DNA of 59,887 bases, filler included, from Diploschistes diacapsis (GCA_023645945.1; 5 parts of 5 records of this genome joined end to end with filler, not necessarily neighbours in it), one strand, 5' to 3'; positions 1 through 59,887 are shown, counted from the whole stretch's first letter. The notes: generated from the letters alone by a model not told the origin. Translations and numbers: made by a program.

Positions 1-171
1 GAAGGGGGAAGTACGCATTCGGTGTAATTGATGCCGCGGAGGTTGAGGTACCATATTATCTGACATGCAGTCAGCCTAGGCCTGGTCAAAGCACTGTGGG
101 GGTTCGCGCACTCTGCGGGCATAGGGGGAGAAGGGGTAGTGGTAGAGGACTATTTCGCGGTTTTCGACCAT
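1..171 (-). CDS. Glutathione S-transferase-like protein, N-terminal part (runs off window start)
   Basis: ATG at 171 gives MVENREIVLYHYPFSPYARR. A GTGCGC...GCTGAC...CAG intron (~111-60) follows, then IIWYLNLRGINYTECVLPP. LYHYPFSPYARR..L.L.GI.Y is a typical GST-N thioredoxin-fold start. Confidence 0.75.
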
Positions 172-658
172 TTTGGATGCGGAGCTTGTTCCTTTCGATA
201 TTTTGTTTGTCTCACCAGGGAAAGTAGAAACAGCAATAACGGAGAGAGATAGTACAAGGAGATGGAATGCTGGTAGCTTCAAACCACTACCTATACTATT
301 CTATACGTACGTATGTGAAGCCCGCAATGACGCATCCCGGCATCTCCGCCTATTTGGCAATCTTTAGGGCCGAGGCTCGAATACTGCTACTGATGCCTTA
401 CCTGGAAATGCGACTCCTATTCCTTAGAGGTTCAGGTGATGTGCAACACACTATGGGAACTGAGCAAACCCCTTTGTTTTGGGGGACGAAGAAAAGAGGC
501 AAAGCCAGGCGTTTTAGATGCATTCACACCGTTGCAAGTTTCCACTGCAGCTGGCGAGTTGCCGCATTTGATGCGTCTTCATCGAGTGCCCTCGCATCAT
601 TAACGATGAGTTGCAGTCGGGTTGGTTGAAGCTCACTGCAGCTTCTTGCAGTGCAGCG

Positions 659-845
659 CAAGTGTGGAAGATTAGTATAACCGATTAATTGGGCGTTAAT
701 CGTTAATTGTTAATCAATTACGGTTAATGATAATTAATACAATATACAATTAACCGGCGATTAATTAGACCGATTACTTGTACAATATTTATGAAAAACC
801 TCGGCCCGATTAATCACCGATTAAGCGGTCTTTCGTTAAACTTTC
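659..845. mobile_element. Degenerate MITE-like element with CGATTA(A) subterminal repeats
   Basis: AT-rich island with CGATTA(A) copies at ~682, 758, 771, 807 and 818, plus an inverted TTAATCG at 696. Bases 659-688 match the reverse complement of 4973-5002 at 25 of 30 positions. The right end is poorly defined. Confidence 0.5.
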
Positions 846-1375
846 CGATCGTCGCTCCAGGCTCAAAGTCCCCCTTCTCGCGGCGCCGCGCGTCTCAAGC
901 CCCAGTACAGTGGAGGATGACGGGCCTTCTCGCATCCAAACCAATCATCATCCTCGCTGCTGACAAGCTTTTCTTACTGATCTTACATCGCACCCATCCA
1001 AGCTTCCGGAGCACTTTCGTTCTGCGGCCAAGATGATTCGCCTGCCTGGATTGCACCACTTGTCTCGAAATGACGGCCACACCATCCAAAACGCTTCTGA
1101 TTCAAATCCAGTTACACGAGCTCGAATGCGCCAAGCTCACTGGTCGAGCTTGTTCCAGGGCAGGGGCCTATTCCAACGCTGTTGGCCGATTCACACCCAA
1201 GGGCTTCGCTGTGTGCACCCGGCTTCCAGTTTGAGAGTTGGTTAATGGGGCAATGCTGTCCTTGTTCTTACTCCGAAAAGTGCCTCAATGGCGGATGCTG
1301 CAATAATAGAGGCTCTATGCCAAGCTGATTCTTGACTTCTCTCGCATTCGCGCTGCTTCGAACCCAAGCTTTACA

Positions 1376-3079
1376 ATGTACCCCGGCAAGGAAGACAACT
1401 ATGGATACGCGGCTGCAGATGCGAGTACTCACGCCCTCTTGAACAGTCCAGGGTTGGGTTCGCAAATTCCGGCGGAAGGGTATATTGATTCAAATGCCCG
1501 GCCTTCACAGCAAAAATGGATACCAAGGTTCATATTGAGTTGGACGGCGCCGTGGGCACGCCAGCCCTCATACACGGCCATGGCTGCAGAGGACGAGGAA
1601 ATTGACAAAGAAGCGGTCGAAGGGGACTTCGCGGACGACATGTCGGGAGATACATTGCTAGACAACACGACAAGGAAAAAGCGGAAACGGTCTCACGAAC
1701 TGTTGCACAGAGCCTATCGCTATGCTATCATGGTCTTTCCAAGTTTCCTCCATAGCTTCATGATGGAAATGGAGCGCTCCCGAGGAACACGGCGAGCAAC
1801 AGACTGGCTCGACGGCCTTCGAGGTGTGGCATCTCTGTTCGTCTTCTTCGATCATTACCTTGATGGTGTCCATGATGGATTCGAGAACTTTGGCTACGGG
1901 CAAGGGCAGAACAACGGCTTCTTCCAGCTACCGTTCGTCAAACTAATCTATGCCGGCTCGTTCATGGTGGCCATCTTCTTCATCGTCTCGGGCTATGTCC
2001 TGTCCCATAGGTGCATCGTACAGATGCGTTCAAACAAGCACGACAAGATCTACACGACGTTGACCTCGATGACGTTCAGGCGCGGCATGCGTCTCTTCTT
2101 ACCAAGCGTCATTGTCAGCTACCTGACCTACCTCACCGTTCTGCTAGGCCTCATCAAGTCCCAGATCCCCCAGCAAGATTGGACGGTATGGCGCGAGACC
2201 AAGAACTACGTCCGTTATCTCGACGAGGACCTCTTCAAGCTTTGGACATGGCAGATCAGCTACAGGGGCTTCTATTCGCGCCAGCTATGGACCATTCCTC
2301 TCGAGTTCAAATGTTCTCTCGCCTTGTTCGTTGTCATCTTAATGCTTGCCAGATGCCGAGCGTCCATCCGAATTGCCATCGAAAGCCTGTTCATCACATA
2401 CCTCTTCTACGACAAGCGCTGGGACGTCGCCCTCTTCATCAGCGGCATGCTCCTCGCCGAGCTCAACATCATGCACGGCGAGCGCCAGCAAAGACAGCAG
2501 GACCTTTCGGAGAACCTGGACGGGGGGCCGCTCGAAATACCATCCAAGCCAAGATGGTATACGAAGCTTACCAAGCCTTGTCTTTGTTTAACGCTTCTCA
2601 CCGGCTGTTTCATTGGCGGCTACCCGCACGGCGACGCCCCGCACACGCCGGGATACAGCTGGCTGGCGCTGCTCTGGTTCGACCGGGACTGGGAGTGGAA
2701 ATGGCGCTTCTGGCTGTCCGTCGCCGCCATCCTCGTCGTCCTTCCTCTGTCGTTCCTGCCGACGGCCCAGCGCCTCTTCACCACCCGGATCGCGCGGTAC
2801 CTGGGCAAGATCTCCTACGGCTTGTACCTCGTGCACGACCTCCTCGACAGGACGCTCAGGACCTTTTTGTGGCAGACCTTCTGGAAGGTGCTGCATTTCA
2901 AGGGGGAGGCGAATGGGAATGGGGAGGAGCTGGCTTATGACGGGGGCTGGATCATTGGCACGATTATTTACATGCCGCTGGCGTTCTGGGCGGCGGATCT
3001 GTTTACGAGATTGGTGGATGGGCCGACGGTGAGGTTTGCCAGATGGGTGGAGGGGCGGTGCTTTGCGAAGATGGGTTGA
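1376..3079 (+). CDS. Acyltransferase-3 (OafA-like) integral membrane O-acyltransferase
   Basis: Intronless 567-aa ORF with WLDGLRGVASLFVFFDH, MVAIFFIVSGYVL, LWTIPLEF and YLGKISYGLYLVH motifs and many hydrophobic segments. The true start may be a downstream Met. Confidence 0.9.
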   Translation: MYPGKEDNYGYAAADASTHALLNSPGLGSQIPAEGYIDSNARPSQQKWIPRFILSWTAPWARQPSYTAMAAEDEEIDKEAVEGDFADDMSGDTLLDNTTRKKRKRSHELLHRAYRYAIMVFPSFLHSFMMEMERSRGTRRATDWLDGLRGVASLFVFFDHYLDGVHDGFENFGYGQGQNNGFFQLPFVKLIYAGSFMVAIFFIVSGYVLSHRCIVQMRSNKHDKIYTTLTSMTFRRGMRLFLPSVIVSYLTYLTVLLGLIKSQIPQQDWTVWRETKNYVRYLDEDLFKLWTWQISYRGFYSRQLWTIPLEFKCSLALFVVILMLARCRASIRIAIESLFITYLFYDKRWDVALFISGMLLAELNIMHGERQQRQQDLSENLDGGPLEIPSKPRWYTKLTKPCLCLTLLTGCFIGGYPHGDAPHTPGYSWLALLWFDRDWEWKWRFWLSVAAILVVLPLSFLPTAQRLFTTRIARYLGKISYGLYLVHDLLDRTLRTFLWQTFWKVLHFKGEANGNGEELAYDGGWIIGTIIYMPLAFWAADLFTRLVDGPTVRFARWVEGRCFAKMG

Positions 3080-3978
3080 GCTGGGCGTGGTTTTTGGGGG
3101 GGGGAGGGTGGTCATTACTTCTGTTGTCCTGAGATGTTTTACAAGCGAGTTTTTGCATTGGTAGCGGCGTCGTCATTGCATTTCCTGGCGCGCCAAACGA
3201 GTATAGATGGATCCATATCGTACATTGAATAAGACATTGCCTCCTGCGAGGTGCTCAATATCTACTACGGCGAGAACCCTACCTATATCCGCTTCTCCAC
3301 ACCGTCTTTACCTCCTTCCTTCACGCCCGCTAGCAACCCCCCCTGAACCCGTCCCTTTTACTTTCCTTCCACATCCAGAACCTCAAGTAAGAAAACAGGG
3401 GTTCACACCCTTTGCCGCAAAGCTTACACCTCAGCACCCGCCGCCCCACCTCCAATACACCAAAATTCCCCATTCTCTCCAGACCCGCAACCACCCCCCT
3501 CCTTCCTACACCCCGGACACAGCTTGTTCAACGGCTGAACCGGAATAGACTTGAGGGTTAGAGCGGGGGCGTTGGGAGAGTGGAGGGTTTTGGAGGGTTT
3601 GGGTCGAGGATGTATGGGAGATACATAGAGGGACGGGATGGGATGGGATAGGGCTGGTAGGCATGGGATATTTCTGGAGCCGGTGGAGCGCTATGGCCTG
3701 TTTGTATAGGAATAGGGATAGGGATGTGGTGGCACGTCTTTCGTTGTTGTTGTTGTTGTTGTATGCAGCGGTGGTACTAGGGTACACTGCATGTAATTCG
3801 AGCGGCAAGCAATATCGTTGAATTCCTCCCCCCGTGTGTATCATGGCATTGTTGGGGATATGTACAGCCGAAATCCCATCCACAGCTGGCTACTACTTGC
3901 GAAGCCCTCAGCAAAAACGGGTGTGTGGATGCAAGCAGCAGACCGCGCTCCCCCACCGCGGCCACCAGCCAGGCTGCT

Positions 3979-4665
3979 TCAAACGAAGGCAACGTTCCCA
4001 AAAAACGGCGTCATGTGGAAATTCGACTCGTTCGTCGGGCTCCACGCGCCGAGCCCCTGCGCGGGGAACGTCGCGGGTGCAACCACGGTGCGGAAGAAAT
4101 TCATGCGCCACCGCGTGCCCTTGGCCGCGCCATCATCCACATCGAACAGACCCAGCGGAATGCGCACCGCTGAGCTCCACAGCTTGGCCGCTTTGTCCAG
4201 TGTCGTGGCGGCGGTCAGGCCGTCGGCCAGCGGCTCCGTGATGAAGAACGTGTCGAAGGGTGCGCCGGGCGCGCGGATCTTGGAGGGGTTGTAGATGAAG
4301 GCCTGGAAGGTGACGTTGTTGGGCGCGACTTCGAACTCGAGGTAGGTCTGCGGGTCGTTGGTGCCGTGGTAGATGAAGGCTTCCATGACTTCGTACTGCC
4401 AGATCGGGTCGTTGGTTGTGTAGGAGGCGTTGTACAAGAAGTTGGTTTCGTTGTGCGCCGTCAGGTTGAGGTGGATGGAGGTGGCGTCGTAGCAGAGGGC
4501 GACGCTGGTGTGGGGGAAGGAGGTCCGGTTGGGGTCGGAGTGGGAGTATTGGATGGTGCTTGTGCCTGGGCAGGAGGGGACACGGAGGGAAGGGTTGCTG
4601 GCTAGCGTCGGGAGGGCGGCGGCGAGGGCGACGAGCAGGGAGCGTAGGGGCATGTTGATGGGCAT
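3979..4665 (-). CDS. Secreted CBM9-like (DOMON-like) carbohydrate-binding domain protein
   Basis: Signal peptide (MPLRSLLVALAAALPTLA). Motifs IWQYEVMEAFI, YLEFEVAPNN, WSSAVRIP, WRMNFFR and WSPT....FH resemble CBM9-like domains. Intronless, strongly GC3-biased. Confidence 0.75.
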   Translation of the reverse strand: MPINMPLRSLLVALAAALPTLASNPSLRVPSCPGTSTIQYSHSDPNRTSFPHTSVALCYDATSIHLNLTAHNETNFLYNASYTTNDPIWQYEVMEAFIYHGTNDPQTYLEFEVAPNNVTFQAFIYNPSKIRAPGAPFDTFFITEPLADGLTAATTLDKAAKLWSSAVRIPLGLFDVDDGAAKGTRWRMNFFRTVVAPATFPAQGLGAWSPTNESNFHMTPFFGNVAFV

Positions 4666-4951
4666 AGCAGTGGAACGATAAGTAGAATGGTAGTGGATCG
4701 GGAATTCACATTGGGTGGTGAAGAAATCAAGGGATTCAAGTTCGTATCATGACGGATACCTACTAGTTCCCTCTTCTGGGAGGTGCCTCCGGGTTTGCGA
4801 CAGGGAAGGCCGAGTTGCGAGAGCCCTTGCACAAGGGAGCACGACTGGTGTTCCACGAGTTGCGAGTAGGATGCGGTCGATGGTTTAGTGATTCCTTTCC
4901 CTGAAACGGGCCGCTCTTCTTCGCAAGCGATGGATATTCCTGGATACTGGC

Positions 4952-5002
4952 CATGTTTGGATAGATTAACGGTTAATCGATTATATTAATCGTCCAAACA
5001 TG
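4952..5002. mobile_element. 51-bp mini inverted-repeat element (internally deleted MITE)
   Basis: Perfect 10-bp terminal inverted repeat CATGTTTGGA (4952-4961) / TCCAAACATG (4993-5002), extending imperfectly with GATTAA/TTAATC. No target-site duplication seen. Confidence 0.55.
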
Positions 5003-5151
5003 CTCGTGCAGTAGGAACCACGTTTGTTTCACGGCGCGCCGGTACGTGTAAATTATTATCGTGCAATTCCTTGCCGGACAAGGACCTCCGGAAACATCAT
5101 CAATCCCGCATCTTAATTGCAGTATGCGATCACTGGCATGCAAAGAGTAGC

Positions 5152-7260
5152 ATGTCCTCACAGGGTGCCTTCACCTTCGCCTCCTCACCAGCCTCCATCC
5201 TTGATGGCTCCACCACGCGCCGATGCAAATCACGCTTCACTTTCAAGCAGCTCTCCTTGCTGGCTGCATCTTCCACTGCGTGCCCGCTGCGTGTCATAGC
5301 GCATGTTGATCTTGATGCTTTCTATGCGCAATGTGAGACTGTTCGGCTGGGTCTGCCTGAAGACCAGCCGCTTGCTGTGCAGGTAGGTCACGATCCCTCT
5401 CCTTCCGAAGGGAAGGACACAGTCTATCTTGACGTATAATGGCTAATGTAGCTCTCGTTCATTCAGCAATGGGGCGGCCTCATCGCGATTAATTACCCCT
5501 CCCGCGCCCACGGCGTTACCCGCTTCATGGACATGGGCCAGGCAAAGAAGCTCTGCCCCAACATCATGTTCCAGCACGTCGCAACGTGGCGCGAGGGTGA
5601 AGACAAATGGGCCTATCGCGACGACCCTGCGACACATATAGCGACACAGAAGGTCTCCCTTGACCCATATCGTGCCGAATCTCGAAAGATCCTTGCCTGC
5701 ATAAAGGCGCACTTACCGGCAGCACCCGTGCAGCGGGTGGAGAAGGCAAGCGTGGACGAGGTATTTCTGGATCTGTCAGCGCAGATACATGGCATATTAC
5801 TCGACCGATATCCCGAAGAGCTGGCGCGTCCGCCGCCGTACGACGACCCAACCGAAAACCTCCCGTCGCCGCCCACCACGGTATTGGATTGGAAGGCAGA
5901 TGCGCTGGTTGATTTGGACGTTGGGGAGACAGAGTTGGACGACCCAGACTGGGACGACATCACTATGCTCATTGGCTCGGAAATTGTGCGTTCTATTCGT
6001 GCAGCCGTTAGGGAAGAACTCAGGTACACATGCTCTGCAGGCGTGGCACGAAACAAGATGCTCGCAAAGCTTGGCTCCGGTGCGCACAAACCCAACCAGC
6101 AGACAGTCGTGCGAAACAGGGCAGCACAGCAGTTTCTCGACGGATTCAAGTTTACCAAAATCAGGAACTTGGGCGGCAAGCTGGGGGAGCAGGTCGTGGC
6201 CGCTTTTGGTACAGACACGGTGCGGGAGCTACTAAAGGTACCGCTTGACACCATGAAGAACAAGCTCGACGATGACGCCGGAGCGTGGATCTACAAGATC
6301 ATCAGAGGGGATGACTTGAGCGAGGTAACGCAGCGAACAGAGATTAAGAGCATGTTATCGGCGAAGTCATTCCGGCCGTGCATAAACACCGAAGATCAGG
6401 CGGTTAAATGGCTTAGGATCTTTGTGGCCGACATATTCAACAGACTCATAGATATTGGCCTACTTGAGAACAAGCGACGGCCCAGGACAATCAACCTACA
6501 CCATCGCCAGGGTGGGGTGACGAGGTCTCGCCAATTGCCGATAGCTACGGGTAGAAAGCTCGACGAAAATGTGCTCTTTGAGCTTTCAAGAACATTACTT
6601 GACCAGGTCATCGTTGATGGAAGAGCGTGGCCTTGTGCGAATTTGTCACTCAGTGTTGGTGGTTTTGATGAAGGAATGGCGGGGAATAGGACTCTCGGAG
6701 GTTTTGTGCTCAAGGGCGAAGCAGCCAAAGCCATGAATGAGTCCATGCCAAGGCCAGAGTCCCATCCGCGAAATGACGATTCTCACCTGAACAAACGGCG
6801 CCGTACTGACGAAGGCGGAATACAGAAGTTTTTCACCAGACATGACTCCAGCAGAGAAGAGCATGACGAGGATTTTGGCGTCGAGCGGATGCCTGCACCG
6901 GATACCCGGCCAAGCTCAGCTACAGTCCAAGAAACTATTAGAAGACCTGCTTCCGGAAATTTTGACCGCCTTGGCGCAGACACGCCTGATGTTGGAATCG
7001 TCACCACTCCTGAAGATATAACAGAAAATTATGTCTGCGCTAAGTGCCAAGCTTCAGTCCCCGTTGACGAGCAAGGCGAGCATGAAGATTGGCACTTCGC
7101 CAAGGATCTACAGGCAGAGGAAAGGGAACCAAGGTCAAATAGCACCGAGAATAATGCAACGGTCAAGAAGCCCAAAGCGGTAAAACCGCAAAAGGGACCC
7201 AGGAAGCCCGGTGGCGGAGGGGACGAGAGGGGCCAGAGGAAGCTAGTCTGGGGGAAATAG
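5152..7260 (+). CDS. RAD30: DNA polymerase eta (Y-family translesion polymerase)
   Basis: Exon 1 (5152-5382) has IAHVDLDAFYAQCE. A GT-AG intron at 5383-5466 restores AVQQWGGLIAINY. Also SLDPYR, ASVDEVF, TCSAGVARNKMLAKL, LGGKLG, and a C-terminal UBZ finger (CAKC...EHEDWHFAKDLQ). Confidence 0.95.
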
Positions 7261-7944
7261 GTAGATGGTGTAGATATTGGCCTCGGGCAAGCAAGGTAGG
7301 CCGACAATATCCTGGACACGATGATGACGATGTCTGGTCTGTGATTGATATGCGGGCTTGGGAGTCCGTGGAGTCATTGAGAGCAACGCGGAGGACTGAA
7401 TATTCATAATCAAACCTGTTCAAAGGCATAATGAAGGCCAGATCTCTTAAATGATAATTACATAGGTGAACCTAATGGTAAGCAGCACTGCGAGAGCTCA
7501 CATCAAGAGTAAAACGCTGCTTTTAAAAACTGCTCATTAATACACTGCAGTTAGCGGAGCTCCTGCTTCATCTTCTATTTTGTATTTGGAATTGCCGCCA
7601 TAATCGCCAACGATAGTCTCTCTCAACAAAGTTCATTCGTCGACCTCTTTCAAAGCGCACTTATGATTCACTACACCGAGAATGAATGTAGCTCAGTGAT
7701 GGATACTTGGGCATGGCGCCCAGTTTCGAGTCGAGGTCGACCAGTTGCCTATTATGGCATGTATAACCTCTCTTCACGTCCTTTCTAGATCCATAAGCTG
7801 ATGCTGAAGTTTCAGCAGTACCTTGCCTCTCGAAGTGTATATAAAAGCCGTGAATATACCTCATCAGCTCTTCGATACTCTCCGAGATTCATCCATCTAT
7901 CTACCATCTCTCTTTGTACGAGTGACAAGCAGACTTCAGTCAAA

Positions 7945-8752
7945 ATGTCTTTTGAACGTACCCAATCTACTGTCGAGGCCCCTTACGCCGTTCACACCAC
8001 CTCCGTTGACGGTGTCAATCTCTTGTACCGAGAGCCCGGAGATCCAAAGGCCCGCACTATACTCCTTCTCCAAAGGTTCCCGTCTTCCTCCCACCGGTTT
8101 CGACACCTCATCCCCCTCCTGACCCTCACTTTCACGTTATTTGCTCCCGACCCCGGTTTCGGCTTCACCAACGTGCCCTCCTCCACCAACTACTCCTACA
8201 GCTTCGCAAACTTCACCCACACCATCCACGCTTTCTTCTAGAAACTCGCCATAGAAGGGTACATGGTCTACATCTTCGACTACGGCGCCCCCATCGCCTT
8301 CCGCCTCGCCCTCTCAAACTCCAAGGCCATCAAAGCAATCATATCCCCAAACGGCAACGCCTACACCGCAGGCTTCGGCCCGAGCTTTTCCACACTGAAG
8401 AACTACTGCACCGACCAACACGAGCACAGCCGACGAAGCCGCCGCACGCGCTTTCCTCACCTTCGATGTGCCCAGGCAATGCGGATATCCAGCTGGTGCT
8501 GTTCAGGTACTGCGAGACGAACGAGGAGATGCATCCGGCGTGGCAGGAATACCTGAGGTGGGAGCAGCCGCCGTTGCTGGCTGTTTGGGGGAAGGGGGTC
8601 TACTTTTCGTGAAGGAGGGTGCGGGGGCGTTCAAGAATTGATGTGCCAGATGCGGAGGTGGTGCTTTTGGATGGAGGGCATTTTTTGTTGCAGACGGCGG
8701 TCCGCGAGCTGGGACAGCTGATGTTGGAGTTTTTGGGGAGGAAGGGGCTTTC
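7945..8752 (+). pseudogene. Alpha/beta-hydrolase (epoxide hydrolase/dehalogenase-like, DYG nucleophile) pseudogene
   Basis: LLLQRFPSSSHRFRHLIPLL (degenerate HGFP), in-frame TAG at 8239-8241, then YIFDYGAPIAFRLA and NGNAY. Frameshifted blocks WQEYLRWEQPPLLAVWGKG and DAEVVLLDGGHFLL follow. Confidence 0.85.
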
Positions 8753-9518
8753 AGGTGCGATAGTGCCGTTCGAAGTTCTCACCAGAGCCTGTAGATTTTT
8801 CAATGCATCTGTATTCTTTGCGAGGTGCTGTCGACCATCCTTATCTAGCGTAGTCTCTATGAGGAACTATTGTCCAGTATCCCATTTCTGGCTTTTTGCC
8901 CTGCTTCGAGTGGCTACGTTTAAGCCCTTGGATGATCATCATCATACAAGAGTCCTTTGAGACTATAGCTATCTTTTTTCTCGCAAGGAGATCGTTGTCT
9001 TGGCATATCAGCCGTACTTTCCCTCGGAGACCGACGGTGGCTGTGCAAACAACAACGTACGCAACCCACAAGAGACTTGACTAAAAGACCTAGTCTCGCA
9101 TTCGCATACGGAGCGAGTTCGCTGCTCTCATGCTTGCGTGAAGCTTGAGCCTCGCCGCTGTTCGCTACGGCAGCCACCAGAAGATGGCGCAAGTGCCTAA
9201 TGAGTCGCTTACCCTCACACTTTGCTTCCTACCCTTCAGCCATGGGTCCAAGAACGCGGACGCTAGGACTGGAGATTCACAGGTTTTCCGAAGCATGCAA
9301 AGGGCTCAAGGAACTTCAAACGAAAAGACCCTATGCGGGCTATGAGCTGGTTGCATTTACTCGCGATCAGATCGTGAATAGCGTAAGCTTATCTTCCAAA
9401 TGTATATATAGTATGCCTTGTAAGCAAGGCGCACTGCACCGTCGGGATTCTGGATGCTGTCTAATAAGAAGCCATTTCCATGGTAACGGGTTCCTCAAGC
9501 CCATTCACAGCAGCCAAA

Positions 9519-11195
9519 ATGGTTAATCGTGGAGGTCCATCAAAAGCATGCCAAGAATGCAGACGGAGGAAAATCCGTTGCCATCTACAGCGCCCTGAAT
9601 GCTCACAGTGCAGGAGAGCTGGAAAGAGCTGCCCAGGTTATCGAAACCTCGACAACATTATATTCCGCCACTACCGGTCCACTGAGGGCGATGACTCGTC
9701 GAGATCGGAAGCATCAGCGTCAGAACCATGCGCCAGCATATCAACCGCTCAACGAGAAGACCTGAGAACCCCTGGCGTGGGAAGCGGCGGGATTGTTGAC
9801 TTTCCGTCGGATGACCCCTCACAAGCAGCATCTTTTGCAACATGGCCGGGCTCATACGGCAGCGGTTCTGCAGGTAGACCTTCCCTGTCACCGTCCAGAG
9901 CCCTCGGTCCTCCGTCGTGGGAGCACCAAGCAATATCGTGTTTTATAGCTCAGTATACGTTCGGAACACCCTCGCCATCGTCGTTATTAGGCTGGTTCGA
10001 CTTCCTTCCAGATCAATTCATACAAAGTAGTGACAGCTCTCCACTCCGACCTACTGTGATTGCGATATCGTACGCAAGTCTGGCTGGCCAGTCTACGCTG
10101 CGGTGGTTAGGGACCGAAGCTCGTAAGCACTATGGGTGTGCCCTCTCCAAGATCAATGATGCCTTGAAGAGCGAGAAGACGGCGGTCGAAGACGATGTCT
10201 TGTGCTCGATCATTCTGGCCGGCTTCTACGAGAACATTGTCGGCGATAATCTCCACGTCCTAGGCTCTCATAGAACAGGCCTATCTCTGCTACTAAAGAT
10301 GCGTGGCCCAGCGCAACTCCAAACCATCCGCGGAAGAAGCCTGTTCCGTCACGCCTGCTCCATGTACCGCATTTTCAATTACAACACCGGCTCTCAACCC
10401 CTTTCCTTGATCCAAGACTACCGCCTCCAAAAAAACAACGAAGCCGGTGACTTCGAAAACCACTTTGTCTATGGCAATCTTGCCGAGCAAACCGACCGCA
10501 TCGCCGCGTACTGCGCCGACTTTAAAGCCTTTTACACCTCATCCCAGCAACTATCTCCCGAAGAACGGGTAGCCGGCCTAACCTCCTTCCTCGACCAAGC
10601 CGAAACTCAGCGCACCGAGCTCAACCTATGCATGGAGACTATAATGCACAAGAACTGGCGCGGCTTCCGGCACGACTTCATGCCCGGCATCACCACCCAC
10701 GAGACGCCCCAACAACCCCCCTACATCGTCACCTACGCCGACATGTCGCGCACGCCGACCGCTAACCTCTCAAGAACGTGCCTCATGTTCCTCGGCGAGA
10801 TCGCCTACCTCTGCCACTCCGGCCTCGAGGACCCGCTCGCGCCACTCTTCCCGGATCCCGCCCTCGCTTCTTCGCCCACCACCAAAGCCTGCATTGCCTC
10901 CGTGCGCGGCCTGATCGACGAGGTCAATGCCTCCATCCCCTTTATGGTGGACGACGTGGACGCTTCGGCGAACATCACGGCCGACCAGGCGCCCAAGAGC
11001 GGCATCAAGGCGTTTGTAAGCATCTGGAGCCTCTGGATCGTGAAGAGCTCGGCGTTGGCGGAGAGAGCGCAGGTGGCGTATGCGGAGCAGGGCTTGGCAA
11101 AGATAGCGGGCCTGTGGGGGATATGTCTTGCGGCGCACGTGGGGGGGTTGAAGCGGTATGATCGGTACGGGGTTGTGCATCGGGGGAAGTGGTAA
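9519..11195 (+). CDS. Zn(II)2Cys6 fungal transcription factor
   Basis: MVNRGGPSKACQECRRRKIRCHLQRPECSQCRRAGKSCPGY binuclear cluster, then a middle-homology-like region (ARKHYGCAL...H..GL..LLKMRG). The ORF track opens at 9480; 9519 is the more typical start. Confidence 0.93.
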   Translation: MVNRGGPSKACQECRRRKIRCHLQRPECSQCRRAGKSCPGYRNLDNIIFRHYRSTEGDDSSRSEASASEPCASISTAQREDLRTPGVGSGGIVDFPSDDPSQAASFATWPGSYGSGSAGRPSLSPSRALGPPSWEHQAISCFIAQYTFGTPSPSSLLGWFDFLPDQFIQSSDSSPLRPTVIAISYASLAGQSTLRWLGTEARKHYGCALSKINDALKSEKTAVEDDVLCSIILAGFYENIVGDNLHVLGSHRTGLSLLLKMRGPAQLQTIRGRSLFRHACSMYRIFNYNTGSQPLSLIQDYRLQKNNEAGDFENHFVYGNLAEQTDRIAAYCADFKAFYTSSQQLSPEERVAGLTSFLDQAETQRTELNLCMETIMHKNWRGFRHDFMPGITTHETPQQPPYIVTYADMSRTPTANLSRTCLMFLGEIAYLCHSGLEDPLAPLFPDPALASSPTTKACIASVRGLIDEVNASIPFMVDDVDASANITADQAPKSGIKAFVSIWSLWIVKSSALAERAQVAYAEQGLAKIAGLWGICLAAHVGGLKRYDRYGVVHRGKW

Positions 11196-11471
11196 GTAGA
11201 AGGCGGGGGTTGGTAAGAGGGAGGTTGCAGGGAGCGGCCACAGAAGCGAGGGAGAGGAGCAGGAGGGCAGGTTCCCTGTGAAATGGATGTTGGGTTTGCT
11301 TCTATTTTATGTATTTGATGATGATGATGTATACATACGCTATGCCCTTTGTCTTTCACCCTTCGGCAGCATCTGCTGCTCGTTGATGCCCTTGCGTCCC
11401 TCCTCCAGCATAGCACTTGTTTTATACTACATACACGCTCCAAGCCATCCAATCCTCGCCCTATCCTTTCT

Positions 11472-11498
11472 TTCTCTCTCTCTCTCTCTCTCTCTCTT
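11472..11498. repeat. (CT)n microsatellite
   Basis: Direct reading of the sequence. Confidence 0.9.
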
Positions 11499-11747
11499 TC
11501 TTGATGGGGGCTGGCACGGAGTACAGAGATCGAAACGATAAAATGCCCGTCTATATCTATCCATCCATACACCATCTCGACTTTGACGGGTGTCCGAAAG
11601 ATGCTGCCCATTCCACGTTCCTTTTGCCCTCTAGCTCTTTTAGATAACTGATCCCTGCCCCAATCCCACTCATCGCTCTACGTTGGCTCTAGATCCCCAA
11701 TCGGCACGACCCTGCCCGCAGCTCAGAAGCCCTGAACCAGAACCCTA

Positions 11748-11904
11748 CTACTTCCCCTTCATGATAAACGGATGCCGCAGCGCCTCCGCCGGCGTGCACC
11801 TCCTCTCCGGATTCAGCGCTAGGCACTTGTCCAGCAGATCCACAAACAGGCCCAGCTCCTTGTTCTCCGCCTCGCTCAGCCCGCTCCCGCCCTTGACCCC
11901 TCCC
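11748..11904 (-). CDS. C-terminal end of a Ser/Thr protein kinase (CMGC group, PRP4-kinase-like), truncated by spacer
   Basis: The minus strand reads ...EAENKELGLFVDLLDKCLALNPERRCTPAEALRHPFIMKGK*, i.e. kinase subdomain XI. It is absent from the ORF track because the upstream part is missing. Confidence 0.75.
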
Positions 11905-12004
11905 NNNNNNNNNNNNNNNNNNNNNNNNNNNNNNNNNNNNNNNNNNNNTTAATTAATTAANNNNNNNNNNNNNNNNNNNNNNNNNNNNNNNNNNNNNNNN
12001 NNNN
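11905..12004. other. Artificial contig-joining spacer
   Basis: N44-TTAATTAATTAA-N44, with stops in all six frames; four identical copies in the window. Confidence 0.98.
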
Positions 12005-13921
12005 ATCTGCTTATGTAAAATACGGTAATTTTACATTTACGCTCGATGGGAATGGTCACTAGCTGTATAATTGTAAGTATAGTAGTATAGTAGTATAGTA
12101 GTACAGTAGTACAGTAGTATAGTAGTACAGTAGTGAGCTTAAAGGCGCAGAGAGCACGTATTTCGTATTTACTCCTTTTTGGAAAAAGACCGAGGCCTTC
12201 AGACCAATCAGAGAGCCTTCTCGGAATAACTGGTGGTGGGCGGTAAGTAGTACAGCGTCATACCCATCCCCAGTAGGTACTTCGAGCCAAGCCACTGTAT
12301 ACCGACCGTCATGTTCTCCAGCGTTGCGGCCTGCTTCCCGTCTCTACTGCTCATTAATACTTCGCATACCTTCCCACCGTAGCATGTAGCATGTTCGTGA
12401 CCGTTATCTGCCATTCCGCCACAATATTCCTTATTCCGCTACAAGCTCCGCGTCTCCGAGTCTCGACGTCACCGGAGTTGCCTCCCTCCTTTCATGATGT
12501 CTCCCCCCCCCGAGTAGAAAGTATGTTTGCGAAAGTCCCCCTGCGTTCGATGCTGCATCTCTTGCTCAAAGAAGGGTTAAAAGTTCCCATACACAAGCTC
12601 GTTACAGGCATGTGTACCCTGATTAATTTCCTTGCTCGGCATGCTAAAGAGAGCGCTCAAGGAATGCTGGTCATCCATTATCATGCGGTATAGATTCTGC
12701 AATCCATCAACCTTATCCTCATCGGCCTATTGCTTGCTGCTCAAGTCTGTCTTTGCCTTTTTGTTCTGTCCTTTGGGTCCCTAACAGTGGACTCTGCAGT
12801 TTCAGCGATGCATTCAGACACAAATCGTTACACATGCCGTATCGGGAAAGAGAAGGAGCTGATCAAGGTCGAGAGGGGTACGACAGCGGAGAGGCTGCTG
12901 GGATACTGCTACACCCCAGCAGACTACACGTCAACGCTGCATACAATAAGCGCTTTCTTGAGAAACGGCTGCTGTAAAGCTCAGAGCAACAAGCGCCTTT
13001 CATAGATTTGCAGCACATTATACTCGGCCATTTCGAGGAACAGCCAAATGCTTATTCGACCATCCCGTTGAACAAGCTGCTGCGCTACCTGTGTGGCACT
13101 AAGAGATGCCCTGTGATCTCTTTCTCCTATCAGACTGTTTATCTTGCGACAAAGGAGGTCTGCGAGCATCGAAACTGGAGCTCGGACCCGGAAAGGGGCG
13201 CAACTAAAAGGAGCTCGATCCCTACCTTTTAGGACGATGCATCCATAGCCCAGGCTGTCAGACACTGCGACCTTAATTTTCGACTTCCTTGAATCTTTGA
13301 TCCAGGAATCTGGTGCTGCAACGCTGGGGTAGCAGCGTTTCCTATCCCCACTTGCGGAATTAAAGTTTAAAGTTCCGCATAGTGTCAACTTCGGGCCATT
13401 AGTACGACGGGACCTTGCGAGGCAAGCTGCAAGGAGCAAGCCTTGCCAGCCGAAAGAAACCGCGGAGTGGTAAAATGGAATGTGCCTACACTTCAGCAAA
13501 TACTAAATAAACTTTGCATCAATTCGATTATCGAGGACAAAGCTGCTGGGAAACGTACGAGGTACTAGAAACGCATACTACTTACTCTGTAGGTAGGTAT
13601 TGTCCTGGTATCTCCTTATTGACTGTGTAGCAAGATGAAATCCTTCGTTGCAACGTACGTCGTTTGGAATGCCCTGATTGAACAAAACGAGAAGCAACAG
13701 GGCGTGTTCTCAGACCGTATCTACTGCAGAACCTCGAGAGCACTGGCTGCTGAGGCTGCAGCTGCACCCTTCTAAAAAAACCAAACCAATTTCTTTTCAA
13801 ATGAAAAAGCAGACACTAGCTTTCAAGATGGATTGCGTTCCAGTTCAGAAATCGGGGGGAACAATCGGGGCGAACTGCGTTTGTTTGTTTGTTTGTCTGT
13901 CTGTCTGTCATAACGTAATAC
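12005..13921 (-). mobile_element. Putative decayed repeat/transposon relic bounded by a microsatellite-bearing terminus
   Basis: The minus strand begins TATTACGTTATG-(ACAG)3-(ACAA)4. Broken coding-like frames lie inside, and an 8-bp tandem repeat and 9-bp-stem hairpin (12013-12036) sit at the contig edge. No transposase motif recognised. Confidence 0.3.
12077..12133. repeat. (TAGTAYAG)n 8-bp tandem repeat
   Basis: About seven copies of TAGTATAG/TAGTACAG, read directly. Confidence 0.85.
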
Positions 13922-14460
13922 CAACAACGGCTGTCAAAAACATGGCCAGTTGTTCAGTTGCCCGGGATGTACACCACCACGCTTCTACAAGTGTAACCAC
14001 ATGATCAATGACACCTGCGGAGAATCAAGTAGGATGCGGTGCGAGGTGCAGCCCGCATTATTAGGCACAGAGTATATGTAGCGCTATTGACAGACACGAC
14101 CACATACACATCTCAAATTCGCCAAGCCCAATTTACTTTCAAGGTTTGTCCTTTGTTCATCCCCCCCTAGTCCTAGGAACTTGGACAAAAACCTAGTTTC
14201 CAACTACTCCTATAGTAGACTAGCCCAGTCTCATAGACGACGACTCTTTTCGTCGGAAACTCTGCTGAGCGATCCCTACATCAATCAAGATCCAAGAACC
14301 GGTTTGAACCGAGGGCCACCACCAAGGGGGCCGGCCGAGCTTGTTCAGCAGAGCTCCCTCTTCGTCCATGGAATTATGAAAAACTACATGCTAGCTTGCT
14401 GGCCGGAATCCAAGACACATGCTGCAAATGGAGAGCAACATGACTCGTAATGCCATGGCA

Positions 14461-15956
14461 TCATCGCTTGATAATGGTAACTTTTTCGAAATGTCAGCCC
14501 CTGGCACGCAACTGGAATACGTCCAATAACCTACTAATGTCTTCGTCCGCAAGCTCATGCGCGAGACCCACTCGCTGGGGTTGGTGCTTCACGGAGCGGC
14601 CGTACACAATGGCCTGCCTAAACTGGTCCACGATGGTCTTATGGATTGCATTGCACTTGCACCAGTCAGCAGATTTGCTAACCCGGGCGGATCATCACGG
14701 GTCAGGGCAGGAACTGACGAAATCCTCTACGGTACAGGCGCTCTTCCTCAGCACGACCGGGGCAGAGTAATCCGGGGTCTTGCCCTTCGGCTTCGTGTAG
14801 ATGCGTCGCAACGAAAGCTTCTCCCACATCTGCTCCAGGAGCTCGTCGATATTCCAGCCGTGCTCGGAGCTGATCGGGCAGGCGTTTGGGATTCTGTAGA
14901 GCAGGTCGAGCTCCTCGATGGAGATGGAGTCGATCTTGTTCAGCGCGTAGATGACTGGGATGTAGCTTCTGCTTTTCGCTTCTATGATGTCTATTAGGTC
15001 GTCAATCGTCGCGTCGCATCGTATGGCAATGTCGGCAGATGCTATGCGATACTCGCCCATCACAGCTTTGATTTCCTAGCTTGGTAAGCATGAAGTGCTC
15101 CTGCGCTCCAGGGCGCAAGCTCACATCGTGCGATATGTGGGTTAGCGGTACTGTGTTGGTGATGGCAATGCCTCCCTTGTCCTTTTTCCTGAAGACAATG
15201 TTCGGCGGCTCCTTGTTGATGCGAATGCCAAAGCCTTCCAGCTCCGATTCAATGACCCTCTTGTCAGTGAGAGGTTTATTGACATCCAACACAATGAAGA
15301 TCAGATGGCAAGTCTTCGCCACGGCAATGACCTGACGACCTCTTCCCTTCCCGTCCTTTGCTCCCTCGATGATTCCCGGAAGGTCCAGTATCTGTATGTT
15401 GGCGCCATTGTACTGCACCTGGCCCGGCACGGTCGTTAAAGTCGTGAATTCATATGCCGCAGCCTCCGAGTGTTGGCCTGTCAGTTTGCTCATCAAGGTC
15501 GACTTTCCGACCGAGGGAAATCCGATGAAGCCGATGCTGGCCACCCCCGTCCTCGCAACATCGAAGCCGACACCTCCTCCGCCACCGCTCGACGAGGGGG
15601 TCAAGAGCTCCCTCTTGAGCTTGGCGAGTTTTGCTTTCAGCTGGCCTTGCAACTCTCAGCGCTTGGGGATCAAAAGGCAGCATACTTGGACCCAACCTAG
15701 ATGAAAAGACGTGGCTTTATTGTGCAAGCCGTGAGTATTCAGAAAGGCAGTCCTTGAGCATCACGTATCTTCTGTTTCGCCGTCAGCTTTGAGTCACGGG
15801 CCTGGTTCTCGGGTCAACGGACTTGGGTCTTCGCCATCTCATCCTCGATAGCTTTTATCTACGTGAAAACCAGCGTGGTCAACCACAAGCTTCCGTGTCT
15901 GGAGCGCAGTGCAGTCCCGTCCAACTAAGACTTACCTTATCCGCTGTTGTCGCCAT
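14461..15956 (-). CDS. RBG1: Developmentally regulated GTP-binding protein DRG1/Rbg1
   Basis: Spliced product [43 protein letters not shown]..., with G1 [29 protein letters not shown] and a TGS domain ending EDIITIIKR*. Seven introns, including a 3-nt microexon (15769-15771) and an AT-AC intron (15722-15768). Confidence 0.96.
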
Positions 15957-16033
15957 CTTGAGAAATGGTATCCGATTTGTATGATTAAAGTAGTTTTCGT
16001 GTTTAAAATTGATGTGTGCTAATATTCACATAA

Positions 16034-16501
16034 CAGCGGGGTGCCAAAAAGTATTTGGGTTCTCCCCCATTTCTCACGAAAATCGATAAACTTTATACCC
16101 AATTATCTTCCTTAAAATATGCCCAATTCGAAAATTCAAAACATCATAAAGAGCTTGAAAGCATTACGCATACAGGAGACCTTTTTTTCGAATTTTCTCG
16201 AATTTTCTCGAGTGCCTAACGTGTGGGGGGGGGGAACATTCGAGAAAAACCAGTCCCCACCAAAAATCGCGGTTACAAAGTTGGTGCTGGCTGTTTTCGT
16301 CGACGACTTAGGGCTCCCAGAAACATTCAATAAAATTGCGGAAAAATGAGAAGGAAGTTGAAAAGCTTTAAAAAGCTTCCGGGGGGTTTTTTTGTCCAAT
16401 TTTTAAAAACCTTTTCGCAGAGATATAAGGGCTAGGAAAGCGACTTTTTCGGTGAGAATTTTGGTGGTGGGGAGGACCTAATTACTTTTTTGCCTATATA
16501 G
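16034..16501. mobile_element. Degenerate Tc1/mariner-type (mimp-like) fold-back MITE
   Basis: The left end CAGCGGGGTGCCAAAAAGTATTTGGG resembles impala/mimp-type TIRs. The reverse complement of 16441-16494 aligns with gaps to 16043-16085 (GC.AAAAAGTA.TT.GGT..TCCCC...TTCTCA.CGAAAA..TCG). TA follows the right end. Confidence 0.6.
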
Positions 16502-16978
16502 TACTTTACTAGTTGATTAAAACCTAATTTGTAAAGGTTTCTGAATTCCTAAAATAAATCATATTATTACGTTGAATTAAAGTGGTTTTTAAATTATACT
16601 AATATGTTTTTGTTAAGATATAAAAATCCCTACAAAATCTTTGTTAAAGAAAATCAAAATTGTTTATTCTAATAACAATATAAGTCGCGCTACGTTTTCT
16701 TATCATTAAATAGAAATGATAAGTTTTTATTTCAATTTTATATTAATCGCTTAAGCTTACCAATCGGTCTTGAATCAATTTGTGACTATGCAACATGAAT
16801 CACCACCCGTTACTATCACAAATCACGAACTCTTATCAATGTCAAGATAAAGATGCTGTCTCAAGCTCAGATTGAATAATTTCACCAGCATATTTATCGC
16901 TCTACCTACTTCATACTAGGTCACCTCGATTCGATTTGTACGTTAAGCATATCAGGCTTCTCCTTTACCTTCAGCAAC

Positions 16979-17793
16979 ATGCAGCCATCGCCATCTACCA
17001 GCAGTACCTTTCTGGGCGTGAAGACGACCTTCGATAGCTTAGTCGAGGCGCTGAGTCAGGCTTTGGGTCCGTCCTCCGGACTAGATTCAGAGGGTGTCGA
17101 TATTCGGGCTCTTGAAGATCTCATGAAGAACTATGCTTCTGATGAGTCGGCCTGGTCTAAATATGCCTTCAAGGATCCGAGCAGAGGCTACACTAGGAAC
17201 CTGGTCGATAAAGGCAATGGGAAAAGTAACCTTGTAGGAACCTATTTTCTTATGTGGTCTCTGCTCTGATTGTATCAGCTCGTCGTCGTCTGGACTCCTG
17301 CGAAAGGTTCGCCGGTTCACGACCATGCGAACGCGCACTGTATTATGAAGGTGAGTGTCTCAAGCACGTCTATTGCAAGGTCTAACAAGATCGAGATACT
17401 TCGAGGTCGTCTCACGGAGACACGATACGACTGGCCAGGCGTTGAGGCTGCTCAGCTGCCAATAAAGCAAGAAACCACGTTTCAAGAGAACGACGTGACG
17501 TACATGTCAGATACAGTAAGCTCACAAAGGAAGAAACAGTTCGACTCGAGCATTGACATAGTGCTCAGCTAGGCCTCCACAAGATCTGGAATCCTGATCC
17601 TGAAAACTTCGCGGTTTCATTGCACTGTCAGTCCATCAAGAAGCTTCGTATCGAGAGCGTGATACTGATAAGCCCAGTATACACACCGCCTAATGCGGCC
17701 AAGTTTGGTTGTAGCATCTTCGATGAATCCACGGGCAAAGCGAGCCACATCTCGCAGACCAATTTCTTTTCGCAGTTTGGCTACAAGGTGTGA
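16979..17793 (+). CDS. CDO1: Cysteine dioxygenase
   Basis: Five exons give [35 protein letters not shown] (HxH), LGLHKI and SLHLYTPP; stop TGA at 17791-17793. Confidence 0.95.
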
Positions 17794-18334
17794 GAGCAGT
17801 AGTGACCTGCAGCCTCGTATTGCTCGTTATGCTCGTTATATAGAGCGAGAATGTCGTCTCCGACAGGTTAAAAAATGACTCAGAAAAAGTTCAGCTGAGA
17901 TGAAGATAGCTCAATGACTGAAGCACAGTAGAGCTGAAGTGTTTTGTTTATCTTAATTGAGTATGAAAGTAGTAAACGCAAGATGAACAAAATGGTTCGA
18001 GATGCCTGGCGGGGGCGCCGGACTTGCAAATCGGCTAAGATTTAGGGGCGTTGTTTTGAGCACATGTAGAAGCTTGACGTCGATACATGCTGTAAAGCGT
18101 GTTCTGTTCACATTCTTGATGATTGCGCTTATTCACGTTCTTTAGCCTTGCTGTTGAATTGTTCCCGAAGGCAATTCTATAGACTAATGGTTTGGGCCAA
18201 GTTTTAAGCAAGCTCTCTGCTATGCCGCTCGTTACCCTCCAACCTTGCCGGCCTAGGGTTCGGCCCATTTGTCTAACCTAAGCAGTTTCGATGCTGCCAT
18301 ACTCTTAATCGAAAGCGTTCGTGCTCCGAAGAGC

Positions 18335-20128
18335 ATGAAGTCACGGCGACTTTCGACGCTTGTGCTACTATGCATCTTCATCATAGCTACGACCTTGTTG
18401 CTACGGAGTCCTTCGCCAGCATCTGATATCCCCAATTTGCCAATTCCCCATTATACACCACCATCGCCGCCGTTACGACCTACGCCTGATCGCACACAGT
18501 CCAGCCACGATTCACATCCTGTTCTGCAACTCATCGATGCGGCAGCGCAGGAGGCGGAAGAGACCCTAAAGAGACAGTCGGTGACCCTGAGCGATGCGGT
18601 CAAGGAATATAAGAGGCGGTACAAGCTCAATCCGCCGCCGAACTTTGACAAATGGTATTACATGGCCAAGGAGCGGGGAGTTCAGTTAATAGACGAATAC
18701 GACACCATATACCACTCGCTCCTCCCGTTCTGGTCTCTTTCTCCCTCTGTTATCCGCGCTCGAGCGCGAGAATCGCTGGGGTTCGACAATGCACTGATGG
18801 GCATTTCCATACGCAACGGAAAGGTCGCCAATATCCAAGGCGCTGAGCAGTGGCAGCAGACGGCCACCTTGGACATGATCAAGGGTTTCATGCAATACCT
18901 CCCGGATATGGACCTCGCCTTCAACATTCACGACGAGCCAAGAGTAGTTGTCCCTCACGATGACCTGGTGCGACTTGTAAGCAACGCAATCGATGTAGCG
19001 GTCCCTGCGGCCGCCGCAAACAAGGATCCCAAGAATGCTTGGTCACCGCGACCGGCTGACCTCAATGATGGCAGGTCATTACCTGATTACAGGATTACAC
19101 GGTTCAACAGGTTTGCTCACCAGCCCGTCTGGACACAATCGCGTCTCTCGTGCCCACCGGAAAGCCCGGCGCGGTCATTGAGCGAGCCTCAGGTGGATAA
19201 TACGGCCATCTATACCTTTTCAAATCTTGGTCTGGTTCGCAACAAGACCGCCTTCTCAGACATATGCAATTCACCTTCGTTCAAGGAGACATTTGGGTTT
19301 TTTGATAGACCCAACGCATTTGATGTCGTTCATGACCTTTTCCCCATCTTTTCACAGAGCAAAGTAAGCAGCTTCCAGGATATTCTCTATCCATCTCCAT
19401 GGTATTGGGCAAATAAAGTCCCATATCGCGCTTCCAAGGACTACAAATGGCCAGACAAGGAAAACTCGATGTGGTGGCGAGGGTCAACCACCGGTGGCTT
19501 TTCACGTGACGGTGGATGGAGGCGGCAGCATCGGCAGCATGTCGTGCGCGCGGTCAATTCGCATGATAAGACGAACATACTTGAGCTAGCAGGCGGAGAA
19601 GGTCAAAAACTTCATTGGGAGACACAAGAGGTCTTGAAAACAGACTACAAGAGCCTGTTCGATGTGCACTTTTCGCACGTCGGACAGTGCGACCCAGGCG
19701 ACTGTGATGCGCAACGCGAGTTTTTCGACATTGCCAAAACGGCTGCACAGGAGGATGCCTGGCACTACAAGTACCTCCTCGATATGGACGGCAACGCCTT
19801 TAGTGGCCGCTTTTACGCATTCTTGAAGAGCCAGAGCCTTGTCTTCAAGATGGCGATATTCCGGGAATGGCATGAAGAATGGATCAAGCCCTGGATACAC
19901 TACATTCCTCTCAGCCTGAACTGCAGCGAATATTTCGAGGTCATGAGGTATTTCGACCGAGAGTCGGAAGGACAGGAACAAGCCTTGCGGGTGGCAGAGG
20001 CGGGCAGGGACTGGTCGCGACAGATCTTACGGAATGATGATTTCGAGGTATGGCTCTTCCGTCTGCTGTTGGAATATGGGCGTTTGGTAGATGATAATAG
20101 GAACGAATTGGGCTACAAGGCTACATGA
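18335..20128 (+). CDS. Glycosyltransferase family 90 (CAP10/beta-1,2-xylosyltransferase-like)
   Basis: N-terminal signal anchor; EYKRRYKLNPPPNFDKW, LPDMDLAFNIHDEPRV, WRGSTTGG, YKYLLDMDGNAFSGRF and PWIHYIP motifs. Intronless. Confidence 0.92.
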   Translation: MKSRRLSTLVLLCIFIIATTLLLRSPSPASDIPNLPIPHYTPPSPPLRPTPDRTQSSHDSHPVLQLIDAAAQEAEETLKRQSVTLSDAVKEYKRRYKLNPPPNFDKWYYMAKERGVQLIDEYDTIYHSLLPFWSLSPSVIRARARESLGFDNALMGISIRNGKVANIQGAEQWQQTATLDMIKGFMQYLPDMDLAFNIHDEPRVVVPHDDLVRLVSNAIDVAVPAAAANKDPKNAWSPRPADLNDGRSLPDYRITRFNRFAHQPVWTQSRLSCPPESPARSLSEPQVDNTAIYTFSNLGLVRNKTAFSDICNSPSFKETFGFFDRPNAFDVVHDLFPIFSQSKVSSFQDILYPSPWYWANKVPYRASKDYKWPDKENSMWWRGSTTGGFSRDGGWRRQHRQHVVRAVNSHDKTNILELAGGEGQKLHWETQEVLKTDYKSLFDVHFSHVGQCDPGDCDAQREFFDIAKTAAQEDAWHYKYLLDMDGNAFSGRFYAFLKSQSLVFKMAIFREWHEEWIKPWIHYIPLSLNCSEYFEVMRYFDRESEGQEQALRVAEAGRDWSRQILRNDDFEVWLFRLLLEYGRLVDDNRNELGYKAT

Positions 20129-20652
20129 ATGCGTATGCCCTGCATCGGCGCGTTTGCATATACGGTTAATTTCGAGTATATATTCATAATTGAGCGTTGC
20201 TGCAAAATGAAGCGTACTTTTCCGAAAGCCCATGCTCTCAAATTCTCGTCTGCGATGCTATGCTGAATAGCTTTCGCCATCGATCCGGTCATTCTGGGCA
20301 ATGGCGGAAAGGCGGGAACTTGCAGGGGTAGCCCTCTCCCACCACGAGACATTCATCCACTCCGCCTACCAAATTGAAGATCTCGAGCACGTGGTTGCGC
20401 GCCCTCGAGGGATCGTCGTCTTCAACACCACCTACAAAGCACTAGCCTGCAGCTTGCGCAAAATGGGAAGGTCAACAAGCTACTATGGAGATGCTTTACA
20501 GAATCTTCATCTTCATCTTCATCTCCATCTCCATGGCCAAGGCGACTGGCCATCTCCAGCGTTTACATTGCTCATTCTCCTTCGTAACTTAATCTGCCAC
20601 TTCACGTATCGATTGGCTAAAGAGCCTATTCATGTGAAGCTCTGCAAAAAGT

Positions 20653-23130
20653 ATGGCACTTCCAACCCTTGGGGGCTGGCTGACAGCAGCACTCTTTGCC
20701 TGTCTGGTGGACGCTCAACAAGCACAGCTACCAGGCTCATCTACATACAAGGCGCCTGCTGGTTTCCCTACGTCGCTATTCAAGTCGTATTATGCTCCAG
20801 CATCGCCTACTCAGGAACCTCAACCCGTGGTCTCTGATCCAGCATTGCAGGAGATCTATCCTCTCAACCTGACGGATCCTAAGGACATTCCCACCTCGAA
20901 TTCAGATCCAGTATACTTTCCTCCCTCCGTTCAGCCTACCTCGAATGCTTCCACGCAAACCTTTCTGCAGTCGGCATATCAACAGGTCCAAGAAATCATC
21001 ACTGGCAGCGGCATTTCGGGCAATTGCAGCAAATGCATTGCGGCCCTGAATGTCGGCAAGTCAATCGCTCAAGTGGCCCCTCAAGCACTACCGCCCCTGT
21101 TCATCAGCCTATGCGAGTCAACTGGCTTCGCTTCCAATACGACTTGCCAGACAACGTACTCTGCACAAGCTCTGGGCTCCCTCTGGACGCAAGTACTGGC
21201 TTATGCTGATGTGTCCGGCCAGGATGGTCTCTATATCTGCAACTCGCTCTCTTCGACGTTCTGCCCGGCGCAGAAAGCGAACGCTTTGAGCACGACGGGC
21301 TTGTTTCCTAAGCCTAAACCAGCAAATGCGACGGCGCCAAAGCCCAGCGGAAACCGGGTCAAGGTCCTCCATCTGTCCGACTTGCATCTTGATCCACGCT
21401 ATTTTGTATCGGCCGAAGCGAATTGCACTTCTGGTCTGTGCTGCAGAACGAATGCCAAGGCTGCCGGATCCAACGGCTCAATCGCGCTTCCTGCTTCTCT
21501 ATACGGGGCCTACAAATGCGATGCACCTTACGACCTGATCGCAGCTGCTATGGAGGCAATCGATCCACTAACCGGGATCAATACCGAAAAGGCCTTTTCA
21601 ATTTACACTGGAGATGTGGCGGCGCACGATCCTGCTAACCAAATCTCACGTGCCTACGTGGAATACTGCGAGGACAGTGTGTACAGTCTCATCAAGTCGT
21701 ACGTCAGAGGCTCGGTCTTCGCTACCTTAGGCAACCACGACACCAGTCCCGTAGCTATCGATAGCCCTCATACGCTTCCTGGTCCTCTTGGCCAACAATT
21801 CGCGTGGAACTATGATCATGTATCTAGTCTTTGGCAGGCCGATGGCTGGATCAACAGCGCTGCCGCTGCACAAGCTCGTATCCATTACGGCGCTTATGCG
21901 ACGGTCAATAGTTTTGGTCTGAAGATCATCTCGCTCAATACGGACTTCTGGTACAGAAGGAACATTCTAAACTTTATCAACACAACCGACCCGGACGTTT
22001 CCGGAATGCAGCAGTTTCTGATCGAGGAGCTGCAAGCTGCGGAAGATGCTGGCCAGCGGGTTTGGGTAATGTAGAAACCGCGAGGCTATAGGATACACGC
22101 ACTTACAGAAGCAACAGATAATAGGGCATGTGCTGAGTGGATGGGTTTGCTCTTTTTTTGCCCAGAACACGAAGGCATACCTGACAAAGTCCACAGGATG
22201 GGACGAATCCGCTGCCCAACCCGTAAAGCCTTCCCCCCATAATATTCAGCAACACGTATACATTCCTACTAACGTAATATAGAACAAATCTGTTCTATCA
22301 GATCGTTGACCGTTATTCGCCCCATGGTAGGCTTGCTGCTGCCGAGTATCTGGGCTTAAGCTGATGAGAGCAGTTGTTGCGAACGTCATGTTCGGTCATA
22401 CTCAGTTTGTAACGGTCACCGATCTGAACGATCCATAACTGACCTGGCCCAGTGAGGACCAAAACTTCGTCTTCTACTCGAACAATGGCACAGTCCAAAA
22501 CGCCAGTACTGCCCTTACTCCGGCTTGGATAGGTGACTGCCTCTGTTAACTTGCTTTGGAACGTGCTTGTTAAGTATGGTCAGGGCCGAGTGTGACGCCC
22601 CTTACCAACCTCAACAGCGGTTTCAAGCTCTACAGGTATCAACGATGCCCTCGCTCCCAAGGCGTTCTGACAAGCTTTCTCCTGCCACAGCGTCGATACA
22701 TCCACCTTCGACGTCTACGACGCCTACGCCTTCTACGCGAATGTCGAATCCTTCTCTGACCTCTCCACCTCCTCGGGCCCAACTTTCCAGTTCGAGTATT
22801 CGACCCGTGAGGCCTACCCTATTGGCTGGCCTGACGAGGCCCCTCTGAACGCGACGTACTGGCACTTGGTCACAGAAGCAATGGAGACGAACAGGACAAT
22901 GGTGGAGCTGTATAATACGCATCAGGGGAAGTCAAGTGTTTTGAGCCCGAACTGTAGCAGCGATGCGTGCGCGGCGGCGAAGATCTGCTACATGAGGAGT
23001 GGGAGCCAACCGCTTGGAAGCCAGTGTCCGCAGGGGTAAGTCTGCTGACTTGAACATCGGTGCTTGACGTACTTTGCTAACAGTAAGCAGTTTTGGGTCG
23101 GTGCAGAGCGCTTACACAGGGAAGTCGTAG
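20653..23130 (+). CDS. Secreted sphingomyelin phosphodiesterase (acid sphingomyelinase-like metallophosphoesterase)
   Basis: Signal peptide, Cys-rich saposin-like segment, HLSDLHLD, YTGD, LGNHD. After eight short GT-AG introns come GHV, FGHTHED and PSVTPLTNLNSGF; stop TAG at 23128-23130. Confidence 0.92.
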
Positions 23131-23768
23131 AATACGATTAGCGTCAAGAAGTCAGCGGTCAGCCGTTATCTATCCGATTTCACGGTTTTGCATCATGCCG
23201 ACGGACCTTGGAAAGCCTTGGACGGTGTCTATTCCGATTCTACGTATCAAATCCAGTAGTGAATAGTAGATTTCGTGCTCTTGTAGGAGGTATAGCTTGT
23301 TTGCTTGTACAAGGCTGAAAGACAGAATATACTTATTCGTGATTCCTTATACTTTATCTCCATGAGAGCGAGCTTGATTGAGCAACATAGCTTCCTTAGT
23401 AGAAGTTGGTTCGGGTTGAAGCGGTAGGGGGAACTGGCAGGCGGAACTGGGGAATCCGGTTTGGCTTGGCTAACGTCATCGCTCAACCGTACAGTAAGTA
23501 AGCTTCAACCTCATCTCCTTTTCCCAGCCACGCTATATTCCCCTCGCGCAGTTGCATCCGTTGTTGGTTGTCACATCATCCTCCAATATCCATAATCTAT
23601 TCTTCAAAAGCTTCTCCATTGCTACTTAATTCCCGACAGGAACATTGCCTTCCAATTGGGGTCTGTCCATTCCACTGTCGCAAACCTGCTGTAAAGCTCG
23701 AGAGTTCATCGCAAACGCGGTTCTTCTTTACCTACCAAGCAAATTCCTGCCACAAAGTAGCAGGCACA

Positions 23769-23906
23769 ATGGCGAACGACAACAACTACGAGGTCGTGGA
23801 GGAGTCGCAGATCAGCGACGACGCACCGCCCGTCGCAAAAGAACACGAGGAGAAGCCACTGCACGAGTGAGCAAGCCCACCCCCATTTCACATTGACCTC
23901 CCCCAA
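23769..23906 (+). CDS. First exon of an unidentified gene, truncated by spacer
   Basis: CACAATGG start context, acidic MANDNNYEVVEESQISDDAPPVAKEHEEKPLH, then a GTGAGC donor and a TTGAC branch-like site. Confidence 0.5.
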
Positions 23907-24006
23907 NNNNNNNNNNNNNNNNNNNNNNNNNNNNNNNNNNNNNNNNNNNNTTAATTAATTAANNNNNNNNNNNNNNNNNNNNNNNNNNNNNNNNNNNNNN
24001 NNNNNN
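23907..24006. other. Artificial contig-joining spacer
   Basis: N44-TTAATTAATTAA-N44. Confidence 0.98.
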
Positions 24007-25699
24007 GGGCTGGGGCTTGGGGGCGGCTCCTTGTTTTTCTCTCTCACCCCCTCACCAAACCAAACCCTTATCTCCGCAGGATGCGACTTCTGAGGCAGAA
24101 ACTACCTTTACCATACATACATACACCATTAGTCGTGCGGCTGCTGCGCAAGGATTATTCATGACTCCTACGGTACGATATAATGCGGCTTCGCGGCTTC
24201 ACGGCTTTACGTGCGTGCGCAAAGAGCGAGGATTGCTTCCACAACGTGGTGTCATTTTGTATTTCACCTTTTCCGTACACCTACCTACCTACACGCTTCG
24301 TTCTGTTTCTCGGGCTAACTGTTTCGGTAGAGGCTCCTATTCCATACCGAAGTATGTATTGCCTTGGCCCTCCTCCAGTGGCCCCCTTTGACACTAGAAG
24401 CGGTCGATGTCAAGCCAGCCGAATGGCTTTGGCTGGCAGGTGCGCTGTCCATTACCAACATTGGCTTTCTCTACCCTCTACAGTCAACTCTTCCCACCCA
24501 ACGAACAGTAACTATCCGCCCATTGATTTCTTGAACGTCTGGGGCAAAGTGTAATGGCTGTTGCTGCAAGGCCCTTGTCGGGGCCCACCAAGAAGGAAGA
24601 TCCGCCGGGAGTCCAGGGGATAAATTCTCTGATGTTGCAGGCAATGAATATCTGTTGGCCTCTCTAGTGGGAGAACCAGTGAACATGTCGGTCTCACCCC
24701 TTCCCGTCGCCCATCAGATGCCAACGGGGGCGAGTTTGGAAGTGTGAATCCAAAGTCCGGCTTCACCGTTCGGAAAACTCGTTGAAATGAAGCTCCGGGT
24801 TGCCGTGCGCATGTAATACGACGTATTACATTACTCAGTGCAGCGAAGATCGACTCTGTAAGCCCTTTTGCACGTGGTGGACGAGGGGGGACATGGCCCG
24901 ATCTGCAGCCTCTAACCGTTTCCAACTGCTAGCCACATAAGCGCTTGTGGATCTCCCACTCACCAAATTTAATTCTAGAATCCCCCAAAGTGTACCAAAA
25001 GCCAAAAGCGGGGGAGTTGCTGCGGAGCCTCATCTGGGCCGACCTCCAACATGGACCATGGGAAGTACAGAAGTTGGTCGGGAAAGAGGTGTAGCACCTC
25101 AATGGGTAATGGGCCTCTGAAATGGAGGTTAGACTGGGGTACGCACAGTATGATTGATTGATGCCTACCATGGTTAGTTTCTTTTATATCAGTAATTGTG
25201 ATCTGTAAAGAGCTATCTGAAACCGGGTACCAGCACTTTATCGACGGTCGCCAGCAACCACCGAAACTCGAAGCACTTCTGCTTTCGTATGCTCTGTGTA
25301 CTTGTAGTAGCTATAGCAGGTACTAGGAGCTTTCGGATACGAAGTCGCCGTGGGTCGCTCAGTCATCACCTTAATAACTGCATGCCTTGGCTGGGGTGCG
25401 TTCACAGGCCTCTATCCCAGATTGTTCTCCATTACAAAGTAGTTTCTTTCTTCTGCAGAAGTCTGTAATTTTGTACATACTACATACTTGTACCTACCTG
25501 GGTACTTACTTACGAGGTGCCCCGCCTATCTACCCAAGTCGTCGACACGGAAAATTCTTGATGCCGTTCAATTACAAAAAGGTTCCCCCGCCTCCCCCTC
25601 TAATAGCCCGATAGCGTCCCAAACTTTCTATCACTAACATCGTACGTTTCATAATCGTCCGGGGTTCCCAAGGTTCGCTCGCCCCGATTGTTCGGGTCA

Positions 25700-26572
25700 A
25701 AACGTGCAAAGACCCCAAAAAAAAAAAAAAAAAAAAACTTCTGCAGTCTTGGTGGCGTTTGCTCGCTAGTTACAAATCTTTCCCCCCCCTTCAGGGATGT
25801 TTTCCTGAGCTGCTCCGAGGCAGAAAACGCGCCAGGGGCCCCCTGGCCTAAATGCTTGATGGCTGGTAGTAGATAGACCTATTCACGAGAACTTTTTCCC
25901 CCCCCCCCCGGGAAAAAAATCCGTTTATTAGTAATACGTGGCGCGCGCGGGGCATGCATAGTCGAAATGGGGCGAAGACAGGCCCTGCTGGCAGACCTTT
26001 TTTTCTCGAAGGAAGGGACGTCGGTTCGATTCTTACTACTGCCACCACCACCACGGGGGCCTCCAAAAAAACTTCTTCACTCCAGGCAAGCTTGGGGCAA
26101 AAACCTGGGCCCTGATCCTTAACAAGATTAGTAATATCACCCCGTTTCCCCCCGGACGGGCTAGATACTTCGATACTCGGCATTCGACGGATAAGATTGT
26201 TCGGTCGAACGCGACGGACAGAACGCCCCACGCCCACGGGTCGCGAAAGAAAAATGTTGGGGGGGGGGTGGATGGAAAATAATAATGCCTGTGTGGGAAA
26301 AAGGTGGTGTGGCTTATGTGGGGAACGTTTTGAAATGTCCATTTGGAATTTTTGGGTGTGTGTGTTGTGTGGTGGTTGGGTTTTGTTCCAAAGCCCAGGG
26401 GGAGTTTATATGGCAAAATAATATTGGTTGTATAAAAGTCGCTGACAAAAATGCAAATCATAATGGGAGCGGGGGATAAGTGGCCTATCCCAACTTGCTC
26501 CTATTACAACTATTATAGGGTACGTGGGCAGAGGTACCCCGCAGCACTTCTCCGGGGTGGTTACACTTCGTT
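25700..26572 (-). mobile_element. Possible highly degenerate pogo/Fot1-like transposon fragment
   Basis: Homopolymer-rich island. Minus-strand fragments SRGGGEKVLVNRSIYYQ and GKDL*LASKRHQD weakly resemble the CENP-B-type HTH of Fot1/pogo transposases (EEKVLV.W...; GKNW..RF.KRHP). Confidence 0.3.
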
Positions 26573-27281
26573 AAATCATTGTCTCAATCGTCAAAATGCA
26601 TGGGAAACAATGGGCACACATTGCCTTTCATGAATTGCCAACTTCGAGATGCACGAAGATGCTTAATGTTTTCTGTCCATTCTCTCGAGCGCTGTAATAA
26701 CTTTGAACTTCCCCTCCCACTTCTCCAAACCTTTTACCCGCATTACAAAGGCATGCGTTTTGTTGTAATAGCCCGTGCACCCTTGAAGTAACTGGACCTG
26801 GATCTTCCTGGGAAAGCTTGAGGAAGAGGTTCGCAGAATCCCTATTTAGCGGCTTTCCACGAACGTGAAGCAATGACATGTGGCGCCCGGGGCAGCAGTA
26901 TGCCGTATCGGGTTGTCCAGGCTGTAGGTGATTCTTGGAGTCTTGGGGCAACGTGCTCCAAGTAGCCTTTTTGAAAGTGCATCCTAGAGGCAGCAGGAGG
27001 TTGTCCGTCATGATGTATATTTTGGTAACGAGTTGGTTTTAGTCGCCATTCTCTATCCAATCCTTGTCACATGCCGAGCAGAGTTGCATGCAGCTGCTCT
27101 CCGTGTGGATACCGTATACAGGACTAATTCTCAGCAGCAGGAAATTCTGTCGGTTCCTCCCACCAACTCGCTTTGTAGAGAAAACAAAGTGGGCCCGCGC
27201 TTTTGGCAGAGAAAGCGGGAAGCGCATTCATGCCATTTGTAGCCCCGTTTGTCCATCTACATTGAAAGAGGTAAATACTCG

Positions 27282-28990
27282 ATGGCGCCTACAAAAGTCA
27301 TCATAGACACTGATCCCGTAAGCCTCTCCTCTCCTCTCCTCTCCTCTCCTCTCCTCCCCTCCCAGTGGGCCCGCTGTGTCGCCGTGCTCCCCTATCCTCG
27401 AGAAAGCCCGGGCCAGGAAACTCACGCAGCTGACAGGGCATCGATGACATCAACGCGCTGCTCCTGGCTCTCTCGGCCAACCCCGACGACATCGAGGTGC
27501 TGCTGATATCCGTCACCTACGGCAATGTCGACGTCCAAAAGTCTCTGCCCTCCCTCCGGCGACCGGCTGCGCCCCGGCCCCGGCCCCGGCCCCGAGCTTT
27601 GCTGATCGATTGAAACAGCTGTCTCCGCAACGTCACCTCCATGTTCCATGTGATCGAGAAGGAGCGCGAGTGGCGGCGGGCCCACGGCCTGCCAGCGGGC
27701 TTCCGGGGCCTGGACCTGCGCAGGCCCGTCGTGGCGGCGGGGCCGGGCGGGCCGCTGGAAGAGCAGCAGAGGATGGCGGATTACTTTCGTACGCGCCGTT
27801 TCGCATCCTGACACGATCCGTTTTACTCACTGGGCGCCGACAGACGGCATCGATGGGCTGGGTGGTATATACGACACGGTATGAAAGGCAGTGCGATCAC
27901 ACAGGAGCGGCCCGTCAAGCTAACCTGCCGCCGAAAGCATGCCCGCCTCTTACCTACCGCCGACTGGGGCCATCTGTTTGACGTCCCGCCGCCGGTGTCG
28001 GGCGTCACCAAGGCGGCCGTCGAGGCAACCCAGGCCTACCCAACCCAACCGGCCCTCTTCGTTCCCTCCAAGACAGCCTCCCATCTGGAAATCATCGACG
28101 TCCTCTCCTCGCATCCGCCGCACACCATAACCATCGTCTCCCTTGGACCCCTCACCAACCTCGCTCTGGCTGCCTCGGCCAATCCCGCGGCTCTCGCTCG
28201 TGCCAAAGAGATTGTGATGATGGGAGGCGCTTTGTACACGGCCGGCAACGTAACGCCGCTCGCGGAATTCAACTTCTACGCCGACTCGATAGCCGCTGCA
28301 CGTGTCTTCGCCCTCACCTCGCCCATCCCTGCCTCCACGATGCCGCCTGCACCACCACTTGCTCCAGAGGGTGGATCGACCGGCCAGCCACGTCTGCGTC
28401 CGTATCCGCCCCTGTCCGAACTCGGCTCCGCTCGCCTAAACATCGTCCTCTTCCCACTCGATATTACGGAGAAGCACATGTTGAACCGCAGCTATTATCT
28501 TCAGCAGACCGAGGAGCTACGGAGCCGAGGCTCGCCACTTGCAGAGTGGCACGCGGCCTTCATGGCATCGGTCTTTCGCAAGATGGAGAAACTGCACATA
28601 GGGCATACGGGTGCGGCGACCAGCGTGACGCTGCATGATCCTCTGTGCATTTGGTGGGTGCTTGATGCGGCGAAGCGCCGAACACTCGAAGCGCAAGGAG
28701 GCGGGACGGAGAGCTCGGAGCATAACTGGCGCCTCAGCAACCCGCAAGACATCCGCATCGAAACAACGGGGCAGTGGAGCCGCGGTGCCTGTGTGATAGA
28801 TAGGCGAGATCGACAGCGGCAAGCAGAAGATATGGATGAGGCTAAAGACTTGGGAGAACGGGAGGGGGACTCGGGGGGTTGGCTGTCCAGCTCGAGGGGA
28901 AATAGAGTGAACGTGGTCGTTGATACGCCAGGAAAGGAAGTGTTCGTTGAAGTGCTCCTTGGAACCTTGTTTGATTCGAACAGACAGTAG
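27282..28990 (+). CDS. Inosine/uridine-preferring nucleoside hydrolase
   Basis: Spliced N-terminus KVIIDTDPGIDD, VTYGN, HGIDGLG, LGPLTNLA, MGG...GNVTPLAEFNFYAD, PLDIT and LHDP. Four introns; intron 1 carries a (CTCTC)n tract. Confidence 0.93.
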
Positions 28991-29456
28991 CCTCTGCAAC
29001 GTGAAATCTAATAGCTGGCGGCCACGGACTTGCTGCCTTGCCTATTGTTCGGACATAACATTGCAAGTCTAGGTCGCTGGAGGGGGAATAGTCATACATC
29101 TGAAGCCCTTGCTAAATCTCGCCGCATCCTATTATCTTCACCCAGAACCGGCTGTGAGCTTAAAGAATTCCGTCGTATAAAGCACAGGGGCCAATTGAGT
29201 AGAAGGAGAGGACTCGTCAAAGAGCTGTTCGAGGAACGCTTCCGGTAATTCTCGTGGCATCAAGAAGCTGGTTCTGGGTAAACGTACTCAACAGAACCAG
29301 GCTCTGTGCCATGTCCTTGCAACTTGTACCCTCAGCTACTGCCAAATCTTCATCTTCTTGTTGCTAACCTAGGGCCGTCGAGACTTTAAGGGGGGCAGCA
29401 CCAAGGGCCAGGAACTCGGTTATCTTCGATCGGGATATATTTCCATTCTCGTTGCT

Positions 29457-29823
29457 TCAAACGTGTTTCACTCCTCCGATCACGCTGCCTCGCACCTTGG
29501 CCCAGTCAATCTTGGAGTCCAATTCATCGTCCAGCAGTCCGCAGATGGCCACGTGCTCCCCGCGAATGAGGTACAGACCGTGGCTGACTTCGGTGCTCTG
29601 CTCCTCATCATCCGGCGGCCTGATGATGCGCTCGATCGTCTGCCCAAGAACCACGTTGGTGGTTTGATCGCAGGATAGCAGATTGCCCATCAACGTGCGC
29701 CCGTCGGTGGTAACGATGAGGACTTTCTCTGGGCTGGGAGTTAGCTGCATCCAATGGGGTAGGCGCCGCCCACGTGCATGGGTCCGAGGATAGCTTACTG
29801 TTGACGTACGTCTGCAGAGACAT
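29457..29823 (-). CDS. LSM8: U6 snRNA-associated Sm-like protein Lsm8
   Basis: MSLQTYVN|KKVLIVTTDGRTLMGNLLSCDQTTNVVL...GLYLIRGEHVAICGLLDDELDSKIDW; one GT-AG intron. Confidence 0.92.
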
Positions 29824-30216
29824 ACTGAGAAGCCTCGGGTCGAAGGAACACGTTGAAGTCAAGGGGACGCAACTTGGAGAAGCCGGTACTGAAGTAGATC
29901 AAGGTCTCTTGAAGCTTCAATTGCGCGGTCCAACTGCTAGCATTTTCAGCTTTAGGCTTGCGCTTTGATTTGAGTTCTCGTGTGAGGAGTAAGCATACAG
30001 GCAGAGCCCTACCAGTGCTTGCGTTTTGATAGTTTGGCCACAATACTAGAATTCGTACTCGGGCATGCATGTACCACGGTGCGCGCGGGGAAAGGTATTA
30101 TCCTACTAGTAGATACAACTAGTAACTAGCTACTGGTGGCCTTTTCAAAAACAGAACAATTCATACCTCCGTACCACCCCAGCTTTCAAGAGTTGAACGG
30201 ACTGGTGCGAAGAACG

Positions 30217-30585
30217 ATGCGACCTACAGTCCGGAACCTTCAGCAGGCTGCTAAGCTCGTGCTTTTCACGAGAGCCAACTGTTCTCTCTGCGAAGCGGCC
30301 AAGTCGGTTGTGGCTGATGTGCGAAAGAAACATCAAGTCTCCTACTCGGAGATCGATATAATGGCTTTGGGACATGAGAAATGGAAAGAGATCTATGAAT
30401 TTGATGTACCAGTGGTGATTCAAATGCTTTTTCATTGCCAGGTCCCCTTTGCTAAAATGTGCACGTAGTTACATGTCGAGAAAAGCACTCCCCAGCCAAC
30501 GACGGATGGAGTGGCGGCTGAAGCTGCAAAACTCATGCATCGGTTTTCTATGCAAGAAGTTGAATCCCAGCTTCAGCATATATAG
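30217..30585 (+). CDS. Glutaredoxin-like protein (DUF836 type)
   Basis: LVLFTRANCSLCEAAK (CxxC), WKEIYEFDVPV|LHVE and KLMHRF; one intron; short basic N-terminus, possibly a mitochondrial presequence. Confidence 0.85.
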
Positions 30586-30633
30586 CAGCCTTCCATGTCG
30601 CCAGAGCCCTGGCCTTCCTCGTCTTTGATAGTG

Positions 30634-31665
30634 CTACTTCCCGGACGATCCTGCCAACTTCGAAACGCCTGAAACGGCCCCCTTTGCCGCGTTTAGAGCC
30701 GAGTGCAGGTGAGAACCTCTCGCCTGCGCAAGTGTTGCTGTAAAGTGCTCTTGAATGGATGTCGCGTCTGTTATGACGGATACCTGGTTGAAGTTAGTAA
30801 TCGATCACGTCCGTTACTAGAACACACCATGTGAAAGCCTTGATCGGCATACGCTCGGGCTTGGTCTCCAGAAGTAGCATAGATGCCTGCTCGCTTGCCA
30901 TTTTCGTTCGCTGTGCGGAGTACTTTCTCTATTGCATTTCTGAGCTCCTGAGACATGCTACCATCCAGGATCGGGTGACCAATGTTGTTGCCCAAATCGA
31001 ACGGGCCGACTAGCAGTACATCCACGCCGCGGACTTTGGCGATCGCATCCACATTCTCCAGTGCCTCCTTTGTCTCGATCTGGAGAATGGTCACGATACT
31101 CTCGTTTGCCTCTTGGAGATACTGCGTGTTGGATTGAATGTTGAACCTGTGCATGGCAAATGGTGAGCCAAAGCCACGCGTACCTTGAGGAGGAAACTTT
31201 GCCGAAGAAACAAGCTTCACGGCATCAGCAGCGGTTTGCAGAAGAGGCACAATGATGCCATGAGCACCGGCGTCCAATGCCCCTTTGGATGTCTCAGTTA
31301 CCGCTGCAGAGCAAGAGACAGAACCGCATCGACTTACGCTTGACCATGAAACCTTCATTGGCTGCAATTCTGACAACCGGGCTTACGCCAGAGTCGGCAA
31401 TTGCGGCCACTGCTTCATGCATCGCGCCATCTGCACCAGTAGCCGTTCAGTCGAGTTGCCGCACTTCGCCCCTGCAAACCCCAACGCCGCTCGTTACTTA
31501 CTTACCATCAATGTTACCATGTTCGGTATCGACGCAGATCCAGTCGAATCCACATTTAGCAACGATCCTACTGAGGTTGGAACCTGGCAGCATCTGCCAT
31601 GCTCCAAATGAACGTCCAGTGCTCGACTTGAGCGCCTTTTGTAATCGATTTGCCGCCTGCATCAT
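30634..31665 (-). CDS. HpcH/HpaI aldolase family protein
   Basis: FGAWQMLPG, FDWICVDTEHGNID, VKRALDAGAHGIIVP, KFPPQGTRGFGS, LQIET and LLVGPFDL; three introns. Confidence 0.92.
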
Positions 31666-32997
31666 GTCGTCTGCGCTAGAGGCAGTTCGATTGATCGTAG
31701 GGTGGGCTTTACACTATGGTCCTGGAATGCAGACTCGTAGATATCTTCTGAGTTGGGGAATGCCGACGCTTTGAGTACCAGTAGATACCTATTCCCAAAC
31801 CCCAAATCCGCAATTACTAGTAATCTCGACCCCGCGTGAGGCGATTATGTGAGATCATCATTCGGACCACTGATTTGCCCAGCCGAAATATACATTGCTT
31901 AGTATTCGAGGCTGATAGCTCCCCATGAGCAGTAACAACTTCCTCAAATCATGTAGCTAACGTCTAACATTGTACTGAGTGATTCACCTTTCCCACGCCT
32001 TGCGGCACAGGCGAGGATCCGCTACGAGCGAGCCACAAGAATATTTGATAGTAGTCAGAGCAAGCTGCCCGTATGTTTGTATACAGCGGTTGTGTATCCA
32101 ATAGTACTTCTTTGACTTGGGACATAGAACCTGAACGCCCTAATACCTCCCGTTGTTCGCCGCACTACTCTCTCATTCAAGTCGTCATTATGGTCGAGTC
32201 AAGTCCCAGCGTTGTCTGACATCGACCTTGAGAAATGCCCGCCACTGCAAAAGAAGCTGGTAGATCGCTGTATCGAATTCCTTGGCGAGGTCCAAAATCT
32301 GTGAGAGCTGCTCTGATATCTGACTCGTTGGAAAAGCCCAAGTCTGTTGCGTTGTTGCGGCTGGTACTTCTTCTTCGTCCCACTGATGAACTGCTGTAAG
32401 CTTCGCCCGCATGAAGCACTTTGTCTCACTATGCGCAGAACGCCCCGGCGAGCAACTCGAAGGTTTCCCCGACAAGCACTATGGCCCAGGCGATCCATAC
32501 CATGCGGACTTCTGCGCCTGTGTACGTCGAGGATTTGAAAAGGCTGGGTAGCCTGCGACCCGTTCGACGGAGGCAAGTATCAACGATCCAGAGTGCTTAA
32601 TCCGCTCGAGAAGGCCCCCCGCTACTTCAGCATTACAACCGCGTGGATGGAGTCCGAAGAAGAATGCAAGGATGGGAAGGAGCTGGTTGGACCAGTCCAG
32701 GAGCACGTTCGACGTGGGCATATCATATTTGAGCGATACTTGGCGATATGGCAAGCTCTACTGGAGACCACCAACAGCATCATAATGCGCTGTCATCCCA
32801 GCACGCCTATGCGGAAGTAAATTTCAGGACACAAACTCTATTCGTTATCCCGATTGACCTTTTACTCAAACTCTTTGCTGAACCAATCGGTCCGAATTGT
32901 CCATCCTGAAGACAAAGATTGTTCCACGCGCCTAAGCGGAAGAGCCCAGCCTTACAGGCACGTGCGCACGTCTCTTATTCCACTTTCCCAACCTCTC

Positions 32998-33049
32998 CTT
33001 CTTCTTCTTCTTCTTCTTCTTCTTCTTCTTCTTCTTCTTCTTCTTCTTC
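32998..33049. repeat. (CTT)17 microsatellite
   Basis: Direct reading. It generates the spurious poly-L, poly-S and poly-K ORFs in the track. Confidence 0.95.
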
Positions 33050-33701
33050 GAAAGTGACCAGCTCAGGACTCGCTCGTACTTACCTTTCCTGGAACTGCAA
33101 ATCTCTTGAAGAATTTGGCTTATCATGATGATTCCACTCTAGGTGGGTGTCAGTGCGTTCTTTTTCTTGTTCGATCAATCCACCTCTAGGAATAAACCAG
33201 TCCCATCACAAAACAAGGGACCGTCCACGATATGGAATCCGGCATGTACCAATTTTGTACGGTGCCTGGAGCTCAATGACAGGACGTCGGGTTCGCCATC
33301 GGCTCTCTGAGCATATTAGTACCTTTTGCCATCCAATCCCAGCATTTCCTACCTACCTTCTACTCTGTTTTTTTCTCCATACGGCCCACACCTGCATGGA
33401 CCCATGGTCTTGTAGCTGTATGCCAAATGTGTTTGTGCTTTGAGCCTGACGCAGCAAAATCTCGCTCAATAAAACCATGATTAACCCGTCGTACTTTGCT
33501 ATCCCATAGATGATTTTTCCTGTTGTCTCATTAAGCTAGAGGTTTCTCGATCTCTTTATCACCTTTCTCTGTTTAGTTCTTGTCCTGCAGTAAGGTTGTA
33601 AGTGTCACATCTTAGGCGCAAGGACGTTTTCTCAGCATCCGCTTAGGAAGTACTTGACAGCTACTACCTCTGAAAATCCGACCTCCTAGCTACACCCGAA
33701 A

Positions 33702-35907
33702 ATGGAGGTACCAGATACAAATGTCACTCTCAACATCTACGACATTGCCCTACGTCTTGTCAAGGAAAAGACGATGGAGACTATCTCACGGTTCCAAGAC
33801 CCACCGAAATTTACTTTGCCAAAGGCTATCACAAGAAACGAACTGGCATCACTTTTCGCAGATGTATTTGCAGGAGATAACACCCTAATCTGTCTTTCCC
33901 ACGAGGAGTCGAGGCCATGGGACGGATGGGTTGCGGCTGCCATGGAGTTTAGCGAGAGTGCTCAAGCGCAAATCCAGGACGATCTGATAGATGAATTCAA
34001 CACGGATAAAAGCACCTCTCAAATCCACTCGCAGCCTGATTCAGCCCATGATCCACCGTCTTTTTCAGGCTACCGGCGACCAAGTCCAATGCTTAACAAC
34101 AGATGCGGTTATTGTGGTGTCGACACCCACGTGATCGGTTCACTGTGCGGTTTCTGTTTTACCGTTTTCGGAGAATCAAACTGGGACCCTACTGAAGACA
34201 GGGCTTGGCAAATCTCAGATTACAACAATTGCGGCTTGTACCCTAATACTCGTGAAGGTGAGTATTCGTCTCTAGACAATGTTCTAGGGAAGGGCCATTG
34301 TATGAACTACTCAAACAACAATTCGATGCTACCAGGCAACATGAAATACGAGCGCCCTGACACCCAGGAGGGCATCTCTTTGGTCAAACGAAACAGAATT
34401 GATCCTGATATGCCTCTTTATTCTCATCAGGATAGCCTGTGTAGTGGTCTACCCAACGCTGAGGTAGGAGGGCCCGGAGATGCCGCCTGGCCCGTGGCTG
34501 GTAACCTGCAAGTGAATGTACAGCAGCTCACCAAGGAGTCACAAAGCTCGGTCTCAAAGCCATTCACAAAAGACGAAAAACCTGCACCTCCACAGATCTA
34601 TAGCCCAACCAAATGCCTGACTGCCGCCTTAGTTGGAAAGATGATCCTTGAACACGAAGGCGAAGGGGATGAAGGTACCAAGGACCAAGGTATTGCCAGG
34701 GTTACGAACAGAGATATCGAGGAGAATGATGATCTTATGGAATGGTCCGAGCCTATTTCAACTGTGGGATCCGAAGACCTTGATGAAACCAAGTTTCAGC
34801 AGTCCTTCGAAGAGTGGTACGATGATGTTTCATCCGATGGTGTCCGTTCGATGTCTACCTTCCCCGACACCGATCAGGAAGTTGACTCGCCAGAGACATG
34901 CAAAGCAGATAAGCTTAAAAAGCAAGAAGGTGTAGCAAACGGTGTGCTCAAAGAGGAAGACAGACGCGAAAGTTCTGAATCAAGAAAGGAGCAGTTTCTG
35001 AACAGCCGTGTTGAGCAGGCAGCATTCGCCTGGCCACAACCAGCAGCGGGACCTCTTCGTTCCTCATACGACCCCCAAAACACTAACGATAATCCCTCGG
35101 CTCCTAACAGCTACAGCGAAGTCATTTCCCCCTTCATACCCGCCCGGTTAGGGGTGGCTAAACTTCCTATCAACCACTGCCCCCTTTTCTCGGCAGCATT
35201 TGGCGTAAATCGCCAAGCACCACCCACAGATGAACAATATCTGCCAAATGGATCTGGCCCATACCCAGCATCAAGAGCCACCCCGCAGAAACCGACCATC
35301 CCAACCGCAACCACTGTTCCGTATACCTTTGCCTCCTCTCCAAAACCGTCGACGCCTGCTCGTACCGACCCCGCATCAACGACACGGAACATATTCAGTC
35401 GAAATCGGCCGGGTACGCAGCAGCACGTGCGCCACAAAACCACCAACCTCTCCGCCGTCCCGGCGGACGAGGACCAGGGCTCCTGCGGGTACAGCCCCGA
35501 GGAATACCAAGCGAAGCTCCTCGCCCGCCGCCAAAAGGGGCTTAGCAGCGAGCAAGAACCATCGCGTGCTGGAAACATAAAGCCAAAGGCAGCCGGGACC
35601 CCTCGTCCCGCACAGCCCGCGCAACCTGCGTTTGACGTGGGCCCTGACGATCAAGGGTCCTGCGGCTACAGCCGGGGGGAACTCCTCGCTCGGCTCGTTG
35701 CGCGGCAGCAGAAGCTCGACGAGGAGCGAAAGGAAAGGGAGAGGTGGGCGGAGGAAGAGCGGAAGGAAAAGGCGACGGAGAGGTGGGTGGAGGAGGAGCA
35801 GAAGAAGTGGATGAGGGCGAGAGTGGGGGAGTGCGTGGGGACGAGGAAGACGAGGACGGCGGGCGAGCAGGGACGGAATGGGAAGGAGAAGAGAGGAGGG
35901 GGAAGGA
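33702..35907 (+). CDS. Large intronless hypothetical protein, C-terminus cut by spacer
   Basis: At least 735 open codons, with a CGYC-x10-CGFC motif, acidic and Pro/Ser-rich regions, a duplicated DQGSCGYS motif and a charged coiled-coil-like tail. No family recognised. Confidence 0.7.
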
Positions 35908-36007
35908 NNNNNNNNNNNNNNNNNNNNNNNNNNNNNNNNNNNNNNNNNNNNTTAATTAATTAANNNNNNNNNNNNNNNNNNNNNNNNNNNNNNNNNNNNN
36001 NNNNNNN
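35908..36007. other. Artificial contig-joining spacer
   Basis: N44-TTAATTAATTAA-N44. Confidence 0.98.
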
Positions 36008-38491
36008 CTCCCCATGCGCTCCTTGTGCATCCGCAGCACGCGGCCCCTCTCCACCAGGCTCCGCCGCGCCTTGCCCCTGGCCTTGCCCAGCACCATCAGC
36101 ACGTTCTTCCTCCTGGCCTTCTCCTTGTTGGTGCTGCTCTTGCCGCTGGCCGCCTTGCGGCTCGCGCGTATCGCCTGCGTGCTCCTGTGCTCGGCCCGCT
36201 CGCCCTTGCCCTCCCTGGCGCGCGCCACCTTCTCTTCCTTGTCGGCCTTGCGCGAGAGGTGCGCGAGGCCGGCGATTTGCGCCGCCGTGAGGGGGTCGTC
36301 GGCGTGGCGCTGCTGCGAGGAGGAGGAGGGGGCCAGGCGGTTGCGCTGCGAGGCCGGAAGGCCCGAGGTGGCGGCGGCCGCCGAGAGGCGGAGGTCGTGC
36401 AGTTTGACGAGGTCGGCGGGGGTGAGGATGTGGGTTGTGGCGAGCGAGGGGGCTGGGGTGGGGTTTTCGCCGGGTTGGGATGCCGTGGCCACGGTCGGGT
36501 TGTCGGTGCCTTGCGAGACGGATGGGGGTTCGGTGGCTTGAGCCGAAGCGTTGACGCTGGCGTCGGCGTCGGCGTCGGCACCGAGCTTGTTGCGCTTCTT
36601 GGCGGGCTTGGAGGCGGAGTCCGAGTCGGAGTCGCTGAGGACGAGGTCGGTGCCGTCGTCGCCGCTCACGCGGTCTATCCAGCCGCCTGAGCTGTCGCTT
36701 TCCGCCGAGCCAATCTCCCACCCGTCGTTTTCGTCGTCGTCGTCGTCGTCGTCTTCTTCCTCGTGCTCTGCTTCGCCGTTATCGTTTGCGCCGCCAGCTG
36801 TGCCCTTCTCGGCCTGCTTCCTCTGCCTTTCCCCTTCCTTCCATTTCGCCAGCAGTTCCAGGCCCTCGATTTCACCGGCCGCTTCCTCGCCGAACCGCCG
36901 CTCCTTGCGTTCCCCGCTCCTCAAGCCCATTGCCGCGTCCTTGCCTCGGTCTCTCTTCTTGAGCATGTCCGCGCCAACTTCCCGGTAGAGGCTGAGCAGG
37001 CCCCGTGCTGCCATCATCACGCCCTTGTCCTTGCTCTTCTTGTACATGACGAGATCCTGCAGAAGCGCTTCGCTCATGGCGAGCGGCTGCCGCGCACAGA
37101 TCTCTCTGATGGCATTGAGACCGGCCGACGCAACTTCGGATGCCGAAGCCTCCGAAACGAATTCGTTGGCGATCTTCTGGACGAGCGGCTCCAGGGTGTC
37201 CGGAGGGACGAGATTGTGTGTGGCTTGGGCGAGGGAAGCGAGGAACGAAGTGACCGAGGGTTGACGTGGAGTGAGGTACTTGATGAAGTAAGTATAGAGG
37301 TTGATTATGGTAAGCTTGTGGAGGCCGATGAGTCTCGAAACCAGCTGAAGAACTAGCAATTTCTGCTCGAGGTTGAGTTTCAACTTTCCCTTCTGTAGGT
37401 GATTAGAGAATAATTTTTCTGCGAAGGTCTGTGGATCGTGCAGGAGGTGGAAAGCAGAGAAGTTTAAAGGGTGCGGCTTGTTCTGTTTCTTCTCCCTTTT
37501 CTTTGCCTTGGCCACAGCATTATCCATCATCTTGGCCCTCTTCTTGGTCTTCTTGTTTATGCCCATCTGGTGCTTGATGCCTCCCAAGTCTATAGCTTCT
37601 TCCTCGTCGCTGCTTTCCTCGAGCTCTTCCCTCTCCTTGTCACCACCTAGGAAGAACCGCACCCCTCCAACGACCACCTTCACGTTTTCTGCAAGACAGC
37701 ACTCTTTCATCGTCTCCACCGCTCTCGAGTCGGTCCATATCTGCCGCTTCCAAAGCTCTCTGGTCAGCTTGATGGCCCAAAGTGCTTTCGGCGAAGTACG
37801 GTCTGCGGTCACCAGATTGTTCAGGACCGTCTGAATCGTTCGGTTTATTCGATGGTTCGTGCCTTTGGCGTTCGAGTTGCGCAGGTCTGACAGGATCTTC
37901 TGGAAGAGGAGGGCTCGTAGAGATTTTCGCGTTGTCGTAGTAAGGATCGGGAAAAGGGCATGTAGAAGCCTTGAGCACGCATCAGCTGTATTTCAGTTTC
38001 AAACATTCCTGCCCTTACGTCGACGAATCGATGATCTCTTTCCGCCGTAGCACCCCCAAGCTCCCAATGATCTTCTCGCAGAGCTCCACCTCAAGCTCAG
38101 CATGATGGCGGCTCAGGATATCGATCAATTGCTGCGGAAAGTTTGCGGTCTCTGCTCGATAGCAGTCCGCCACATGAGCCACAAAGCCGATCAAGTCCCG
38201 TAAGGAGATAATCCCCGCGTCCGTGGCAGAGGAGGGCGCCTGCAGAAAGATCTCGCGCTGGTTCACATACTGTCGGTACTGGGTATCAAAATTGTCTTTA
38301 TAAGCGCTGGATCACATTTAGCGATTGCGCAAGGCCGCCTCCATGGGGAGTTGCCATACAGCGGATCGCCGCGGACTTTGTATTGTAGACTTGCGCTTTT
38401 TGATCATTAGCATATGCCTCAACCTAAAGGGACAAAGTACCAACAGGTCAGCATCGACTTTCTCAAGCGCGCCAACTTTGCGCTTCCCCAT
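36008..38491 (-). CDS. SDA1: 60S ribosome biogenesis protein Sda1 (last codons cut by spacer)
   Basis: MGKRKVGALEKVDADLASLQYKVRRDP, HPLNFSAFHLLHDPQTFAEKLF, KIANEFVS, GLNAIREICARQPL, HILTPADL and SSTNKEKARRKN; three introns near the 5' end. Confidence 0.95.
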
Positions 38492-39315
38492 TGTCGCTGG
38501 ATATCAAGTATTGGAGACGCAGGTTCTAAAGAATTTTGGAATTTCTGCCCATATCTGCCCACAAACCCCCCTTGTCATGAGTAAGTTCTTGGCATCAGTC
38601 CTTCACTTGACATCTTATCGATAAGATAACAAACAGTGCAAACACTAGGCACTGAGAATAGGTGAAGACATCCAGTACGTGTACTTCGAAGCCTACAAAT
38701 ACATGCACTGGAGCCAATCGACTGACTCACTATTGATGACACTGCAATGAGATACTGTCGCTGTGCAGGCAGGTGTTCGGTATCTAGCAGAAATGATAGG
38801 GGCTGGGCGGCGTTGCTGAATGCATTGTAATGCAATATCTGTCTTGGAAAGGCGTTGGATGGGCAACAAGTAGTAGGGGGACTAAGGAATGCATTTGCTG
38901 TTTCTGCTTGCTCTGTACGGGCTGAGTACAGTACCTTGAGGGTGTAGCGCACTTTTATGTTAAGCTGACCTCCCTTATCGGGGAGTTGTCGGCAATAGAA
39001 GAGATGGCGGGCAAGCGGCAACGGCTTGGTTGAATCAGCAACATCGCTGATACCATGGCCATTGCTACCACCACCTCCAATAGCAAGCTTGATCCCGCAA
39101 ACCATGGATTCAAACTGTGATTCAATTCATAGCATGGCATAGCAAGGCATAGCCCTAGTTTTCTTAGGGGCATAGCGGCGCGCAACATACACACACACCC
39201 CTTAATCTCTCCACCAGGTCCCTCTTCCCTCCCGCTATCTCCCTCAAACCCAAACCGCCCATCCAACCCCAGACCTCCTTTCCCCCACAAACCACATCCC
39301 TCTCCATCCTCCACT

Positions 39316-40326
39316 CTACCGATTACTCTTCGCCACCCTCTCCAACTCATCCTTCTTCTTGATCGCATAGCTGTTCGAACTGCCCTTGGCCGCATTGATC
39401 AGCTCCTCCGCCAAGCACTCCGCGATGCTCTTGACGTTGCGGAAGCTGGCCTCGCGCGCGCCGATGGTCAGCAGGGCAATGGCCTGGTTGACGCGGCGCA
39501 GGGGCGAGACGTCAACGGCCTGCCGGCGGACCGTGCCCGCGCTGCCGATGCGGGTGCTGTCTTCGCGCGGCCCGCAGTTGACGATGGCGTCGACGGCGAT
39601 TTGGATGGGGTTTTGGTCCGTCATTATGTGGATCTGTTGGTGGGGGCAGAGGGGAGTGGTTAGCGCGGGTCTCTGGTGAGGATAGGGAAGTAGTGCCGGA
39701 GAGGTAGGTCGAGGATAAGGTCTGATCCGGGTTTTTGGTTTGACAACCTCTTTCCAGAGCGATTTTCGTAGAAGAAGGCATCGAGGTAGTGAAGCCGGGT
39801 ATATAACAGGAACTGGTGGAGAACGTACGATTTCAAAAGCGTGAGCGACGATCCGAACAGCCATGAGCTTCTTGCCGTTGTTCCGGCCGTTCATCATGAG
39901 CGAGTTGGTCAGGCGCTCGATGATGGGGCACTGGGCCTTGCGGAATCGCTTGACGGCGTAGCGGCCGGCGGAGTGGGAGATGTAGACGGGGGAACGGATC
40001 TGGATGTAATCGCTACCATCAACCACACACATTAGCAAAGCACTTCCTCTCATAATCTATGGGCTGCGGGGGTTAAACCGAGGCCCCTGGGAAGATTTCT
40101 TGAGCGCTCTTGTGCTTCTAGCAGGCCAGCAACAATATGCCCATTTCTGCAGCGACAGGAAGAGCATCCGAGATGTCGAAACTCACGTCAAAGAGATGTC
40201 CTTCACCTCGACATCCTCGTAGCTCCATTTGTTGAACAGCTTGACGGATCCGATCTCCGCCTGGACGTCCTTGGGCAGGACCGGGTAGGCCGGTGCGTCG
40301 ACCTCGACTTCGCCGCTGTCAGACAT
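39316..40326 (-). CDS. RPS5: 40S ribosomal protein S5 (uS7)
   Basis: [25 protein letters not shown]...[35 protein letters not shown]...[14 protein letters not shown]. Two coding introns and a probable 5'-UTR intron ending ~40343. Confidence 0.98.
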
Positions 40327-41217
40327 GGTGGGCGTGCTTGTCTGTTCAATTTATTGCGAGATTAGAAATGGGTATTGAGCCGGAGCGGACTTTTCTTTGT
40401 CTCGACGGAGTCGGTGCTTTGCCTGCTTGCTTGCTCAAGGTGAGGAGGTACCTCGCTTGTGGTTGCGATTGCGCGCTAATTCGAGGATTTTGGATGTGCG
40501 CTAGGGTTGTGGGCGCCAAGGATTTGGAACTTGCGGATTAGGAAATGTCCTGGGGTAATGGCAAGGGGAGTTTCCTTGTCCTCTGGTTTCCAAAAATGAT
40601 AGTTTTGCAAAGCCGTCCTCTTCGGTTGAAGGTATATCAGGTACTAATATAGGAGTCAGACTACATGTGTGGCGGCCAAGGCCAATTATGTGCAGTCAGA
40701 AATCCGAGTATAACTCGGTGTAGCGAGAACCTACAGGACTGGATATCTATGAACGAAGAATAGACCGGCGCGAAGTGGGAAAGCCTAAATTAATCAAGTC
40801 ATCTCATTCGCCTCACGAGCTTTCACTACCCTACCAAGAGCGGTGCTAAAATCTAAAAATGACCAAAAAGCAGAAGACGTCGGCATCGATATCCCCATGA
40901 TTTTGCACGGCGACTTCTCGTCGTATAGGTATGGTGAAACAGATGATGATGCATAGCAAATATATCTTGCTCCTCCCGCTTCAGTCCGCGCACTTTTCTG
41001 TACCCGTCAAACCATCACCCCCATTATCCACTTCCCCCCACATTACGCCATTGCCTAGGTCGTTCGTATAATCCTTGGATCGTAGTGATTTCTTATCACC
41101 ACGCATCACGCCTTGCTTGATCCAGGCCTACCATCTGAATGCTAGCGCGGCTGGGCGGACGCGTATGCATCCCTGTCGAGAATGACCTTTTATATTCGGT
41201 CGTGGCAAGGTTGTTGC

Positions 41218-43623
41218 TTATCTGAATCTGGCAGAGCAGCGACCCATGATCTCTCCCTGACAAACGAGCTCTGCGTTGAATTCGGAACCATCAAGGGTAA
41301 GGTAAATATCAAAGTAGACACGGTAGAAAGTCCCTTGAGGGGTATCCATCCGCTCAAAGTCCTTTTCGAGGTTCTTTCGCGAAAGGTCCGAAGTCAGGGT
41401 GACGACTTCCTTTATACCTATACATCTCGTTAGCTCCCGAAACATAGAATAGAGAGTACGGGGAAGACACGTACGGGGATCCTTGGTATACTCTGGGCAA
41501 ACATCCTCATCGCAAGCGTACAAAATATCCTCATACATGAGCGTAGCACCCGGAGCGACTTGCCTGAAGAAGCTGACTTTGACAGGCTCGCCGATCTTGA
41601 CGCGCTGCCCTTTTTGCACGAAGATCTGCCGGGTGTACTTGCATCTGTCCTTTCCGTCGAGACTGGGCACACGATACTGTTCGGGGTGATGTCCTTCCTT
41701 GAAGGGCTGAAGAGTTGCCATGAGGTAGTGCCGTCGAGCCACGCGGGATGTAACGACACGCTCGGTGATACCAGCAGTAACGGCACCTTTGACGATGGCA
41801 GCGACGGAGTCCATCGGGCGAACGACCTTGGCCTGAAACTGAGGAGGGACGTGGAGCTTGATTTGCTGGAAGAGATACTCGGACGCACCGAAACCACCCA
41901 CGACGAGAACATTCTAATAGTAGGATTAGGCACGAAAGGCACGGAGGGCACAAAATGATCCTGCTTACCTGCAGTAGTCGATTCTGCGCCTGAATGGCAA
42001 TAATCTGGTTCCTGACCAACTCGAGAATTCGGTTCACTACAGGCTCGAAGCACTGCAGGATTTCCTCGTTCGTAAAGGTCATGTACCCTTCTTCAATGCC
42101 GGCTTCTGGGAATTCTGCCTCGATTCCCACGTCAACAGCCCATTTCTGACCATTGTTCCGGAAATCGGCCTTTATCCGATTCTCGAAATCCATAATGCAT
42201 TTCGCGTATACTTTGCCGGCAGTCTTGGAGCCGTCGGGCAGTTTCATCTTCCGAATCTTGGCTCGCAGGATGTTGCTAAAGTTTCGGTTCAGGGCTGTGG
42301 AACCGCAAGAGTCACCGGAACCTGCTGTGCATTCCGCGACCGTGAACGGGTGCTCCTCTTCGACCTCATACGCGATCAAATCGACCGTTCCTCCACCGCA
42401 GTCAACAATCAGAACGGCATCTCTTATCTTCAGATTCAGGAGGCCAGTCTTGGAACAGAACATTGCCGCAGCTTCCGGTTCGGTAATAAGCGTCAGCCGG
42501 TTGTCGTTCTCATCGCGCAGGAAGCCAGCCTGGATGGCTGCTGCTCTGGTCGCAGCTTTTCCGGCGTCGTTCCAGATAGCCGGCACGGTCAAGAAGTACC
42601 GGATATTCCTTTCCTCTCTGTTGAATACCTCTCCCAAAGTCTTTGTCAACTGATGTCTCATTGCTTGTCGAAGCTTGAAAAGGTAGTCGGCCGCCACATC
42701 AATCTCAGACTTTCCAGGCGGTAGGGGTGGAAGGTTTATCGGATCGATGTAAGTGTTTCCAGAGAGCATCAGCTGCAGCTTGAACCATTCGACCTTCTGA
42801 ACGCCAGGCTTGGGATATCCCGTCGGCGCAAGAGCTTCGGCAATGTCTGGACCCCAGCCAACAACCTTTTGATATTGATCGTAGTACAGCACCGTTGGTA
42901 TCTAAGCGTACGGTGAGAAGTGAGGTACCGGAGCATGACCTGACGCCCTTACCTTCTGTTTTGATTGGGTACCGGCGCCCGGCCATTCTGTGATTATGTC
43001 TTCCTTGGCTTCGGTATTAGTTGCAAAAGCAAAGGCGACCCCCGAGAATGTGGTTCCCTAACAATGCCATCATCAGCCACGGGAAGGGCATCAATTTGCC
43101 AGGAGCGCTCACGAAATCTATACCAACGATGAGTTGTGCCTTGCTCCTGACGCTACCCTCCACCTCCGCAGGTCGGCCCGGGTAGGCGCCTTGCGATGGC
43201 GGCGGTGGCCCGCCGGCGTACCCGACGGCATATTGTGGAGGCTGATTGCTCAAGGCGGGATGGCCTGGTATATGATCAGCCCTGGGTTCCAAGACCCACA
43301 CAAAGGATTCGCTGCTGCTCACCTCCTGGAGGCATCGGACTCGTCGGTCTTGGAGCGCTTGGGTTGTAAGTGTAGCTGGGCGGGCGGCCCATGCCATTGG
43401 GAGTATGGTTCATGGGGAGATTGGGGGTGGAGGAGCTCTCTGTGATGGGAGTTTGTGCGGCGGTACCGTTGGTGGTCGTTGGGGTTAGGGATGGTACGGA
43501 TGTATTCGGAGTGGGGAGTTGCGACGTTTGGCCGTTCGCGGTAATGTTAGGGCTGCTCGACTTGCGCTTCGTTCCAAAGCCAAAGTTTCTAAATCTCGAG
43601 CTCATCAAGTCTGTCCGTGCCAT
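41218..43623 (-). CDS. Hsp70-like (HSPA12-type) actin-like ATPase
   Basis: IVGIDF|GTTFSG, LTVPAIW, ITEPEAAA, IVDCGGGTVDL and VGGFGASEYL; disordered Pro/Ser-rich N-terminus; five introns. The start could be the second Met (MSSRFR). Confidence 0.92.
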
Positions 43624-45567
43624 GTTTTGGTTAGAATCGTTTCAGAAGACAGCAAAATATTACGGTGTTGTGGTGGGGGACGGTGGAAAGCGTTGAAAAA
43701 TACCAAAGTGTCAAAGTAGGTGGTGAAGACGTGTATGCGCCCGTTTGGTGCTGCCACAGCGGGCCTTATGGTAGAAAAAGATGCAGATGGAAAGCACCCA
43801 GTGTTGATGTGCAAGTATGCGTGTGGACGTACTTTTGCTGCAGCGAGAAGGCGGAGCACAGTCGGAGGGTTTGCACGTTGGGGGTTGTGGCTCAGATTGA
43901 CAGGCATGGATGGCTTGAATGGAAGAGCCGAGTCGTTGTCTATGAATAGTTCTTGAGCCACAGCGGTAAGAGCATATATTTCGAATCCGAAGTGAAACCC
44001 AGTTCTGAAGCTGCAAGTATGCGGTTCTTTGCAGTATGGAACCGCAGAATGGGGGGGGAGGTGATAAGATTAAGAGGGTAAAAGGCACAGAAGGTAAGTA
44101 ACGTGGGCTTCGGGAGCAAAAGGCGGCATCAGGTAATGGGTAATGAGATGGTGGTGGGGAAGGATTTGGCTCTAGTTCCTCGTACTACAATAATAGTAGT
44201 AATAATAATTATAATTAAATTATACTCGTCTCTCCAGCCAGCTGAAATGTTTGACGGAGTCCTGGTTTATTTATGTATGCAAGGGCTAGAGGTCAGGTCA
44301 GGAAGCATCCCATTTTCTCTAACTAGGACTCCGGGAGTGCTTGGCCTTATAAGGTTGCAGATACCACCTTGTTCCTGGGCGAGAGCGAGGATCATTAAGG
44401 TGAAGGACTTGAAATAACAATAGGGGAGCATAAAGCAGAGGCCTTGATAAGTTCATCAATCCCTCTTTGTTCTCCCCAAAGTTAAAAAGTTGTGCCAGGA
44501 CTTTTGGGCAGATAATGATGTTCGTTCAGGTGGCATGTGTTTCAGGACTCGGCCAGGACTATTCGCTAAACTTAAACCTCTTTTTTACTCCATGTGCGGC
44601 TCTGCATCAGTTAACATGATGTACTTCCAGACGCTGTCCGGAAAATCTGGACTGCTGGGTTGGGGTAGACTACAAAGAGAAAGGATTTTGCGTGGAATAC
44701 TACTCTATTTATATGGGGGGGATCTGAACGTCAGTCAAAGATCGTCGTGGGAAAGAGGCTACGCTACTACGCCTGGACCTGAACCCATAGCGTGGCTTCA
44801 GCCTTGGACTTGGTGGGCTCGTGTTAGAGCTAACAAACCACACCACACCACATTGGCGGAAACCTTTGCTGATTTCTAACCGACTCTTGATTCCTGATTC
44901 CTCCTGGTTTCTGATCGAGGTCTCGCCGGCCGAGGACATGCTCACGTTGTATATTATATATGCTGAAAGCGCCTTGTAGATAAGATATAACTAGATTTAC
45001 ACCTGGAATTACATGCCAAAAGTCAAGACCATGGTGAACTCCCCTCAAGCCTCTTCAGGAAGTCGTGGCGTTTGTAGATTGCATGGCGGAGTGAGTGGCT
45101 TTTCAAGGTCATAACTCGCAGCGGTCGCCCCTCTGCCCCTCTCTTCTGTCGCATACCAATTAATAGAGACAGAAATCTCGAATCCCATGCCTGAGAATTT
45201 CGGTCTAACATGTTAACTTTGATATAGCAAACAGAACAATAACAATGGTAGAGGCACTTCCTGATGTGCTGCGGCTGCGTCAAAGCCTTGCTGATTCCTG
45301 TAGCGAACACATGGCGGGGGCTGGGGCGGAGCGATCCAAAAGAAGTGGCGGGGGGGAAGTGATTTCATGCTTGGCGCGGGGGAAGCCTTCTGGGGACAGC
45401 AGCAGCCGGTCTCACCTCACTCACACGGAACCAGTGCTTGAACTCATATCTCTGCTCTCTGCTCTCTGCTCTCTGGCTTCACAAGGCTTTTTCACCCACG
45501 GAGATAACAACACTCACCAACACTGGGTCACGTGGATGCCAAGCTGGAGCCTAATATGACCCCAGGT

Positions 45568-45598
45568 CATCATCATCATCATCATCATCATCATCACC

Positions 45599-45630
<32 letters not shown>

Positions 45631-45669
45631 CATCATCACCATCATCATCATCACCATCATCATCATCAC
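45568..45669. repeat. (CAT)n microsatellite with five CAC interruptions, 34 units
   Basis: Direct reading; lies ~80 bp beyond the stop of the methyltransferase gene. Confidence 0.95.
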
Positions 45670-45745
45670 CTGTCACAACACTGCTCACACTTAGTTCTGT
45701 CATGTGACAGAACCTGTGAGACATAGTCTTCGAGATAGGGTGTGG

Positions 45746-47023
45746 CTATTTGACAACCTTTCTAGCAATGAAGTGAGACACACGGTAAAAGTGCTGCGAC
45801 ATACTCGCGACTTCCGAAATGTAGCTCTGGCCGTCGGGACGCATCTCGAAAATTTCAATCTCGAAGCCCATGTGCTGCACCAGCAACAGTAGCTCATCGT
45901 TGGTGAGCTCTACGCTGCCAGGCGCGCCGATCCCCATGTTCTTGGCTGCACTAGGAGCTTCTTCGTTTCTACGCTGACTGGAGGATTGCTCGTGCCCGCC
46001 AGCAAAGTGCCATTTGAGTGGACCCAGGTTGATCCAGTAGCCACCGTCGCGGAGCGTATTGAAGATGGTCTCAATATACCGTATGACATTTGGGGCAGTA
46101 TCGATGAAGAAGACCGTCACGACGGAATCGTAACGGCCACGATGTTCGTCGTCAGAGTACGTGATGGTAAAGTCAGACGCAGACATGTTCATTCGGTCAA
46201 ATGCGTGTGTCTTCTTTCCCTGGCTTGACAACTCAAGCGCCTGCCCCGGATGCACGTCCGGGATGCTGATTTTATTTAGCTGGTCCTTCAGGCTTAGCTG
46301 GTTCGTGAAGTTGAGCGCCGCAGGATAATAATCGAACTTCTCTTCAGGCTGCAGCGTGTTGAGGACCCAGTTGCTGGCCAGCAATGCATGGAATGAAATC
46401 TCGTTCCCCTCCGTATGATACCCCGCTCTGCATATTTCAAAGGCTAGTCGGCCGAGGCCTGCGCCTGGAACCAAGACGCGGACTTCTCCCTTGTCTTCCT
46501 TGTCCTTGAAGAGCGTCTCAAGATCGTCAAGGATGGGTTGAAAGTGTGCAGCACGCTCTTCGGCGCCTTCTTCGCTCCAGTCTCGTAGGAATTGGCGAAG
46601 GGTGGTATTGGCCTTCTCTACATCTCCTGTGGTCGTCGTGTTTCTGAAGTTATCTTCATCCTTTGGTGGATCTTCTGGCACGCCGAAAGCAACCAAACCT
46701 GTCTCCAGTATGCGTTCCGCGACCTCGGCGTTGACGTCGATTGCATGGTCCACCTGATCAAACTTGCTGGAGATATTGAAAGGGGGTCCCGCAAGCATTT
46801 GCCAGTGGTGAGCGGGTAGGGTGTAGAAATCTTGACGCTTGTGGTGAGTGACGTTGAGATGAGCTAGTCGGCGATACTGCCTGTGGAAAACAGTAAGCAT
46901 TTTTAGAGCAAATTGTATCTTTAAAAATCCCCCATACCTGAATGAATCCAAAGCCGAGAACAACACTCTCCGTTCTGCCGCATCGTCCATGCTCTCCTTG
47001 GCGCCGTCCCAGTTCTCGTTCAT
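45746..47023 (-). CDS. Carnosine N-methyltransferase (N2227-like, CARNMT1 family)
   Basis: LRQFLRDWSEEGAEER, VLVPGAGLGRLAFEI, EGNEIS, TVFFIDTAPN and WINLGPLKWH. One 57-nt in-frame GT-AG intron (46881-46937) is included in the ORF track. Confidence 0.92.
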   Translation of the reverse strand: MNENWDGAKESMDDAAERRVLFSALDSFRYGGFLKIQFALKMLTVFHRQYRRLAHLNVTHHKRQDFYTLPAHHWQMLAGPPFNISSKFDQVDHAIDVNAEVAERILETGLVAFGVPEDPPKDEDNFRNTTTTGDVEKANTTLRQFLRDWSEEGAEERAAHFQPILDDLETLFKDKEDKGEVRVLVPGAGLGRLAFEICRAGYHTEGNEISFHALLASNWVLNTLQPEEKFDYYPAALNFTNQLSLKDQLNKISIPDVHPGQALELSSQGKKTHAFDRMNMSASDFTITYSDDEHRGRYDSVVTVFFIDTAPNVIRYIETIFNTLRDGGYWINLGPLKWHFAGGHEQSSSQRRNEEAPSAAKNMGIGAPGSVELTNDELLLLVQHMGFEIEIFEMRPDGQSYISEVASMSQHFYRVSHFIARKVVK

Positions 47024-47530
47024 CTTGCAGTCAAATAGAGCTATGAGGCCGAGTTATGAGCGGGAAACAGCGACCAGAAGCGTCTCATAAGAACAACACT
47101 GTGGCAAGAATCTTGAAGCGTAAGAGAACCAAAGGGTTTGAGGACTGTGCATGAAAGAACAGTACGAGGTACCTAGCGGTCAAAGCGCAGCTGGAAGTGG
47201 TAAAACAGACTGGAGCTACTCAAGTAGACAATCACATTGAGTCGAGCATACATCTTGCTACAGAAGAAAGCATATACCCCTAGAGCCTAGAAGTCACAGC
47301 ATGTTTGTAATCATAGACTCCAAAACCAAAGTTGAAGAACCCATTTTCGCTTATATAGGGCAAATGCGTGACCCCCTTTCTTCTCGGCATGCTTTCAACC
47401 ATCTGAAACTCATCTCGACATATCACATATCTCAAACCATCGACTCTCTGTAGGGGCTTGAAAAAGTCCCACGGATGTCACCGCCACCCATCTCCATCTC
47501 CAGATCCCCACCAAACTAACCGCATCCGCC

Positions 47531-47898
47531 ATGGGACACCCTCTCAACGCCTCCCTCCCTCTCCCCCTCCACCCCCAAACAAGCCTCCACATCTCCCTGA
47601 CGGACCACAAAACATGCTACCTCATCTTCATGACGACCACACCCTCCCTCACCTCCCCAACGCCCGCCGCGCCATCAACGCCAGCGGCCCAAAGCTTCCA
47701 GGAGGCCTCCTCGTCGGGCTCTGCAGGCGGTAGCGGCGGAAGCGTCGGTGGCAGAGTAGGCAGCGGAAGCAGCCCGCTGGGCAGTTTCGTGTACGGGATG
47801 CCGAACGTACGTACATACCGTGCTTTAACGGAGTCCCTGTTTCCCCTTTGCACGAGCTCCAGGCCTAGCCAACCGTGCATTTCCCTCCCCTCCTCAAC
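47531..47898 (+). CDS. Probable proteasome assembly chaperone 4 (PAC4)-like protein, truncated by spacer
   Basis: SLPLPLHPQTSLHISLT...LIFMTT...PLGSFVYGMPN resembles fungal PAC4-like proteins, followed by a GTACGT donor at ~47806. Confidence 0.55.
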
Positions 47899-47998
47899 NN
47901 NNNNNNNNNNNNNNNNNNNNNNNNNNNNNNNNNNNNNNNNNNTTAATTAATTAANNNNNNNNNNNNNNNNNNNNNNNNNNNNNNNNNNNNNNNNNNNN
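47899..47998. other. Artificial contig-joining spacer
   Basis: N44-TTAATTAATTAA-N44. Confidence 0.98.
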
Positions 47999-48452
47999 CC
48001 TTCAATGCATCCGCATCCGCCTGCTGCGTCTTGACCACCCCGATCGACCCCGTCAGCGTCCCCATCCCAATCTGGCCATTGGTCGACGGCGCCGACCACG
48101 GCACGGGCGTCTCCGCGAAGCTTTGAGAAAACGTAATCACCGACCCGGCAGCCGAGTAGACGGTGACGGGGCTCAGCTGCGTGGGTATTGTGGCCTGCGG
48201 CACGCCGACGCCGCCACCCACGCCGCCCTGCTGGCGCCTTCCAAGATCCGCCGCATTGTTCTCGGCGGGAGACTGGAGGGAGCGGATGAAGTTGGCGAGG
48301 TGGTCGGGGATTTTCTGCGAGAACTGCGAGGAGGTGAGGAGGGAGTCGGCGATGCTGGCGTTGGCGTTGAGGTTGAGGTCTGGGGGCGGGTTGGGGGTGG
48401 AGGCGGTTATTAGGTATGGGAGGGAGAAGAGAGCGACGAGCGTGGTTCGCAT
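47999..48452 (-). CDS. Secreted Kre1-like cell-wall protein, C-terminus cut by spacer
   Basis: Signal peptide MRTTLVALFSLPYLITA and a dibasic RR site. FSQSF....W..PS..G.IGMGTLTGSIGVVKT resembles the conserved Kre1 motif GSIGMGTLTGTVG. Confidence 0.7.
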
Positions 48453-49317
48453 TGTGGTGTTGTGAGGCTTGTATCCAGAGACACGGCGGAATTGCTGTGC
48501 AGTTGTCCCGGAAGTGGTAATCTGCCGCGAGGTTCTCTCTTTGGTGTGCCGTGTAGGAGTTGATGTTATATTCAATCACAGAGTCTCTTGTCCAGACCAG
48601 TAGCGGAGGGCTGTCAGCTATGCCACAGCTGAAGAGAGGTTCCTTGAGATTGTGCGATAGTTTTGTTGTCAACTTGTGAGAGCGATACACAAATGGAACC
48701 AAGAGTGGCTACACGGGTTCGAATGGACTTGAGACCGCAGATGGGGCTTGTCTGGTCATTCGGAAGTGTTATTATTCAAGGGTGCGAGGCTGTGTAGGAT
48801 CAGTGTAGCGCCGTACAGAAAACTGGCCAAAGGTGCATTGTAGTTGTTGTAGCTGTAGAGAAACCGAATACGAAATCTTATGAGGGAACGGACGCAACCA
48901 AGATTTGTTCAGGGGCAGCAACCGCATTATTATCGGCCCGCTGGTCGCAGGACTGACCCTGTCTATTTGCGGCAGGCAGTTTCCGATTCGAGTCGCAACC
49001 GCACAGGGACAGAGAGAAACAATGGTTTATTACAAGAAGGCCTATAGAAAGACGAGTATCTAGCAATATGACTCTTTTTATGCGATGTTACAGGCTCAAA
49101 AATACAAAACTTATGTTTTACAGGGTATCAGAAACCAGAAGAGCGCACTAGGTGGACGACACCTTCCCAATGCCTCAAGCTTCAAACTCAACGACAGGCT
49201 AACGCCAGGATAGATGCCAAACATCGTAAGAGAGCCCATCATCCTCGCCGACCTTAAATCAGATAAGGCACACTAAATGCCGCTGGCTCGCTACCATGTG
49301 CCACGCCCTCCAACGCT

Positions 49318-52300
49318 TCAGAATGGTGGGAATCTTTCCTCATCCACCCTAGTCTTCTCTTTCCAGCATGACTCCACCCATTCGAGTCCCACTATCCTTG
49401 GTAGTGGCTTCCAATCACTAACCTCCCTTCTTGCATCCGCAGCTCTACAGCGTAGCTCGCTATTGGTGTTGCCACATATAACCACGTGCGTGGTCTTGCC
49501 CTCTTGAAGGTCAAGAGAAACCGTGGCGCCGGCGAATCGTGCATTCTGGCGAGCTTGATACGATCTCACGGACAGAGAGTCTAGTACGTCCAGAGTCTCA
49601 TTAGAGCCTCTAAGAGCCACGACTGTGCCCCGCAGTATCCAACAGTTAAGGGCAGGTAATTCGCCAGTACCTGACCCGAGAGCGGCAATGGCGGTGGAGG
49701 TTGAATACCGCTTCTTCGGCCTGGACATTCCATTAAAGGTCTGTTTCAGCTCATCCGGGGTCGTGTCTCGAGCATAGCTGTCTGCATTGGGATCCACCTC
49801 CTTTTCAGCTTGGCCTTCCATCTTCTCAATGGTAAAGAGCATATGTTTCGGCTCGAAAGGAAGCAAAAAAGGCGGCAGGTCCCTTGTGTGCTGCTCATTT
49901 TGCTTGATGCAGTCAAATAGCCACGATGGCCGTATGACGTTTCTTGTTCCACGCTTCTTAAGCGCGTTGACTTGAACGAGATTTGCATCAGCAATGCAGA
50001 TGACGTTGTTGTCCTTTTCCGATGTCTGCGAGATAGTCCCTCCGTTGGCTTTCACGAGCTGCTCGAGCTCGGCCTTGCTTTTCTTCTCAGGCTTAGTTGA
50101 TCCGCCAATGATGAAGAAGTTCAAGCCTTTGAAGCATTCGGTAGCAGGGCCAGCAAATGGCGTGTCCAGGAGCTTGTCGTCTCTGCCAAGTACTGTGAGC
50201 GCTCTCTTCTTTGTCGTCCTTTTCCGCTTCTTCCTTGCGTCGTCGGCTGCCATCTCCTTCTTCTTCTGTCGTTCCTTCTCAACCCCAGCTTTCAGATCAA
50301 GGAAGTCCTGGACCGTCAATGTAGTCGTCCAATCGCGATCCTCACGCAGCTTCTGGAACCTGGGGAACCGCAGGGAGAAGCCGGTAGCGAATTTGTCTGT
50401 CTCTATCACCGAAGAGGCTTTGACGGACAGGACGACCGAGTCTTCAGGCTTGATCCACACGTCAGGTCTTTCAAACTCGCTCCTGTCTCTACCCGCGAGC
50501 TCTATATACTCACATGGCGGTCGCTTCTTGTCGAATTTCATCCACTTGTCCTCCGTCTTATGGCGGATAGTCGCATAGTCGGAAGCCATGAAGCCTCCAC
50601 CGACCTTGAAGAACGAGAGGCACTTCTGAGGATTGGCTCCCTGTCGAACCTGAGTTTCGTCGACTTTGAGCCCGCATAGGAAGCTAGATAGCCAGCCTCC
50701 TCGACGTCCCGATCCATAGTATCCGCCAATGACAATGCAATCGAGCTGTTCGCCGTACTCAGTCATGTACTCGGGCTTCACTTTCATCCAGTCGTCGTTG
50801 CGGTCGTTGAGCGAGTATCTGGACCGGGGGTTCTTTAGCACAAGACCCTCCGAAGCCTTCGCTACGACTTCTCGTAAGGCGTCTTCGATCTCCTCGGGGG
50901 TTGTAGCATCGCGCTTCTCGTGAATCTCGAAGCGGCCATCGAGCGGGCTGATAACAGCCTCTTCCAATGCTTTCCTCCTAGTGTAGAGATCGTGCGCCGT
51001 CAGGTCGCGCCCGTTCAAGTAAAGAATGTCGAAGACGCGCATCAGAGGCCTGTGCCCGGACGAAGCCCGGGGGTTTTGCTGCTGCGAGAGCGCCGCCGTC
51101 TTCAGCGTCCCGAAAGGCACCATCGCATTCATGACCGGATCCCACGTAATCATCTCTCCGTCCAGGATGATACTCTCCACGCCCTCGTGGAAAACATTGA
51201 GCAGATGCCTCGTCAGCGCTCCATTGTCATCGTAGAAACCGTTGCCGTAGAGATATGTATACTCCTTTGCCCTCCTCGACCAGAAGGCGAACCGCTTCCC
51301 GCCAGGTACGGCCTCGTCGGTCGTCATGTGCAGCTGCATCCGCTCGCCGTCGAGTTTCTCCTCGATCCAAAAGAGGGCATCGTTCTCGGTCGGCCGCATC
51401 CGCCTCACCATGGCCGCGAAGTCATGCATCTGGAACTGCGCCAGCTGCGGCTGGAAGATCTGCATCGGCGACACCGTCCTGTCCTCGTTCAGCAGCCTCT
51501 CGTTGGGATCGTGCAGCTCCCAGCACACCCGCCTCAAGCTGCTCGACACCTTGAACAGGCTCTCGGCGTCCGGGTGCCAGACGTCGAACAGCGTCTTCTC
51601 CGAGGCGCCGATCTTCATCTGCTTGAGGATGATCCTGACCAGCCACATGATCTCCTCGGCGTTCATCTCCCGGTAGAAGGTCTTGAAGATGGGCAGGTGG
51701 TCCTCCTCCCTGCCCGAGCGGCTCAGCCGGTCCAGCATGTCGTTCACGTCGGCGACGGTCAGCCTGCCCGGCGCGACGTTCATGGCGCGCCTGCCCACGA
51801 CGTCGAAGCAGCGGCCGGCGAAGTCGCCCGCCCTGGCGCTCACCACCCCGCCCGCCGGCGCCGCCGGCGCCGCCGACGACGACGACGGCAGCCTCCAGTT
51901 CAGCAGGCTCTGCGCGTCCTCGGACCGCCGGTCGATGCCCACGCACTTGACCAGCATCCGCCCGATCGCCTTCTCCTTGAGCCCGTACACCGTCCGGTCC
52001 TTGTCCTTCTCCGGCACCACCAGCCGGAACGCCGGGAAGATGTCCGGCCCCACCTCGCGCCGCCATCTGCCGATGAAGGCCGAGATGATGCGCCGCCGCA
52101 CCTCGTGCGCTTTCGGCCACGCGCCCTGCTTCCGCCCGGTCCGCGCGAGCCCACCCGCCGTGGTCGACGGGTTCTTGCGGTTCTGGTCGAGCGGGTTGAA
52201 GAGGTCGGTGTAGAGGGAGGAGAAGGGGAGGGTTGGGCCGTGGTTGCGGGGACGGTTGGGGAACCTGAAGACGTCGTTTTAGATTTATGCTTTGAAGGGT

Positions 52301-52410
52301 TGCGGGAAGCAGCGGGGGGGGGGAAGAGAGGGCCTGGTGTACTCAATATCCAGCTGGCTTTCTGCTGGTATGTTAGGGATCGCCGCTGGCGGAGAACTGG
52401 CGTCTTGCAT
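49318..52410 (-). CDS. LIG4: DNA ligase IV (NHEJ)
   Basis: Exon 1 MQDASS...LDIE, intron ~52342-52265, then FPNRPRNHGPTLPF. Motifs EEKLDGERMQ, ILDGEM, VFDILYLN, EGLVLK, WMKVKPEY and LRFPRF, plus two C-terminal BRCT-like regions. Confidence 0.96.
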
Positions 52411-53501
52411 GATGGCATCTTGACCGGCTATCTTAGAGGAAACAAGAGCCATTGGAAAAGAAAAGGACTACGGGAATGGCTTTAGAGCCCAAGTCACGGT
52501 CATATTGAGGCTCACGTCTAGCAAGTGTTGGGGGAAATTCTGGGGAAGTTTAGTTAGAGGTAGGTGCCTGAAGTTAAACGGGTAACACACAACCGACTAC
52601 ACATGGGACTCTTTCCAATGAACCTAGGCTTTCCTTCTGTAGAGTCTTGGTGGGATATCAGGACTGGTGGGAGCGCTTTTACTAGTAGAGATGGCTTCTT
52701 CTCCTGCAGTGTGTCAGTCCAAGGGGGCCAACCCTACACAGCATGACCACTCCAACGAGTGATTTCCTGGGTTGAGTTTCCATCTTCGATCGGTAGTCGA
52801 TAAATACCCCGTAGGGCACAGAGCAGTCTAAGATTACAGTGCTAGTTGATGTTGCACAGAGCTATGATAATCGATACGCTTCTTTTAAACTAAGGACAAG
52901 GTGTAACCTTGTTACTCATGTTACAACCGGTGGCCTCCCCAAACAATCTTCACGCAGCATCGGACCCCGCACCATTAGGTTGGCTCAAAATGTTCGATAG
53001 CAAACAGCCCCCCTAATGACTATAGAAGATGCTGGAGATGTGCCGAATCTGCACCGCTTGCTTTGCGGGTCACTGGTCCTTGTGGGGCCGTCTCTTGGTA
53101 TCGGATGCCCGTATACTTCTCGAGGGCAAACTGCCCTTCTTGTCGGCCGTTCCATGGGCACATCCCATCGTCTTCCGTCGCTCCATTATTTCACTGAAAT
53201 CAACAGTCTTAAATGGGAACCCGTATTTCAAAAATAGGACAAACTGTCCTGCCGCGCTATTACTGTGGTGCGGGTACTAGATCGACAAGGTGATGGAACC
53301 GGCCAATCGAACCTCGATGCGTTACCCAGGATCGGAGGGCACGCAGAGCGACGATGACCGCCCTCGTTCACCTAGCACCAACAGACTACCGCCCAAAAAC
53401 GCCATATGCTGAGTGAAGAATGTGGTATCAATCTATGCAAGCCCAACCACAGGACTGACGGAGGGGAATCGTAACGATCGTGATCAAGTAGAAATTAGTG
53501 A

Positions 53502-56245
53502 TTAGTATACTGTGGTTTCCATCTCGAGCTCCGGTGGAATATTAGACGCCATGGTAGGGGTGGTACCGCCAGACTGAGAGGGTACAGCATCCTCGTAGCC
53601 GACCAGGGCCTGAGAATGCAATTTAAAGGACTCGCCCATAAGCTTCGTGATTCTGGACCAGTTAGCGAAGTGGAGGGAAATGGATCGTGGCTACGCACCC
53701 CCAAACGACAACCTCGTCGAGCATGCTGCCCCAAATGCGAGCGACGGTAGAGCTTAGCTTTGATCCGAAGAGGTCCAAATTGTCATCGTCAAATAGATTT
53801 CGAACTCTGTTGTACATCGCCAGCTCCTCTTCGTTGGCTGGCTCTTCGTCGTTCTCGAGTCGGTAAAGCCAAAGGCTCAGGATCAGCATAAGATCTAGTC
53901 CGCACAGTGGATGCTCAACGCTCCAGTTTGTTGCGCAGGTCCTGCCGACCCATTTGATGCCTTGGGTTGCCACGATCTCGATGCAGTCGAAGCATTCCTC
54001 GAGGACCTTGATCATTTCCCGCGAGCGTTTGACATTGTCCCTGGCATTCGTCATGGCGGCTGCTACCTCGTAAGAATCGTGGTAGCGTAAAGCCTCCTGG
54101 ATGGACTTGAGGTCGACTTCGAGGCGAGCTCTAGTATTCCGATACACCGCCAACGCATTGAAAATGAGCGGGTGTCCTTTGTGAGGAGCAGATAGCTGGA
54201 CAACGATCGTTTCGGGGAAGCAAAGTTCGAGAGATTTTTCCCACGTCTCAAGAGCTAGGCGCAGCTTGTACTCTGTGACGACGTCCTGTAATGCCTCGGA
54301 GCTGCGTTTGTGGTACCATACCTCGAGGAACAGGGCGTTGATCATGACACGAGTGGCAAAAGCACTATAACGGGCGGCCTCCCCCTGGAACAGGCTGTCA
54401 TGAGCTTCGCGCACGGTCGTTATCATGGACGCCGCGAGGCTTTCGCGCCAGGACTCTTCGTCGGAATGTTCGAGGTTCCAGAGAGATTCGGAGGAGGGTA
54501 GCTCGAGGGTCTCGAACTCGTTGAAGCTTATTGCAGGAGTATGGTTGTACGTCAGGGTTAGCAAGCCAAAGAAGATATACACGGCATAGTATGTTCTTCG
54601 ACAGCCCTCATCTTCAATCCACTCGGCATGTGTCGGGTGACGACCCTCCCTGCCTTCGGTGCGGAGCTTCAGTTCGTATCGGTTACCGGCGACCATCTTC
54701 ACAGCATTAGAGGAGTTTGGCTTTCGGGTTGTTTCCAGACGCAACTTACGTTCGCCAGGAGACTTTTGATAGAGCACGCCCATTCCAGACCTTTGGCGTC
54801 GCCGCTCCAACTCGCAAAGATCATGTTAATCAGGGTACTCTGCATGGTCCACAAAGGGCATTTTCGTGAGCTAAAGTTCTCCTCGTTAACGACGAACTGA
54901 TTCACAAGTTGCTTCGAGGCAATATGCAGATGGTAAGCTTGATCTTGGTTGAAAGCGTACAAGGCACCGATGGACAAAACAGCAAGAAGCAAGGGGGCAG
55001 ACACTTCAGCAGGCCTGAAAGATTCGGGGTGCAGGAAGGGCAAGTGGTGATGGAAGAGGTTGAAGTAAGTTGACAGATAGTCGTTCAGCTCTTTGCGCGT
55101 CTGGACATTGAAGGGGGGCTGTATCGCGCTCTCACCGTCGATGCCCTTGATGCTCCGTACAATGGCGTCGAACTCCTCATCCGACTCAACCTGTGGTGCC
55201 TTGGGCGTGGTAAGAGCCTGACTGGGGCCGGGAGATCGTCGATAGTCGACGGGGGAGATGGGGCCAATGAGGAAGGGAAAGGGCGATAGGCCACGTCCAC
55301 CGTTGGGAGTTGCGGAGCCCGAGATGGGTAGGGTACCTTCCATTGATTGCAGATTGGGAGCGAGAGTGTCGCCGGTGGAGGGAAATCGATCCACCATTGG
55401 CATGTTTTGGGGCTGCGGCTGCAAGGTGCTTGCACTATTGAAAGAGAGCTGCGACAGTTGAGAATCCTGTGACCCAGACACACTAGACGAGATGGAATGA
55501 GCTTTGGGTTGAATTACCGGATGCGACATGAAAGAATCCCACGGCATCTGCGGCAGCGACATCTGACCGTTGGACAGATACTGCACTCCATTATCGAACA
55601 TGGTGGTATGATCAGGCGAGTACGGAGTCGGCGGTCCGTCGGCTTCGGCGTCATGGTTGGCCATGGCGGCGGCAGCGGCTTTGGCATGCAAGTCGGTAAT
55701 CAACATCGCAGCAGTCTCGAGGTCAACCATACCATCGCTGCTAGCTTCTATCTGCTCCAACGTCGCGGTGTCCACTACCGCGGGCTTCGACGGGGTAGCA
55801 GCGGTCGAGGCAGTTGATGCCTTGTTTGCCGCCCGTCTCTTGACTTCGCTGACGAGCGGGACGCCGCCATCCTTGGCGTGAACGGTACGATCATGCCGCA
55901 GCAAGAGGTCTCGACGAACGAACGTGCTGCGACATTTCATGCACTTGAATGGACGTTCTTTCGTGTCTGTTGTTGATGGAAAGAAATTTTCGTCAGCCAC
56001 CTGCTACCCCACCAAAGATCGCATGAACAGAGCAACCCCTCGACCCCACGTTGGAACTAAGGGAAACAAAATAAAAAAAACTTACGCGACCTCTCGTGTC
56101 TGCTTCTGTGTTCACTTCGACTAAATGCACGACTGCAGAACTGGCACTTGTACTTCTTCTCGGGCGGACCTCCCGACTTCTTAGTTGGGGATGGACCTGA
56201 GGGGGTCGAAGAAGGAGTGGCAGCAGTTGCAGCGGTCGGAGGCAT
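53502..56245 (-). CDS. amdA: C2H2 zinc-finger transcription factor with fungal TF middle domain (AmdA-like)
   Basis: Two fingers YKCQFCSRAFSRSEHRSRHERSH / FKCMKCRSTFVRRDLLLRHDRTVH, then YFNLFHHHLPFLH and WIEDEGCRRT. Three introns; last exon ends EMETTVY*. The orthology call is from recalled finger sequence. Confidence 0.85.
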
Positions 56246-59200
56246 TGTGACAGCTCGGCGAAAGTGGGGCCGGTAGTTGATACACGTCCTCCTCTTTTTT
56301 AAAGTGTCACGGACAATATCCTAACAAGGTGCAAGGGGACTGAAGGCTCGATTTTGATCATCGAGGACAAATTTGGTGGTGATGGGGAGAAGTTGGAGAG
56401 GTTTTTTTGCGGGCGGTTTAAGGAGGTTCAGTTCGACGTGGGCGTGGTGGAACTAGTATCTAGTTGTTCGCGTAGGCGGGGGTTGTTTAGGTGCATAGAA
56501 TTTACTTATGGGTAGCTGTACTCAGTAGTAGAAGACTCCGCAGAGACCGAATAAAGTTGGATTCCGAACTTTGTGAGAATGCGCTTCAAACAGCAATGAC
56601 TGTTATTGTCGTAGAATGGTGATGTTCATTGACAGGTTTGTCTATGGGAAAGAGATATGCGCAAAAGGTGCGAAAAAGGGGGCGGGCGAAACGGGGATAA
56701 TGACCTTTTCGACCATTCTGCCACTTTCGCCTGGCTGTTTTCTGCTTCGATGGGCGAGGGGCACACAAGTCTATGGTCTATGGTTGTATGGTCTTTGATT
56801 ACGGGATGGGAGGGAGAGGTGGGGTTGGGTGTGGAAGATGCGGCGCACGAGAACTACAAAGTCATACAACGTACTAGTATATTAGTATATTAGTAGTGCT
56901 GCTAGTTGAAATATTCTCCATCGACCTGGCCGTCATCGAAATTCAAGGGGACTCGGAACTGTCTTCATTATTACATACATCTACCTCATTTTTTACGTCA
57001 TTGGTACCGTTAATTACCGTCTAGTTTACCATACAAGTGGTTATTATTACAATTAGGGAAATTCCGGTGTGCTGGGCCTTTTGGCTGTTACCTCTTTTGT
57101 TCTAACGGCCCCCCTAATACTCCATTAATGTCGGCAAATGCCAGCCAAGCATAAGCCTCTGGACTAGTGGTCTAGAATTTGAGCCACCACGCCGGATCTC
57201 CGTCTCCGGAATTTGGCTTCTCTCAAATACAACGTGTAACAACAACGTATTTTAATGGGCATTGGGATATTAAATCCCATGGATCTGTCTTTTCATAGGT
57301 AGACACTTGATTGATCGTCGTGCGCGATTCGCGTCCCATACCCGCTTTTCTGGGACTTGGTGTTAAGTAGTGTGGCTTTCTCTCTCTCTACTGTGGTGAA
57401 AAGAAGAAAAGCACTCATCATCATCACCAAGCAAAGGAGTGCGAATAGAAATTGGACGATCAACACCCACGAGGGGAAGTCGGCTCGGAGGATGACGGTA
57501 CTTGTTAACTGTAACCCCAAATTTTCAAACTGTTGACAAGTGGCCACTTCCCCCAAATGGTCGAACAGAATGATGACACCTATTTATAACAACGTTCAGG
57601 CTAACTTAACTTATACGAATGGGGCTTTTATAAGCTTAAGACGTTGCTCACAAATCATCAAGCCTTGACCGCTTAGGAGTGGAGGGTATTTTTCACGCCA
57701 TTATTGTTCTGTGGCGAGGTCTTGCAATTTCTCTTCTCCAGCTTTCGGAAAGGCAATCCATTACCCCGTGTGCTTGTACCCTGTACGATGTGCGTGTGGC
57801 AGCAAAACAGCGGCCCCCTCCACGAGCCCCCCACAACCCCCCACCTAGAAGGTAACTTGAAGTTCTCAAACAAGATTTGCTTTAGACGATACCTGATCAC
57901 TTAATGCCGCCTTGCATCTCCATCTCCTCGGATTCTGCCCTTCTTCTGTCTTGATTCTTTTGACTGACTGCTCTTCCCAGTTTTGCTGTCGCTTCTTTAT
58001 TGCGTGGGAGGCTACCAAAATACGATAGTATCTACCAATCCAAGCCGCACGGAATAAAGTTACTCTTCACTTCCGGTTAAGGTAGTACCAAGGGCTGCTG
58101 CCCAGGTTAATCCTCTGGGTCAGTGATGCGGTTTGTCGTCGCGACCTTTGCCGTTTGATATGCAACAGCCCCGTTAAGTATCACGGATATTGGACTGTGC
58201 TGGAAACAGCGATCCTGCATCTTCATTCATGCCTATGAGATCGCGGGAACGGCACGGCTTTGACGGATGCTCGTCTGCCCCGACCCTCTCCAAGTCCGCC
58301 GCTACTCGACCGCTGCACTCTGCCTATGCTGGACGGCATTCTTCGTTCCTTCAGCACAGTACACCGTCACCGACATCCAGACCTTTGAAATCCAGGTCAG
58401 AAGCGGTGAGAGATAAGATGCGGTCAGCCAGTCCTTCAGCCTGCTGGTTATGGAGAAAAAACTTCCTCCGTACGGGACAGGCGATAAGAGGAAAGATGCC
58501 TAATTTTTTCGTGCAGCTAATTCGGTCTCGTCTCTTTCAGTTACTCGGAAGCTCTTGTTTTGAGTCTTGGCACAATATCACGGAAATGGCAGGATCTGTT
58601 GAATTGCAACACCAGACGTCAAATGTTCAGCATCTGGAATTTGTTGACGGGTACGGTTATAAATTGGTTGAGCTTGGGACTTCATTTCTTGTGCGGAAAG
58701 CATTCATAACCTGGTAAAAACTCTGTGGAAGGTTTCCTGATTGATATCGGAGGCGATATCGGAGGCTAGCCTGTTAGCATTGCAAACCTCCACCATCCGT
58801 CGTTCCCCGACAATTTCCCTGGCACTCTAAGCATGCGCCAACGACGGATACTAGTCTAGTATGATGCCTCCTTTCCAGTGGTTCTCGCGTGGCAGCTCGC
58901 CTGCCACTGGCGTACTCCTCAATCCTTCTGCATGGTGCCCATTTATCTCTCTGGGAGCACGAGTCACGACAGAGAAAAGGACAGGCGAGACTGACGGGGC
59001 ATGTTGAGGGGCATTACTTTCGTCGTAGAACAAATGCGTGCGGAAAGGTGTTTTCCCACAGAGACTGTACGGACCAATGGCGTAGATAAATCTGCCTCAA
59101 ACACGGCAAACATTCGGTGGGTGAGCACGTAAGCACACACACTGGCCCTTCAGAGTCGAAGCAGAACCCGTGATTTCGTCGCTTGTACGGTGGAAATGTT

Positions 59201-59867
59201 CCTCAGCGTATGCTGCGCCTGAAAGTACTTGAGTAAACCAGAAGTTTGACTAACGTGACAAGTAACTGCAGCCAGCTGCTGGTAATTGCTGCCCCATATG
59301 AGTAGATAGATACTTACTTCGCACGTATGCATAGGGGATTGTGGGGTCTGATGTGTTTTTTCCAACCGTTAAGAATCATCTACCGGCGCAAAATCTATAT
59401 GAATGAACGGCGTGTGGCCCAGAGATAGCCTTCTTCTGCGTTAATAGGTGCGTCTACCGTGTGACCGTGTCTGGCCGATAACGGGATAAGCAAGCTTTAG
59501 GACTATTATGGTGGTGTGCTTGAAGCGACGGTCTAGCATTACAGTATATTCTACCACATGGCTTGACGCCTTGGCTCCTCCGATACTTTTTGTCACTTTT
59601 GACAGTGGCCGAGCAAGCGGCACATGGGGAAATCCAACGTGGTCGGCTCACATTTACTACTCAGTGTGCCCTTTGTGATATTGTAGCACAGATAAGAGCG
59701 GATAGGCCGTTCGGGAAAACTGCTGTTCTACGCAATACGCTATAGGCAATATGGCCAATGCCATGCTGGATTATCGCTTTTGTTGCATTCGGCTTTGAAA
59801 GGCTTTGGGAGTAGTAAATAATCTGAGGTCTGATCTGGGGAATATGCTACCAAAACGTCATTGTCGG

Positions 59868-59887
59868 CTGCTGCTGCTGCTGCTGCT
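59868..59887. repeat. (GCT)n microsatellite at window end
   Basis: Direct reading. Confidence 0.85.

Follow-up and report, generated by a model that had tools for sequence, protein, structure and literature searches.

The 47-nt segment at 15768-15722 on the minus strand of the window (the whole stretch of DNA analysed, 59,887 nt with filler) is probably a real U2-type AT-AC spliceosomal intron of the RBG1/DRG1 gene, converted from GT...AG at an old intron position and removed to give a normal Rbg1 product. As the DNA reads, the conserved Rbg1 protein can only be encoded if this AT...AC intron is excised beside an exon of 3 nt. An in-frame canonical intron at 15764-15715 overlaps the segment and gives a different protein; neither this alternative nor the 3-nt micro-exon (15771-15769) appeared in the earlier, sequence-only reading of this DNA.

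Structure of the RBG1 gene

The window contains a complete RBG1/DRG1 gene on the minus strand. When its exons are joined, a CDS of 1104 nt is obtained, which has no internal stop codon and encodes 367 amino acids. The gene consists of eight exons and seven introns; six of the introns are short GT-AG introns of 49-77 nt, and the seventh is the AT...AC segment. The features are listed below in the direction of transcription.

15936..15956, minus strand: exon 1; 7 codons including the start codon, with an N-terminus that fits the homologues
15859..15935, minus strand: intron 1; 77 nt, GTAAGT...CGTAG, at K7/I8; the same position is occupied in the relative L076
15823..15858, minus strand: exon 2; 36 nt, last codons T18 and Q19
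15772..15822, minus strand: intron 2; 51 nt, GTCCGT...AACAG, with a branch-like CTGAC, at Q19/K20
15769..15771, minus strand: exon 3, the predicted micro-exon AAG (K20); 3 nt, between intron 2 and the AT-AC intron
15722..15768, minus strand: intron 3, the putative AT-AC intron; 47 nt, ATACGT...TTGCAC, at K20/N21, phase 0
15731..15737, minus strand: branch-like TACTCAC, read from the sequence; candidate branch A at 15732
15715..15764, minus strand: rival canonical intron; 50 nt, GTGATG...AATAAAG, in frame; implies a 7-nt exon
15697..15721, minus strand: exon 4; 25 nt, N21 K22 A23 T S F H L and the first base of G29
15646..15696, minus strand: intron 4; 51 nt, GTTGGG...GCAAG, phase 1 in G29; position common to many relatives
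15125..15645, minus strand: exon 5 (G domain); up to 94% identity to relatives
15076..15124, minus strand: intron 5; 49 nt, GT-AG, at 202/203
14719..15075, minus strand: exon 6
14656..14718, minus strand: intron 6; 63 nt, GT-AG, at 321/322
14535..14655, minus strand: exon 7 (part of the TGS domain)
14481..14534, minus strand: intron 7; 54 nt, GT-AG, phase 1, residue 361
14461..14480, minus strand: exon 8 and stop codon

Exon 5 was up to 93% identical to named Pezizomycotina proteins (rbg1 or ribosome-interacting GTPase 1), including those of the lichen fungi Xylographa, Gyalolechia, Bacidia, Lobaria, and Ramalina, and up to 94% identical to metagenome loci. The proteins matched by exon 5 carry the domains PF01926, PF16897, and PF02824. 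An intronless relative, L015, matched yeast Rbg1 (4a9a, 7rr5) with an E-value of 2.7e-186, compared with 2.4e-117 for Rbg2 (7nrc). By these matches, the window gene is identified as a DRG1/Rbg1 GTPase (G domain with the S5D2L insert, and TGS), and as an orthologue of Rbg1 rather than of Rbg2.

Predicted excision of the AT...AC segment and canonical alternatives

The minus strand reads AAG/ATACGT...TTGCAC/AAT AAA GCC ACG at the segment, an exact match to the sequence and coordinates that the sequence-only reading had given for 15722..15768. That reading had also claimed that removal of exactly these 47 nt restores a DRG-family motif and that their retention breaks the reading frame, and both statements agree with our translations: excision joins AAG to AAT AAA GCC and restores the 12-residue motif in a 367-aa product without an internal stop, and a premature stop codon is met when the segment is kept. 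A slide of the junction by one base (TA..CA) gives the identical protein. Because intron 2 (15822-15772) ends directly before AAG, these three bases would form an exon of their own.

We then tried every way of removing one, two, or three GT/GC-AG introns (35-300 nt each) from the interval 15858 to 15560; in no case was the 12-residue motif obtained. The earlier claim that the same product cannot be had from any GT/GC-AG pair is thus literally true, but it masks several canonical alternatives that stay in frame, all of them with other products. The most plausible is the 50-nt intron at 15764-15715, which, with introns 2 and 4 removed, gives TQKIPTSFHLG; four bases are added to one exon and seven are taken from the next, the frame is held, and K-I-P-T replaces K-N-K-A-T with the loss of N21, K22, and A23. 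A single 104-nt intron at 15818-15715 would give TQVPTSFHLG. Nested canonical splicing, as in a stwintron, was rejected, as no canonical combination gives the motif; it cannot form the AAG-AAT junction because the bases before AAT are AC and not an AG acceptor. A reaction that spared these two bases would find no AG at this point, and one that took them out would have to stop precisely here.

The end of intron 2 also carries a CAG/AAG tandem acceptor (15769-15774, minus strand). If its second AG were used, the K20 codon would be lost; in combination with the intron at 15764-15715 the product would be TQIPTSFHLG, again in frame.

The intron at 15764-15715 is the basis of an account in which the original splice sites were lost and cryptic ones are now used, namely a GT at positions +5 and +6 of the segment and an AG 7 bases into the old exon, so that the protein made has no K22. 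This account involves GT-AG introns only, and it is the choice that gene predictors would make; its frame is kept by the accident of the +4 and -7 bases. It still requires a micro-exon, in this case of 7 nt, and it leaves unexplained why the segment ends exactly in A and C, a known compensating pair (PMC1557818). The residues that it would remove and the splice sites that it would use are considered in the next two sections.

Conservation of the N-terminal motif

TQ[KR]NK[ANG]T was found in 114 of the 120 best homologues, the other six being truncated or odd N-terminal models, and TQ[KR]NK was encoded in all 78 evaluable metagenome loci. Yeast Rbg1 (4a9a, 7rr5) and Rbg2 (7nrc) both contain QKNKAT. 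Cryptic splicing at 15764-15715 would remove N21, K22, and A23 from a protein family in which the N and the K are present in every homologue that has the region (114/114), in 78/78 loci, and even in yeast Rbg2. K22 of DRG1 is described as the lysine that is hydroxylated by JMJD7 and as lying near the A-site tRNA; a printed DRG1 peptide covering residues 16-40 fixes its numbering (PMC9001643). The residue is placed at the apex of the N-terminal helix-turn-helix (PMC9001643; PMC8629797), and Rbg1 without the helix-turn-helix domain is reported to give no rescue (PMC8629797). It is this hydroxylated apex lysine (PMC9001643) that the cryptic route would lose.

Parts of QKNKAT are missing from the public RBG1 models P0108, P0098, P0089, P0059, and P0058, for example in Gnomoniopsis. 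Small exons or odd introns at the motif may thus have been mis-modelled in other fungi too.

Splice signals of intron 3

Judged by the general fungal donor consensus, the donor ATACGT fits the U2-type consensus from position +2 to position +6; its fifth base is G and its sixth is T. A G at +5 is common to the six GT-AG donors of the gene, but the rival donor GTGATG carries T there. Counted from the candidate branch A at 15732, the AC end of the segment is 10 nt away, and the rival AG end, the first AG downstream of TACTCAC, is 17 nt away. In the six GT-AG introns of the gene, the distance from branch to AG was 9-13 nt by eye, which is weak evidence; a crude motif scan of the whole window gave only 36 branch candidates, whose distances were widely scattered (6-16 nt and more), a range that weakens the argument from distance and that speaks for the cryptic acceptor as well. 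The CTCAC branch deviates from the CTRAC form found in most other introns of the gene. Taking the donor, the lost residues, and the unexplained ends together, we regard exclusive use of the cryptic intron as unlikely.

Removal of intron 3 by the minor spliceosome was considered on the basis of its terminal dinucleotides, the one feature that points to a U12-type intron. The U12 donor ATATCC and the U12 branch box TCCTTAAC are both absent from intron 3, whose donor reads ATACGTGA and whose best look-alike of the branch box matches 6 of 9 bases by eye. The combination that we took to mark a U12-type intron, a donor /ATATCCTT with a branch TCCTTAAC at 10-26 nt from the 3' end, was not found in it, and ATATCCTT occurs 0 times in the window. 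A search for minor snRNAs gave 0 Rfam matches in the 60-kb window, a very weak test at that size. U12 splicing has been reported as missing in Ascomycota and Pezizomycotina (PMC2846911). Intron 3 is almost certainly not of the U12 type.

The sequence-only reading had described ATACGT and TACTCAC as U2-like, and this description holds, with no U12 donor or branch box in the intron. Its further claim, that the major spliceosome handles the intron, is probable and the best-supported reading, given the conserved protein motif, the compensating A...C ends, the TACGT donor, the CTCAC branch, the lack of U12 motifs, and the GT-AG intron of a relative at the same position. Removal of intron 3 by the major (U2-type) spliceosome is most likely on these signals.

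Splicing guided by a structured RNA, or of the Ire1 type, was a further candidate and was rejected. No unusual RNA fold was found at 15700-15830; the predicted fold was less stable than those of shuffled sequences (z +1.6), of which 190 of 200 folded at least as well.

Support from an independent assembly and selection on the gene

Four read sets were compared over 14400-16100. All are contigs that appear DNA-like, without splice joints.

X1: lichen metagenome, which may be the window's source; share of sampled words 1.00
X2: "organism A", from another study; share of sampled words 0.58
X3: rock metagenome; share of sampled words 0.36
X4: "organism B"; share of sampled words 0.10, with no cover over 15654-15824

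X1 showed zero differences over 14400-16100 and is not independent of the window. Record 13 of X2 spans 15575-15957 at a word depth of approximately 82, with six other letters (at 15653, 15661, 15673, 15681, 15746, and 15781) and one gap (an insertion behind 15787). Because all seven differences sit elsewhere, the four end bases of intron 3 (15768, 15767, 15723, and 15722) are unchanged in X2. Record 22 of X3 also spans the site; as three of its nine differences are listed, it was left out of the comparison of intron ends. A separate cluster of three X3 differences, at 14813-14815, was set aside because it belongs to an unrelated contig of 5 kb that matches over a 67-nt piece.

These comparisons bear on the possibility that an ordinary GT-AG intron was misread or misassembled at both ends. 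Non-canonical ends in metagenome assemblies are often errors, and X1, as the possible source, offers no independent control. However, X2 comes from another study and has the identical four end bases, and the error account requires two independent changes, one exactly at each end of the intron. Such a double error is thus very unlikely. The earlier statement that the ends are hard to explain as one sequencing error is borne out by X2, an independent assembly in which AT and AC are both kept.

The seven X2 differences in 15575-15957 are confined to introns 2, 3, and 4; the approximately 156 exonic bases of this interval are free of them. Nine exonic differences between X1 and X2 were listed: eight synonymous changes and one I>V. 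Since X1 and X2 diverge here by only about 1.6%, the fact that AATAAAG and ATAC are unchanged cannot separate exon from intron. The pattern points to purifying selection on the gene wherever the AT...AC ends are shared and speaks against a pseudogene; selection of this kind is equally compatible with cryptic splicing at 15764-15715.

The same data weigh on the idea of a disabled or strongly hypomorphic allele, in which the intron would be mostly retained or mis-spliced, little Rbg1 would be made, and the fungus would rely on Rbg2 or other factors. On its own, either change (to AT-AG or to GT-AC) should severely impair splicing, and yeast RBG1 is reported to be dispensable unless other genes are also removed, as judged from rescue of a triple mutant (PMC8629797). 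Such an allele does not fit well with eight intact exons and six other introns that are normal, with exonic differences of which eight are synonymous and the ninth is conservative in two assemblies that have AT...AC in common, with the confinement of the differences in 15575-15957 to introns, or with the identity of up to 94% between exon 5 and its relatives. We consider it decidedly unlikely.

Outside the gene, at 16053-16100, both X1 and X2 showed an about fourfold rise in summed word depth, and about 35-40 bases there were matched, with loose ends, by several further contigs of X1. A short dispersed repeat probably occupies this interval, which lies directly upstream of RBG1 within an AT-rich stretch (16001-18000, GC 0.41).

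Intron positions in relatives

From 410 confirmed relatives found in a metagenome scan, 80 were compared, and 78 of these were evaluable at K20/N21; L033 and L064 were left out at this position because they have no upstream sequence. The K20/N21 intron was absent from 77 of the 78 loci. The exception, L076, has a 70-nt GT-AG intron (L076:1352-1421) exactly between the K and the N, in phase 0. L076 shares six of the seven intron positions of the window gene (K7/I8, K20/N21, G29 phase 1, 202/203, 321/322, and 361 phase 1), its counterpart of exon 4 is also 25 nt long, and removal of its introns gives a normal N-terminus. Because of the GT-AG intron of L076 at K20/N21, the 47-nt segment can be placed at an inherited intron position, whose ends are GT...AG in at least one relative.

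AT...AC ends were found in 0 of the 78 evaluable loci; they are seen in the window lineage only, where they are kept in X2. The odd ends are therefore without deep conservation, and the conversion from GT-AG to AT-AC appears to be recent. The intron at Q19/K20, which creates the 3-nt exon, was likewise found in 0 of the 78 loci. Other positions are E14/M15 in many loci, E12/A13 in L076, and K22/A23, where L022 and L023 have a GT-AG intron.

In fungi, the first 30 codons of RBG1 thus hold at least six intron positions (K7/I8, E12/A13, E14/M15, Q19/K20, K20/N21, and K22/A23), in addition to G29 phase 1. The second intron of L076 (L076:1273-1327, at E12/A13) has GC-AG ends, GCATGT...CTTAG, and must be removed for a normal N-terminus.

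Introns 3 (15722-15768) and 4 (15646-15696) of the window gene have CTGCCTTT(C)TGA in common, and each has a TTGCA close to its 3' end. An origin of intron 3 as a duplicate of intron 4 was rejected: the best local match covers 11 of 12 bases, with a score that was equalled in about 2% of 300 shuffles, which is not significant for one pair among the 21 compared. The similarity of the two introns is probably due to chance.

Proposed splicing of intron 3

The host would be a lichen- or rock-associated ascomycete in which an intron at the old position K20/N21 had its ends changed from GT...AG to AT...AC. In the proposed mechanism, the otherwise normal donor (A)TACGT would be recognised by U1 and U6, and the CTCAC branch, which lies 10 nt before the 3' end, by U2. 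In the second step, the A of the first base would pair with the C of the last base in place of the usual contact between G and G. Because another GT-AG intron ends 3 nt upstream, introns 2 and 3 are probably removed one after the other, with the 3-nt K20 exon between them. Normal Rbg1 would then be made, with K22 retained at the apex of the helix-turn-helix. The sequence-only reading had proposed that the intron may limit expression of the gene; the one point in favour of this is the reduced efficiency reported for engineered introns with the same pair of changes (PMC1557818). We infer the use of the junction, the acting spliceosome, and the order of removal from DNA.

AT-AC splicing is favoured over the cryptic route by the conserved motif, the function of K22, and the donor, and also by the ends themselves. 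The A and C ends are the known compensating pair, and under cryptic splicing exactly these two bases would be a coincidence; in addition, the canonical alternative deletes N21, K22, and A23. Against the AT-AC reading stand the in-frame canonical intron, which may be used in part or in full, the restriction of the AT...AC ends to one lineage, the deviating CTCAC branch, and the 3-nt exon between two introns of about 50 nt, which is unusual and for which we found no fungal precedent in the literature searched. Functional microexons are described in one report as not previously known from filamentous fungi (PMC11121469).

Both routes might also be used side by side, with the AT-AC intron giving normal Rbg1 and the intron at 15764-15715 giving an in-frame isoform without N21, K22, and A23. 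We give this only a slim chance. If it were so, the choice of splice sites at one 50-nt intron would switch the tip of a GTPase that faces the ribosome and the tRNA, or would throttle its level, and the 3-nt exon and the CAG/AAG tandem acceptor would add further in-frame variants.

Returning to AT-AC splicing as the probable reading, confirmation by RNA would make this a natural and apparently recent conversion from GT-AG to AT-AC at an old intron position, in a host expected to have the major spliceosome only. The compensation between first and last base known from yeast genetics would then have occurred in the wild, with the ancestral GT-AG state still present in L076, and the 3-nt exon would join the few micro-exons known in filamentous fungi. 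The in-frame cryptic route could have tided the gene over while the intron ends changed in two steps. For annotation, gene predictors limited to GT/GC-AG introns would mis-model RBG1 here and lose the conserved lysine. Our understanding of the splicing mechanism itself would be unchanged by this intron.

Comparison with known introns

U2-type AT-AC introns are known to exist. Sheth et al. (2006) counted 24 of them in five species, and two have been shown to depend on the major snRNAs (PMC1557818). AT-AC introns are reported to be rarer in fungal annotations than in those of plants and animals (PMC7072748). Within the limited literature that we searched, no AT-AC intron had been reported for RBG1/DRG1. 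It is probable that the RBG1 intron is a case of this established rare class, so that its kind is already known and the RBG1 case is new. The features that stand out are the apparently recent conversion, the GT-AG state still found in L076, and the adjoining 3-nt exon.

The closest counterparts in animals are the type II AT-AC introns of SCN4A, SCN5A, and TAF2, which, like the RBG1 intron, combine AT...AC ends with a U2-type donor, have no U12 boxes, and are very rare (PMC1557818). The animal introns have been shown by cDNA, two of them are snRNA-dependent, and they are kept between distant species (PMC1557818), whereas the RBG1 intron is known from DNA alone. The RBG1 intron also differs in being 47 nt long, fungal, confined to one narrow lineage, and directly adjacent to a 3-nt exon. 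U12-type AT-AC introns have the terminal dinucleotides alone in common with it and differ in both donor and branch.

Stwintrons of Pezizomycotina resemble introns 2 and 3 of RBG1 in that two reactions take place within about 100 nt, probably in sequence (PMC9024468, PMC12403724, PMC8469720). In a stwintron, however, a splice signal of the outer canonical intron is split by the internal intron, with no exon in between, whereas RBG1 would keep 3 nt as an exon. AT-AC introns with U2 signals have been hypothesised in xylanase genes of filamentous fungi (PMC1557818); these putative introns are like the RBG1 case in belonging to filamentous ascomycetes, in being short, and in having U2-like signals. 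Engineered introns of yeast and human carry the same compensating pair of ends as the RBG1 intron: a change of the first base from G to A was rescued, less efficiently, by a change of the last base from G to C (PMC1557818). Those introns are laboratory mutants with reduced efficiency (PMC1557818), whereas the pair in RBG1 occurs in nature and is fixed in at least two of the genomes sampled.
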